This document shows, in pieces, positions 1 to 64,000 of a DNA stretch of 64,000 nt. The translations under genes were made by a program, and so were the position numbers. The stretch is from Hyaloraphidium curvatum SAG 235-1 (Eukaryota; Fungi; Monoblepharomycota). Numbering within the stretch: the stretch's first letter is position 1; every line of letters starts with the position of its first letter. The stretch lies in assembly GCA_025558095.1 (NCBI GenBank), contig JAIVFI010000019.1, forward strand, positions 186,001-250,000. The letters run 5' to 3'. The notes below the pieces were generated by a model, which saw only the letters and a program-made list of their open reading frames with translations, ran no database searches and was not told the DNA's origin.

Positions 1-1842
1 ATTTCGCCGCGCAGCGATGGTCCCCCCGTTCCTGCTGCGACGGGGCTGCCGGCAACGGCGGCCCTGGCGGCGACGGGCGGGGCGGAGACGCCCGGGCCCG
101 AGAGCGCGCGCGCCCCAGAGGTCGGGGCGACGAGCGCTGCTGATACCCTTCCGCCGATTGCGATACCCAGCACGAGCACTACGAGCACGACCACGAGCAC
201 GACCACCACGAGCTCGACGACCTCGTCCTCCCCCACGACCACCTCCTCCCCTTCCCCTACCCCGACTCCGGAACCCGAACCCGACCCGGAACCCATCGTC
301 GTCGTCGTCTCCTCGACGACCTTCACGAGCTACCGCCCCTCGCGCACGCGCATCCCCGGGATCGTGTACACCGATTCGCCCGTTTCCGCGTTCGAAGCCC
401 AGGGCCGCGCCGCGGGGGGGATTTCCAGCGGCGCGGTGGTGGGCATCGCGCTGGGGGTCACCGCTGCGACGGTGGCGGTGGTGGTAGGGGTTCTGTGGTG
501 GAGCAAGGGGCGCAAGAGGGCGAGGGACGCGGAGGTGGGCGGCGGATTGGAGCCCGAGGGAGGGGATGCGCCCGAGATGGCGATGGCGCTTGCCCAAGGC
601 GGAGAACCCAGGGCGCCGTCGTCGGCGGGCACAGCGGCCAGCCCGCCGCCCGGGTTTCCCGAGGATTGGGAGGCCGAGGCGGCAAAGGGGGCCGCGGCGG
701 CGGTCGGGATCGTGCGGCTTGCGCCTGCGAGCGAAGGCAGCGCCACCGCGGCGTCGCCCGCCGTCGCGCCGCAGGCCGCGCTGCTCGCCGCGCCGGCATC
801 GCTGCTCGCGGTACCCGACGCGGCCAGCGTGGTCGAGAGCCACGACGCCTTCTCCTTTGTCGAGACGCTGCCCGAGCTCCTCGGCCCCCCCGCGCCCGTG
901 CACGAGGGCCCGCCCCCGACCAACGTCAAGGAGCGCACGGCGGCCAAGCGGCTCGCCATCGCCGCGGCGCGGGCGCACCTGTACACGTCGCCGCACCAGG
1001 CCGACGCCGCGTCGGTGCTCTCGGCGCCGAGGAGCTACGCGCCCAGCGTGGCCACCTCGGCGGCGCCGGACAGGGCGGCGTCGCCGCTGCCCACCGTCGA
1101 CGGGTACCTCGCCGCGGACAGGAGGCTGGGCGGGCTGACGGCCGACGACGCGTCGAGCATCGCGCCGGGGGCGCCGTTCGTCAACCGCAGGCTGCCGTCG
1201 ACCCTGTCGGCGAGCACGCTGCAGTCGACCGTGGTCAGGGCCCTCAACTACCCGACCGTGCCCCCCGCCGCCGCGACGCCCGCGCCGCCGGATCCATCGC
1301 CCGTGCCGCCGGCGTCGCCAACCGCCAGCTCCGCCGGGTCGCCGGGGAGCAGGATGAAGGGACCGCGGCCGCTCGAGCCGCCGTCGCCCACCCGCGGTTC
1401 CGATGGGGAGGGCGAAGGGCGGTCGAGGTCGCCGTCGCCCGCGGATTCGGACCGTTCCCAGGACTCGCAAGTGCCCCTGCTCGCCGCATCTGCCGCAGCC
1501 GCCGCCGACCGCGGGTTGGCCGACCACCCCGCGCTCCCCTCCGCTCCGGTGCACCCGCCCAACACCTTCCACGTCGAGGTCGGCCGCCCGTTCAACGTGT
1601 CGCTGTCGCTTCCCCCCGGGGAGCACCGTGCCGCGCTGGCCGACGGCCGCCCGCTCCCGGCATGGCTCTCGCTCGAGGGCGGCATGCTCGGCGGCACGCC
1701 CTACTTCCTCGCGGCGCCGCTGGACGTGGTGGTGCTCGAGGGCAGGGAGAGGATCAGGGAGCTGAGGATCGTGCTGGTCGAGGGGGACGGGGGCGAGTCG
1801 GTGTTCGAGGGGAGGTCGCTGTGGGCCGAGTCGATCCAGTGA
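1..1842 (+). CDS. Axl2-like single-pass membrane glycoprotein, 3' part (5'-partial)
   Basis: Frame open from base 1. Ser/Thr-rich stalk, TM helix GAVVGIALGVTAATVAVVVGVLWW followed by KGRKR, low-complexity tail, and a C-terminal cadherin-like (CADG/He_PIG-type) motif ALADGRPLPAWLSLEGGMLGGTP. Confidence 0.6.
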   Translation: MSPRSDGPPVPAATGLPATAALAATGGAETPGPESARAPEVGATSAADTLPPIAIPSTSTTSTTTSTTTTSSTTSSSPTTTSSPSPTPTPEPEPDPEPIVVVVSSTTFTSYRPSRTRIPGIVYTDSPVSAFEAQGRAAGGISSGAVVGIALGVTAATVAVVVGVLWWSKGRKRARDAEVGGGLEPEGGDAPEMAMALAQGGEPRAPSSAGTAASPPPGFPEDWEAEAAKGAAAAVGIVRLAPASEGSATAASPAVAPQAALLAAPASLLAVPDAASVVESHDAFSFVETLPELLGPPAPVHEGPPPTNVKERTAAKRLAIAAARAHLYTSPHQADAASVLSAPRSYAPSVATSAAPDRAASPLPTVDGYLAADRRLGGLTADDASSIAPGAPFVNRRLPSTLSASTLQSTVVRALNYPTVPPAAATPAPPDPSPVPPASPTASSAGSPGSRMKGPRPLEPPSPTRGSDGEGEGRSRSPSPADSDRSQDSQVPLLAASAAAAADRGLADHPALPSAPVHPPNTFHVEVGRPFNVSLSLPPGEHRAALADGRPLPAWLSLEGGMLGGTPYFLAAPLDVVVLEGRERIRELRIVLVEGDGGESVFEGRSLWAESIQ

Positions 1843-2117
1843 TCCGCCGATGACCGTTTGGGACCTTTTGTACGCCGACATCATGTCTTATTGCGCATCA
1901 TGCATAGATCTGCATCGTTTCGTCTGCTGCCTTCTTCGTCGGGCTCGTTTTCCTCGCCGTTCACCGTCGTCAAGCCTCCACCTCCTTCGATTGGGGACGC
2001 CTCGAGCAGTTAAAGACTGGGACGCCGGAGGACACGTTTCGTGGTCTTCGTTGGTATTGTTTCACGTGCAACACAGAAATCAGCATAATGACCAGTCACG
2101 AAGTGGGTATCTTGCAA

Positions 2118-3782
2118 TCAGAGAGCAAGGACCGCCGCGATCACCGCCAGCGCTGCCGCCGCGCCCGGGCCGGAGATCCTCCCCGCGGAGCTGGGTCTAA
2201 AGGTGGTCGAGGACGTGGTGGCGGTGCTCGTCGCTGCCGAGGAGGCCACCGAGCTGGAGGCCGCGGAGAAGGTGGTGGCCGGCGAAGGGGAAGGCGAGAG
2301 GGTGGTCGTCGCGGCGGTGGGCACGTCGGAGGTGGTAACGACGACGGAGGTGGCCACCGATGTTGCCGTGAATACCGGCGAGGCGGATGTAGTCACGAAC
2401 GACGTTGCGGCCGAGGTGGTCGGCGCGATCGTCGTGGTGGTGCCGGCCGTGATCGTCGTCAGCCCGCCCGGAACGACGATCCCCAGCCCCGAAGCGTCCT
2501 TGGCGATTGCGTTGAGCGGTGCCGTCGCGGCCGCGTTCCTGGCGCAGATCGGCGACGTCATGTTGACGCAGGCGCCGCCGTCGGCCAGGCACGACAGGCC
2601 GCCCCCTGGCTCCTGTCGCACGATGAAGTAGCCGGTGCCGTTGTTCAGGGGGCCCAGCGAGGTGAAGGGGTCCACGGGGATGGGGCCGGTGGCCGCCACC
2701 CACGGGCTCGAGCCGGTCGTGGGGCCGGTGGGACCGAGGTAGGTGCAGTTGTAGCCTAGCACGTCCGCGTTGGGTCCAACAGTGCCGTTGTAGTAGGTTC
2801 CGTCGGCAAAGTACCTCTTGGCGCGTGTGCAGCGGTCGGGGTCGGCGGCGCTGGCCTTGCAGGGTGCCGTCGGGATCGCCACCTGCGAGCTGAACGAGTT
2901 GGCGGCGGTGAAGCAGCAGGCCATGGGCAGTTCGAGGCACTCGGTATCGCCCTGCTTGGCCACGGCACACAGCACGTGGCCGTCGCCGTCGAGGCGGATA
3001 AGGGTGTCGCTGGTGGCGTTCGTGCCGTAGATGGGGCACAGGAAGCGCGTGCCGCGGGGATCAGGCACCGTGGAGCCGTAAAGCGTGCTCGTGTTGTCGA
3101 TCACGAGCCGCGGACAGCCCATGCCGAGCGCGCAGAAGGTGTTTTGCGGGATCGGTGCCGTGCTGTTGAACTGCACGGCGGCGAAGCCGTAGTCGCCCGA
3201 TTGCTGCTCGACGGCGCCAAAGTTCTCCTGGAGGGCGTCCCACGCGCAGGGGCCGATCTGCGAGCACGCCATGTCCGAGTAGGCGCCCTTCGTGACGGGC
3301 GCGACGGTCCAGAGCGACGAGACCTCGTTCATGTCGCACCCGCCGCAGGCGCCGGTGTTGAATTGGCCGCACGTCCCGCTCCCGGTCGGAGGGGACGAGC
3401 GGATCGTGAAGTTGAGATAGTAGCTGTAAAGTGGGCATCGTCAGACGCGTCTCCGCTGCCCGAGCGCGGGCCACGCTCACCGGAAGTCCTGCGGCTGCAG
3501 GCCGTTTGTCTCGCCCGGCGGGCACGGCTCCTCGGTGCCGTTGACCTGCGTCAACCCGGGGATGACGTCGGGGCCGCAGGGCGCGGGACAGAATTCCCAT
3601 TTGGGCGGTCGCCCAGATCCGGAGAAGGAGCCGGTGTTGTAGTTGGCGCGGCACGCGGGCTTGCCGGTCGCGGGGTCCGTCGAGTTCACAAAGGTCCAGT
3701 ACGGGGGCACCGGCGGGGGGAAGTTGGCAACGGCGGGCGTCACGAGGGCGGCCACGATGGCGAGTGCTGCTGCGAGTTTCAT
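2118..3782 (-). CDS. Secreted Cys-rich, Ser/Thr-stalked, probably GPI-anchored surface protein (2 exons)
   Basis: Signal peptide MKLAAALAIVAALVTPAVA; GTGAG..CAG intron 3424-3480 joins in frame; many Cys; Thr/Ser-rich region; hydrophobic C-terminus AAAALAVIAAVLAL. Confidence 0.8.
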
Positions 3783-6208
3783 TTTTGGGCACCGGTTCGC
3801 GATGCGGGTCCGGTGGCGGCGCGGAGCTTTTGAGGCATGTCGGGCGGGTTTAGAGGCGGCGGTGCGTCGAGGCGCAGCACACTGCCCCAAAGTCCCCTCG
3901 CCAGAACATCGCCTGCCTATTTTAATGATCGCCCATTGGGCACCCACCACATGGCAAGCATCTGCTCTCCGATCTGGGTGCCGTGGGCACCTAACGCTCA
4001 CTAGTCCGGCTTCCCAGTCCTGTCAAGTAATGGACCAAGCCGCCGCTGAACATTCTTTTGGAGGCTGTCTTATTGTCGCTGCAAGCTACGCCAATGCGGA
4101 TAAGCGCCGAATGGGACATCGTACCGGCACCCAGTCCGCGACATATCACAGCCGGTGGCGCCGGCCGGGACATACCCAGGCCGTGCACAAGTACCGAAGT
4201 CCGATTGCCATCGCAGCCGCGACGTCCAAAATAATGGAAACGAGCCCCTTCGAGTTCGACCCGTCCGGGCGCCGGACATTCTGCATGGTAAACTTGGCGC
4301 AAGCCCAGGCCTGCGCCAGTCCTATATCGCCATCCGGCGCCGCGTCCACGTCTCCGCCGTTCCCCTCCCGTACTCCATCGCAATGGCAACATCACTAGTT
4401 CCGCGGCGCCGATGAGCCACACTGCAAGCGGCACAGGCACCGGCGGGCGCCCACCCGCAACCGATGTCGCCGGCGCCGCATCCCCTGCGTGATCCGACCC
4501 CTGGCATCACAGCCACCTCGGTCCACCATCCTTGATCCATCCCACGCTGCAATCCAGGAACCTCTGTAGCGTTCGAACGCGGAAGAGCAGGCATGGTGCC
4601 GCAAATCGCCGCCACAAACGCACAGGGTTTCGACCTGCGCCTGTGCGGGCTTCCTGCGGCGCCTCGCCGCCCACGTGCTCCACAAGCGTATAGGTAGTTA
4701 CGCGGCGGCCTGAGGCGACATTCGAAAGGAACCGTGGCGGCTGCGTCTGATGCCCCGCGCAGGCCGCCTCGACCATGTCCACCGAGAAGCCCCGCGGCGA
4801 AAGGCGCCGCTGCCGCGTCCACGGTGCAGCAGATCAATCATGAGGCAATGAAGAAGACTGCCAAGAGGTGAAGTACCCGTCGCGGAGTTCCAGCTCAACA
4901 GTTGCTTTCGCGGCGTCGAGCCGGGGAAAGCCCGCGACGAGAGGTCCGTCCGATGCCTTTCCGGGCCGGGCGGTCGTCGCGGCACTCCGTTTGGCGATGC
5001 CTCCACCTGCGATGCGACGCAGGCGGGGTAGATCGCGGGCGCCGCGACGGTACCCAGCGGGTGGCGAGTGACAGCTGGTGCTTTTGGTGCACGTCGGTTT
5101 CGCCGGCGCCCGCGAGAGCATGCCAACCAATTGCCAACACATTCGGCAGCAATGAGCGGCCCCGCCCCCGCGGGCTCCGAGTCAGTCTCCTCTGCGCTGA
5201 TGTCCCGCAATCTGCCGCGATCGCCGGATGACACCTCCCGTGTTCCCGATCGCGTGTGCTTCGCCGTCCCGGCCGCGCCGTCCCATGCGGCCTCGCTTCC
5301 TCGCATCCGCTTCAGACTGGCATTTTCTGCCAGATCAAATCCATGCCCGCGGCGCTGGGGCTAGCCATGCCTGGATGGGGCCACCACGAATAGTGCGCTG
5401 CGGCAACCCCGCGCGTCCCGGCGCCGTCCGCGGTCCTCGATCTGCGATTGCGGCGATGCAGTCCGATGTTTCGGTAGCTTCCAAGATCCTGGCGGCCGAG
5501 AAGAGCAGGCATGGCGCCGCGTTTCTTCGAGCCGCTCGGCACAGGCACGCAACCTGCGCAGCGCGGGTCAGATCGCGGCGCCTCGCCGCCCGACTGCTTG
5601 GAAGCTCGTGGATCATGGCGCGGCGTCACGCGGGAAGCTTTCATGCGCAGCCGAGTGGCTACGTCTGAGGCGCCGCGGTGCTGCCGCGCCCCGCTGTCCT
5701 GGAGGTGCCCGTTCCGGGAACTGCGGGTGCCCGTCCATAGGTTCAGCCAACGCGATACCCATGACAGCTGAATGTGACGCATCTCGTCGTGGCCCGCTCT
5801 CTACGAACTTAAAACAGGCGCTTCCGCGGCCGTCGAGCTGGAGAGTGAAAGCCGCGACGGGAGCTCCTTCCACTCGGTCGAGGCTTGCGGCCCAGCAACC
5901 GTCGCAGTACCCCGACGATGGCCAACCGCTTCCCGTGATACAACGGCGATTGGACGGCCGAAGGTAACGCAACTGTCCCGGGAGGGCGATGAGCTGGCGG
6001 TCGCGCAGACGTGCGTCTTCGGCGTCCGCAGGAGTTGGAGGAGCATGAATTACCACCTGAGCGGCGGCAATAAACGCCTCCACCGCCTCGAGGACTCCGG
6101 CTCCTTCGTCTCTGTGCGCTTGTTTCCTGTGCGCGGCGTCGGGTGATGGGAGACTTCCGACTCGGCGGACAACGAGCTGAGTCACCCATCCGCCCGCACT
6201 CCAACGCC

Positions 6209-6676
6209 ATGCCGAAACGCAAGGCCGCCCCCGACACGGAAGCGGAGGAGCCACGCAGACTGCGCAGCCGGACGGTGCCCGCGGCGCAGGAGGGCAGAGC
6301 CGCGGGCGGGGCGCAGAAGGCGCGCTCCGCCGCCGCTAGCAAGAAGCCCGCCTCGCGCGGCAAGGCGAAGGCGGCGCCCGCGAAGCAGCCCGCCGAGGGG
6401 GACACGGAGCCTGCGCACACCCCGGCACGCTCCAAGAAGCCAGTCAACCGCGCCGCCGGCGAGGCCCGCTCCGCCGCAGAAGCCTCCCCCGACATCCTCA
6501 TTAACCGCGCCCCCGTGCTCACCTTGTGGGTCTGCGTGGTGGCCGAGCGCGAGGGGTACGACCACGACGCCGCGCTGACCTTCGGGAGGTGGATAGCGGG
6601 GTACTTTGCGCAGGCAAAGGGGCGCAAGGAGGGCAGATTCGTGGGGCTGCCCGGCCTGCTCCCGCGCGAGACATAG
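6209..6676 (+). pseudogene. Conserved hypothetical protein (INRAPVLTLW family), apparently 3'-truncated
   Basis: Basic low-complexity N-terminus, then INRAPVLTLWVCVVAEREGYDHDAALTFGRWIAGYFAQAKG, a motif I recall from uncharacterised bacterial and fungal proteins. It ends abruptly where it meets the convergent SDR. Confidence 0.55.
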
Positions 6677-7704
6677 TCCTCGCCGTCGGCGTCCTTCGGA
6701 TACTCCCGCGCCTCCCCGCCCTCCCCGCTCACGACGAACGTGGTGCCCCGGCATTCCTCGTCCTCGATCAGCTTCAACACCGCCGCGACCACAGCCTCCA
6801 TCGGTGTCCATCCGCCGAGCATGGGCAGGAACCTCCGCCAGTAACCCGTCGCTGCGGCCTCCTCCGGCGTGGCACCGAACCCGAGCTTGGACATGATCGG
6901 CGTCCAGACGGCACCAGGGCACACCACTCCCGTACGGATCGGCGAGCGATCGAGGCCGGCGGACCAGGCGCGGGCCTCGAGGTCGCCCTGCATCGCGGTG
7001 CAGAAGGCGATCGTGCCGGCCTTGGCGGCTTGGTCTGCCGGAAGGTGGCGGCGTCAGCATACCCCGGGTCCAGTTTCGGAAAATTGGCCCGCAACCCACA
7101 GCAGTACCCTGGCAAGGCGTATCTCCGGTAGATGCCGTGTGCGCCCCCCAAGGACGAGTTGGCGACAAACACCCCCGGTGTCTCGGTGCGGAGCCAGTGG
7201 TTGACCGCGGACTTGGCCAGTAGCATCGTGGCCAGGAGGTTCCCGTTGACGGCGCTGATGGCAACGGAGTCGTCGTTGTCCAGGAAGGAGCCCTCAGTGC
7301 CGTATCCTGCGTTGGCGAACACGATTTCGCAGGTACCAAAGGCGTCCACGGCGGCGCGGAACGCCGCCTTGACCGAGTCAAAGTCATTGAGATCCTGCGC
7401 GGCCAATCGTCGTCCAGCTTGGCCCCGCAGCTGGGACGGTCGGGCGCCGACGCACCATCTTGGCGAACCTCGCCCTGCCCTCCCCATGCTTTACCGCGAG
7501 CTCGCGGAGGACCTCCGCCGCGACATTCTCGTTGCGATTCGCGATCATGATCCCGCGGCAGCCCCGTGAGAGAAGCTCCTCCACGACGGCGAGTCCGGTC
7601 CCCTGCTGCGACGTCGGCGTTCGGATCGCGCGGGATCCCGGAGAATCGCGCACCTCCGTCCCGCCGGTGACCAATGCCACCTTATCTTGCACGTTGAAGA
7701 CCAT
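6660..7704 (-). CDS. Short-chain dehydrogenase/reductase (15-hydroxyprostaglandin dehydrogenase-like), multi-exon; natural stop codon missing
   Basis: VALVTGG(intron)GTG, FANAG, NSSLGG, Y..AK, VCPGAVWTP. The frame runs on antisense through the neighbouring gene to 5809. Confidence 0.8.
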
Positions 7705-8234
7705 CTCTGCTGTAACGGAGGTGACGGAGGGGATCGGGGTAGTTGGACGGGCCCGGGCAGGGGCCTCCGCCAGGACGGGCCTTGGCCGGAAGTGCGACAG
7801 AAGGGAAACTGCGCCGCGCCGGCTCCTTCCGGGAAGTGGAATGGGCCGAGTGAGTGGCGTCGAAGTGAATCGACGTTCCGCGGCAAGTCCAAGTGTGAGT
7901 TGGTGGCAAGGCCGAGCATTCGAATCCGGGAACATTCGACGCCGGCCGCTTAGGCCGCCCGAAGAGAGGATGCCAGGGAATAGCTGATTGTTCATCTACC
8001 TGGCAACTTTTTGCGAGTGCTTGGCGGGATTCGGTCGATACCGGCATGCAGAGCTACAGTGCGCTAGGCAGCTTTCAAGTTCACGGAATCTTGATAGGCA
8101 ATACGGAAGATCTAATGGAGCTACGACTCGAACGTCTATCCTAAACAACTCAAATAATCAGGTCTTGAATCATCGTTCAGTGTAACGCGTCTTCGTGTCT
8201 TCGAAATGCCTCCGACTCCCTCAGCTTTTCCCAT

Positions 8235-8627
8235 CTAGACCGATGCAGCCCACCACCACAGCCCGCTGATCAGCCCCAGTATCACCCCGATGCCTGCATG
8301 CAAGTAGTACGGCCTGGGTCCCTCCACCTTGCGCACCCGCACCAGCACCGCGTCGAAGACCGTCAGCGGCACGGTGCAGGTCACGAGCACCGCTGTGCCT
8401 CTCGCTTCCCCGAGTCCGGCGAGCACCGCGACGGCGATGGCGATGGCCGTGTTGCGAGAGGCGTAAACGCGGACGAAGGCGCCATCGTCGGCTTCGTCGC
8501 GGGGGAGCCCGAATCGCTTCGCTGCGACCAGCGGCCGGAAGAGAGCGTTGGCCGCGCTGGCGAGCATGACGGCGATGAAAGGGAAGGTGACGGAGCGGGC
8601 GGCGATGAGGGCGGTATTGGACGACAT
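8235..8627 (-). CDS. DUF4267-like small membrane protein
   Basis: P..AA..FGLP, YASRN, FDA.LV and H motifs with four hydrophobic segments. Confidence 0.7.
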   Translation of the reverse strand: MSSNTALIAARSVTFPFIAVMLASAANALFRPLVAAKRFGLPRDEADDGAFVRVYASRNTAIAIAVAVLAGLGEARGTAVLVTCTVPLTVFDAVLVRVRKVEGPRPYYLHAGIGVILGLISGLWWWAASV

Positions 8628-9335
8628 TTGCGTGTTGTGTTTGGCGGAGAGGAGGCGGGGAATGAGTCGATGAGTTGGCAACTGACTTGATTGTGCCCGA
8701 CTCCCCGCGCCGGATCCCTCGCTCTTATAGTCTCGCGGCGCGGTGAAGCTCTGTCTCTGCCGTCGAAAAATTGAAGTTTCGTTATGTTATGTTCGGCGCC
8801 GCGGCAGGCGGTGGCGTGACTTTCGCGTGAGCGGCGGAAAACGGGTCTCGCCGCTGGCACCCCGCCCGAGGTTCCGCCGCTCCGCTCCGCCGCTACCCAT
8901 CGTCCGCCAACCCGCCCGGCCGGCCTTTCCGTCGAGCTCTACTTGGGAACGAGCTCAATCTTCTCTTCTGTCGATTGGTTTTCGGCGGGATTCGGTCCGA
9001 GAAGAATGCGTGGAGATGCGGGCAAAGGCTCCAACTGCACGCTTCGAAGGCGGACACGACCGATTCTGCGGCCGGTGTGAAGGCGACAATCTATTCTCTC
9101 TCCTTGTACGCGGTCCGTTCCGGCACATCTGCAAAAGGCTGCCCTCAGAGTTAGTGTTGCGCTGCTGCCGGTCCCAAGATTCCAGGAGGTCCACGAAGTG
9201 CCTCAGCAGTAATAAAGACATCTCACTGCCCGGCATGAAAGCCGAATCTCGTCAAGATAACGCTTAACAGGAAGCTCATCCCGGGCCCATTGCAAGAGAA
9301 AGTGTCCAAAAGACGCTCGCCTGTGCTTTCCTCCC

Positions 9336-11077
9336 CTAAGTGGCGTGGGCTTCGAGCAAGGTCTGCTGCAACAGGTCCAGATCCTCGTTCCTGAACTCCG
9401 ACGTTTCCGCTTTGGGTCCATTGGCGCCGTAGACAAGGGTCTCGCCCGTCTTGCCGTACTCGGGAAAGTCCTCCCCGGGCCTGCCCGAGGCAGCAAAGTT
9501 CACCCAATGGCGCACCATCTTCTCCGCATAAGCGCGTTCCTCCTCCGTTAGCACGTCCTCCCGGAACATGACGAAGGGCACCTCGGCGAGGTGCGACACG
9601 CGGAGGTTGGCAGGGATCGAGTCCACGGGGCGGGTGAAGCGGTAGCGGAAGGTGGGGATGCCCTGCGCCGCGGCGATCTTGGCCGAGGTGCGGACGGGGA
9701 GCTGGAACAGAGTTTCGTTCAGGATCTCGTCGACGGCGCTGAAGAAGGACCTGGAAGGGGCGAGTTTGGTGAGCTGGAAGCACAAAAGGCGGAACGAGAC
9801 GCGCAGGCATCGCACCCGTATTTCTCCTCGTAACGTTTCAGCAGCTCGTCGGTTTTGCCCTTGAACATGGCCTGGAGGAACATCTTGGCCAACGCCTCTT
9901 GGCCCGGTGCGCAAATCAGGGCGGCAAACAGGGAACCCCTGTGCGACGGCGGCAACGGTAAGGCAACGAGCTGCCAATGCGGATTGTTCACGCACTCGTC
10001 CGCGTTTGTTCCGCATAGCAGTGCGTCGACTCCCTTCTTGGCCAGAAGGGGCAGGTTCTTGAGCAGCTCGCCATCCGCGACCGGGGCCCATGATCCCCGG
10101 GGAGCCATGTTTGCCATGGCCGCCTTGAGTTCCTCGCCCGTTTTTCCCAGCAGAAACTCCACTTTTGCAACCCCTGCCTTGTCCTCGGGCCCGCCGGCCG
10201 CCTTGTACAGGGCGTCGAAGTAGACCTGCGCCGCCTCGATCGGTCTCGGTGCAGTGCTGCTAAGAGCGCCGCTCTGCAGGATGGCGCGGCGAAAGAGGCT
10301 CTCGTGCCCGAAGAGCACCGAGAGGTAGTCGCACGAAATGGCGCCCGCTGATTCGCCAAAGATGGTGACGTTTGAGGGGTCCCCGCCGAACGCGGAGATG
10401 TTGTCGCGAATCCACATGAGGCCGAGGCGCTGGTCGTACTGTCCATGGGGCCCACGTGAGCGAGTGCAACGGTGCTCAAGGGCTGGCCTACCAAGCTGAG
10501 GTTGGTCCCGCCGGATCCATCCTTGCTCCATTCCTTGAGCTCCTTGCTGGCCAGGAATCCAAAGACGTTCAGGCGGTACTGAATCGCCACAACGATCACG
10601 GGAGTTCCCAGCTCCGCGGCTTTGGCGACGAGGTTGCTGCCGTCGTACAGCGGCGTCGCGGCCGAGCCCTCTCCAAAAGCACCGCCGTATATCCAGCACA
10701 TGACGGGAAGATTGGTTGCAGTAGTCTGAGAAGAAAGCTACGTCGGCCACCGCGCAACGGAGAAAGGTTGGCGGACGGCTCACATTCCCGGGCGCCCAGA
10801 CGTTTAAGACGAGGCACTCCTCGCCCTGCTCGGCATTGTGAGTGTGTTCATAGTATTGCGGCTTCATCTGCAGCGGCGCGAGCCCGGAAGGCATCTGCAG
10901 CGGCACCGGGCCGCGCCTTGACGCATCCCTCGTCGCCTCCCACTTCGGCGCAGGTCGCGGCTTTTGCCATCGCGGAGCTTCGCCGAAAGGGATCCCCAGG
11001 AATGCGCGAACTCGGCCATCGAGCATCGAGGTGCCTTTCAGCGCGCCCTGCGCGACCGTCACGTCGAGTTCGGCCAT
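9336..11077 (-). CDS. Type-B carboxylesterase/lipase, multi-exon
   Basis: [56 protein letters not shown], catalytic His region SHLAEVPF. Confidence 0.93.
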
Positions 11078-11128
11078 GGGGAGAAAAGGGGGGGGGGAAG
11101 GAAAAAAGGGAAGGCACGGTTGAACCCT

Positions 11129-12250
11129 TCACTCCATCACAGATCTAGCTCGCGCAGCCGTCTCCACGAGGTCCATGAAGACTTTGAACTTCTTCGAATG
11201 GAAGTCCCGGAGCTCGGGCGTGGGATCGCAAGCAACCAGCATTCCGCTTCCTCCCATCGCCAGCATTGCATCCGAGTGTCCCGCGGCAAGCGCGCCCGCG
11301 ATGGCCGCGCCTCGAACCGATCCGTGTTCCGCGTCCGCAGGAATGAGGATGGGCACACCCAGGATTTCGGCGTGGAGCCGAACGAAGAGGTCGTTACGAG
11401 CAATGCCGCCCGACATGACGACCTCATCAACAGCAACGCCGTGGTCCGCGCTTGACGATCTCCCGCGTCCCATAGACCAGGGCATGAAGGCCGGCGTAAT
11501 AGAGAATTGCGAGCGAGTCCAGGTCCCGAGCGAGCGAAAGCCCGACCACTGATCCAGCAGGGTTCGGCGACGGGCGCGGTGATCGGTTGCGGGGTTGGGG
11601 GGCGCTCAGCGCCTGTGATAGAGATCTGATCGGTTGCCGTGGTGATCAGGTAGGATGTGGAGATGTTTGACGAGAAGATCTGGGATCAATGGCGTGGTTA
11701 GCTGGATCTCGATGGCAATAAGTTGAACAATCCTCACTGGGAAAGGCCAGCTTTTGCTCCACCGCAAGATCGATGACTCTTTTGTTGAGCAAATCAAACA
11801 GGCCCTGCCCGGCTCGGTCCGCAAGCTCTTGGCCTTCGGCGTATGCCTCATGGTTCCTGACCAAGTGATCCAAAAGGCTGCCGGTGGAGCTCTGGCCTCC
11901 CTCCAAGGTCCACTCCCCATGAACCGTCGAGCCCTCCTGTGGGCCCCAGATTCCAGGCACGAGCACTATCCGATCCGTGTTAATCAAGTGACACGAGGAG
12001 GTACCCGCAATGACGACTAGGCGCCGAGTTTTCCCAGTCCCGGCATCTCCTAATACCCGATCGGCGCGGCAGCCTATAGTGCCGACGTATGCAGCATGGG
12101 CATCGATCAGCCCTGTGGAGCAGGCCGTGCCAGCAGGCAAGCCCAATTGTCTGGCGGCCTCAGCCGACAGTCCCGCAGCAACTGGTGCGCCCACGGGCTT
12201 TACTTCCTTGGCATTACCGATCCTAGAATAACCTTCTGCAACAAATTCAC
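11129..12250 (-). pseudogene. FGGY-family pentulose/carbohydrate kinase, C-terminal half only, frameshifted
   Basis: GLIDAHA, IAGTSSCH, VPGIWGP, EGGQSSTG, PDHHGNRS, SGG. N-terminal half absent; frameshift near 11450 (YGTREIVKR / ADHG). Confidence 0.85.
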
Positions 12251-12765
12251 CGGCTTCCAGGGTGGCACCACCGACATTGTCGAACATGAAATCGATTCCG
12301 TTCGGGCACAGTTCCGCGAGGGCTTCCGGCGTGGGGCGCTTCTTGTAGTTGAACACCGCGTCGATCCCAAGGTTGTCCCGGATGTAGGCGCACTTTTCAT
12401 CCGTGCCGGCCGAGCCAACGACCCGCAGGCCGGGGACGACCATTTTGCAGAGGACCACGACGCACTGGCCCACGGCGCCCGCGGCGCCCGAGACGAAGAG
12501 GGTCTCGCCGGAACGCGGCGGGTCGAAGTTGTGGAACAGGCCGACGAAGGCGGTGAGCCCCGGAGATCCCAGGGGCCCGACGTAGTAGCTGAGGGGCACG
12601 TTGCCGTCCCCTCCCTTCCCGTCGTCCGGGCACCCGACGATCATCCTGTAGACCTCCATCGCGTCGATCTGGTCCTTCCGCAGAACCTGGTAGTCGCTCC
12701 AGGCGGTCATGATGCTCGACACGACGCTCCCGGCCGATATTTCGCGTTGCGCAACTTTAGAACCC
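12251..12765 (-). pseudogene. NADP-dependent alkenal/prostaglandin reductase (PTGR1-like MDR), internal fragment
   Basis: LGSPGLTAFVGL, GETLFVSGAAGAVGQ, VGSAGTDEK, FNYK, GIDFMFDNVGG. Both ends are missing. Confidence 0.85.
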
Positions 12766-13070
12766 TCGAGGCCGGGCATCGCCATCACGGCCTTGTTGCT
12801 CGTCGCGCGGCGCTGTCGGAGGAGGCTGGTCTTGGCGAGGATGAGGGAGCCGGTGCAGACTGCGCGATCCCGGGTCAGCAGGGTTCTGAGGGTCAGGACG
12901 GGCAGGATGTGCGGTGAAGGTGGGGACAGGCCGGTGAGGACGAAATTGACGTCTTGGCGTTGGCCTCCTGCGGGAAGCTCCCGTACAGCCGCCGGGCAGG
13001 AACAGTGGTGGGGGGGACGTCTCCATCACCCACTGGCCGCTACCGACGTCCCAGCCAATGCCTCGCCGAA
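12766..13070 (-). pseudogene. DJ-1/PfpI family fragment
   Basis: LFLPGG, then in another frame FVLT(intron)VCTGSLILAKTSLLRQRRATSNK, the nucleophile-elbow motif of the family. Frameshifted and truncated. Confidence 0.65.
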
Positions 13071-13429
13071 ATCAAGCAGTCGAGGCTAAGCAGAAGGGCG
13101 TTGTACACGGCGCGAAGCAGAAGCGCGCCGTGTCGCAGCGGAAGTCCGGGCGCCCGAAGGCCGTCGTCAGCGCCGGTGCGGTTCGGGAGCCCCGAGATGA
13201 CGTTGCTGCGCGGAGACGTGAGCGCGCCGCGCCCGGCCCTTCCCGGCTTGGGAAGTGACCAGATATCATGTAACAGGCAAGGATTTGGCTGCGGGCGCCC
13301 GGAAGCGCGAGGCCCTCGTGGAGTCGGAAACCTCGGACACTTCGGACGAGGAACCGCAGCCGCCGCCGCCCGTCCCGGGTGGACGGCGAAAGCAGGGGAC
13401 GCTGGCGCTGCACGAGATCAAGAAGCTGC
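13058..13429 (+). pseudogene. Divergent histone H3/CENP-A-like N-terminal fragment, truncated before the histone fold
   Basis: Basic tail; intron ~13176-13276; RRKQGTLALHEIKKL matches H3 RYRPGTVALREIRRYQ; sequence breaks at 13429. Confidence 0.6.
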
Positions 13430-14921
13430 CATTTTCCTCGGGCAGATACATGTCGTAGTTCGAATCGTAGCCTGCGAACCGGATGCGATACTTGATCCGG
13501 CGCCCGGCCTTGCGGTGGCCCATGATCGCTTCGACCTCGAACTCGGGGTCGTCGGGATGGTCCACATCTTCGTCGCCGTCGCCAGGTTCTTCAGCCGGCA
13601 CGTCCTCCCAGTCCTCGGCCTCCTCGGATGACTCTGCCACCGCAATCAGGTCGTCCAGGTCCACTGCTTCCACCTTCTCCTCGATCGCAAGCTTTTCCAG
13701 TCGGTTCTCCAGCTCGTCCAGCTCAGCAGCACGAGCGCGGAGAAGATCTCTGCCGTCCCCGACGGCTTCCAGCACGCCGTCGTCCGGCTGGATAGCATGC
13801 GACAAGGCCGTCGCCGGGCCCTGGCGGTACTTGGCGGGCAAGCTGTCCAGATACAGCGTCACCGCAGCCAGCTTTGCTTCCAGATCGTCGACTTTTTCGT
13901 TCAGCATCTCGAACTTGGCGCCCACGACCTTGACCCCGTCGCTCACCGCGTCGACCTTTTCCGACACCATGTCGACCTGATCGGTCACCATGTCCAGTCT
14001 GGCCGACGACAGCTCCGCGTCGACTCGCAGGGCACGAGTTTCGAGGGCCATCTGCAACCCGGCGGAGCGCACCTCGGCCAATCCGGCAGCCAACAAGGCT
14101 GTGGCACATTTCAGCTCGTCGACGTCATCCTGCACGGCGGTGTCGACCATGGGAACGACCGGCGCCGCCTGGGCCCTTTGCAGGGCCGCAACTTGGGATA
14201 CAAGGTCGGCGACAACAGATGCACCCACATCACGCTGGTGCTCGAGCTCCGCCATGCGCGCGGCCAGCGAATGATTGATCTCCGAGGTGTGAAGCATTGC
14301 ACCGGGCACGAGGGCAGGAAATGAGAGTGGGGCGCCGAAGGGGGAAGGTGCGGGCAGGAATGGATGTGCGATGATCGCGCCGCCGAGGTGGTGGGGCGCG
14401 GCCGGCGGGTACGACGGTACAAATGCGCCGTGCTGGGGGCCATCACTCGTAAGCACGAGCGGCAGGTGATGAGGAGTGGGAACGGCGGAAAGGGGATGCG
14501 GGAGTCCAGAGGTGTCCAGGGGGATGCCCTGGGCCGTGAGACCGCGGAGCCTCGCCAAATGAACGGCCCCGCCAATGCGCGGTGGGAGCTGGGCCACCGC
14601 CACCCTCGTGTCGGCGGCCAGAACCGCGACCACGAGGCGGAGGTCGGAGAGGTCCAAGTCGCTGGTCCCGCGGTGGTGGCTGCCATAGTGCTTGTGCAGG
14701 GCATTCAAGGTGCCTGCCCAGTCCTCGTGGCACTCGGGGAACGGGCACAGACATTCACCGGCGGGCCCGGGGACGGCCGATCCGCCGTTCTGGCGGACCC
14801 TCGTCAGCAGCCCGGCGTCCGACGCGGCCAGGTCCACGACGCGGCTGCCGCCCTTGAGGGACACCGCAACAGGGCGGCCGACGCTGTCGAGCCGGACGTA
14901 CGACGTGCGCAGCGAGGTCAT
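13430..14921 (-). CDS. C2H2 zinc finger + coiled-coil + chromodomain protein, 3'-truncated
   Basis: CPFPEC-x13-HYGSH, heptad repeats (VDMVSEK/VDAVSDG/VKVVGAK), acidic linker, chromodomain EFEVEAIMGHR...YRIRFAGYDSNYDMYLPEEN cut before its terminal helix. Confidence 0.75.
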
Positions 14922-15562
14922 GTTCGAGATCCCATTCCGCGTGGTTGTCGCGTCCCACGGTCCCTTTCCTCCCTTCTTTCCTACAAACCGCGCGCTCGTT
15001 GGGATCCGGTGATCTCGCTAGCGACCACGAGCTCGCGCACGTCTGATCATGGCTTTGTAGTCGTGCGCGTGCCGGCAACCTGGCAGTCTTGGTACGAATG
15101 GCCGAGCTGCTGGCTCGCAGCCAGTGAGCGGCGCTCGTGAGCAAAGGCGGGACAAAGCAGCGATAGAGACAGGCAGTGACGGCGCGAATTTTCGGACGGG
15201 ATGCGCTCGCAATGCGCTAGAGATCAAGCCGAAGACGGCCGTTGGTGGGCTGGCTGGATCTGCCCGCTTGGGCACGACCAGCCAACTATTTATAGAACTT
15301 CCGGAAAGGAAATACTGTCTCCGACAGCTGGTCGGAGAGCCCCTTGTCCGGCTCGTCTACAGATTTCCAACTCTGGAGCATCTGAAGTCGTTGCCTTTGC
15401 CGAATTTCTGTTTGCCCCAGCTGCCGTTCACGCGAGGTCACCCGCTCACGCTTCCTGCTGCGCACGATGGTGCCGGACGGCGTCGTGCACGTTCGATTCC
15501 TCGCCTCCGGATAGAATGGAGACGCTGCGACGACTTCCTTTGCTTTTTTCAGGGAGACGCTC

Positions 15563-16531
15563 GTGCGGCACGAGGGCTCGTACTTCCAACGCGTCTTTTC
15601 CCACTTACATGGACTGAACGTCGGACGAGATGCGTCCGAGGTGCCACAGGAGACGTGGCTCGACCGCGACGTTCGCGTATTCCACGACGTCGTGGCACCG
15701 TTCCTGCGCGGCGTGCGCGCCTTTGATTGGGACGCGCTGGGAGGAGATGTGGCCCGCGGGCGCGTGCATGACGAGGCCGCCGTCTACGGACTGCCCGAGC
15801 TGGCTGCGCTCGCCGCTTCTGGTCTCAACTCTGCACGCGCCGATGCGACGCCGGCCGCGACTCCCGCAGGGATGCCTGCGTCGACGGCCGAAGTCGTGGA
15901 CTTTGCCCGGGCCGCGGAGCTCCTGGACGATCCCGAGGAGGCCTGGGTCGAGACGATCGATCCCGGCATTCAGATCAGCAGCTTCATCGTCGCGTCGCCG
16001 ACCGCTTACCGTGTCGAATACGTCGTCGCGCTCAAACCATGGGGCCTCCCGGCGGTGGACGCCGCGGCCCAGCTTTACGCGCCTCCTCCGGGCATCGAGT
16101 TGCGAGGGCAACATGCTGTCGTGCCGCTCGAGGTTGCCAGCGTGCACGGCGGGCGGCTGACGCACTCGGCCGATCGGGACGACGTCGAAGAGGCGTTCTG
16201 GGCTCAAGTCGACGGCGAGTTCAAGCGCGGCCGCGCCCGCGTCATCATGGACGGCGTGCCGGCGGGACAGATGATCGAAACGGCTTATAGGCTGCGCCAG
16301 GCAAACGGGGTGGTCGGAGTGTCGGGATCTGACGTTGCGCCACGGTGGTCGGTGGCCCGCAGTGCTCCCGACGGCTTGGTCCAGGCCACGGGCGCATCAA
16401 CGATTCACGCCGTGCGAGTTGCGAAGCCATACATGCGCTTCCTACTCACCGAGGACGACGAGCTGTGCGTGGACCTTTCGAACCGCATCGAGAGCGACGA
16501 CTTTTACGAGCTCGGGTGGGACACCATGTAG
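15563..16531 (+). CDS. Hypothetical protein (5' exon uncertain)
   Basis: 322-codon ORF with protein-like composition and GC3 bias; no family recognised. Confidence 0.55.
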   Translation: MRHEGSYFQRVFSHLHGLNVGRDASEVPQETWLDRDVRVFHDVVAPFLRGVRAFDWDALGGDVARGRVHDEAAVYGLPELAALAASGLNSARADATPAATPAGMPASTAEVVDFARAAELLDDPEEAWVETIDPGIQISSFIVASPTAYRVEYVVALKPWGLPAVDAAAQLYAPPPGIELRGQHAVVPLEVASVHGGRLTHSADRDDVEEAFWAQVDGEFKRGRARVIMDGVPAGQMIETAYRLRQANGVVGVSGSDVAPRWSVARSAPDGLVQATGASTIHAVRVAKPYMRFLLTEDDELCVDLSNRIESDDFYELGWDTM

Positions 16532-16659
16532 ATCGCGGGGCAGTCTGCGGAAAAGACTGTAATCGAGCACCAACGAAGAGTTCATGACAACGATGGGTTT
16601 CACGCTAATCCGACCATCGGCGCCCATGCACACAGACCAACAATCCTACGTCAGTATCC

Positions 16660-19145
16660 CCAGAGGCTCATCCACCTTTCTGCTTCGCAACTAAGAATCA
16701 GCGTTGCTCGGCGCTGCGAATTACCCACCATCACCACGGGCTTGTAGAGCGTAGGATAGTCCTTCTTGAGCCGGGTCTGATGGGTCGTGGTCAGCAAGGC
16801 AGGCCAAATGGATACTGCGACGTAAGTCGCCCACGTTCACTTCCACGGCGTTGTTGTAGTGATCCCGCTCACGCTCCGTCGGCTTGCCGGCGAAGAAGGT
16901 GACGTGCTGCTCAATCATGGTCCGCAAGTCTTTGAAGACCTCGGCCATGGATCCGTAGGTGCCCTTTGTCAGCTTCTCCACGACCTCCTTGAGGGTGATC
17001 GGCTCGGGGTATTGCAGGTAGAAGCCCGGATCCGAATCCCGGAAGGGCCCATCGTCCAGATATATGGCAAACTGGTAACTATGAACCCAACGTCAATGCA
17101 TGTGCCAGGCCCAGCCCAGCCCGACTAACCCTTCCTTGTCCGCGTACGATCGAATCTTCTTGATGATGTCGAGACCCTGGCTGCGGACTTCGTCGTCGGC
17201 CCTATCCTGTCCGCGGAATCGTTAAGTCAGGCGTCGGTGCCTTGCAGTTCGTTCGGTGAACAACCAACCTGCGCAGCAGAACCTTTGGCAGCCCGTTGCC
17301 GCGACTCTTCAACAACCTCGCGGTACTCGGGCAGCTTCCCGAGGTACTTCTGCGAGCACCATTAGGGACCGAAACTGTTGGATCCCGGTCACCCACCTCG
17401 ATTGCGGTGGCAAACTTGTACGGGTACGAGCCTTGCTTGTTGTAGAACTTGGCGTTCGACACCATCAGGTGGAGGTCACCGAGAAACTCGTAGAAGGATT
17501 CGTAGCCGCCGGTCTTGATGTTTCTCTCAATGTCGGAAAGCGCAATGGGCTCTTGGACGAGTGCCGAGTAGCCAGGAGCGATGTTGTCCGTTGGTATCAC
17601 CTCGAAGATTGAAGCAATGAGATAGCTGCGACGGACGAGCTCAGCTATGCAGTCACTCCGGATCTCGGATCTTGCGCCACGTACCCTTCAGACTCCAGGC
17701 CCCGAATCCCGGCAACGATATCCTTCATCCGCTTCTGGAGCTTCTTGTCCACCTGGTCCACGACATGGGCTCAATGCGGTCCAAACCACAGGGAGGAAAA
17801 TGCCACTGACCTTGGGCACGACCGTTAGGGCAGCCTTGACGCCGGCAGGCCTCTGCTTCCTGTCCGTGGGCGCCTCGTCCTGCGAACGGGACCTCATCAG
17901 ACTCCCAGCAGCGAGCACCAGCGACCGGTATACCTACCTCGTCGACTGCAGTGGCATCCGATGCCGTCGGCGACGCCGGCCGGAGCTGCGGTAGGTCGTC
18001 GCCTTCCGCCTCTTCCTCGTCCGCCGTCAAGGCCACATCTGCCACGCTTTCTTCCTCCTCCTCCTTGTCCTCCTCGTCCAGCACCACAGCCTTGCGCTTC
18101 GCTGCGGCGGGCTTGCGGGGCGCCGGGATCGCGTTTGCCGTGAGCTCCGCGGGGACCTCCGCGCGCTTGCTGCGGGTGCTGCGGTCGCTGCCTTGAGCAA
18201 CAGCTGCCTGGTACTCCTTTGCAACCCTCTTGGAGGGTGCGATCGGTTCGATCGGCGACGGCTCCCGGTCCCGAGGCGGAGCGCCTTCCGAGCGATTCCG
18301 TGGAGGCGCGCGGGCTGCCTTCTTGAGCGCGGCGAGATCTGCGAAGTCGACGGCGCTCAGCTGCCTGAAAGAGAGAGCGAAGAAGCGCCCTACCCGGTAA
18401 AGGAGCATCGTCGTCAGACAAAGCAACGGGTTCTTTCGCCGCCCTTTTCTTGGGACCTCGCGGCTTCTTCGGCGGGTCCGCCGCTCCTTTTTTGCCGTCG
18501 TCGACGACACCTGTCGTGGGTACCTCGAATCTCTACACGGCAGCCCGCGGTCAGCACGGTGTCGGCGAAGTGCGACCGGGCTTGCCTCACCCTCCCGAAC
18601 CCCCTGTCTTTGCTTTCCTTCGGGATCCCACCGCTTTTCCCTTCCTCGCGACGCCGTGCGGCTTCCTGTAGCTTCCGGACCTCCTCGATGCCGGCGGCAA
18701 CCACAAGAGCCTGAGCCGGAGGGCGTGAAACATATGAGCTCTTGGACTGCTTCGAGCCGTCCACTTGCCGACGCACCCTGACTTTGTTCCATGTGTCATC
18801 TTTCACCAGGTTGCCAATGAGCTTCTCGAAGCGAGAGGTGTTCGTCTCGGGGGTGTCGAAAATCTTGAGCGAAAACGCCTCCAGTAGGGCACGCTGCCCC
18901 GGTTCCAGGTGGTTCCAGACGCGCGAATGACTGTCTCGGATAATGTCTCCGAGAAAGAGCTCCGCAGCGGGTCGCTCCGGCTCGTCGTCGTCCGATGAGG
19001 GCGGGGCACGAGGACCTGGACGCGCTTCGGGAGAACGCGCGACCTTTCCGTCGGGTTTTCCGGGGCGACCGCCGTCCGCATCGCGCATCTCGCTTCCAGT
19101 GGCAGCCTTCCCGCCGCCCCTGCGGCCGCGCTGGGGGGCGGACAT
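16660..19145 (-). CDS. Tandem bromodomain protein, multi-exon
   Basis: BD1: APGYSALVQEPIALSDIERNI..GGYESFYEFLGDLHLMVSNAKFYN. BD2: PGFYLQYPEPITLKEVVEKLTKGTYGSMAEVFKDLRTMIEQH. Charged low-complexity N-terminal half. 3' end approximate. Confidence 0.8.
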
Positions 19146-19289
19146 GTCGATGTTCGCGAGCGGAAACTCGCGTCTCCCAACGCCAACAGCTTCCGACGTC
19201 AACAGCTTGACCAATCAACATTCCGACGAGCTGGCAGGCTGGAAAGGGCAGAATAGGCCGTCTATTGCGACGGCAAGGACGCCCCCGGC

Positions 19290-22200
19290 CCGAATGGACG
19301 TTGATCTATTGGTCCGTCCGCGGTAGGAAGCCTGGACAGGCATCAACGATAGATCCGCCGCCGCTGTCAATAGATCCGATATCTCCATTACAAGAACATT
19401 TCAAGAAGAGCATCAGATCTTCCTCTTTGACGGGTGATTGATCCGCCTGCTTCCTCCGGGAGACAAGTGAGCCTCTTCGGAATCCGGTGGCAACCCGCAG
19501 TCGCGATTCCGCTTCGTCACCCCGTCGCGCATCACGGGGCGCTCGTGCGTCCGGCCGCGCGGCTCGCCTTCTGCGGCATTGTTTTTGCGCGCTCCGGGCC
19601 GCGGCAACCTCGTTAGGCCGTCGAGAAAGGCCTCGGAAGCTTCGGACGCGACATCCCGAAACCGGCCCGATGTGGGGCCCCGGGGCTGCACCGGCACCGG
19701 AACACGCGTAGTTTCTCTTGTTCCTCGTCGCCTTGCCACTTGACATGCCTTTCGATTCGAGGAACCCGGATCTGCGATGGGAGGGCCACCGGGCCGGCCG
19801 TTTCGGCAACCTCATTAACCGAACGACTTTCCAAACGGGACTCGAGCAACAGGCAGTGGTCTACGTCATCGAATGTCTTCTCAAGTGCGTTTCCATCGCC
19901 CGGGACCGCGCGGTGCCCCACATGGCGTTCAAGGGAGCCTACGAGGCGGACCGTATCCTGGCGCACCCCGACGTGGACATGATGAGATACGATGACCAAC
20001 TCGGCATCCTCCGGCCGACGGGTAAGTTATCTGAATGCAGCTCAATGTCTCAGACCTCGCTGACGACGCCTCATTCGCAGATTTTAGCCCGCTCACCGGC
20101 GACGTCGAGTACGCGGACAATTACATCGCCACTTCGGAGTTCCACATGTTCGGTGACCATTACCTCGCTTCGTGGGATCGCGACGGCCAACTTTTGTCGG
20201 GACATTGTGAGAGCCGCTTCGGTCTTGGCTTCGGGTCGCTTTCTGATGACCGTTCACGCGTCAGTTCGCGACCCGCTCGAGATCCCTCCCCACTTGTGGG
20301 AGATGATGCGTATAACGGATAACGATCAGGACTTCGAAAAAGCACTGAGGGTCGAATGGCCCGGGCGGCCATGTAGGTTTCGGGTGCATTTCACGGCTGA
20401 CAACAGTTGACATTGCGTCCAGGGGTCTCGGAGGGCACCAAGCCGCCATCGCCTTTCGAGACGTCGTATCGAGCTTTCCGGGATCGGTTCATTGTCCCGG
20501 CAATGCACGAGGATTACGGTCAGGGTCTTGGATTTCCTCTTGCTTTCGACATGCTGACATCTTCCTCCCGACAGAGTGGCCCGACGGAGATCGTGCACCG
20601 CAATTCGACGTCCACGCGGCAGAAGTAGACCCCTCGCCGGCACACCTTCGCTGCATTCCATACCTGATGGGTCACGAGATTGTGAAAGACATCAGTGGAG
20701 AACTGGAGACCAGTGAGTCCATGCATCATGCGTCTTGCACTCTTCCTCAGACTGACTCCTCCTGTAGGCTCTCGAGCACTTTTCACAGAAAACTTCATCG
20801 ACTACTTGGATCGGTTCTTCAGGGCGCTCGTGGACGCCTGTCCGCACACGCAGAACCTCCACCCGGATGACCGCAAGCGTCTTCGTAAGCACTTCATTCT
20901 CGACTGCGTCTTGTTGTCTGACGGGCTCCGCGTCTCTCTCGCAGTCAAGCGTATGCGGCTCCTGGTGTCGCCACGCGTGGTCAAGAGCCGCATGCTCTTC
21001 TTCATGATGCTGTTCTCGTCGGCGTTCCTGTTCGAGGGGATCCACTTCCCGTCCGACGTCGCGCCCTACGTCAACGCCCGGCGCGCAATTGCAGGCATGA
21101 TTTTGTGGGTGCTTTAGCGTGCGTCGATGACTACGATCGTCCCTGATTTCGCTCCATCAGACGTGCTCGGCGATGGCTTCAGACCATCGCCGATTCCATT
21201 CGCGATCTCGCGCCTTGGGATCCAGAAGTTGCTCCGACGGAGGAGAACCTGTCGTCGCGCGTTCATGCTGGTTTCTGGGGATACGTTTTCGAGAATGACA
21301 GGCTCGCCGCGTCGCGCGCGCGTGGCTTCGTGCGGTGAGCTCCGTCGTGGTCATCTCTTATCCACTTTCTCAATCCTTGCAGGCTCATGTCCTTCGCCGT
21401 GCCTCCGCCGGTCAAGACGCACCCCAAGGCCAAGGTCGACCCGCCATTGAAACTCTACTCGTCGCATTGGAACTTCACCGTCGGTGAGCTATGATGTGCG
21501 ACAGGCCGACTGGATCTGTCTCTCACGCCCGTTCCTCATCAGATTCTATCAACATCTCGGGGAATACGGCGGCTCGAATCCTGGCCTTTCTCCGTCTTGC
21601 CGTGAGCTTCCTTCTGCCGATGTCGGCGGCAGTCTTACATTGTCATGTCATGTCACAGGACATCCCTTTTCTTCCACCTGGCTGGCAGCAGCCGGACCTG
21701 CCACCTTTCATACATCGAACCAAAGCTCGTACTCTAACCGGTGGCTTTTTCATCACCGCCAATGGCGCGCCTGCCAAAGGCGACCAACTGGCGCGCATGC
21801 AACTTCGTACCCAGGCCGAGCTCTTTCAACTCGAGCGCAACAAGGCGCTCGTCATGAACAAGCCAGCTTTTGCCGACCGCCCCCAGATCTTCTCCAAGCC
21901 TATCACCATGTACATCAACAAGGGCAACGAGTGGCGTGATGGTATGTCGTTCGTGAGGTTCGGTAGCAGTTGTGGGCGATGACGACGATGCGGCAGGAAA
22001 AGCGAGTGAAGGCCCGATCCCCGTCAACAACTATTTCGTCAACACGAACGCCACCGATTCGTTCCACTCGTATCTGCTCAACACCCGCGGCCTCTTGAAG
22101 TCCGACCCTTTCAAGAAGCGTGAGTTCCACGGCATCGCCGCTGCAGGCTCATCTAACGCAACCCAGGACGACACACGACTTGGCAAGAGCTGAACGGCCC

Positions 22201-24078
22201 GCGGTTTCGTCGTCCGCCGCGGCACTACACGCCGCCGGACCCGGCGCTTGTTGACGGGCAGTTTAACGACCTTACTCTGCAGCCCGTCACGCCACATGAG
22301 CAGTGGTACCAGCCAGGGCAGACCAGTCTTGGGGCCGATCTTGGTGAGAGCTTGGACGCCGCTGCACCGCCGCAGACCGCTGGCTGATGGTGCTCGATTC
22401 CCAGGATTTGCATTCGGCATTGTCCTCGTCAACCTCGACCTCGTCCTGGACCCGCCGGACCCCGTCGGCTTCTACGATGTCGCCGGTCGGGCAAACGTGA
22501 AGGAGACGCAGCGGGAGAATGTGCGGAAGCTTCGCGGCCGGACGATTCAGTGGGTCTTCGTTGACCTTCTGCGCGGACATCTGAACTGATTACTTTGTAC
22601 AGGAAAGTCCAAGGCGGGCAACGTTTCAATGCCCTCATGCGACGCTACAAGACCGACGAGATCAAGGGCAAGTAGCGCACCGCCGTGGTCGGTCTCTCTT
22701 TTTCCTCACGCACTCCAACAGATGCCGAGGACTTCCTCGAGGGACAAGTCGTCGAGTTTGAGCACGGCGCATCGCTGGAGTCCATGGGCTACTATCTCGC
22801 CAAGCGCCACTTTGTCTCGCCCACGTGAGTCGCCTATCGCTCACGCAGTCGGAGCGTTGACTTTGTTTCGGCAGCCTTCGCGAATTCTACATGTCCCGGC
22901 GCCACCGCGCTATGGTCTTTGAGCGTCGCACTACAAGACAGGCCACCAATTACGACCTGCAGCACCACCTGCTCAAGACCGGGGTTTGTCACCTCTCTTC
23001 CCCGCGCCACTGCGACTGAAGTCTACTTCCCGCCTTCCAACAGATGCCATTTACCCTCCGCCGGCCTCGGCCGGGCAACGCGCGCGAGGAGGCGCAGGGG
23101 TACCGCTACTTACCTTTTGCCTGGCCGTTTGCGCGCCGCCAGGCGCCCAACGGCAAGCGGCACCACACTGCCAACCGCAAGACCAAACGAAAGGACCGGA
23201 AGAAGTGGAACGACCCGTCGATCGTCGACAGCCGGTTCCGCGCCCCCGAGTTTCAGCGCCCGCGCGGCTTTCCGAAGCCGGTCCGCATCGCCGTCGGCAA
23301 GAAGGGCACGAATCCGGTTAAGTGCTACCCGCCCATCGGCGTGCGGGTGAGTTGGAAGCTCGGTCATACTCTGCAGCTTCTGAGCGTCGCACCGACAGGC
23401 AATCCTTCGCACGGCCATGTTCGAGGGTGTGCACCTCGATGGCATGCCCGAGACCGGGACCAGCGGCACGTGCATGCCGGCCGTCGTTGCGGACGGAGGC
23501 ACCGGGCACAAGATGAAGTACGGCAAGGTTACGATCACCATTCATGACTCGGATCACCAGTGAGTGATTGCCAGACGCTTCCGCCGACTCTTGCGCTGAG
23601 CATCTGGCGGCGTGGCCAGGACGAGACGCCGGAACGACGGCACCAAGCACCATAGCAAGCGGTTCTGTGTCACGGAAAGGGTCCCTGTCACGCAGTGCAC
23701 GACTCGTGACGAGAAGGGTGAGCTACGGCGCTCTCGACCTTCTTTGGCTCCGTCCTGACGCCCTGCTTTCCCCTTTCCCCCCCTCTAGATGTCAGCACGT
23801 GGCGGCTCTTGGTCTGCGGGGCGGCACAGGCCCAGCAGCACGACCACGGCGGTCACCAGCACCTGATCCTTCCCCGAGCCCGAGGGAGGGACGAGACTGT
23901 CTACAACCGCGACGTGCCCTCCGCGGGACTCATGATCTACAACAACCTCTACGCCACCGAGAACCGCGGCGCCCGCCCGCCGTACAACCGGAACAAGTGG
24001 TATCGCGGCCCCGTGCCGCAGCGGATCTGGGAGGGCCACCCGCCCGACCAGGAGCTCGACGCCGCGGGGATCGGGTGA
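19290..24078 (+). CDS. Spliced XPG/FEN1(PIN)-like nuclease fused to a Fanzor/TnpB-type RuvC endonuclease
   Basis: XPG-like motifs: IFLFDG (19417-19434), GAYEAD (to 19951), ASWDRD (20167-20184), EDYGQGLGFPLA (~20510-20545). Fanzor-like motifs: FVNTNATDSF, LGADLG (D 22337-22339), LREFY..R...FE, VRIAVG, GMPETGTSGTC (E 23450-23452), WRLLVC, YNRDVPSA (D 23911-23913), GARPPY. Introns from ~21.66 kb to the stop splice in frame. Start codon and 5' exon structure uncertain. Confidence 0.78.
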
Positions 24079-24112
24079 GTCGCTCGATCCCCCGGCGTCG
24101 GGCCGGGGGCGT

Positions 24113-24192
24113 CGATACCCTATTACCCGCGATACCCCTCGGACTCTCCTCTATACCACCGTCTCCTCGATACCGTTGGTCGCCCGATACCC
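24113..24192 (+). repeat. Cluster of short CGATACC direct repeats
   Basis: CGATACC at 24113, 24130, 24168 and 24185, plus variant CTATACC at 24151. Confidence 0.7.
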
Positions 24193-24214
24193 TCCTCTCC
24201 TTATTGATAGAGTA

Positions 24215-24420
24215 GACGGCTCTCGGGAGCCGGTGCTAACCCGTGGATCGGCTGACCATAGCGATCTGCGGGCGGGGCACCATCATCTAGTTCACGCGCG
24301 AGATACAGACGGCGCCGCATACAACGGCGTGTGATCAACTTGTCATCGCATGAAGTGTAGCAATACAGTAGTTGGATCCACTTGCTAACCCGAGCCCGAC
24401 GAGGGTTCGCTCGGTCCACT
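24215..24420 (+). ncRNA. Candidate Fanzor omega-RNA scaffold
   Basis: Consecutive stems just 3' of the RuvC gene, two with G-U pairs: 24240-24250/24262-24272 and 24292-24299/24327-24334. Confidence 0.5.
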
Positions 24421-25128
24421 CGCGCCGGGATAGACGCGGATGTGCAGGAGCGGACGGAGTGAGACGTGCGGGCACTTGTGTGCGGCACGTCGGAGCAGTA
24501 GACTTGGCCGCGCCAGATCGGCGCGCCTCAACTTCGTTCCCCACCCACCCTCCCCAGCTAGCTAGCGCAACCAAAGCCGTCGAGGCAGGCGAGCCTGCCG
24601 CCTTGGCGCACCGGGCGTTCTCGCCCCTGAGCCCAACCGCGCTGGCCAGCCAGGAGAGAGGCTGAGAGGACGCGAGTGGAGCGGGGAGACACTCGGGATT
24701 CCTGAGGAATGTTCCATCGCCGCGATGCACAACCATGACCTCGTCTGATTGGTCCTTTCCGCCGGCATCGTTTGACGAGGTCCAAAGACATGTCGGGCTT
24801 GCCTGGGATTCGGAGTTTTGGAGCGTCCCGGATTTCCCCGAGTCGGTCATGCCGCGGACGCGCGACAAGTCGCCCTCTAGCTCTCCTTGGTTCGGATCCT
24901 CCGATAGACGAGCGTCATCTCCGGCAACTGTGGAGCAGCCAAGATGCATGACTTGCGGGATCCGCAGCCTATCGATTTGGACGGTTGACTCACGTTCCAG
25001 CCTTCCAGAGCCTCGAACGAGTTCTGTGACGTCGCTCTGACTCCCGCCTCCCAAGCAATTCACATCGAATAGCATTCAACCACAAACCAGCATCGCACGT
25101 AACCACAGCAACGAGCACACACCCCGCG

Positions 25129-26252
25129 ATGGCCCCAACCGAACCGGAGCTCCGCGAGCTCGCTCTCCGCGTCGTCGCGGCGTTCAATCACTTCGTCCCC
25201 ACGCGGTCCATCGAGGCCTACGAGGGCCTAATCGGGCCGGACTACGCCGCCGTCGACCTGTCGCAAACATTCACTGGCCCGACGCCCTCCCGCGCTCGCT
25301 GGCGCGCTACCCGACGGGCTCTGTCTGGGAGGTCCTGGAGGAACCCGCCGCCGAGGTCGGCGAATGGCTTCCGCCCGCACCCCACCGCGTGCACTTCAAG
25401 GGCAAGTGCACGGCGGACTTTGGCACCGGCACGCTTGGTGCGTCGCGCTGATCGGGGGGGCAGAGGGAGCCGCGCTGACTCAATTCCGCAGCCTTCTACG
25501 CTAGGACCACCTTGTTCGTCACTGACGACCTCAAGGTCGTCAGGGTGAGCTCTTGACCTTTGCATCGCCTTCATGACCCGGTCTCTGATTACCCCGGCCT
25601 CCAGCTCGTCAACGAGCACACCGGCGACCCGGCCGAGGACGCCGCATTCCAGGGCCTCTTGGAGGCCCGCATCACCGCTGATCCCAAGGATCCCGAGGAA
25701 AAGGCCAAAGGGAGGGCGCTGATGGAAGCGTTTTGCGCCCACAGGACCCTCGAGGGCGCGGGGAAGGAGCTCTTTGCGGACGACTGTGAGTGAGTGCGCC
25801 TACGTCCTCGTGTGCTCAAATTGCTGATAATCCTGCCACATATGTCTCGCAGGCGAGTTTGTCGGCTTTACAGGCTACTACAAGGGCAAGGCGGCGACCG
25901 TCGTGGCCCTGAAGCGCACCGACGACCTCGCGGTGTCGCACGAGTTCCGCATTCTCGAGTTTCATGAGCTTTGGGTGCCCCACACCGTCCGCGCCCTTGT
26001 ATCGGGCAAGTGGGACATGGTTCCCGAGTACCAAGGGATGAGAGGTCGGTGTTGGCCTTCTACCGGAGTAGCAGTTCCTTTGTCTGATCGTCCGTGGCAG
26101 GCACCGAAGGTCCAAGCATGTTCGAGCTCACCTACGACCCTGCCACGGGCAAGATCCGCCGCATGGTCATCGTCCTCGTCGGCGACGTGACGATCGAATG
26201 GGGAAAGGCCGTCTGCGCCATGATCAAGTCCATGGTGGCTCAGGCGGCCTGA
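25129..26252 (+). CDS. Tandem NTF2/SnoaL-like domain protein, multi-exon, with a probable 1-nt frameshift near 25280
   Basis: Two ~120 aa alpha/beta units ending FVTDDLKVVR and LTYDPATGKIRRM; canonical short introns. Confidence 0.5.
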
Positions 26253-26392
26253 TCGCCCTGACGTTCTGCCTCGGGAAGAAGGCAACATCTCCTTTCCCGC
26301 TGTACATAGCTTACGGGTCCGTGCATCGATGTACATTTGGAGTTGAATATCCTTCAATGCGATGCGTTCAAAGCTCGTCGCTCGCACCCCAG

Positions 26393-27378
26393 CTAGCCCC
26401 GACGATATAACACGTTATAGACCGGAAGCATCACCTCGTTCCTCGGATGCTTGGCTGGCACCCACGGCGGCACGAAGGCCGCTAACATCGTCGGCCCTGC
26501 CCCCACGAACCACTTCTCCGGCACCGCCCGGTGCAGCTTCTTCGACGCCTTGGCGACGTCGCCTTCGTCCGGTCTCCGGCCGGCCACGCTCGGAACGGCC
26601 CGCAGCCCGTCGAGCGCGCCGACTATGATCCGCGGGTCGAGCGGCGCCGGGATCTCGGCGAGGTCCGGCGGCAGCGCGACCGCCACGGTCACGTTCCCGC
26701 TCTCCCCGGCCGTGTACATGGGCCTGATCGCGGGAACCTTGCGGCATTTCCCGTCCGTCGAGTTGTTTTCACCGCCGAGGTAGCCGACCAGGATCCGCAG
26801 GGCAAGCATCGGGGGCATCGAAATGCTGCCCCCGGCCCCGGGGAGGTTGACCGAAACGATGGGCACGCGGGCGTATCGTCGGATCTCATAGCCGGAGCCC
26901 TTTTCGACGCGCTCGAAAGGAACCTCTGGTTGGGAGGGCGGCTCGGGTTCGGATACTCTGTGGCTGTGCCGAGCGGCGGGGGGGCAGACCGGTTCCGGAG
27001 GATGCTTGCCGCCGCGGAGGTAGGCGGAAAAGGCGTCATCCTCGATGGAAATGTTGTCGAGGAGGGAGGTGTCTCCGAAGGGGTCCAACAGCCCCACCGC
27101 CGACCCGACGTTCGAGCAGACTTGCGCTGCGACGCGACGGACAGGGGGTCAGCAACGAGCGTCACTTCCGGCACTTTGCGACTCATCGGTGTCGGAGCAG
27201 CCTTACCGAGAATCGGGAGCGCGACCAAAGCGAGCAGCAGCGCCAGAACCGCGGCCTTGACAGCCGCACGGAATCGCGCGCGGCGTTCCGACTCGGCAGA
27301 CAGCACGGCGACCCGGGCTTCGAGGTCGTCGACCCGTGCGAGCAGGTGACGATCAAATGGGGGGGATTTGGTGTCCAT
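26393..27378 (-). CDS. SOUL heme-binding family protein with N-terminal TM anchor
   Basis: YEIRRY, L.GYLGGEN, P.P.DPRI, PPW...RNEVM motifs; one intron near 27120-27204. Confidence 0.8.
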
Positions 27379-27534
27379 CGCAGCGCGTTGCACCGTATTC
27401 GAAGACAGCGCGGTGGCGTCAGGCGTCCTCATGCAGGGATCAACCAAGGACGCACCCCGCGCACGCACCACGCGTTGGGCAGATTCACCGACAGTTGTCA
27501 CAAAATGAACTACAAGCGGATGTACAGCTTCTTC

Positions 27535-29528
27535 CTAGTTCACGAAGGGGGAGTCCGGGCACATAGTCTGGGACCAGGACCGTCGTGAGGATCGCTGCAA
27601 ACGCCGCGTTGCACCGGCGCTCACCTGCACCGTGATGAAGATGGTCCCGGCCAGCAGAGACCACAGACCCAATGCCGCCGAAATTGCCGTGGCAACGACC
27701 GTCCTCACGACCGTGAAATCCACCGCGAACCCGATGAACCGCCCCTTGAACCTCTCGGTGTCCATGCACGAGGCGATCATGCGCTCTGCGTCGCGCGCGG
27801 CGGTCTTGCGGGCCTCCCGGTCACGGTAGCGGTGCCGGCCTTTCTCGCCGAGCATGTCGGGCTCGGGTTCGGCCTGCAGGGCGTCGGAGCGGGCGACGAT
27901 CTCGCGGAGCTCGTCGCGAGCCTCGCGGTAGAGCGCGACGATATCCTCGACCTTGGTGAGCGCATCCCTGGTCAATGAAACGCACTCGAAGTACAGAGCA
28001 ATGCAATGCCTTCGTACCCACCTGAGTGTTTGCGACGGCAAAGTTGACCAGGTCGATCAGGAGCACCGACATCTGCCAGCCGATGTCGAACACGTGCCAC
28101 AAGGGAATGCACGACCCTGCGATCACGTTGACGAGGACCAGCGAAACCTCCACGACGACGTTGAGCAGGAAGGCGGCCTTGCCCGCAGAGAGGTGGGCGA
28201 GCTGCTGCTTCCACACCGCGCAGAACTCGCGGTGCAGGTCCATGAAGGCGACCGCCGACAGCTTCTCGTCCGTCGGCGGGGCGTCGGTCGGGCGGCGGAG
28301 GAGGGTGCCCCGCATGGCGGCCTTCGACGGGCGGCCGACGGCCGTGGAGGGGAAGGCGGGGGTGTCGACCGCGTTCTCACCGAAGAGCATCGGCGGCTGC
28401 TGAGCGGCGTCGTCCTCTTCGGCGTCGAGAATGAGCCGACGGTGGTGCTCGACGAGGTCGGTCAGGACGATGCGGGCGGCTCGGCGCTGTAGGTTGCGGG
28501 CGAGGAGGAGCACGGGCGCGACCGTGGTCTGCATCGCAATCACGGTGACGTAGCAGAACGAGAGCGCTCCAATGACTGGCAAGCACGTATCGTATGAGCA
28601 GGCGAATGCAGCGGAAACCTGAAGCGGGTCACCCACCAAAGAGCACGCCAAAGAATGCCCAGTAAGGCGTGGTCCAGAATGTCGCACCGAACGTCACCGT
28701 CGCCGTCCACGTAGCAAAAAGGCACGACGCCAGGGGTATGAGTGGCCGCAGGAACACGTCCGCAAGCCGCAGCTGCCCCGAGAGCTTGAGCAGCTTGCCG
28801 GAGCACGAATCGTTCCCGCAGGTGCAGTAGTGCCCGTCCGCCTCGTCGTGCTGCACGAGGGCCGACCGCTGGCCGCTCAGGATAAAGTTGTACGCGTTCG
28901 GTCCGATCCTGTCTGTCATCTCGCTGGCCTCACCAGGGACGGCAGAGGCGCTTCCCACTAGGACCGACCACCGCGCGGCGCCCGCCAGCCAATGGCCCGA
29001 GAGATCGTCGTTGGCGTCGGGCGGCAGCACCTTGTGTATGTTGCCCCATCCGGCGAAGATGAGGAACGCCATCACGTAACAGATCTGCACGGCGACCGCG
29101 GTGGCGCCGGCGATCATCTGCTTGCGTCCGAAGCGCCCGTCGTTCAGGACCACTGCCGCCGCCGTCGTTGCACAGTAAGGAATGAAGAGGAGAGTCCAGC
29201 GCAGCAGCACCCGAGAGCTCCAGGGTTCCATGACCATGGTCAGCCAGGTCAGGTATCGCAGCGGGGGCGACCGCCGCTGCAGCTCGTCCAGGAGCTGTCC
29301 CCGCGTGACCGGGTGGTGCGAACGGAAGTTGCCCGCGGGGTCCGACGGCACGGGCAGGTTGGAGAGACGCGGCATGGGCCGCGCCGCCTGCGGGAAAACG
29401 GCGAGCCATTCCGCGGGCCGCAGGAAGGCCGCGAGCGAGCGGTCGGCGGGCAGCACCACGTTGGCCCGCCGGCCCAGGAGTGTCGAGCCCAGATCGGCGT
29501 TGTCGTCGTCGGCGTCGGCGGCCTGCAT
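27535..29528 (-). CDS. Multi-pass membrane protein of unknown function, multi-exon
   Basis: About seven hydrophobic helices, CTCGNDSC motif, C-terminal RFIGFAVDFTVVRTVVATAISAALGLW. Confidence 0.7.
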
Positions 29529-29950
29529 TTCAATCGCGGAGGACTGCGATGCTCGACGGCGAGTCGGTGCAGGCCGGAAAGCGCGTCTCCGGGTGTTCGG
29601 CGCACCGTCGCGCACGAGCAGATACCTGCTCCCGGCAACAGTGGCAGACGCGGTATCGAGGGAGTCGTTGTGGCTCGGGCTGGTGGGGTGGTCTTCGGGG
29701 CTTGGTCAACGGCCGAGACCCTGTTCCCGCTCGGAGTGGGAGGCACCTGATCGCGGACGCCACGCAGCGAAGACATCAGCCAGATGAAGATGTCGATTCG
29801 TCCCCTATCGTTCCCGCCCCATCCGCGGCGCCTATGTGCCTACGTGTCCGCAGCCCCGCCTAGCAATAGCTGCCCGTAAGTCCGCACAAAGCACCCTGCT
29901 TGGCAAGCCGGAAGCGTCGCGCAGTTCCCCGAAGCTGTTATCGATCAAGT

Positions 29951-30598
29951 CTAGCTCCCGAGCCCCCACTTGCGCTCCAGCGCGCGGTAGATGACGGTGT
30001 AGTCCAGCTTCCTCATCTCCTCGTCCTTGGCCGCCTCCTTGTTGGTCTCGTACACGAGCTCCGTCAGGGGCGCCTCGATCCCGACCTCCTTTGCCGCCTC
30101 GACCGCCAGCGAGAGGTCCTTGACGCCGCCGCCGAGCGGGAACCCGGGCATCGCGTAGCCGCGGGAGCTCGGCACGCCTTCCAGCACGCCCGGCGCCGGG
30201 TTGTAGCTGCGCGAGATGTACGTGGCGCCCGTCGACGCGTTGACGATCGAGGTCAGGAGACCCGGGTGGATGCCGTGCGCGCGGCCGACGAGCAGGGTTT
30301 CCGAGAGCGCCATGAGAGCCGAGTACTCGTTCGCGTTGTTCAGCAGCTTGGCTGTCTGCGCGGTGCCGCCGGCCTGGCCGACGAGGTAGACCGTTTCGCC
30401 CATCGTGAGCAGCCAGGGGCGGAGGGCGTCCAGCAGGGGCGTCGATTCGTCCACCGACGCCGGCGGCGATTCGCAGTCGTCCGTGCCGACCATGAAGGTC
30501 AGCGTGCCAGCCGCGGCGCCCGAGATGCCGCCCGACATGGGGCAGTCGACAAAGGTGCCGCCGGCCGCCCCGATCGCGTCCCGCGCCCACCGCGCAAC
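29951..30598 (-). pseudogene. 3-hydroxyisobutyrate dehydrogenase family, C-terminal half of a split gene
   Basis: FVDCPMSGG...AAAGTLTFMVG, AKLLNN, KDLSLA. Confidence 0.88.
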
Positions 30599-31420
30599 AT
30601 TTCCGCGCGGGGAAGCCCGAACGGCGAACCCAATCCCGCCCAAGACAGCCATACAGAGGCAAAGTCCGACCAGAGGAAGCTGTCAGGGATGATTTCGAAC
30701 CACATTGACGACCCTGTTGCCCTCGGCAATCAATCCCCCCTCAGTTCGGTCACGGGACGGTTCTCGCGACGCCGCAGCAGGAATTGAGGACCCAAAAGCG
30801 CGATCCGCCCCTCCGGTGTCAATTCGTGCAGCTTCAGGACCCGGGGCAGTTCCTCCGACGAGACTGCGTCCGGACGGCCGTGTGCTGTACGGCCATGCGG
30901 GAGCTGACGGTTCTCCGACCAACTCGTCCATGAACCAGCCGAGAACCGCGCGCGCCGTTTCCGAGTGCGGTCCGAACCCCGCGGCGCGGAGCAGCACGCG
31001 AGGCGGCTTGCGGGCGACTCGGGGCGCGAGTCGGGCGAGAGCGACCTCGCGGGGTGCGGCCCGCGGAGCAGCCGTGCACGTGAGCCTGCGTCCACCACCC
31101 CTGGAGCAGCGGCACTGTGGTCCACTTGTCCTCGAACGACGCCGACTGCAGCTTCATGACGATGTCGCACAGGACGGGCTTCGGCAGGCCGGTTGCGAGC
31201 AGGAAGTCGGAGGCGTCCTCGCGCCGCGGCCAGCCGAGCAATCCTGCCGAAGCGAAGTCCGTAAGGCGCACCCCAAAGGGTCCCGAAGCTTCGCCGCGCA
31301 CTGCAGCGGATCCGCGATTCAGTTCAGAATCATGTCCGCGTGCAAGAGAAGCCGAGGATTCGGAAAAGAACAGGGTTGTTGCGGTGCGAAAATGTCATCA
31401 CGGGTGCACGCGTCCCACAC

Positions 31421-34400
31421 ATGTCACCACAGGATCCACCCGATCCCCGGACGCGCGCGGCCATGCCGCCGTCGATCCCTGACCCTGCGGAAGAGCCTGC
31501 GCAGGAGCGTCGTCCCGCCCCGCCGCCCGCGGACGATCGCGCCGCGGCGGCTGCCGGGCGCGGCGGCGGCGGCGCGGGGCCCGCCCAGCCAGCGCGCCGA
31601 CGGCGCATGCTCATCCCCCTGCCCGAGCGCAATGGTGGCGGCCACGCGCGCGTCATCGGCGAGGCTGCGACCGGCACCGGTGCGGCGACCCCCGACCCCT
31701 CGCCGGACCACGCGCGCGACGACCGCGACGCGCGCAGCTTCCTCGAGCCGAAGCCGCCGTCACTCCGGATCCGTCTTCGCAAGACCGCCACCGGCTACGA
31801 GCACGTGCGGCGCGAGGCCGGCGGAGTGGGACCGGCGCGGCTTCGCACCCCGCGCCTCCAGGAGCCCCCGATCGACGCCGGCTCGTACCCCTCCCCCGCG
31901 CCGCGCAGGCGCTGGGCGGAGGAAGACGGCGACTACCTCGACGAGCACGACTCCCCGCCGGCGCGGAAGCGGCGCCGGACCGTGCGCGCCCCGGCCCCCG
32001 ACCCCGACCCCGGCCCCGCCCCCACCCCCGCTCCCCGTGCCCGCGGCCGCCGGGTGAAGAAGCAGAAGGAGCCGCAACTCCTGCGCTACCTCCGGAAGGC
32101 GGGCAAGAGCGCAGCGGCGGAGAGGCCTGCAGCCGGGGTCGCGGAGGAGGGCGAGGTGGGTCCTCGACGATGCTCGGCCGCCCGCCACCTCTAACGCATC
32201 GTTCAGCACTCCCATTCCGATGCGACCGCAGGCGCTGATGGCGGGGCTACCGGCGGTGTGTGGACGTTGTTGACTCCGAGCGCGTCGCTGATCAGGCACT
32301 CCGATCAGGCACCGAACCCCCGGTCGACGACGACCTCCGCCGCACCGCCGAGCTCCTCCAGGAGTTTGTGCGCCGCGGCGCGGTCTTCGACGCCATCCGC
32401 TCCGGCCTGCCCAATGGCCGCGGCCCCGCTGTCGCCGAGCTACTCGAGGCTGGCGAGCTGGCTCCCCTCCCGGCCGCAACCCCCGAACACCTTGCGAATC
32501 TCAAGGACCTCGAGGACGCATGGACCCGGAAGGCGGCCGAGCGTGGGCCCCCGGGCAAATGGTCGCTCGGGAACGAGCGCGGGGACGTCTCCAAGCTGGC
32601 GACGGCGGACTGGGGCAAGCTCTGTCACTCCTCGCGGACTTTCCCGTCAACGCCGAGGAGCAGTTTGGCGCGGGATCGCGCGGGGTGAAGTACCCTCGAG
32701 AGCCAAACGGACTCCCATACGACGTGTGCCTCACCGGCTTCCAATACCAGAAGATCGCGCCTGCCATCGGCTTCGGGGCCATGTGCCTCGACGGCAAGCC
32801 GATCGTCGCCGACGCGAAGGACAAGAACGGCCCCTTCGACATCACCAACGCGCATGACCTCGAGCTTCTAGATCTCGTCCTCAGGTTCGGGCTTGCGGCC
32901 GGCGCGACGAAGATGTTGGCCTTGTCGGCCATCATGCGCGAGGGCGTCGTCTTTGCGCTGCGCAAGGGGTTCGGCGGCCGCTACGAGGGGGAGACCGAGG
33001 TTTCGGCTGGCGGCGTTCGCTTGCCGCTCCACCTGTTCACGGACCTCAGCGTCGAAGGGCGCAGGGACATCGCGCTTGGGGTCGCCGGCACTCCCCACCT
33101 CCAGCTCCTCATCAATCCGGGGGTCTCGCTCGTGGTCTCGCTGGGACTCTGTGCGGTTGTGAGCGTGACGGGCCGGGGCATGTCGCTCGAGGGGATCATG
33201 GGCGTGCTCTCGGCCGGCTGCGGTCTGTCTCACGAGCAGCTCGTCGAGTTCCTCCGGCTGCTGAAGGACAGGGCGACGCCGAGGGCCTTGGACGCGCTGG
33301 GGAAGGAGATGGCGACGGACCCTGGCATGGACGTCCGGGAACAAATCCACTTTTTGTTCTCGCACGCGGGGGGGGTGATGCTGGGCGAGCTCAAGGACAT
33401 CGTGCGGTCCTTCGTCCCCAAGCCCGTGCGCCGGCAGCTATACGACGACGCGTACGAGACCATCGCCGAGAAGCTCACCCCGGGGGCCCGCGGCAAGGAG
33501 GCGCTCAAGCAGCTGGAGGGCTTGGGGGAGGACGGCGCGGCGCTCGCAGCAAAGCGGATCAGGGAGAGCGGCGCGGGGCCCGCGCTCTTCGCGTGCTTGA
33601 GCGACTTCGAAGGCGGCGATCGGATCGGGGAGCTGGCGCGCAAGGTCGTCGAGATCCTTGGCCAGGAGGCAGTCGACAGCCTGGTCGAGCCGATCCGCGA
33701 GTCGACCAAGGACATCGTCGGCACTGACGATGCCTCGGTCAACCTGCGGAAGGACACGGTGCAACGGGTGGTGCGCGAGCGCCTCGGCGCCGAGAAGGCC
33801 GCCGCGATCGCGGGGCTGGAGGGCGGCCTTCTCCACCCGTTTGGGTTTGGGAAGGCGGCCGCCCTCGAGGCCGGCGAGATCCTGGGACCAGGCCGCCTCT
33901 TTGATCTGCGGATGCACATCAAGACCGTGCTGGAGGAGGACGACGTGAACGAGGCCGAGCCCCGCGACCGGCACGAGGTTGTGTTGGACGAGGCGTCGAA
34001 GCTGTTTGGCCCGGATGTGGCGAACAAGCTGCGGGGCCTCGAAGGGGGAGTGCTGCGGCACGTCGTCGTGGACCGACAGCCGTCAGTCGCCAAGAAGGAG
34101 TGCCCGGTGTGCCAGAAGAAAGTGAGGTTTCTCAAGATGACTTCCGCGTTCACTGATTGGCCGTCTCCCTCTAGGTGACAAACCTCCCGAACCACCTCAA
34201 GTCGCACTCGGACGAGAAGCCCTTCTGCTGCGAACGCTGTGGCACTCGGGTGTGTCTGGTCATCGGAGGTACTGTGTTTCGCTGCTCACACGCTCCCAGT
34301 TCAAGCGCCAAGGGGACATGAAGAAGCATGTCGCTGACGTGAGGTGCAAGCCGCGCAACACCCTGCAGAAGGCCCCGCCGAAGCGGTTGTTCGCCTGCAC

Positions 34401-34638
34401 CAGCTGTGACAAGACGTTCACCAGGCACTACAACCTCGTGAGGCACCAGATGGTGCACACGGGGGTCAAGCCCTACAATTGTGAGCTCTGTTCATCCTCC
34501 TTTGCCCTCAAAAAGGATCTCCAGAGACACCGAGCCAAGCACTCGATGGGGATTAACGCGACAAGGGAGGAGCCGGGGGAGACGAACGAGAACGGGGAGG
34601 ATTCGCAGACGGATGAGTGTTCGCTTGAGGGATTGTAG
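31421..34638 (+). CDS. C2H2 zinc-finger protein with a long unknown helical N-terminal region; frameshift near 32620
   Basis: Four C2H2 fingers (CPVC..HLKSH-SDEKPF, CERC, CTSC..HQMVH-TGVKPY, CELC..HRAKH); repeated LEGG(L/V)L units. Confidence 0.75.
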
Positions 34639-34659
34639 AGTGGCGCTCCGACTACACGC

Positions 34660-34786
34660 ACAGCTGATCGACGTGGAGCTCCTTACCGTGGCCGAGGCCC
34701 AGACCCGGGCCCACCAGGCCCTGGCGAGCATGTTCCTGACCCTGGGGCTGCTGGCCCTCGCCCGAGTCACGCCGTCCAGCGGCTGA
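34660..34786 (+). pseudogene. Bacterial gene C-terminal fragment, TetR-regulator-like
   Basis: AHQALASMFLTLGLLALAR..*, convergent with and overlapping the RND fragment as in compact bacterial DNA. Confidence 0.4.
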
Positions 34787-34926
34787 ACCAGGTCTGCACC
34801 CGGTCCAGGTACAGGTAGATGACCGGGGTGATGAACAGGGTGATGAGCTGGGAGAACAGCAGGCCGCCGACCACGGCGACGCCCAGGGACTGGCGGGAAT
34901 TGGAGACGGTGCCGATGCCGATGGCC
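34768..34926 (-). pseudogene. Bacterial RND efflux permease (AcrB/MdtB/MdtC family) C-terminal fragment
   Basis: AIGIGTVSNSRQSLGVAVVGGLLFSQLITLFITPVIYLYLDRVQTWFSRWTA*, the characteristic last TM helix of HAE1 RND pumps. Confidence 0.88.
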
Positions 34927-34939
34927 TGACGGTTCTTCA

Positions 34940-35355
34940 GGCGGGCCCGACGGTGCCGAGCTCCACGAAGACGGGGCCGCGGCCGGTGCCGCCGATCGCG
35001 GCCGCGAAGCGCGAGTAGACCTCGCGCGACTCCGCGGGGCCCGGCAGCGCCGTGAATGCCAGGTCCGCCGCGCGCGCGAGGTCCTCGGCGGAAGCCGCGG
35101 CCGACACCCGCGCGCCCAGCGGCGACACGCGCGGCGACGCGAGAAACGCGTCCACCGCCGGCCGATGCGCGTCCAGCACGAGCAGGTTGACCTCAGAGGG
35201 GAGCTTGGACGCGAGGTTGGCCGCCATCCGCCCGCCCACTGTTCGGGGGAACTGCCGGTCAGGGGACGCCGCGGGGACGAAACAGCGGTCGGCACGCACT
35301 GGATCCGAGCCCCACAAAGCCCACGGTCCGCACGTTGTCGAGAGGTCCGGGCATC
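34940..35355 (-). pseudogene. 3-hydroxyisobutyrate dehydrogenase family, N-terminal half of a split gene
   Basis: VGFVGLG(intron)..GGRMAANL, FTALPGP, VELGTVGPA then an immediate stop at the insertion edge. Confidence 0.85.
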
Positions 35356-35521
35356 TTGGTTGTCGGAGGAGGTTCGGAAGTCGGAAGTGCGGCACGTTGG
35401 ATCAAGCCCTGTCGGGGCTGAACCCGATCAAGGACAACCCGGACGCCGAAACAACGGCCGGGACAAGACGTCCAACAGTGTTCATTCATTCACGACACAC
35501 TACACACGGCACACCGTGCCA

Positions 35522-37849
35522 TCACTGCTTCCGGGCGACGTGGTGCACGTTGGCCTGGCACGACGGCAGGATCGTGCAGTCCCCGATCTGCACGTGCTCC
35601 GGCCGCGAGGCGGCAAAGACGACGAACTCGGCTGCAGGGATGATCAGCGCCTGCGCCTCTTCGGGGGCCCGATGGATCGACCCACCGACGTCCTTTGGCC
35701 GCAGCGGCGTGAAGCCCTGGTACCACTTGTCCTTGGCCGCCTCGTCCCCGAACCGCACGGCGATAAAGTCGCTGTCCGTCATCCCCGGCGAGATTTCCGT
35801 GACCCTGATCCCCGTGTCGAGCAGCTCCAGCGTGAGCGACTTGTTCAGGGCGTCGGCAAAGAACTTGGTCCCGCAGTAGATCCCGCCGCCCTTGTAGACG
35901 TCCTGGCCAGAGATGGAACCGATGTTGACGATGTGGCCCGCGTTCTTGGCGCGCATCCCGGGGATCACCGCCTGCGCGCACCACAGCATGCCCTTGACGT
36001 TGGTGTCGATCATGGCGTCCACCAGGTCCTCGGGGATGCTCTCGACCGGGTCGACGCCGACGGCGAGGCCGGCGTTGTTGACGAGCACGTCGACGGGGGA
36101 GAAGGGGGAGGGGAGGGAGGAGACGGCCGCGTCGACGGCGGCCTTGTTCCGGACGTCCAGCTCGACGGCGTGCACCTTGAGCCCGGGGTGCGCCGACTCG
36201 AGCTCCTTTCTGAGCGCTTCCAGCTTCTCCAGCCGGCGCGCGCACAGGATGAGGTTCGACCCCTTGGCCGCAAACTCTGTGCCGGCGGATCAGCGGCGTC
36301 GTGCGCCGAATGACGGGGGCACCCACCCTTCGCGCACGCCTCGCCGATCCCCGCGCTCGCTCCCGTGATCAAGACGTTCTTGCCCTTCAGGTCGAACGAA
36401 TCCTTCCTCCCCCGGGGATCCGCCGCCGCCGCCTTGCCCGCCTCCTTGGCCTTTGCCTCCCCGTTCGCCTTCCCCTTGCGCCCCGCCCCGTCCCACATCT
36501 CCCGCGGCACCACCCGCCTCCCGACCTCGGTCATCCCACTCTTCTCCACCGCGGGGTCGATGACGACCTTGATGCAGTCCACGGGGTCGCTCACGAGCTC
36601 CAGCGCCGCGACGTAGTTCTCCAGCGAGTAGGCGTGGGTCACGAGGTGGTCCATGGCGCCGGATTCGACGATATCGAAGGCGCGGTCCCAGCAGCCGTAG
36701 CCGAGGTTGGTGCCGATCACGGTGAGCTCCTTGCCGGCGCTTTTGAGGGGTGCGGGGTCAGCGGGATTGAGACGGGGGCCTGGCAGGAAGCCCACGAGAT
36801 GATGTTCCAGTCCGCGCTGCACTCGGGGTGCTTGCAGATCCCGACGTGGACAAAGGTGCCGCACTTGCGCACGAGCGACAGGCCCTGCGGGATCGACGCC
36901 GGGTTGCCGGTGCACTCAAAGTACACGTCCGGCCCGCCGCGGCCGTCGGTCACGACGTTGGCGACGATGTCGGCAAGGACGTCCTGCGTCGAGAGGCGGG
37001 AGAGGTCGTAGACGTGGTGGGCGCCCATCTTTTTCGCGACCTCGAGCTTGAAGCCCGACGGGTCGACGACGATCTGTGGGATGACAACACGAAAAGCTGC
37101 GGGATCAGCGCTCATCGCCTTCCCGAGTCCGCCGCGACCCACGATGGTGATGGAAGGCAGGTACATCCTGATCGCCGCCACGACGCCCAGCCCGATCGGC
37201 CCCGCCCCGGCAATCAGCACCGTCATCCCGTCCTCCAGCTTTGCCCTGTCCATGGCGTGCACCGACACGGCCACGGGCTCCACCAGCACCCCCCTGTACG
37301 GCGGCATCCCGTCCGGGCACTTGTACACGTACGAGCCCTTGCGGTAGACCATGAAATCCGCGCACGCGCCGTCCAGCGCCTGCCCGTAGATCCTGAGCTT
37401 GTCGCACTTGTTGGGCAGCTCGTGCCTGCAGAACCAGCATTCGTGGCACGCGTAGATCTGTTCGCACACCACGGGGTCGCCGATCTTCAGGCCGAATGCC
37501 TCGGCGGCGCCCTCGCCGAGGGCCGCGACGTCGCCGACGAACTCGTGGCCGGGGATCACTGGCGGCTTTGCCCGTCCTGTCTTGGGGTCTGGGAGACGGA
37601 ACGGGTTCATTCGCCGCCCCTGTCGACCGGCGGCCCGAGCCCGCCGCCATTGGACGGCCACGCACCCCAGTAGAACGGCCCGCCGAGGTACATCTTGACG
37701 TCGGACGCGCAGATGCCGACGGCGGTGACCCTGACGAGCACCTCCATCGGGCCGGGCTGCGGGACGGGCACCCGCTCGACCTTGTAGTCGAGCGCCGCGC
37801 GGGCGACGACCGCGCGCATCGTGGCGTCGGCAGGCGGGTCGGAGGGCAT
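35522..37849 (-). CDS. Fusion of a Zn-dependent polyol dehydrogenase (erythritol/threitol DH-like MDR) and a YdfG-like NADP SDR, multi-exon
   Basis: MDR: GICASD, PGHEFVG, CHECWFC..C, GAGPIG, KVVIDP. In-frame linker. SDR: ITGASAGIG, VNNAGL, NIGSIS, YCGTK, ISPGM. Confidence 0.85.
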
Positions 37850-37982
37850 ACTGGGCGGGGAGCGGGGCGGAGTGTGGGGTGCCGGCCGCGTGGGACGCGG
37901 CCGCTGTTTATGCGCGCGGCGATCGCGAGGGTCCACGCTCCGCCCTCGCCATTGGCACCGCGCCTATTCGCCCCATTCCAGG

Positions 37983-38625
37983 ATGACGGTCATTCATACC
38001 GGTACCTTCTCTCCGCGGCCCCGGCGTCGTGCCGCGAACCCTGACGGCTCCGCCGCGAAAGTCTTCTTGCGGGTCAAGCCCGACTCGACCCCGGAGGCCG
38101 TTGCCGCTTTCCAGGCCGGCCTGAAGGGCATGGTCGGCAAGGTACCTTCACTCTGCGCGTCGAAGATGGATTTTTGAACGGTCCGCGGTGCAGGTGCCCG
38201 GTATCACGCGGCTAGAGGTCGGCCCGACCTTTACAACGTCGCAGGCAGCGGGTTTTACGCACAGTGGGTTCCTCTTTCTCGCGTTTCGGCTCGTTCTGAC
38301 CTCGATTCAGTGATAGGTCAGCCCTCGTCCCGCGATGCCCTCCCCCGGCCGCCCCGGACACCCTTGACGGGCCGAACCCCACTCCAGTGATCGAGTTCGC
38401 CTCCAAAGAAGATTTGGAAGCTTTCCGCCCGCATCCTGACCGTGGGTTTGCCGCTCCACCTTGCGTTTTCCGGGTTGCTGACGTCTCCGGGGCCGGAAGA
38501 CGTGCACGTGCGGGACAATCTCATCGGACCGGTGGCCGCCGGTGGGTTTTGTCGTCGGCGGACGGGGGCCGCAGCTCATCTGCATTGCGGTGGCAGAGAA
38601 GGTGGTTCTGGACATCGAGGTCTGA
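37983..38625 (+). CDS. Stress-responsive A/B barrel (Dabb) protein, multi-exon
   Basis: IHTVFLRVKP, VPGITRLEVG, GFTH, EFASKEDLEAFRPHPDH. Confidence 0.8.
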
Positions 38626-38914
38626 GGGTGCAGGGGCAAGCGGCGGAGGGCGCGCGGAGCCGGGCCGACATGGGTGCCGGATCGGCCGTTGCTTCGCACG
38701 GGAGTGGACAGGGCAGGGGACGGTGGCCTATCTGCTGCATGGAAAGACAAAGGAGGGCAGCCAGCGCCCCGTTTACTGAAGGAGTCACAACAAAAATAGT
38801 CGATCTAGCTCTCTCTCACTCTGCTTCGCTCTGGAGTCCTAGTGTCCCTTGTCCGAGTCTGTCCAATCGCTCTCCGTACTCCAACACATCAGCAGTGGAT
38901 CCCGGCCCTGCGCA

Positions 38915-39466
38915 CTAGAATGCCTCGACGAGCATGTTGGCCACGTCGTCCGACACGAGCACCCGCACGTCCTCCCGCTCCGCGGGCATAAAGATGCTCG
39001 ACACGACCGCCTCAATCCCCCTTCCCTCGTCGGACGCATCGAACGCCGCATCGGTGTCCGAGTCGGACTGCGATCCGGCGTCGATGAAGCCCGAGTCGTG
39101 GTGCGACCGCTTGAGCGTCAGCATGACCGCGGCGACCTCCTCCTCCGCGGGCAGCTCGGGCTGCGCATCGGCGGTGGAGGGATCTTCGGGCAGGTACAGG
39201 CCGAAGAGAGAGTCGGCGAGGGCCGAGGGGAGCGCGTCGGGGGGGACTTCGGCGTTGACGGGCGCCGGGGAGGGCGTGGCGAGGGGGACCACCACGATCG
39301 GGGCCAAGGCGGGTGCGGGAACGTCCGCGGGAGGCGCCGGTGCACGGCGACGGCTCAGAGACCGCGGCAGCGAAAATCCGGGCGGTGCCGGCGAAGCGGC
39401 CGGTGCGGCCGTGCGGCCGAACAGCGCGGCGAAGAAGCGCGAAACTGCGGCGCCGAGTGACGGCAT
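38915..39466 (-). CDS. Hypothetical Pro-rich/acidic protein
   Basis: Plausible ATG context and codon bias; no family recognised. Confidence 0.45.
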   Translation of the reverse strand: MPSLGAAVSRFFAALFGRTAAPAASPAPPGFSLPRSLSRRRAPAPPADVPAPALAPIVVVPLATPSPAPVNAEVPPDALPSALADSLFGLYLPEDPSTADAQPELPAEEEVAAVMLTLKRSHHDSGFIDAGSQSDSDTDAAFDASDEGRGIEAVVSSIFMPAEREDVRVLVSDDVANMLVEAF

Positions 39467-40150
39467 GGCGACGTGGGGAGGCGGCGTAGGCGGCGTGCTG
39501 ATGGTCAAGACAAAGACAAAAGCAGGCGGGCGGTGTCGCTGGGAGGGACTTTGGCGGCATCCATCCGCGCCGCGAACGCACCAGCCGGTCGGCCGGTCGG
39601 GCGGCACAGCCAGTGCCCACGACCAGAAGCGGCAGGGACAGCTCAAAACCGCCCGAACCCCGGCAAGCCCGGCCGGACCATCACTGTCGTCCGTGCCAGA
39701 ACCGTCTCCGCACCGTCCGCCCCCGAAACGCCCACTTGTTTGGCCATCGGCCGCTCCGAGCGGCCGCATTTGCCGCCCAGGCTGGACAACCCAAGGTTCT
39801 CGACCGATCCGCATTATCGTGACATCGTGAGTCGCGCCCCGGGAATGTCTTGCTGGTCGCAACATTGTCCGGACACGAATTTGCAGCGGGGGATACGGGC
39901 CCATGACGGACAACTCGGCGGAGGGCGGTGGCGTCCGGCGGCCATTCACAATTAGTCGGTGAGGGACCCTCAATGCGACTCAGGCTTCAGCGCCACGCAC
40001 TGCTGATGCCCGGTATCGAATCTATGCATACATAGCGAGCACGCTGGCCGCCCACCTCCCGCCCAACTGTGCTTTACGACCTCCACCAATAGGAAGCCCC
40101 CCTTTCCCGGCACAGCCCCGAACCACAGCCAGCCCCTCCAGCTTCGAACT

Positions 40151-41665
40151 CTAAGCTGCCCGCGCCAAGTAGGCCGCCGCAACCGCCGCTGCACCCAGCA
40201 CGGCCCACCTCGTCGCGTGCCCCCTGGCATCCACCGGCCAAATGACATCCCTGATCCCGGAATCAGCGCGAATCGACCGATCCGCGCGGCGAATCACCCA
40301 CCAGAACGGCCGCGTCAGGGTGCCCGTGGACGGCTCGAACAGCGCCGCGCGGAACATGAACCCGCCGGCGGCCCCCGGCTTCATCGCGGGGTCGGGGTCC
40401 TGGCCGTCCGCCATGCGCTGGATCTGCAGCGTGTGCCTTCGCGGGCGGATGATCGGGTCAGCAAATGGCGGGGGCAAACGGTGCTCGGCACACCAGTAGC
40501 TCTCGAAGCTGCGCTCGGTGCCTTGCACGGCGTTCCAGTCGATCGGGGGCGGCGGGGCTGCGCTGCCCGCGGAGGAGATCAGAAGCTTGGGGAGCTCCGG
40601 GTGGAGGCACAGCGGGCGGGCCAGGCCAATGAGATCGCAGGCGCCCGAGGCGATGGCTTCGTCCATCGCAGCGCGCGTCCTGAACCCGCCCGTGACCATT
40701 AGCGGGATCTTGACCGCCTTCCTTGCCTTTTCGGCAAACTCGAGGAAGTACGCCTCCCGCTTCTTGGTCGACTCGCGGACGTTGATCCCGACCATCGCAG
40801 GGCTCTCGTATGATCCACCCGACACCTCGACGAAGTCCGCCCCTTCTTCCTCGAGCATCTTCAGCACCTCAATGTTGTCCTCCTCAGTAGACCCGCCTCG
40901 CTGAAAATCGGCTGAATTGAGCTTGCAGGACACACAGAATGAGGGGCCGCAGGCGGCGCGGATGCCGCGGACGATCTCGCGGAGGAGGCGCATCCGATTC
41001 TCGAGCGAGCCGCCGTACTGGTCGCTGCGGCCGACGTTGACCTTGGGATTCAGGAACTCGGAGATGAGGTACCCGTGGGCTTAAACTGGGGGTTAGAGCT
41101 CTGCCGTGTGATAGAAGTCATCGTTTACCCCACCGGCGTGGACCTGGATCCCGTCGAATCCGGCCTCCTTGGCCAGCTTTGCCGTCGTCACGAACCTCTC
41201 CTTGACCTCCAGCACCTCCTCGGTAGTCATGGCAACGGGCTTCGCCAGCAGCCATTTCGGAATCTCCGGCGGCATCTCCAGCCCAACGTCGCTGGGCGCT
41301 TTGGGCCTCGGGTTGACCGCCACCGGCGTCTGCCTCCCCGCGTGGCTAATCTGCATCACGGCCCGGCACCCGTCCTCCTTGCAGGCGCGCGCGTAGTCGG
41401 CGTAGAGCTCCAGATTCGCGGCGTCCGCGGCCTCGAGGGCCACGTTTCGCGGCGCCTCCATGTGCCGCCTGTCCACGGGCACGTTGCCCGTGATGAGCAT
41501 CCCGGCGCCGCCGCGGGCCCAGCGCGAGTAGACGCGGAAGACGCGCGCGTTCGGCAGGTTGGTGCGCGCGTCGGCGAGGGACTCGGTCATGGGTGCCTTC
41601 GCGAGGCGGTTCTTGACGGCGAGCCCGCAGGGGAGGACGAACGGCGTGGAGATGTCGTCGGGCAT
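40151..41665 (-). CDS. NADH:flavin oxidoreductase (Old Yellow Enzyme family), multi-exon
   Basis: NRLAKAPMTE, QISHAGRQ, AGFDGIQVHA(intron)HGYLISEFLNP, YGGSLENR, KLNSADFQRGG, GLARP. Confidence 0.93.
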
Positions 41666-42371
41666 GGCGGCGACGGCTAAGGGAGGTCCCCGAATCGCCA
41701 AGGGAGGTCCAAAAGGGCAATGGAGTCCGGGAAACGCTCGGCAGAAATCGGTCGCGCCGCCGATTTGGTGAACGGCGGGGCGGGAAAAATGCCCGCAAGG
41801 TGGCCGGGCGCAGCAAAGGGCGGTCGCCCATCACCCAACGGCCGTCGCCGCGCATGGGCAATAATCCACCCTTCCTCACGATGGTGCATCACAAGCAGAG
41901 CATGTGCGATCACCTCAGCATTAAACTCTAGCTGCGTGTTCGAATTGATCGACCAAATGGGCAGCCTACAGTACCACCTTTCCATGTGATCGATCGTAGT
42001 ACCGCCTTTCGGAATCGCCTCGGAAAACATCTCGGATGCATCGAATAGGGAATCGCGATTGTAAACAGGGATGACTAAATGCGAGGCACCGATCGGCGGA
42101 GTTTCGGCGACCTCATTCTGGCACTTGCCGCCCGACTCCGAAATATCTCCCGCCAGCGTACTTCTCGACCGACCTTCGTGGCCGAGTAGACTAGTGATGG
42201 GCGCCTCTCCTGGGCGACGCAATTTTGTCTCCCTCCAGAGTATTGATCCCCGTGGCCGTGGGGACGAACAGTTTTCCCGCTCCCCCGCCGCAGCCAATTC
42301 TTGGAAGGTTCCTCGGAATCGTCCTTCGCCGGCGAAACACCGGCCTCCGACTACCTTTCGCGTACATCTAA

Positions 42372-44144
42372 ATGGAGCCATTGTTTGACCCCGCCTATGC
42401 CGCCGGCGAGATGTCGCCCGTGGCGATGTCCGTTGGCTCCTCGTGGCTCGACGAGCTCCGGCGTTGGCCCCCCGAGAAGTTCCGCATCCTGTCGCTCGAC
42501 GGCGGCGGCGTGTGGTCGCTCCTCGAGTTCCACGCGCTGAAGGAGACTTTTGGCGGCCATGCTCGGGGGCACGACGTGCTCAATTCGTTTGACTTGGTGG
42601 TTTGCACTTCGGGCGGGGGACTCGTGGTCGGTGCGCTGTTGTCGGACTGCACACTCGAGCAGGCCATCAGGTTGGAGTTCACCAAGAAGGCCAGGGCAAA
42701 TCTCTTCAAGGAGAGCAAGATTCGGACCGTTGCCGCGGGGATTCCGCGGTGGAGCGCGGACGAGAAGGGAAAGGGGTTTGTCGACCAGTACGACTCGGTT
42801 GCGGCCGCACTTCGGGAAGACGCGGAATTGTTTCGCGAATCCGAGGGCCCGGATTCAGAGTCTGCGAAACGGGCAGAGGAGGCTGCGAAACGGGCAGAGG
42901 AGCTCAGATTCATGGAGATGCGCAGGATCCCGGTCTGGATGCGCCAGTCGCCGCAGTCGCCGCTGCGACGCCACAGGACCCATTTCCTGATCACGGCGTT
43001 TGACTACGTGCGCAAAACAACCGCCTACTTCCGCTCTTATGGCGACGAAAGTGCTCCCTACGGCACCCCTGAGCTTGTCGACGTCACGCTCCCCGAAGCC
43101 ATGCATGCGAGCTCCAACGCCCCGGTCAAGTACTTCGACGGCCCAGCCGTAATCTCTCGCAAGGACAAGAGCGGCAAGGACGACAACGGCAAGGTCAACA
43201 CGTACGAGTTCTGGGATGGAGGGATAGCTGGCCTGAGCAACCCCGCGGAGGCGGCGGTGGTCGAGGCGCTTTCGGCCGGCATCCGGCCCGAGGATATTCA
43301 GTTGCTCAGTCTCGGTACGGGGACAGTGAGGCTGCCGGATCGGAACGACCTGGCTTTTCAGTACAAGAACGCGGATGTGTCCCCAGAGAACAAAGAGTTG
43401 GCGACGCAACAGACCGTTTCAGCGACCAGATCGCATTCGTGGAGCAACTTGGTTTCCAAGCCCCTACATTGGGCCTTGCCTCGGCTCATGGGGCTCCTTG
43501 CTGACGTGGACGTGCTCGCCGAATCCATCATGGATTCGCCGCCCGGGGCGACTCTCATGAACGCCCTCGTCATGATACATCCCCAGGGCCTCGGCATGCT
43601 GGCGCCTACGGACTGCCAGGATCCGGAGCTGCTGGAGGCCGTGCGGTTCGTGAGAATGTCGCCGTTCGTGGCCGAGGTTGCGTACGGAAAGGACAACTTG
43701 CCGGTCGTTGGTTCCAACCGCGTCGCGCCAGAGAACGTGGTAACCATCAAGACCCACGCACCCGACCCGAAGCACGCGCCGGACAACCCGGCGGATGTTG
43801 AGATGAACTGTTCGGGCTTTGAGTTCGTCGCCGGATTGGACATGGACACCGACGGGACCGGCATCGAGTACCTTGAGAAGCTCGCTCATGCCTGGGTCAA
43901 TGGCGGGACAGGGCAAGGCCAGTTTCTCCTGCGAAACCAACACGTAGTCAAGGGCCTCATAGGCGAGAGCTGGTTTGTTTTGGCGAGGGATCATTGGCAT
44001 CTGCTCCATCCCGAAGCGAAGAAGATGTTCGATGCGGCGCCGAAGATCAACATCGCAGGTAAAAGGGGAACGAAGAGGCCGGGGGAATGGACCGAGGGAA
44101 ATGGAGAGGATGGGAGGAAAAAGACCGGGAACCTGGAGCTATGA
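42372..44144 (+). CDS. Patatin-like phospholipase, intronless, bacterial-type
   Basis: ILSLDGGG, nucleophile CTSGG, ASSNAP..YF, WDGG..NP, LSLGTG. Confidence 0.88.
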   Translation: MEPLFDPAYAAGEMSPVAMSVGSSWLDELRRWPPEKFRILSLDGGGVWSLLEFHALKETFGGHARGHDVLNSFDLVVCTSGGGLVVGALLSDCTLEQAIRLEFTKKARANLFKESKIRTVAAGIPRWSADEKGKGFVDQYDSVAAALREDAELFRESEGPDSESAKRAEEAAKRAEELRFMEMRRIPVWMRQSPQSPLRRHRTHFLITAFDYVRKTTAYFRSYGDESAPYGTPELVDVTLPEAMHASSNAPVKYFDGPAVISRKDKSGKDDNGKVNTYEFWDGGIAGLSNPAEAAVVEALSAGIRPEDIQLLSLGTGTVRLPDRNDLAFQYKNADVSPENKELATQQTVSATRSHSWSNLVSKPLHWALPRLMGLLADVDVLAESIMDSPPGATLMNALVMIHPQGLGMLAPTDCQDPELLEAVRFVRMSPFVAEVAYGKDNLPVVGSNRVAPENVVTIKTHAPDPKHAPDNPADVEMNCSGFEFVAGLDMDTDGTGIEYLEKLAHAWVNGGTGQGQFLLRNQHVVKGLIGESWFVLARDHWHLLHPEAKKMFDAAPKINIAGKRGTKRPGEWTEGNGEDGRKKTGNLEL

Positions 44145-44424
44145 ATTGTACTTACGTTTCTTGGAGAAGCATCGCCGGCCTCGGGTGTCGTTAGCAGCCT
44201 TGGCGCAGAGCAGAAGGACTTGCCACATCCCGATCCTGTCTCTTGTCTGTAGCACTTCGAGTGCGGGCAAAGCGGTGGACCTAATCTGTAGATATGAAGG
44301 ATCATTGTGTTTAGCCATAGCGAAAGACTGATCGAGGAAGAAGGATCGATCGATTGTCGGATGAATGGAGGCGGGGGCGGGGTGGGGCGACGACAACACA
44401 GAGTCTCCACAACATCAGGCCGCG

Positions 44425-44910
44425 ATGCCCGGCGTGATCCTCTCCGTCCGCTTCACGAGCGGTCTCTCGGATGACGAAGGCGCGCTGCTACCGCTGCCTC
44501 CTCGGATTCGGGCGTTTGACGCGTTCTGGCGCGCAGTCCGAAAGACCATGGCTGCCCGAGCTCCGGAGTTTCGCAGAGTCCCCGGACTGCTTCAGAAGTT
44601 CTGTACGTGTTGTCGCACTCCTTTGCCCTACGCCGCATCACTCGAATTTCGCTTGCGGTCACCGGGAAGACGGAAAGGACGCGAGCGACGCCAATTCGTA
44701 CACCGGGATCTACATCTTCGCGAGCGAGGCCGATTGCGACGCGTACCGGCAGTCCGATCTGGCCAAGTCGATTCCTACGGCGTGCGTATGTTGCCCCGGA
44801 ACGATTCCGATGCTCATTTGCCGACCGACAGCTACAAGGCCGTGGTGACATCGATGCGGCGCGAGGTCTACGAAGTCATCGCGCCGCTCTTTCCGATGGA
44901 AGGTCTATAG
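44425..44910 (+). CDS. YdhR-like putative monooxygenase (dimeric alpha/beta barrel), 4 exons
   Basis: RAPEFRRVPGLLQKF, YTGIYIFAS....AYRQSDLAKSI; first intron is GC-AG (44480-44536). Confidence 0.75.
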   Translation: MPGVILSVRFTSGLSDDEGALLPLPPRIRAFDAFWRAVRKTMAARAPEFRRVPGLLQKFCTCCRTPLPYAASLEFRLRSPGRRKGRERRQFVHRDLHLRERGRLRRVPAVRSGQVDSYGVRMLPRNDSDAHLPTDSYKAVVTSMRREVYEVIAPLFPMEGL

Positions 44911-45014
44911 AATCCAATTAGGCAGCTGCCTTGTACATCATGCTCAGAGCAAGGTGGAAGAAGCGTGTGCGAGTCATTTCCAATTGCCGTCCTTTGTTGT
45001 TCGCGTTGGATCCC

Positions 45015-46229
45015 TCACTCCTCAAAGGCGAAGCCGCGCCACCGCCCGCCATCTCCTTCCGAGTCCCGAGCTCCCGAAATCCCGCCGAGGGCATCCCTCA
45101 GGTTCTCGTAGACCAAAAAAGTAATCACGGTCTGCGTCGTGCTCCTAAGCAGAGTGGCCGCACCGCCCTTCCAGAAGCCAGTCAGCCCCTCCTTGGCCAG
45201 CGTGTGCCGGAGCACAGAGAGCGTCGAGCGTCCCGCGGACTGCACCCGGGTCAAGACGAGGTCCAACGGCGTCATGATGAACGAGGTTGTGACGCCCGAC
45301 GCGACGGCGGCGACAAAGGTCGTCGCAACCCCAGGTGCCTCGCTGGTCGACGCGATGGACCGCTTCGCGGCATCGTAGAAGGCCAGCTGCATGGCCGACC
45401 CGAGGCCCATGCGCAAGGCGGAAATGCGGGCGCCCGTGTAGAGTCCGGCCGCGCCCTGCCGTGCAAGGATTTGGGAGAGGTTTACGAGCACCGAGCGAGG
45501 CGGCGCGGTCGAAGCGGCAGCTTGGGGTGCGAGGTGCAGCACGTGGGAAGCGGGTGCCGTGTGGTAGAACTGCGCCGAAAACGAGTAGTGGGGGGTCCCG
45601 CTCGAGGCTGGGAGATAAACAGGGTATCGAGACGACACGGCATGGGTTTGGGTGGGGATCCAAGCCTGCTGCCGATTCTTGACCAGCGTGAATGGGCTCG
45701 CTACCAACGCGCCAGCGATGCCAGTGCCGAACCCTGCGAGCAGGGAGCACGCTAGACCCGTCGGCCCGCCCAAGGCCCCAGGCGCCAGGCTCGAGAGCCC
45801 CTCCCGAGCAGCGTCAAACATTCCGATCCTGATTCCGTTCAGCAGGATGTTGTGCGCGTAAGCAGCCGGCATCCCGGAGTAAAGATCCGCGACACCCCGG
45901 GTTGCCAGCATGTACCGGATCGCACGAAGGGGATGAGCATAGATTGCCGCGGCCGTAGCGGAGCCGTTTGCCGCCATGGCGCCCTGCCGGCGCGCTCGAA
46001 CGACGTCGAACGGGTTGCTGAACGTCGCGGCGGCGCAGGTCGACAAACTGCCTGCCAGGAGCTTGGCCGACAGCGGCGCCTCGGACCGGGGCACTGTTGC
46101 CATCGGCGGCGGAGGGCCGACGGCGGCAACCGCGTCCGACGCGTCCGATCCGATGGGCGCCTGAAGCGACTGTCGCGCGGCCGCATCGCACGCCAGACAG
46201 CATGGCAGCTCCTCCGCCGGCCCCGGCAT
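45015..46229 (-). CDS. Mitochondrial carrier, OAC1/SLC25A34-35-like
   Basis: Three P-x-D/T-x-x-K/R signatures (NPFDVVRAR, SPFTLVKNR, TPLDLVLTR); LNGIRIG; GSAMQL. Confidence 0.85.
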   Translation of the reverse strand: MPGPAEELPCCLACDAAARQSLQAPIGSDASDAVAAVGPPPPMATVPRSEAPLSAKLLAGSLSTCAAATFSNPFDVVRARRQGAMAANGSATAAAIYAHPLRAIRYMLATRGVADLYSGMPAAYAHNILLNGIRIGMFDAAREGLSSLAPGALGGPTGLACSLLAGFGTGIAGALVASPFTLVKNRQQAWIPTQTHAVSSRYPVYLPASSGTPHYSFSAQFYHTAPASHVLHLAPQAAASTAPPRSVLVNLSQILARQGAAGLYTGARISALRMGLGSAMQLAFYDAAKRSIASTSEAPGVATTFVAAVASGVTTSFIMTPLDLVLTRVQSAGRSTLSVLRHTLAKEGLTGFWKGGAATLLRSTTQTVITFLVYENLRDALGGISGARDSEGDGGRWRGFAFEE

Positions 46230-46507
46230 CGCCATTGCGACCCTGCTGCCGCGCAATCGTCGGCCAGCAGAGGGCGCTGCGGTCCGCGAGCCGGGTGGAG
46301 GGCGCGAGAGCTTCACGTGCCGAATGGGCCGACCAACAACGCAAGGATTGCCCGCTTGATCAATTCACGCGTCCCGAATCCCTCTGTAGGTTTTCTCGAC
46401 TGAAAATCAACTTTATGTCCAGAGACATTTGGTCGCCTCTTATAGCTTGAGAGCAATCCGCCAGAGCGATCCGACGCAGCCGATACAGAGACCTGCTGGA
46501 ACCGCCC

Positions 46508-49286
46508 TCAAGGACCGCTCCCCGGGCCCGCATGCATCTGCAGCCTCCTCTCCAGCTCCGGCACCCCGCCCAGCCTCCACTTCCACTCGACCGCCGACGC
46601 CGTCGCGTCCGAAGCCGCGGTGGACTGCGAAGCTGGGCTCTGCACCTCGCCCCCGATCGTCTCGCTCCTCTTGGGAGCGGGGCTGGCCCACTCGTCCTCG
46701 TGCTCGGCGCCCACCGCGTCGGCCCAGTCCACCAGCACCCGTCCCGCGGACTCGTGCGTGATGAGCAGGCCCTGCTCGGTCCAGATCACCGGCGCGCGGG
46801 CCTCGGCCGAGACCCCCGTGTGCGCCAGCTCGAGGATGCGGCCAAACTGCTGGCTCCCCTCCTCCATCGTGCGCAAAAACAGCGCCATCTGCGCCGCCAT
46901 CCGCGACATGCGGCCAGTGAGCGCCTGGTGTCGCCGCAGGAGGCGGAGGTGCGCGCGCGCGAGCTCGGCCGACGCCTCCACGCGCGCGAGCACGGCGTCG
47001 CTGCGGGATCCGGTGGCGAGGAGGAGCGCCACGGCGCGCTGGGCGACGACCATCCGCACGAACGCGATCGTCCCTGCGATCTGCGCGGCGGGCACCTGCA
47101 GGCAAAAGTCCATGTGGTCGCGCAGGGGGTCCACGGCGTCCAGCTTCGCAACCAGATCCGCGACGCGCGACGAATGCTCGGCGCAGGCAGGAAAGTCCGG
47201 GCTCCCCAGCCATGTCACGGACGAGAGGAGCACGGAGGGATCCAGCCCGGACCCCTTGCGCGGCGTGTGCAGCGAAATGTACGCCAGCCGGAGGGCGATG
47301 GCGGACCACACGTCCGCCGCGGTCGGTGCAGGGTTGAGGAGGGAAAAGGGGCGTAGGTGGATGGGCTGCAGCTGCTCGTGCTCCTCCAGCAGAGCAAGAA
47401 CACGTTGCCGCATCGCCGAGACCAGCTCGGGGTTCTGCAGCGGATCGATCGAGTTCTTGATGCAGTGCTGCGCGGGCGAACGAGTTTAATCGCGACTCAA
47501 CGGCATTCCCGAGGAACGGCCCACTCACCCAATGGTATGCCACCACCTTCCCGAGCACCGCATGCAGCCTCAGCTTCCACCACGTCCTCCCCTTTCCGGC
47601 CGCGGCCACCAGCCCCGCCGCGTCGGCCGACAGCATCTCCCGCGCCGCACCCCCGAGCCCCGCCGCGATCGCCGCCGGATCCGACGACGCGAGCCAGACC
47701 GCCTCGTTGCAGGGGAGCAGCAGGCCCGCGACGTCGGAATCGGCCACGGCGGGGATCGCGCCGTACTGTCCCGGGAAGGGGGTGACGGTGGAGCCCACGC
47801 GGTCGAGGCAGAACATCTGCCACACCACGCGGCGGACGGTTTCGCGTTCCGCGACGGTCCGGTACTGCGCCCGCGGATTGGGCGCTCCGCCCGATTCCAG
47901 CGCCGCGCGGCGGCGCTCCAGCTCCGCGGATTCGGACGCGCCGGGCCGCACGATGCCGTTCATCCTGAGCAGGACGACCAGGAACATGCCCAGCTGGAAG
48001 CCGAGCTGCGAGGTGTTGAAGGCGCACGAGGCGTGCCAGCTCATGATGCAGACCGCGGCGAGCTGCGCGGCCGTGGGCCGCTGGCCCCGCAGGAGCGACG
48101 TCAGGAGGGGCTGGAGGAGGCGCTGCGCCCGCCGGAAGAAGGAGAGGCTGACCGCCTGCCCCGAGGTCGGCAGCGCCGGGGCGGCGGCGGCCAGCATGGC
48201 AAAGACGAGGAGCAGCTCGCCGCCGTCGCCCTGCCGCGAGAAAAAAGACGGCGGGTGCACAATGTGCGTGAGCGAGGGGTTCACCCGTTCGAAGAACAGT
48301 TCCAGGATGTGTGTGATGGTATCGGATGGCGGGACGGGAGGCAGGTCGTCAAACATGCCGGGCTGCAGCTGCGGTGCCGGCACCATCGGCAGAGCCCGCA
48401 CAGGCTGGAATCCGCTGCTGTTCATGAGCCCCATCAGCAGCGCATCGTGGGAGATGGACATGTCCAAGTCCCAGAGCGGCGGAGATCCGGTGAGGCGGGC
48501 GCCAGAGAGCCCCTTCCGATGCGGGCTTCCGTAGCCGTTCGCAGCGCCCGGACTACGCCACGACGCCGGTGTTTGGCCCACCCTGAGCCCCAAATCCTCA
48601 TGACCCGCGACCAGGGCCGAAATTGCCATGCTGGCGCTGCGAGGGAAGAGCTCCCCTTGCTGCCCGAGGTCCGCCTCGGCCTCGAGGAATCCGCCTCCAA
48701 TCGGCACGGTCTGGAACCGCGCCATAGGATCCATCGCGTGCCAACGATGCTGCACGGTCGTATTCGCAGGTTCCCAAGGGTTCGACGGGGCGTAGGCGTT
48801 CGGGAGCTGGGCCGACAAGCCGACCGCCGGAGCGTAGGGGCTTCCGGCCGGGCCGACGGACGTCCCGGGGCCATCCAACTCGACCGGCACGACCGGCAAG
48901 CTTGCCCCGAGTGCCGCTGCTGTCCGTTCCGGCACGTAGTTGGCAAAGGCATCCGCGCTCGGCGACTTCTTCAGCGGCGGCCCGGCGGCCCGGCGCTTCC
49001 GCGTCTCCTTGACCATGACCACGCGCGCGGCCGCGAGGACGGGTGGCGGCCGCGCCCTCCGCTCTCCGTCCGCCGCCGTCCGCTGCGGCCCGCGCCGCCG
49101 CCCCGAGTCGGTGTAGACGCACGCGACGCCCCGCGCGGCGCACCGGTCGCACTGCGGCGTCCCGCCGTCGCAGCGGCGGCGGACGGATTTGCAGGCGTCG
49201 CACGCCTTCGACACGCGGAAGCGGGCGACCACGGGCTCCCCTCCGCCCGAAGGCGGCGCCCCGTCGGCCCCCGCGGCCGCCGCCAT
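46508..49286 (-). CDS. Zn(II)2Cys6 fungal transcription factor with middle homology region
   Basis: ACDACKSVRRRCDGGTPQCDRCAARGVACVY; FFERV..HIVHPPSF; RETVRRVVWQMFCLDR; LPCNEAVW. Confidence 0.92.
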
Positions 49287-49555
49287 CGAGATGGCTGCGA
49301 AAAGTGGGCCCCGGCGGGAGGCCTGGGGTGTGCAGAAGGACAGGCGTCCTCGGACGCAACGGACTGCGAGGATCCCCCTCATCATCGACGATCGGCCATT
49401 CCGACGGCCACGGCTTCACAGACCAAGCCGGAAAGCGATCGCCGAAGTCGGATCCTCGTCGTCCATCGGGCAATCGCTTGCATATTGATCCGGGCCCCGA
49501 TCGGCCGGAAGCGCTTCCCGGGGAGAGCAGCGCCCCACCTTCGCCACATGCCTGC

Positions 49556-51567
49556 CTACAGCTTGGCCGGCGCCCCCGCCGCATCGGCCTCCCTGGCCGC
49601 CCGCCGCTCGTCGCCCAGGCCCTTCCATACCGACGCCCTTTAAAGGAACGCACCGTCAGCCCTAGCCGCCGCGGCGTACGATCGATGCCAACCTGTAAAG
49701 CGCAAAGTAATCCCTCTCGTGGTCCTCCGGATCCACCCTCCGCGTCCGTATCCGCGGCGACATGTCCCCCAGCAGGTCGTCCGCAAAGTCGATGTACCGC
49801 GAGAAGCTCGATATCTTCCCTTCCTTGATCCCGGACCCGTACGCCCCGCGGCCGTTGACCATCTTGGAGAACTGCTTCGCCCACGCCCTCATCTTCCCCT
49901 CGTCCCACCCCTGCGCGACAAGCCCGGCCATCCGCCCGCGCGTCAGCATGTGCTCCGAGATCCAGTGCGACGCGTGCTCCACGCTCGTGCTGCAGGTCAT
50001 GCTGTTGAAGATGCCGCAGAAGTAGAGGTTGCCCTTGCTGTGCCAGGCGGGGGGCATGATGGTGCGGAAGAGCTCGGGGGCGCCGTCGCCGTCGGGGGGA
50101 AAGAGCTCGCGCTGCACGTGGGGCGGGAGGAAGGGGAAGGAGAAGGAGAAGCCGGTGCCCAGGATGAGGACCGAGGCAGGGATCGGGTAGGTTTCTTTTC
50201 AAGAAGGGCTGTAAGAATCAAGGTTGTCGAAGGCCGGCGCCGCTCCCACCTTTGCTCATCAGATCGTGCACCTCTAGCCGCTCCTCGCCGCCCTCCTCCG
50301 CCGGCGGCAGCACCCGCGTCAGGTCCCCGCGGATCGGCGTGATGTGCCCCAGGGAAACGAGCTCGAAGAAGCGCTGGCTCGCCGAGCCGTTGACCGAGTC
50401 CTTGAAGTAGGACCATTCGGGCAGGCACGGGTGCGGTTTGCCTGTGGGGACATTCGGGACCAATTGTCAGTTGCGGCAGTCGGATCCGACCTGGGTCGCG
50501 GCGAACCCACTCATCCCGAACTCGACCCGTATCGCCTCCTCGATCGGCACCTTCTTCTTCCCCCCCTTTGCCTTCTCCACCCTGTCCGTGTCCCCCCTCC
50601 TCCGCTCGGCCTCCCCGTCCTCCCCCTTGTCCTTGCCCTTGGCCGCGCCGGCGGGCTTCCACGTCGGCCGCCACCACGGCCCGATCTCGGCCGAGCGGCG
50701 CATGTAGTCGAGGGTGGTGAAGAAGGGCAGGGGGAGGAACCAGTGCGGGCGGCGGAAGAGGATGGTCACGGGGGGCACTTCCTTGCCCTCCTTCGTTAGG
50801 CGCTCGCGCTCCTGCCCGAGCCAGTCCGATATGTCCGACGCCGACTTTCCGAACCCGAGCACCACGATGTTCTTCCCGCGCCGCTGAAGGTCCAGCACCC
50901 TCTCCACGTTGCCGCTCTTGGGCACATCCGAGGAATGCACCGCAAGCCCCTTCATCTCGGGCAGCCCGGGCACCGCCGGCACGATCGGCCGCGAAAACAG
51001 GCCGGAACAGACGATCAGCACGTCCGCGTGTCGCCTCGTGCAGCTTTCGAGGGGCGTCTTGGGGCGGAGGTGCTCGGGGACCAGGAGCTCCCGCACCGGC
51101 CTGGCCTCCTCGGTCTCGCCCCGGGGCACGGGGGCGGTGTAGACCCACCACCCTGCCGCCTTCCACGCCCCGTCGGCGTCGGGCCCGGGCTCCCCGCCGG
51201 CGCCGATCTCCTGCACCTCCACCACCCTCGTCGCGTACTCGACGAGCCGGTCCACGCCATGCTGCCGCGCATAGTCCTCCAGCCCCTCCCTGATCTCCTC
51301 GGCAAAGAGCCACTGCCCCGGCTTCCCCGTGTCGTGGAGCGGGTGGTCCGAGAGGGAGTAGTGCCCGCGGGGCGAGTTGCTCGACAGGTTGGGGTAGGTC
51401 CGCCCCTTGGACCAGACGCCGCCGGGGGAGGTGTGCTGTTCGAGGATGGAGATGCGGCGGAAGCCGTCGGCGATGAGGGTCTTGGCGCAGACCAGGCCCG
51501 AGATGCCGGCGCCCACGATCAGGATCGATTGGGAGGTGGGGGGTGGGGGGGAGGGCGTTTCCGCCAT
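49556..51567 (-). CDS. Flavin-containing monooxygenase, multi-exon, predicted PTS1 (AKL)
   Basis: IVGAGISG, GGVW, HSSD, VLGFGKSASD, ILGTGF; spliced C-terminus ends PAKL*. Confidence 0.88.
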
Positions 51568-51959
51568 CGGCAGATTGTGTTTCACAGGGCAGGATTCGGG
51601 AGTCCTGAAAGGGCGCTTCGGTGGGAGACGCGGGTGGCGGAGGGTAGTCCAACAACGCGAATCCCGGCTGCAAGTCTCCGAGCGACGTGGATCGGGCGTC
51701 GGAAAACGGTCGGCGTCACTGCGGTGCCGCCTAGAAATGGGAACGCTGCCGTGCAGGTGCGCAGTGTTTGCCTGTGTCGCGGCCGGCGTCGCCTCCGACC
51801 GCCGACCGACTGACCGTGCGGAATTTCTTGACGAGGAACATATAAACGCACGCTCCCCTTTTTTTTTTTCAGAGCCGCGGGCCGCGGTTGGGAGTAGGGT
51901 TTCTGAGAGTCCGCGGCGCGCGGGTGCGCCGGGGTACCCCCCCCCCGGTTGCCGCGGAA

Positions 51960-54900
51960 ATGGCGACGCGGCTCGACCGGCTGGTTGCGCTGCTGGAGAA
52001 CGGCACGACTGCGGCGGTGCGGCGGCAGGCGGCCGCGCAGCTCGGTGCGGCGGCGGCCGCGCACGGCGACGACGCGCTGCGGCTGCTCGCGCGGGCCGCG
52101 CCGCTGCTGAGACACCGCGCGCAGGAGGCGCGCCACGCCGGCGCGTGGGCGCTCGAGGCCGTCGTCGCAGCCGCCCGCACGTGGCCGCCGAGCGACGCGC
52201 CGATCGCGGATGCCGAAGCGGCCGATCGCGCGGGCGACGGCGCCGGGCCGCCGGGGGGCTGGCCGCTCTCGCACCTGTCTGCGCAGGAACTGCTCGCGCT
52301 GCCGCCGCTGCTGGCCGCCTCGGCTTCGGCATTCGCACACGCCGGCGCGGCGCCCTCGCTCCAGGAGCAGCGCGCCCAGGTCGAGAGGGAGCTCGGCGTC
52401 GAGAACGCCTACGCTGGCGTCGATCTCGTGGGGGACAAGGACCTCGTCGACCAGACCGCCGGAAACGCGGGCCCACCATCGCAATCGGGGCCACCGCAGC
52501 CGGGCAAAGGCCCCAAGCTGAAGCTGCGGATGCCCTCGCCCGGGGCCCCCGCGGTGCAGGCGCCCAAGACCGCCGAGCCGCAGACGCCGTCGACCGAGGG
52601 CCTGTCCGTGCGACAGCAGCTGATGGCGCGGAAAAAGGCAAAGATGGAGGTCACCAAGCTGGGCTTGCCCGACAGGTGGGCCGACGGAACCGGCTCGCGC
52701 GCTGTTCCCGTTTCAATTCCTCGCCTACCTTCCAGAGCAGGAAACGGCCCGTTGAGCCCGCTCCCCACGCCGGCGACGCCCACGGTCCCCGCCGCACCGC
52801 CGCTCCCGATGGAGCCCTACGACCCCTCTTCATACGCCACGCACCCGCTGCTCCCCCTCCTCGCGCACTTCACCGCCCTCCTCGGCAACCCGCGCTGGGA
52901 ATCGCGTCACGGCGCGTGCCTCGGCATCCGCGCCGTCCTGACGCGCGGCGCTTCGCTGGGCTTCGAGTTCCCGCAGGCGGGCGACGGCGAGCCCGATTTC
53001 GCCCGGGGCGACCCGCGGGCCAACGCCCTCCGCCACGCGGCCTACTGCGAGCACCTCGCCTCGGAACTGCTGCAGCTGCTCGCCGCGGACCGGTTCGCGG
53101 ACTTTGGCGGCTCGGCGGCCGCGCCGCCCTCCTTCCCCGACGCCGCCGCCGCCTCGGGGGGATCGGGGGGCGTCGCCGCGCCCGTCCGCGAAGCCTGCGC
53201 CGGCGCACTGGCCACGCTGTGCTCGGCCAAGGCCGGCGCCGCGCCCGCGGGGGTCGCGCGCCGGATCGTGGGGCACCTCGTGGCCCTGCTCCGCGGAGCG
53301 TCGGGGCAGGGCGCGTGGCATCCCAAGCACGCCGCGCTGCTCGGGCTGAGGTACATCCTGGGGCACTCGCGGTCGGATCTGATCTCGGAAGATGCGATCG
53401 CGGCGGTGCTGGCGGCGCTCGGGGACGCGGACGACGAGGTGCGCGGGGCCGCGGCGGCGGTGCTGGTGCCCCTGGTGCGCAGCGCGACGGACGGCAGGTC
53501 GGGGGTGCTCGCGCTGCTGGGCACCCCGGACCAGATCGACGCCCGCCTCGTGCGTCCGCTCTGGGCGGCCCTCGCGCAGGCGGACGACCTCTCCGGTTCG
53601 ACGGCGCCCATCGTCGATTTGCTCTCCCTCCTCCTCCCGCTCCTTCCCCCGCCGAAAACGGACCTCCTCCCGCGCCTGGCCCCTTTCCTGCGGCACTCCT
53701 CCTCCCCCGTCCGCCTCTCCGTCGCGCGGTGCTGCGCCGCCCTCCTCCGCTCCCTGGCCCCCTCGGACCCCGCGCGCCTTTTCCGGCTCTTGTTCCAGTC
53801 CCTCCTCCTGGAATCCAACCGTGCCGTGCTCGACGCCACCTGGGACTGCATCTCGCTCCTCTGCCCTCCCTGCGCCTCCCTCGCCTGGGCCTCGCAGCCC
53901 GCATTGCTCTCGGCCGCCCACACGCTGCTCATGACCCCGCCCGGCACCCCGCTCGACGCATCCCTGTTCCTCGCGCCGGCGGACCGGACCGAAGCCGTGC
54001 CGATGCACGACCGCCCCGCGCTGCTCTCGGACGCCGTGGTGCTCGACCAGCGGACGGTGGAGGCGTCGCGGTGGGCCGCCGCGCGGGCAGCGGGTGCGCT
54101 GGCCGCGTGCTCGGATTCCGCGGACGCGCATTCGGCGGCGCTGTCGCGGTTCCTGGAGGGCGGGGTGGGGTACCAGCGCTCGTGCGCCGCGTGGGCGGCG
54201 GGGGAATGGTTCGCGCGCCTGCCGCCCGGCGCGGGGCCGGCCGCGCAGGCGGACGCGCTGGCGGGGGAGCTCGCGGCGCGGGTGCTCTTCGTGGAGCAGC
54301 TGGCGTGGCTCGAGGCGCTGCGGAGAACCTGCCTCGCGCTGGTGAGGGAGCTCGAAGCCGCGGGGGCGGGGAGGCTCGAGGTTCCGGCGCTGCCTCCGGC
54401 GGGGCAGTTCGACGAGGGGTGGGTGCAGGGGACGCTGTGGCCGCTGGCGGGCAAGTTCGCGGGCGGCACGGGGGTGCACGCCGCGTTGGCCGCCGCGGAG
54501 GCGGAGCTCGCGCGGTATTCGGACAGGAGCGAGTGCCTGCAGGCGCGGGTGGCCGGGGCGGCGGCGTGCGCGGTGGTGGCTTCGGGGCGGCTCCCGGAAA
54601 AGGTGACGGCGGTCGTGCGGGCGGTGGTTTCCTCCGTCAAGATCGAGGCGAGCGAAGGGCTGCAGCGGGCTTCGGCGCGGGCCGCGGCGGGCTTGGTGGC
54701 GCTGCTCAAGCCCGAGGCGGCGGACAAGATGGTTCGGAACTTTGGCGCCTTTCTGTGTTCGGACCCGCGGGGATGCCCGCCGGTATCCGAGGCCGCGCAC
54801 GGCGTGCTCACGCTCGCGCGGTGGACCAAGGACGGGGCTGAGGACGCGAAAAAGGCCAACGCCGGCGCCAGGGCGATTGAAGCCGCCAAGAAGGAGGAGG

Positions 54901-57628
54901 CAAAGGAACCGCCGAGCAAGAAGCAGAAGCGCGCGGGGGGCAAGGCGGCGGCGGTGCCGGGACAGGCCGAGGCGGAGGCCGCGGCCGCGCTGGTGCAGGC
55001 AGAGTCGGCCGAGGAGGTGCATCTCGCGAGGTCGGCCGTGACCTCCCGCGGGGGCGAGATGGCGCTCTCCGAGATCTGCGCCCTCTACGGGGCGGACGTC
55101 GCCGACCGCGTGCCCCGCGTCTGGGAGATCGTTTCGGCCGGCCTCGAGGGCTTCGCCGCGCAGGGCGAGCAGCTCAGGGCGGCCCACGCGCAGCTCGCTT
55201 CGGACGACACGTTCTCGCAGACGGTCGTCAACAGCGTCTTTGCCTTGGGAAAGCTCGTCGGGCACTTCTCCGGCGCCGCATTGGAGCGCGCCCTTGCCTT
55301 GCTTCCCGCCGTTTCCCGGCTCCTCGCGACCCCGCGCCCCGCCGTTCGGTTCGCGTGCTCCGAGTGCCTGGCCATGTTTGCCGAGCACGCCACGGTGCGC
55401 ACGCTCCTGCACGTCATCTCGGACGTGCTGCCCCTGCTCGGCGACACGACTTCGGACGTGGCGCGCCAGGCCGGCGCCGAGGCCGTCTACCACATCGTGG
55501 ATCGGATGCAGCTCAAGGTCCTTCCCTACCTCATCTTCCTCGTCATCCCCGTGCTCAAGCGCATCAGCGACCCGGAGCCGGGCGTGCGGTTTCTCTGCAC
55601 GCACAATTTCGCCACCCTGGTCAAGCTCATGCCGCTGGAGCAGGGCGCGCCCGATCCCGAGGGGCTGGACCCGGAGCTGATCCGACAGAAGAAGGAGGAG
55701 CGGAGGTTCATCGGGCAGCTGATCGGCACCGAGCAGGTCGAGGACTTTGAGATCCCGGCGGGCATCATCAAGGCCGAGCTGCGCCGGTACCAGCAGGAGG
55801 GCGTGAACTGGCTCGGGTTCCTGGGACGGTACGGCATGCACGGGATCCTGTGCGACGGTGAGCATTACGAGGACGCGAGCCGCAGCTCGTCCGAATACTG
55901 ACGTCAATGGCCAAGACATGGGGCTGGGAAAGACGCTGCAAACCATCAGCATCGTCGCTTCCAACCACTACCTGCGTGCCCAGCGCTTCAAGGAGACCGG
56001 CGCGGCCGATTCCAAGCCCATTCCGACCCTCGTCGTCTGCCCGACGACCATCGTCGGGCACTGGTTCTACGAGATCAGGAACTTCACGGAGGTGCTGAAC
56101 CCGATCATGTACGCCGGCCAGCCTGCGGTCAGAGCCAAGCTGCGGCCGAAGCTCCTCCAGCACGACGTCGTCATCACGTCGTACGAGTGCCTCCGTAACG
56201 ACTTGCAGGAGCTGGGCAAGATCACCTGGAACTACGTGGTCCTGGACGAGGGTCACCTCATCCGCAATGCCAAGACCAAGATCACGCAGGCCGTTAAGTC
56301 CCTGATTTCGACGCATCGCCTCATCCTGTCCGGGACGCCGATCCAGAACAACGCCCTGGAGCTGTGGAGCCTGTTCGATTTCCTCATGCCCGGCTTCCTC
56401 GGCACGGAGAAGCAGTTCAACGAAAAGTACAGCAAGCCGATCCTTGCTTCGCGGGACGCCAAGGCGTCGACCAAGGAGCAGGAGGCAGGCACGCTCGCAT
56501 TGGACGCCCTGCACCGCCAGGTGCTCCCGTTCCTGCTTCGCCGGATGAAGGAGGATGTGCTCCAGGATCTCCCGCCGAAGATCATCCAGGACTACTACAG
56601 CGATTTGAGCGAGATTCAGCGGACGCTGTACGAGGACTTTTCGCGGTCGCGTGCCAAAAACGAGGTGTACGAGGACGTCAGCGGCAAAGGCGGCAAGGGA
56701 TCCGGGGGCACGCACGTCTTTCAGGCCCTGCAGTACCTCCGGAAGCTCGTCAACCATCCTGCCCTGGTTCTTACGCCGCAGCACCCCGAGCACGGCAAGG
56801 TCACGTCGATGCTGGCCAAATCCAACTCCTCGCTGCGGGACCTTCAGCATGCGCCGAAGCTGCTCGCTCTCCAGGAACTGCTGCTCGACTGCGGCATCGG
56901 GACCGGCGGCGCAACCCCGGCCGGGGAGGATGCCTCCAATTTGGCCGTCGCCGGACACAGGGCCCTCATCTTTTGCCAGCTCAAGCCGATGCTGGACATC
57001 ATCGAGAACGATCTCTTCAAGGCGCACATGCCCGACGTGACGTACATGCGGCTGGACGGCAGCGTAGACGCCACCAAGCGCCAGGAGCTCGTGCGCAAAT
57101 TCAACGATGATCCCGGCATTGACGTCCTTCTCCTCACAACGCACGTCGGCGGTCTGGGGCTCAACCTGACCGGCGCCGATACGGTCATCTTTGGTGGGTG
57201 TCGACGGTCGAAGGCACGCAGCGGCGCCTGACATACCACGTGGCGCAGTGGAGCATGACTGGAATCCGATGAAGGATTTGCAGGCCATGGACCGCGCACA
57301 CCGTATCGGACAGAAGCGCAAGGTCAACGTTTACCGGTTGATCACGCGCAACACGCTCGAGGAGAAGATCATGGGGCTCCAGCGCTTCAAGCTCAACATC
57401 GCCTCGTCCATTGTGAACGAGGAGAACGTGGGGCTGAAGAGCATGCTCTCCGACTCGGAGCAATTGCTGGACCTGTTCAACATTGGCGAGGCAAAGGAGC
57501 CGGCGAAGAAGGACGGGGACGCGAAAATGACGCAGAAGGAGATTCTGGAGAGTATGGACAAGTGGGACGATGAGCAGAGGTTCGAGGAGCAGTACGAGAC
57601 TGCGGACTTTCTGGCCACGTTGCGGTGA
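51960..57628 (+). CDS. MOT1: TBP-associated SNF2 ATPase Mot1/BTAF1
   Basis: MATRLDRL N-terminus, HEAT repeats, [49 protein letters not shown]. Confidence 0.96.
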
Positions 57629-57669
57629 CAGACTGAAGATACCAGTATGATTGTAGCTAAAGGGGTCTC

Positions 57670-60600
57670 TTAGACGTAATCTTTACAGGTATCTTGACGC
57701 AGGGTATCGCGGGTATCCAGGAAGCTCCTGATTCCATCCTCTTCCAGGAGGTTGAAGAAGTACCGTTGTGGCTGTAGCTTCCTCTGCCGGGTCACGCGCC
57801 GCTTCTCCTGGCGGTGCTCCCCTTCGGCAGCTTCGAGCTCGATGTTGACCTGATCTGCATGCAGAATGGAGGCCACAAAAGGCGCGATTTCCAGCGCGAC
57901 GTTGGTGGCAGAATGACGAAGCGCGTCGTCGCGAAGAAGCGAAGTCATGGTAACGCTGGTCTGGCGGTAGAACGTCTCTCGACCAAAGTCGCGCTCCCTC
58001 TGCTCGCGCACCTCCAGCCACAACGATGAGACGGATTGCGCGGGAAGTTGGACTTCGCCAACGACCGGAGTCACGCTCGCAGCAAAGGCACAGTCGGCCA
58101 GCGACTTGGTTTCGGAAGCAAGCGCGGTTTCGTCCAAGTAAGAGAAGTGCCGAGCGCCGCAATCACCGAGACGATCGAAGTGCTCCGGCTTTCCAATGGC
58201 AAAGTTAGGAACTGCCGAATTCGCGCCGACTTCGTTGTTGTCGTCTCCCGACACGGTTTCAGAAAGCCCGTCCTAAGAAAATGGAAAATGGCGATTAGAA
58301 CAAAGCCAAACCACACAAACGCCCTGTCTCACGAGGAATCTCCGAATCATGCCACCACCGTTGATTCCCGCATCCCATTGCGAAATCACATCCGTTTCGG
58401 TCGAGTACGCTTCCAGCAACGACGCTCGGATGCGGTCGCTTTGCGTTTGCTTGGCCGGTACTGGAGAAACGGGTTGCTCGGCGTCCTTGGGAGCATCCTG
58501 TCCCATGGGTGAGGCTGACTCGGAAACCAGCTTCGCCTCCGCGGGCTCCACGTCGCCGTTAGGCGCCTCCGCGGGTTCCACGTCCCCGCGAAGCGACAGC
58601 GACGCTTCCTCCGGCACTGAAGCAGCTACAGGTGGCTCACGGAACGGCGACGGTGATGGCTCGCTAGCTTCGATCCTGACGTCGGCAAGAACTCCAAGCA
58701 CGCCGTCCGTCTCGCGATGGAGAAGACCCCAACCCGACTGACCCAGTTCCCAACGAAGAGCCGTAACGTCAAACTCGGCCGCGGTGCCGCAGACTGCGAG
58801 GTCGATGAAGCCGCTGCTATCGCCGGGCTGCCCAGTCACGGTCCCTCGGAGCTCTGATCGCGGTGCCAGAGTGATGAGCTCGACGGCGCGGAGGCTCCGG
58901 CCGATTTCCCCGTTGCACCATTCCACAAGCTGGATCAGGTCCGCCTTTTCCATCCAAACACCTTCCAACACGCAAACAAGGGCGAGGTATGCCGCGAGCT
59001 GCTCCACAGTCGGCTTCGTCGTGTCCTTCACTGTGAGATCGTCGGCCAGCGATGTGGGCAGGCTCTCGATAAAGTCGGCAGAGTTGGCCGTAAGCACGAT
59101 CGGCCTCTTGGTTCGCTCGGCTACCGCAGCCACTGCGGCCCAAAACCCTTTGTCCTCCTCGTAGACAATGTCGACATTGTCAAAGACGAGCAGCGTCTGG
59201 CCGGTAGAAGCAGGCCGGGCAGCGAGAGCGGCCTTCGCATCATCGTCGCCATGCACTGCAGGTTGCGATGCGTCCGGAGACAGGTTGAGACGAATGATGC
59301 GTCTCTTTTTCCTGGCTTCGGGTGATGGCTCCGCATCAAAGTCGTTGGTGAGCGAGGAAAGCGTTTCCGGCTCCGCCGCCCGCGGCGGAACCGCTTCGTC
59401 CTCGGAGTCCGACTCGACGACCTTGCGCTTGCGCGCCTTTCTCCGCATCGCAGCAATGTCCGGCTCGTCCTCCCCGGACTCGGAGGCTTGATGTGGGCCG
59501 CTCCGTCCGCCACCGGCAAACAGCTCGGCAATCCTCGAATCCTTCGGTCGCTCCGAGGCACGTTCTCGCGGCGCCGCACTCCCGACCAGGGTATGGTTCA
59601 CGGCAGCCTCCCCGATTTCGCTCATGACAGATTTGGAATCACGTTTCTGGCCTTCACTGATCTCCAGGATGGAAAAACCGAGCTGCGCTGCGACTGCCTC
59701 GACCATGGCTGTCTTGCCCGACCCGCACGGTCCGACCAAAAGGACGGTGGAGCTCGAAGATTCGGCCTCCTCGCCGCTGCTGTAGAGATCCTCGTCCGAG
59801 TCGACGATAAAGTCATTGATGTCCCGCTTCGACTTGCGGCCCTTGGAACGCTTCTGCCGACGCTTGTCCTTGCCGGGACGGTTCCGAGAATGGGACGGTG
59901 CGGCTTCGAGCACGACCTTGCGCGTCTCCATCCAGCTCGCGAGGTCTTCGACGACCTGCGTGTTTCCGAGCACGTCCGCAGCCGCCTTCGGCTTGTACCT
60001 GTCGACCCAAAGATCGCCATCGGAAGGAGAAAAGCGTTTACCGGACGCGAGCATGTCGTAAAGCCTAGCACAGGCCCCCTGTTTGATGGCAGAGTCCCCG
60101 TACTGCTCTCCGAGAAGCTGCAGAACGCGGTCCAAGGGCTGGTGCTGCACGGGGAAAGCTCGCACCGAATTCGACGGCCCTTCAAAGTCGAAGGTTTGAA
60201 GCGATGGAGCCCAGCCGGAGGAAACGTTCGGTGGCTCGAGATTGCTCACGCGAAGTCGAAATCCGCTGAACTGCCCCGTCAGAGGTCCGAGATCAGGCTC
60301 CGCGCCCCGCACGTGCATGTTGCTCGAGTCCGGAAACGATGCCTCGCGGCCGGCAGCGGACGCGGCTTTGAGCAGGAAGGAAGAGCCGGCGTCGCTGTCC
60401 GCAGATTCGTCGCCTTTCAAGGCCGTGCGCTTTTCAAAGAACCAGTGTCCTGCTTGCGCGGCGCCTTCGCCACCGATCTGCTTCCGCGCAAACACCGCAG
60501 CTTCCTTAGAATGCCGCTCAACCTCTTCCCGAGCCTTTTTCTGAGCCAAAAGCTGCTTCTTCCTGATCCGCTCCGCGGGAGTGAGGAAGAAATCGGTGGT

Positions 60601-61643
60601 GGAAAGAACGTCGCGGTCTCCGGGAACGCTCGGCACCGCAACAGCGTCGGAAGATGCTCGGAGCTCGTTCGTCGTCCCGGAATCTGGGAACCAAAGATCA
60701 GCGACACGAGCGAAGCAAAAGGGCAGCTGCGTGACGAACCGTTTTCGGTGTCCGACTCGAGGTCGATGACTCCTAGCGGTCCGGACGCGGGAGGTTGTGC
60801 GGTAGGACTCTTCTTTGCCCTCGAGGAGCGTTTCCGTTGCACGGCGGGGGCCGCTCCTCCAGATGCCCGCGTGCGTCGCTTCCTCGGAGATCGCCGCGGA
60901 GGCCGCTCAGAATCGGTGCCGGAGTCCTGCAGGACCGGGCTGGCCTCCTCAATCTCCTCTTCGAGACCGGAAAGGTCGCCCATGCCGGAGGCAGGAGCAC
61001 CCGCAACTTCGTCCTCCGATAATGCTATGACCGGATGCTGCAAGGCGCTGGCTACAGCAGGTTCTTGTAGCTCGGTTTCCGAGGCCGTTGGCGCCGTCGA
61101 CTTGGCAAAGAAGCTCTTGATGTTGCGCTGCGACAGAGGCGGCACTTTGGAAGAAGATTCCTTGTCCGCGGCTCCGTCCGCGTCGTCGCCAGTCCCGGCC
61201 GCTTTCTTCGGCTTCGCCGTCGAAGACCTCCGTCTCGCCGGTTTGGCGCCCGACTTCTTTCCGGCAGGCGCGTCCGAATTGCTCCCCTGCTCATCCTCGT
61301 CCGTCTGCTCCGCCGGCTTCGCCACTTTTCGCGGCCGACGCTTGGGTTTCGCCGAAGCGCCTTCCTCGGTCGCGTCCGGCGGAGGCCTTTCGGGTTCTGG
61401 GGAAGCAGCCCTCTGCGCGGGGGCGACGCCTCCCGCCGACGCGTGCTCCTCGCGACGAGAGCCTCCGAAGTAGCTCGTCAGGTTCCTCTGCGTCGCCGGC
61501 CGCTTTGTCGGCGCCGGCTGCGGCTCCTGGGCGGGCGGTTCGGGCGGTCCGGCGCCTTCGCCGCCGCCGCCGCCCGGTTCCGGCGCGGCGGACGCGGCCG
61601 GCAGAGAGACGGCATCCCCGTCCTCCAATCCCGGCCCCACCAT
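57670..61643 (-). CDS. ELG1: Elg1/ATAD5 RFC-like PCNA unloader (AAA+)
   Basis: LWVDRYKP, GPCGSGKT, FDNVDIVYEEDKGFW, TKRPIVLTAN. Confidence 0.85.
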
Positions 61644-62379
61644 TGTGATCTCGCGCCCCTCACGCCTTTGCCATTCGGCTCCGTTGGGACGGCCGTCGCG
61701 GCGCTGGCGCACAGCGCGGCTCGCATCCAATTTCGATCACTCCGGCGACGAAACAAAAGCTTGGATGCGCTCGAGCAAACGCTATCGCCCAGTGTACGCC
61801 CTTGTTTCAAGATCATCACGCGTCTACTTTCGTCTGGAGCGGCTCCATCGCCTCGGCCCGTGCCCTGCGCGCCCCGTGGCGCGTCGTCCCCGTTTGGCCT
61901 CCAGAGACTTCACAAGATTGAAAGATGCCCGTTCTTTTAAGCAAGTTCACTTATCTCCCAAGGCGGTATGCTCCATAGCCTCTGGGTCATTCAGGCTTGC
62001 GAGATTGTGTCTGCGACCGCGTGTTGCGCTGGCTCGCATGTGCGTTCGCCATCGAGGGGGCCGGCGGTCCGTCGCGGGACCGGAAGTAGCACCTTCTTCC
62101 GGCGTCTCTTGGCCGTACGCAAGACGTTTATCTTTTGCACGCGTTCTCGAGGGCGGTTCTGGCCTTTGCTTTCAGTTGAAAGTCATCCCTCGGGATGGGC
62201 ATCCGAACCCTCTCCATAGGGGCGCGTGTCATATTTGGCGTCGAGATCCAAAAAGGGAGCACTTTTGCTGGTCGAGATAATCTCTCTCTACTGGCTCTTT
62301 CCCGTTCCCTACATCGCTACGCGCTCGTCCTGTATGTGACTTCAATGGAATATAAACCACACGCCTTTTCGAATCAAAG

Positions 62380-62960
62380 CTACTCGATTTTGTGATCGTA
62401 CGTGATCCACATCGTCCGAGTTGCAACCTTGTCATACATCCCTCGTGCGCGGTAGCTGGGGAGTGGGAAGGTTGGGCATTGCTTCCGCCGACTTTGCAGC
62501 GCACCTACTTGTTGTCAGCCGTGATCCACCGGATCACGGACCAGCCCTTCTCCTTGCCGATCGCAGCCACGGCCTCGATGAGCTTCTGTCCGACGCCGCC
62601 CGCGCGCTGTGCGGGGTCCACGAACAGATCGTCAAGAAAGCCGCCCGTAGTCGCAGACAGGGGCCTCGAGAAGGGCCTATAATGGGCCAGTCCGATCGGG
62701 ACGCCCGCCTCGTCTAGAGCAAGGAGCCCCTTGACCTCGTGGGCTGGATCTTGAATCCAGCCCCAGACGCGCTCCCGCATCTCCGGTGTCTGAGCGACTT
62801 TGTAGAACTCCGCGTACCCTGCGAGCATAAGGGCATCGCGATGAGTAAGACTTCTTGCTTCTACAAGTGGAACAAATCGTTTCCCACCCGCGTACAGCTT
62901 GGACCACGCCGCGAAGTGCTCCGCTGTTGCTGGCACGATCTTGACGGTCACGGCAGCCAT
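62380..62960 (-). CDS. GNAT N-acetyltransferase, 3 exons
   Basis: GFLDDLFVDPAQRAGGVG, RWITADN(intron)..ARSLYDKVA. Confidence 0.9.
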
Positions 62961-63322
62961 CGCGCTTCCAGATATCCCGCGACGGTTCTAGATCGAGCAA
63001 AACAACTAGACGTAGGTAGACGTCGGCTCAAAAACTGCCAGCTACGTGGATTCAAGTGGGCAAACGGCGGCGCGTGCTTCCGCTGCTGATGCATGTGGGG
63101 CCCCGCGTCCCAACTGTTTCACCACACACACTAGCGGCCCACTGCGGCCAGCGAGCCGCGCGGCGCTCTGCTGAGCTCCTCGCAGCCAAAAGCTCGGCGA
63201 CTGCGGTAGCCGCGGCCCCAGCCGGGTCGCCGTGCTCGCCGAGCGCCGAGATACGCACTCGCGCGACTGTCGACCCCGCGCTGCCCCGTGGATTGCCGGC
63301 CGCCTGAGAAGCGCACGGCCCC

Positions 63323-64000
63323 ATGCTCACCGTCGAGGAGGGTGTCGACATGAACGACGAGCCGGTGCGCGCGCGGCCAGCGCGGAAGCGCAAGGGCGTG
63401 GCACGGCTCGAGACGCCCGCCGACGACGACGAGGACGTGGAGATGGCTTCGCCGGTCGAAGACGACCGCCGCGATGAGCAGGAGGACGACGATGAAGCCG
63501 ACGACATCGAGGAGGTGGGATCTGTCGCCTTTTGTATCTCGGGAACTCCGCTCACGCGTCCGCTGGCGGTCCGCCGGTCGGCCCATTAGGAGCGGCCCCG
63601 GAAGCGCTTGAGGAAGAGCGGAGCTGTGCGGAAGCTCGAACCCACGCCGGAAGAGTCGGACCCCGTGACCGATGGCGGCGAATCGGAGGACGAGGAGGGC
63701 GGTGGCCCGTCCCAGGGCGCGAAACCGCGGGCTCCGCGGGCAAAGCGTGATGGGGGAAAGAAGCTTTCCAAGCCTTTGGTTGGTGTCTCATTTGCTTGTG
63801 CTTTACTTCCGGAGCTCTGCTCACTACTCTCCATCAGTCTGCGGGTGCCGCGGGCACCATTGGGCGCATTCAGCTCTACAACATCATGTGCCACCGCAAC
63901 CTGGAGGTCGATTTCATCGACAAGGTCAACTTCGTGACTGGGCAAAACGGAAGTGGGTGTTCAAATTCGCGTACCGATCGCGATCTCACGGTCTGGCGCG
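63323..64000 (+). CDS. SMC6: SMC6, 5' part (3'-partial)
   Basis: Acidic N-terminus, then GAIGRIQLYNIMCHRNLEVDFIDKVNFVTGQNGS (Walker A; N.MCH is typical of Smc6). Confidence 0.8.

Follow-up and report, generated by a model that had tools for sequence, protein, structure and literature searches.

A probable, highly divergent Fanzor1-lineage gene and its candidate omega-RNA locus on a mobile element of Hyaloraphidium curvatum

Introduction

A literature search found no paper on the Fanzors of Hyaloraphidium curvatum, an aquatic fungus whose genome (31.9 Mb in 55 contigs) also holds several more ordinary Fanzor families. A 64,000-nt stretch of this genome, referred to throughout as the window, raises the question of whether a gene passed over by profile searches encodes an RNA-guided DNA endonuclease, as was proposed by a sequence-only reading that placed a hidden Fanzor at 21650-24078. 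We consider it probable that the locus encodes a very divergent RNA-guided DNA endonuclease of the Fanzor1 lineage, accompanied by an omega-RNA locus and carried on a non-autonomous mobile element. Since intron-containing Fanzors are already known, the intron content is ordinary; the novel aspects are the size of the protein, its lost hallmarks, its invisibility to profiles and a possible natural cut scar.

Gene model, second copy and paralogs

The candidate Fanzor gene, unannotated and on the + strand, extends from an ATG at 19745 to a stop at 24078 with 20 predicted exons encoding 1090 aa. Exons 1-9 (19745..21601, +) lie at 19745-20021, 20081-20206, 20265-20372, 20423-20518, 20575-20712, 20768-21104, 21161-21334, 21383-21483 and 21543-21601. 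Exons 10-20 (21659..24078, +), comprising the WED, RuvC and TNB regions, lie at 21659-21941, 21997-22119, 22167-22343, 22405-22549, 22603-22667, 22722-22824, 22875-22983, 23044-23346, 23399-23559, 23620-23717 and 23789-24078. The 19 introns are 47-71 nt each, 18 being GT-AG and one GC-AG, and the spliced frame is open throughout. The joined 1090-aa model served to check the frame, number the residues and count codons, with homology searches run per exon.

A second copy, on contig C20 (G000:C20:294023-299566), is about 90% identical to the window copy and keeps all 19 donor/acceptor pairs, with small indels confined to introns and the GT donor of intron 5 intact next to a 4-nt deletion. Over 1089 codons the two copies differ with dS 0.30 and dN 0.039 (whole-gene dN/dS 0.13), such that the reading frame is far above chance (p about 1e-59). 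The ratio is 0.094 in exons 1-9, indicating purifying selection, and 0.14-0.18 in exons 10-20. Exon 18 of the C20 copy is interrupted by 300 nt of foreign sequence, and this copy is probably broken. Judged on these sequence comparisons, the gene is real and longer than first described.

The same comparison fixes the boundaries of the model. The ATG at 21650 that had been taken as the start falls inside the intron at 21602-21658 and has no counterpart in the second copy, the real start being at 19745. Three of the introns named at the outset (22344-22404, the GC-AG intron 22668-22721 and 23347-23398) were placed correctly, and the second copy conserves them; a fourth, given as 22120-22167, would end in GG and is correctly 22120-22166. 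Missing from that description altogether were the N-terminal 470 aa (nine exons), the second copy and the element ends. An acceptor at 20788 was rejected because it reads CG in the second copy, with the site at 20767 conserved instead. Coding exons upstream of 19745 were also rejected as there is no coding pattern over 19260-19744; the 5' non-coding region as a whole (19146..19744, +) is 14% diverged between copies with no codon pattern in its substitutions.

A more distant set of paralogs, family B (P0002; KAI9024605.1, KAI9003040.1), occupies three loci in H. curvatum and is annotated only as a 782-aa hypothetical protein with the first exons missing. Family B is collinear with the window gene exon by exon at about 30-38% identity per exon, shares 13 introns at equivalent places and likewise has a first exon of 92 aa from the ATG. 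The window and C20 copies are referred to below as family A.

Exons 1-9 probably form an enlarged WED/REC lobe. One element of this assignment is a REC-like motif in exon 6 (20773..20832, +), ENFIDYLDRF against the viral HYVEYIERY, with a best-of-protein P of 0.016; the first Fanzor1 REC helix found no significant match in the window protein. A different reading of the N terminus, to which we give almost no credence, is that the protein is a fusion of two nucleases with an XPG/FEN1-type domain in front. Most Fanzor1 proteins are shorter by about 400 aa, and there is a resemblance to XPG I-region motifs in exon 1 (AYEAD) and exon 2 (WDRDG), but family B has YETN and WNTD in their place, hhalign gives a probability of 0.1-0.2% against the genome's own XPG_I domains, and PF00867 does not list the locus. 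Likewise, an upstream FDG is FAG in the second copy, the stretch 19260-19744 is without coding pattern, and exon 1 was modelled as one long helix running across EAD. The full set of N-region acidic motifs with the I-region EAE/EAD and DxD was not found, and membership of the XPG/FEN1 domain was rejected.

Motifs and putative catalytic residues

The motifs on which the Fanzor proposal was founded all lie in one stop-free spliced frame, namely TDS at 22053-22061, the aspartate at 22337, REFY at 22879, VRIAVG at 23281, the glutamate at 23450, WRLLVC at 23800, the aspartate at 23911 and GARPPY at the end. The catalytic coordinates were also right, D665, E926 and D1036 corresponding to 22337, 23450 and 23911, and all three residues are retained in both family A copies. 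The acidic set is D-E-D in family A versus D-D-D in family B.

TDS (T586-S588; 22053..22061, +) is the putative counterpart of the Fanzor1 WED TDG and is TDS in family B too; it lies 78 aa before D665 and was not the top-scoring site in the motif chain search described below. D665 (22337..22339, +) is the putative RuvC-I aspartate, an assignment that draws on the LGxDxG motif and on a corresponding intron position in family B. The motif reads LGADLG in family A and LGNDFG in family B, such that both have D-hydrophobic-G, as in TnpB, rather than the DPG that is near-exclusive at RuvC-I of Fanzors (PMC10711439). The second acidic position is E926-x6-C933 (23450..23473, +), the alternative RuvC-II glutamate before the first zinc-finger cysteine, which is present in both copies (Asp in family B) and aligned unaided to DEFRTSC, as expected of Fanzor1. 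D1036 (23911..23913, +) is the RuvC-III aspartate of YNRD, following the finger and itself followed by GARP at Fanzor1 spacing. The NRD...GARP spacing equals that of a clear Fanzor from the H. curvatum genome.

The TNB region (23471..23862, +) has been remodelled. It contains C933, H945, H961, H972, H973, C978, C988, C1004, H1017 and H1019, and these Cys/His residues have counterparts in family B. There is no CxxC pair, and of the C4 finger CxxC...CxxC the first and third Cys are retained with their partners absent. It had been suggested that Cys/His ligands replace the usual C4 zinc finger; conserved His and Cys stand in place of the missing partners.

Evidence for Fanzor1 identity

Pfam and PDB searches, exon by exon, gave no significant match for any exon, and P0002 and an exon-1 alignment likewise had none. 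A last-exon profile searched against 1.84 billion representatives found no relative outside the H. curvatum genome; it brought up two database proteins, both annotated as hypothetical proteins of H. curvatum, but none encoded by the window copy. Whatever proteins other homolog searches returned were likewise from H. curvatum. The window locus is absent from the PF07282 listing. Since the direct searches were without result, a viral Fanzor1 profile was built from intronless giant-virus genes, and this matches PpFz1, SpuFz1 and GtFz1 at E below 1e-52. No single window exon was significant against the viral HMM, and neither was P0002. With hhalign the RuvC-II and RuvC-III exons fell in the expected Fanzor1 register with weak scores that were not significant.

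In raw six-frame DNA an ordered motif chain did not rise above shuffles, but when the chain was restricted to the dN/dS-validated exons, each scored separately, it gave z 3.97 with none of 500 shuffles as high. For the paralog P0002 the chain gave z 4.02, against z -0.8 for a reversed-exon control. REFY, VRIAVG, E926 and NRD were found unaided; the chain search did not arrive at the RuvC-I or TDG sites by itself, and both it and MAFFT placed RuvC-I elsewhere.

In the ESM Atlas P0002 lies nearest to PF07282/DUF8286 giant-virus clusters at 0.96, with a recognition score that falls short of the trust line; for the last exon of the window gene no usable match was obtained. AlphaFold of P0002 with the viral Fanzor1 alignment gave a pLDDT of 38, too poor for a fold search, and Foldseek returned no match; the exon-1 helix model matched only generic helices.

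These results could be read as those of an orphan protein that a fungal mobile element encodes and that is unrelated to Fanzors, its Fanzor-like motifs having arisen by chance and the conserved 3' tail (see below) being a DNA-level end signal. In keeping with this, the window protein has no significant sequence or fold match and no relative beyond this genome, and the raw-DNA chain is at chance level. We regard this reading as highly unlikely, as the in-frame chain reaches z of about 4 in each of two families with about 30% identity to one another, the paralog has its Atlas match, the REC motif is present, and a conserved tail of 290 nt is much longer than an end signal. Fanzor1 identity is likely on indirect evidence, namely the motif chain on validated exons, the collinear paralog family and the language-model match of the paralog. 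The original reading as a very divergent, probably intact Fanzor is the best one and is supported in part: E926 six residues ahead of the first finger Cys, the NRD...RP spacing, the REC motif and the 3' tail speak for it, and against it no HMM, PDB or fold match is significant and RuvC-I is DLG and not DPG. A Fanzor2/IS607 reading was rejected, 1090 aa not being a short protein and the element being without a second gene, where a serine recombinase is expected. Given that the lineage is missed by Pfam, the Fanzor1 HMM and the protein databases, Fanzor surveys probably miss such clades.

The mobile element and its 3' tail

The window and C20 copies have in common an element of 5.2 kb (19145..24367, +) that starts with TGT and ends with ACA. 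No transposase gene, second gene or longer terminal repeats were found within it, and Helitron ends were rejected as there is no TC...CTRR at the termini. The copies are inserted at unrelated sites with different flanks, the C20 copy having two divergent host genes as neighbours, one of them PET191 and the other coding for a BAR-domain protein. Chromodomain and bromodomain genes adjoin the window copy. There is no long target duplication at the window copy and none at the family B DNA examined, which excluded the left ends of two family B copies.

Downstream of the stop lies a conserved 3' non-coding tail of 289 nt (24079..24367, +), a candidate omega-RNA scaffold. The two copies agree up to 24367 and then diverge abruptly, and the tail has diverged by 4.2% compared with 8.7% for exons and 12.2% for intron cores (p 4e-5, two copies). 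The 301-nt tail of family B is also conserved, with 2% divergence against 7% in introns, and has the same end motif. This terminal motif, common to the tails of both families, occurs seven times in the genome and not at all in the control. The tail ends in a 4-bp hairpin that is altered on both sides between families and so covaries, and a second helix of 5 bp is pairable in all five sequences. The whole tail folds no better than shuffles (z -0.58), Rfam has no match for it, and the likeness of its 3' end to that of a third, recently spread Fanzor family is not significant (P 0.15). A conserved non-coding 3' end running up to the element boundary, with a variable flank as guide, is what characterizes Fanzor1, and omega-RNA loci are known to combine a fixed end with a flank that varies (PMC10432273, PMC10530073). 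On this analysis the tail looks like an omega-RNA locus.

The presumed guide is the right flank (24368..24387, +). A MITE-like dispersed repeat (24377..24680, strand not assigned; ends TCCAC...GTGGA) has inserted in the guide region, where it is not part of the element, leaving 9 nt of the original flank. With this insertion only 9 nt beyond the element end, the native guide of the window copy is now chimeric.

The C20 insertion site

At C20 the 47 nt that follow the right end of the element are repeated immediately before its left end, and the rest of the genome contains no further occurrence of this repeat. The left repeat differs from the right solely in lacking 4 nt, which counted from the element end lie at +12-15 to +14-17. 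GtFz1 is known to cut after bases 14-17, and SpuFz1 after 16-17 and 20-21 (PMC10432273). As the left repeat places a guide-matched target beside the original upstream motif, the gap is most naturally taken as a scar from repair after self-cleavage. The 4-nt loss is best read in this way from a single case, in which deletion on the left and insertion on the right are indistinguishable. By rough odds, a single neutral change would be an indel and also fall within the cut window in a few percent of cases. There is a 3-nt TGT overlap at the left junction, and the long target duplication together with this overlap fits capture at a DNA break.

Proposed mechanism

By analogy with Fanzor1 biology the spliced protein would enter the nucleus, for which a basic patch at residues 849-864 (23167..23214, +) is a candidate nuclear localisation signal, and bind an RNA made up of the tail and about 15-20 nt of flank. 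The complex would recognise a short motif 5' of a matching sequence and cut 14-21 nt into the match. A break at the empty site would favour copying of the element back in by repair, in line with the homing model reviewed in PMC13565253. Movement of the element itself would need outside help, which could come from a transposase acting in trans or from capture of the element while a break is being repaired. At C20 the insertion would have duplicated 47 nt of target and so placed a full guide match beside the natural upstream motif, and the 4-nt loss in the left repeat would be the scar left by repair of self-cleavage.

A further proposal, put forward tentatively, is that this remodelled Fanzor1 lineage is active in its host and spreads without a transposase through capture at breaks, producing long target duplications which its own enzyme goes on to cut, with the 4-nt deletion at C20 being a natural editing scar and the TAM lying 5' of the target and ending in GAAG. 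The C20 locus offers a known guide, a candidate TAM and a predicted cut site, with the right repeat supplying the unedited target sequence.

With the same ancestry and RNA-guided binding, the protein might have lost cleavage or cleave weakly, having been kept as a programmable DNA binder or a partly domesticated factor. RuvC-I departs from DPG, the zinc finger has been remodelled, Asp replaces the RuvC-II Glu in family B, the element has no transposase, and chromodomain and bromodomain genes stand beside the window copy; in addition an intron-containing Chlamydomonas Fanzor1 was without cleavage in vitro (PMC10530073). We think this rather unlikely given that neither family A copy has lost any of the three acidic residues, dN/dS between window and C20 copies is 0.175 over the RuvC half, the flanks differ between copies and the C20 repeat has its indel at the cut window. 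Under the preferred reading of an RNA-guided endonuclease, the long guide scaffold and the non-C4 TNB module would widen the structural range of Fanzors.

Comparison with known systems

The closest known systems are the fungal Fanzor1 proteins SpuFz1 of Spizellomyces punctatus (8GKH) and PpFz1 of Parasitella parasitica (9CF0). These share with the window gene the order of WED TD(G/S), RuvC-I D, the FY helix, the alternative Glu six residues before Cys and NRD...RP, together with a conserved non-coding region from stop to element end and an element without its own transposase (PMC10432273). The window protein differs in its size, 1090 aa compared with the usual 600-700 aa of fungal Fanzor1, and in its D-E and E-D spacings of 261 and 110 versus 158 and 65 in SpuFz1; PpFz1 provides a precedent for a RuvC insertion of roughly 100 aa (PMC11423790). 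It also differs in having DLG rather than DPG, no CxxC pairs and 19 introns, and in being undetected by the Fanzor1 HMM, while its tail is about 290 nt compared with about 80 nt in fungal Fanzor1 and it is without the 30-nt inverted repeats.

The intron-containing Fanzor1 of the CrFNuc type in Chlamydomonas (PMC10530073) likewise has spliceosomal introns, and its guide locus is also situated in a 3' untranslated region that is conserved. Intron density in Fanzors is reported to reach about 9.6 per kb (PMC10530073), with 5.8 per kb in the window gene. CrFNuc resides in Helitron2 elements, whereas no such transposase or ends were found at the window element.

The giant-virus Fanzor1 proteins (PF07282/DUF8286) are unlike the window protein in being intronless and about 650 aa long with DP at RuvC-I and a C4 finger, and are about 20% identical to it in a forced alignment, yet it is their clusters that lie nearest to the paralog P0002 by language-model features.

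Insertion Site and Foreign Insert of the C20 Copy

In the H. curvatum assembly (G000) the second copy of the shared element, on contig C20, is surrounded by a 47-nt direct repeat (G000:C20:293983-294025 on the left and 299567-299613 on the right, within loci L002 and L003). From the left repeat 4 nt are missing, at the place where a Fanzor would be expected to cut. The element is inserted between two divergent genes, one PET191 and the other a BAR-domain gene (RVS167-like). Exon 18 of this copy carries a 300-nt foreign insert (L002:5826-6125, corresponding to window position 23518) in which neither a Pfam match nor splice ends were found. By eye, the insert shows a likeness to a DJ-1/PfpI or GlxA-type gene fragment.

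Sequences Flanking the Window Element

Upstream of the window element lies a bromodomain-containing gene region on the minus strand (17202-19145; PF00439, E 9e-15 at 17205-17600). It is present only once in the genome, and its candidate start codon overlaps the shared element by that element's first base. The region could be a host gene, or it could belong to a larger element as cargo. Further upstream a 551-aa frame on the minus strand (13266-14921) matches a chromodomain weakly (E 6e-4) and includes a coiled-coil segment. Positions 10000-13005 are a patchwork in which segments with abutting ends match three different contigs (C19:543889, C3:950379, and C17:232457); the patchwork resembles captured gene fragments. 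On the other side of the element a dispersed MITE-like repeat (24377-24680) with ends TCCAC...GTGGA and no visible target duplication has about 20 matches in the genome.

Related Probable Fanzor Elements and Other Fanzor Families

Family B, collinear with the window gene, comprises three related elements (G000:C12:184383, C20:594400, and C41:429516; L030-L032) of 91-93% identity, in which the RuvC-II Glu is replaced by Asp and the right ends are fixed while the left ends differ. In the window element, the non-coding sequence 5′ of the gene contains a short motif (19478-19495) that by eye resembles one upstream of the family B genes and is a candidate promoter element. The 3′-terminal motif common to the window element and family B occurs at two further loci, G000:C16:618401 and C23:130618, which may represent a third family or copies without a gene.

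Ten loci (L040-L049) hold a Fanzor of a more ordinary type, with a C4 finger. They are nearly identical (99.9% in the pair that was compared), their right end is sharp and their flanks differ. This family has spread recently and would be well suited to tests of activity. Additional Fanzor families are represented by loci L036, L037, L038, and L050-L052, with L036 and L038 matching PF07282 above the cut-off and strongly matching the viral Fanzor1 profile.
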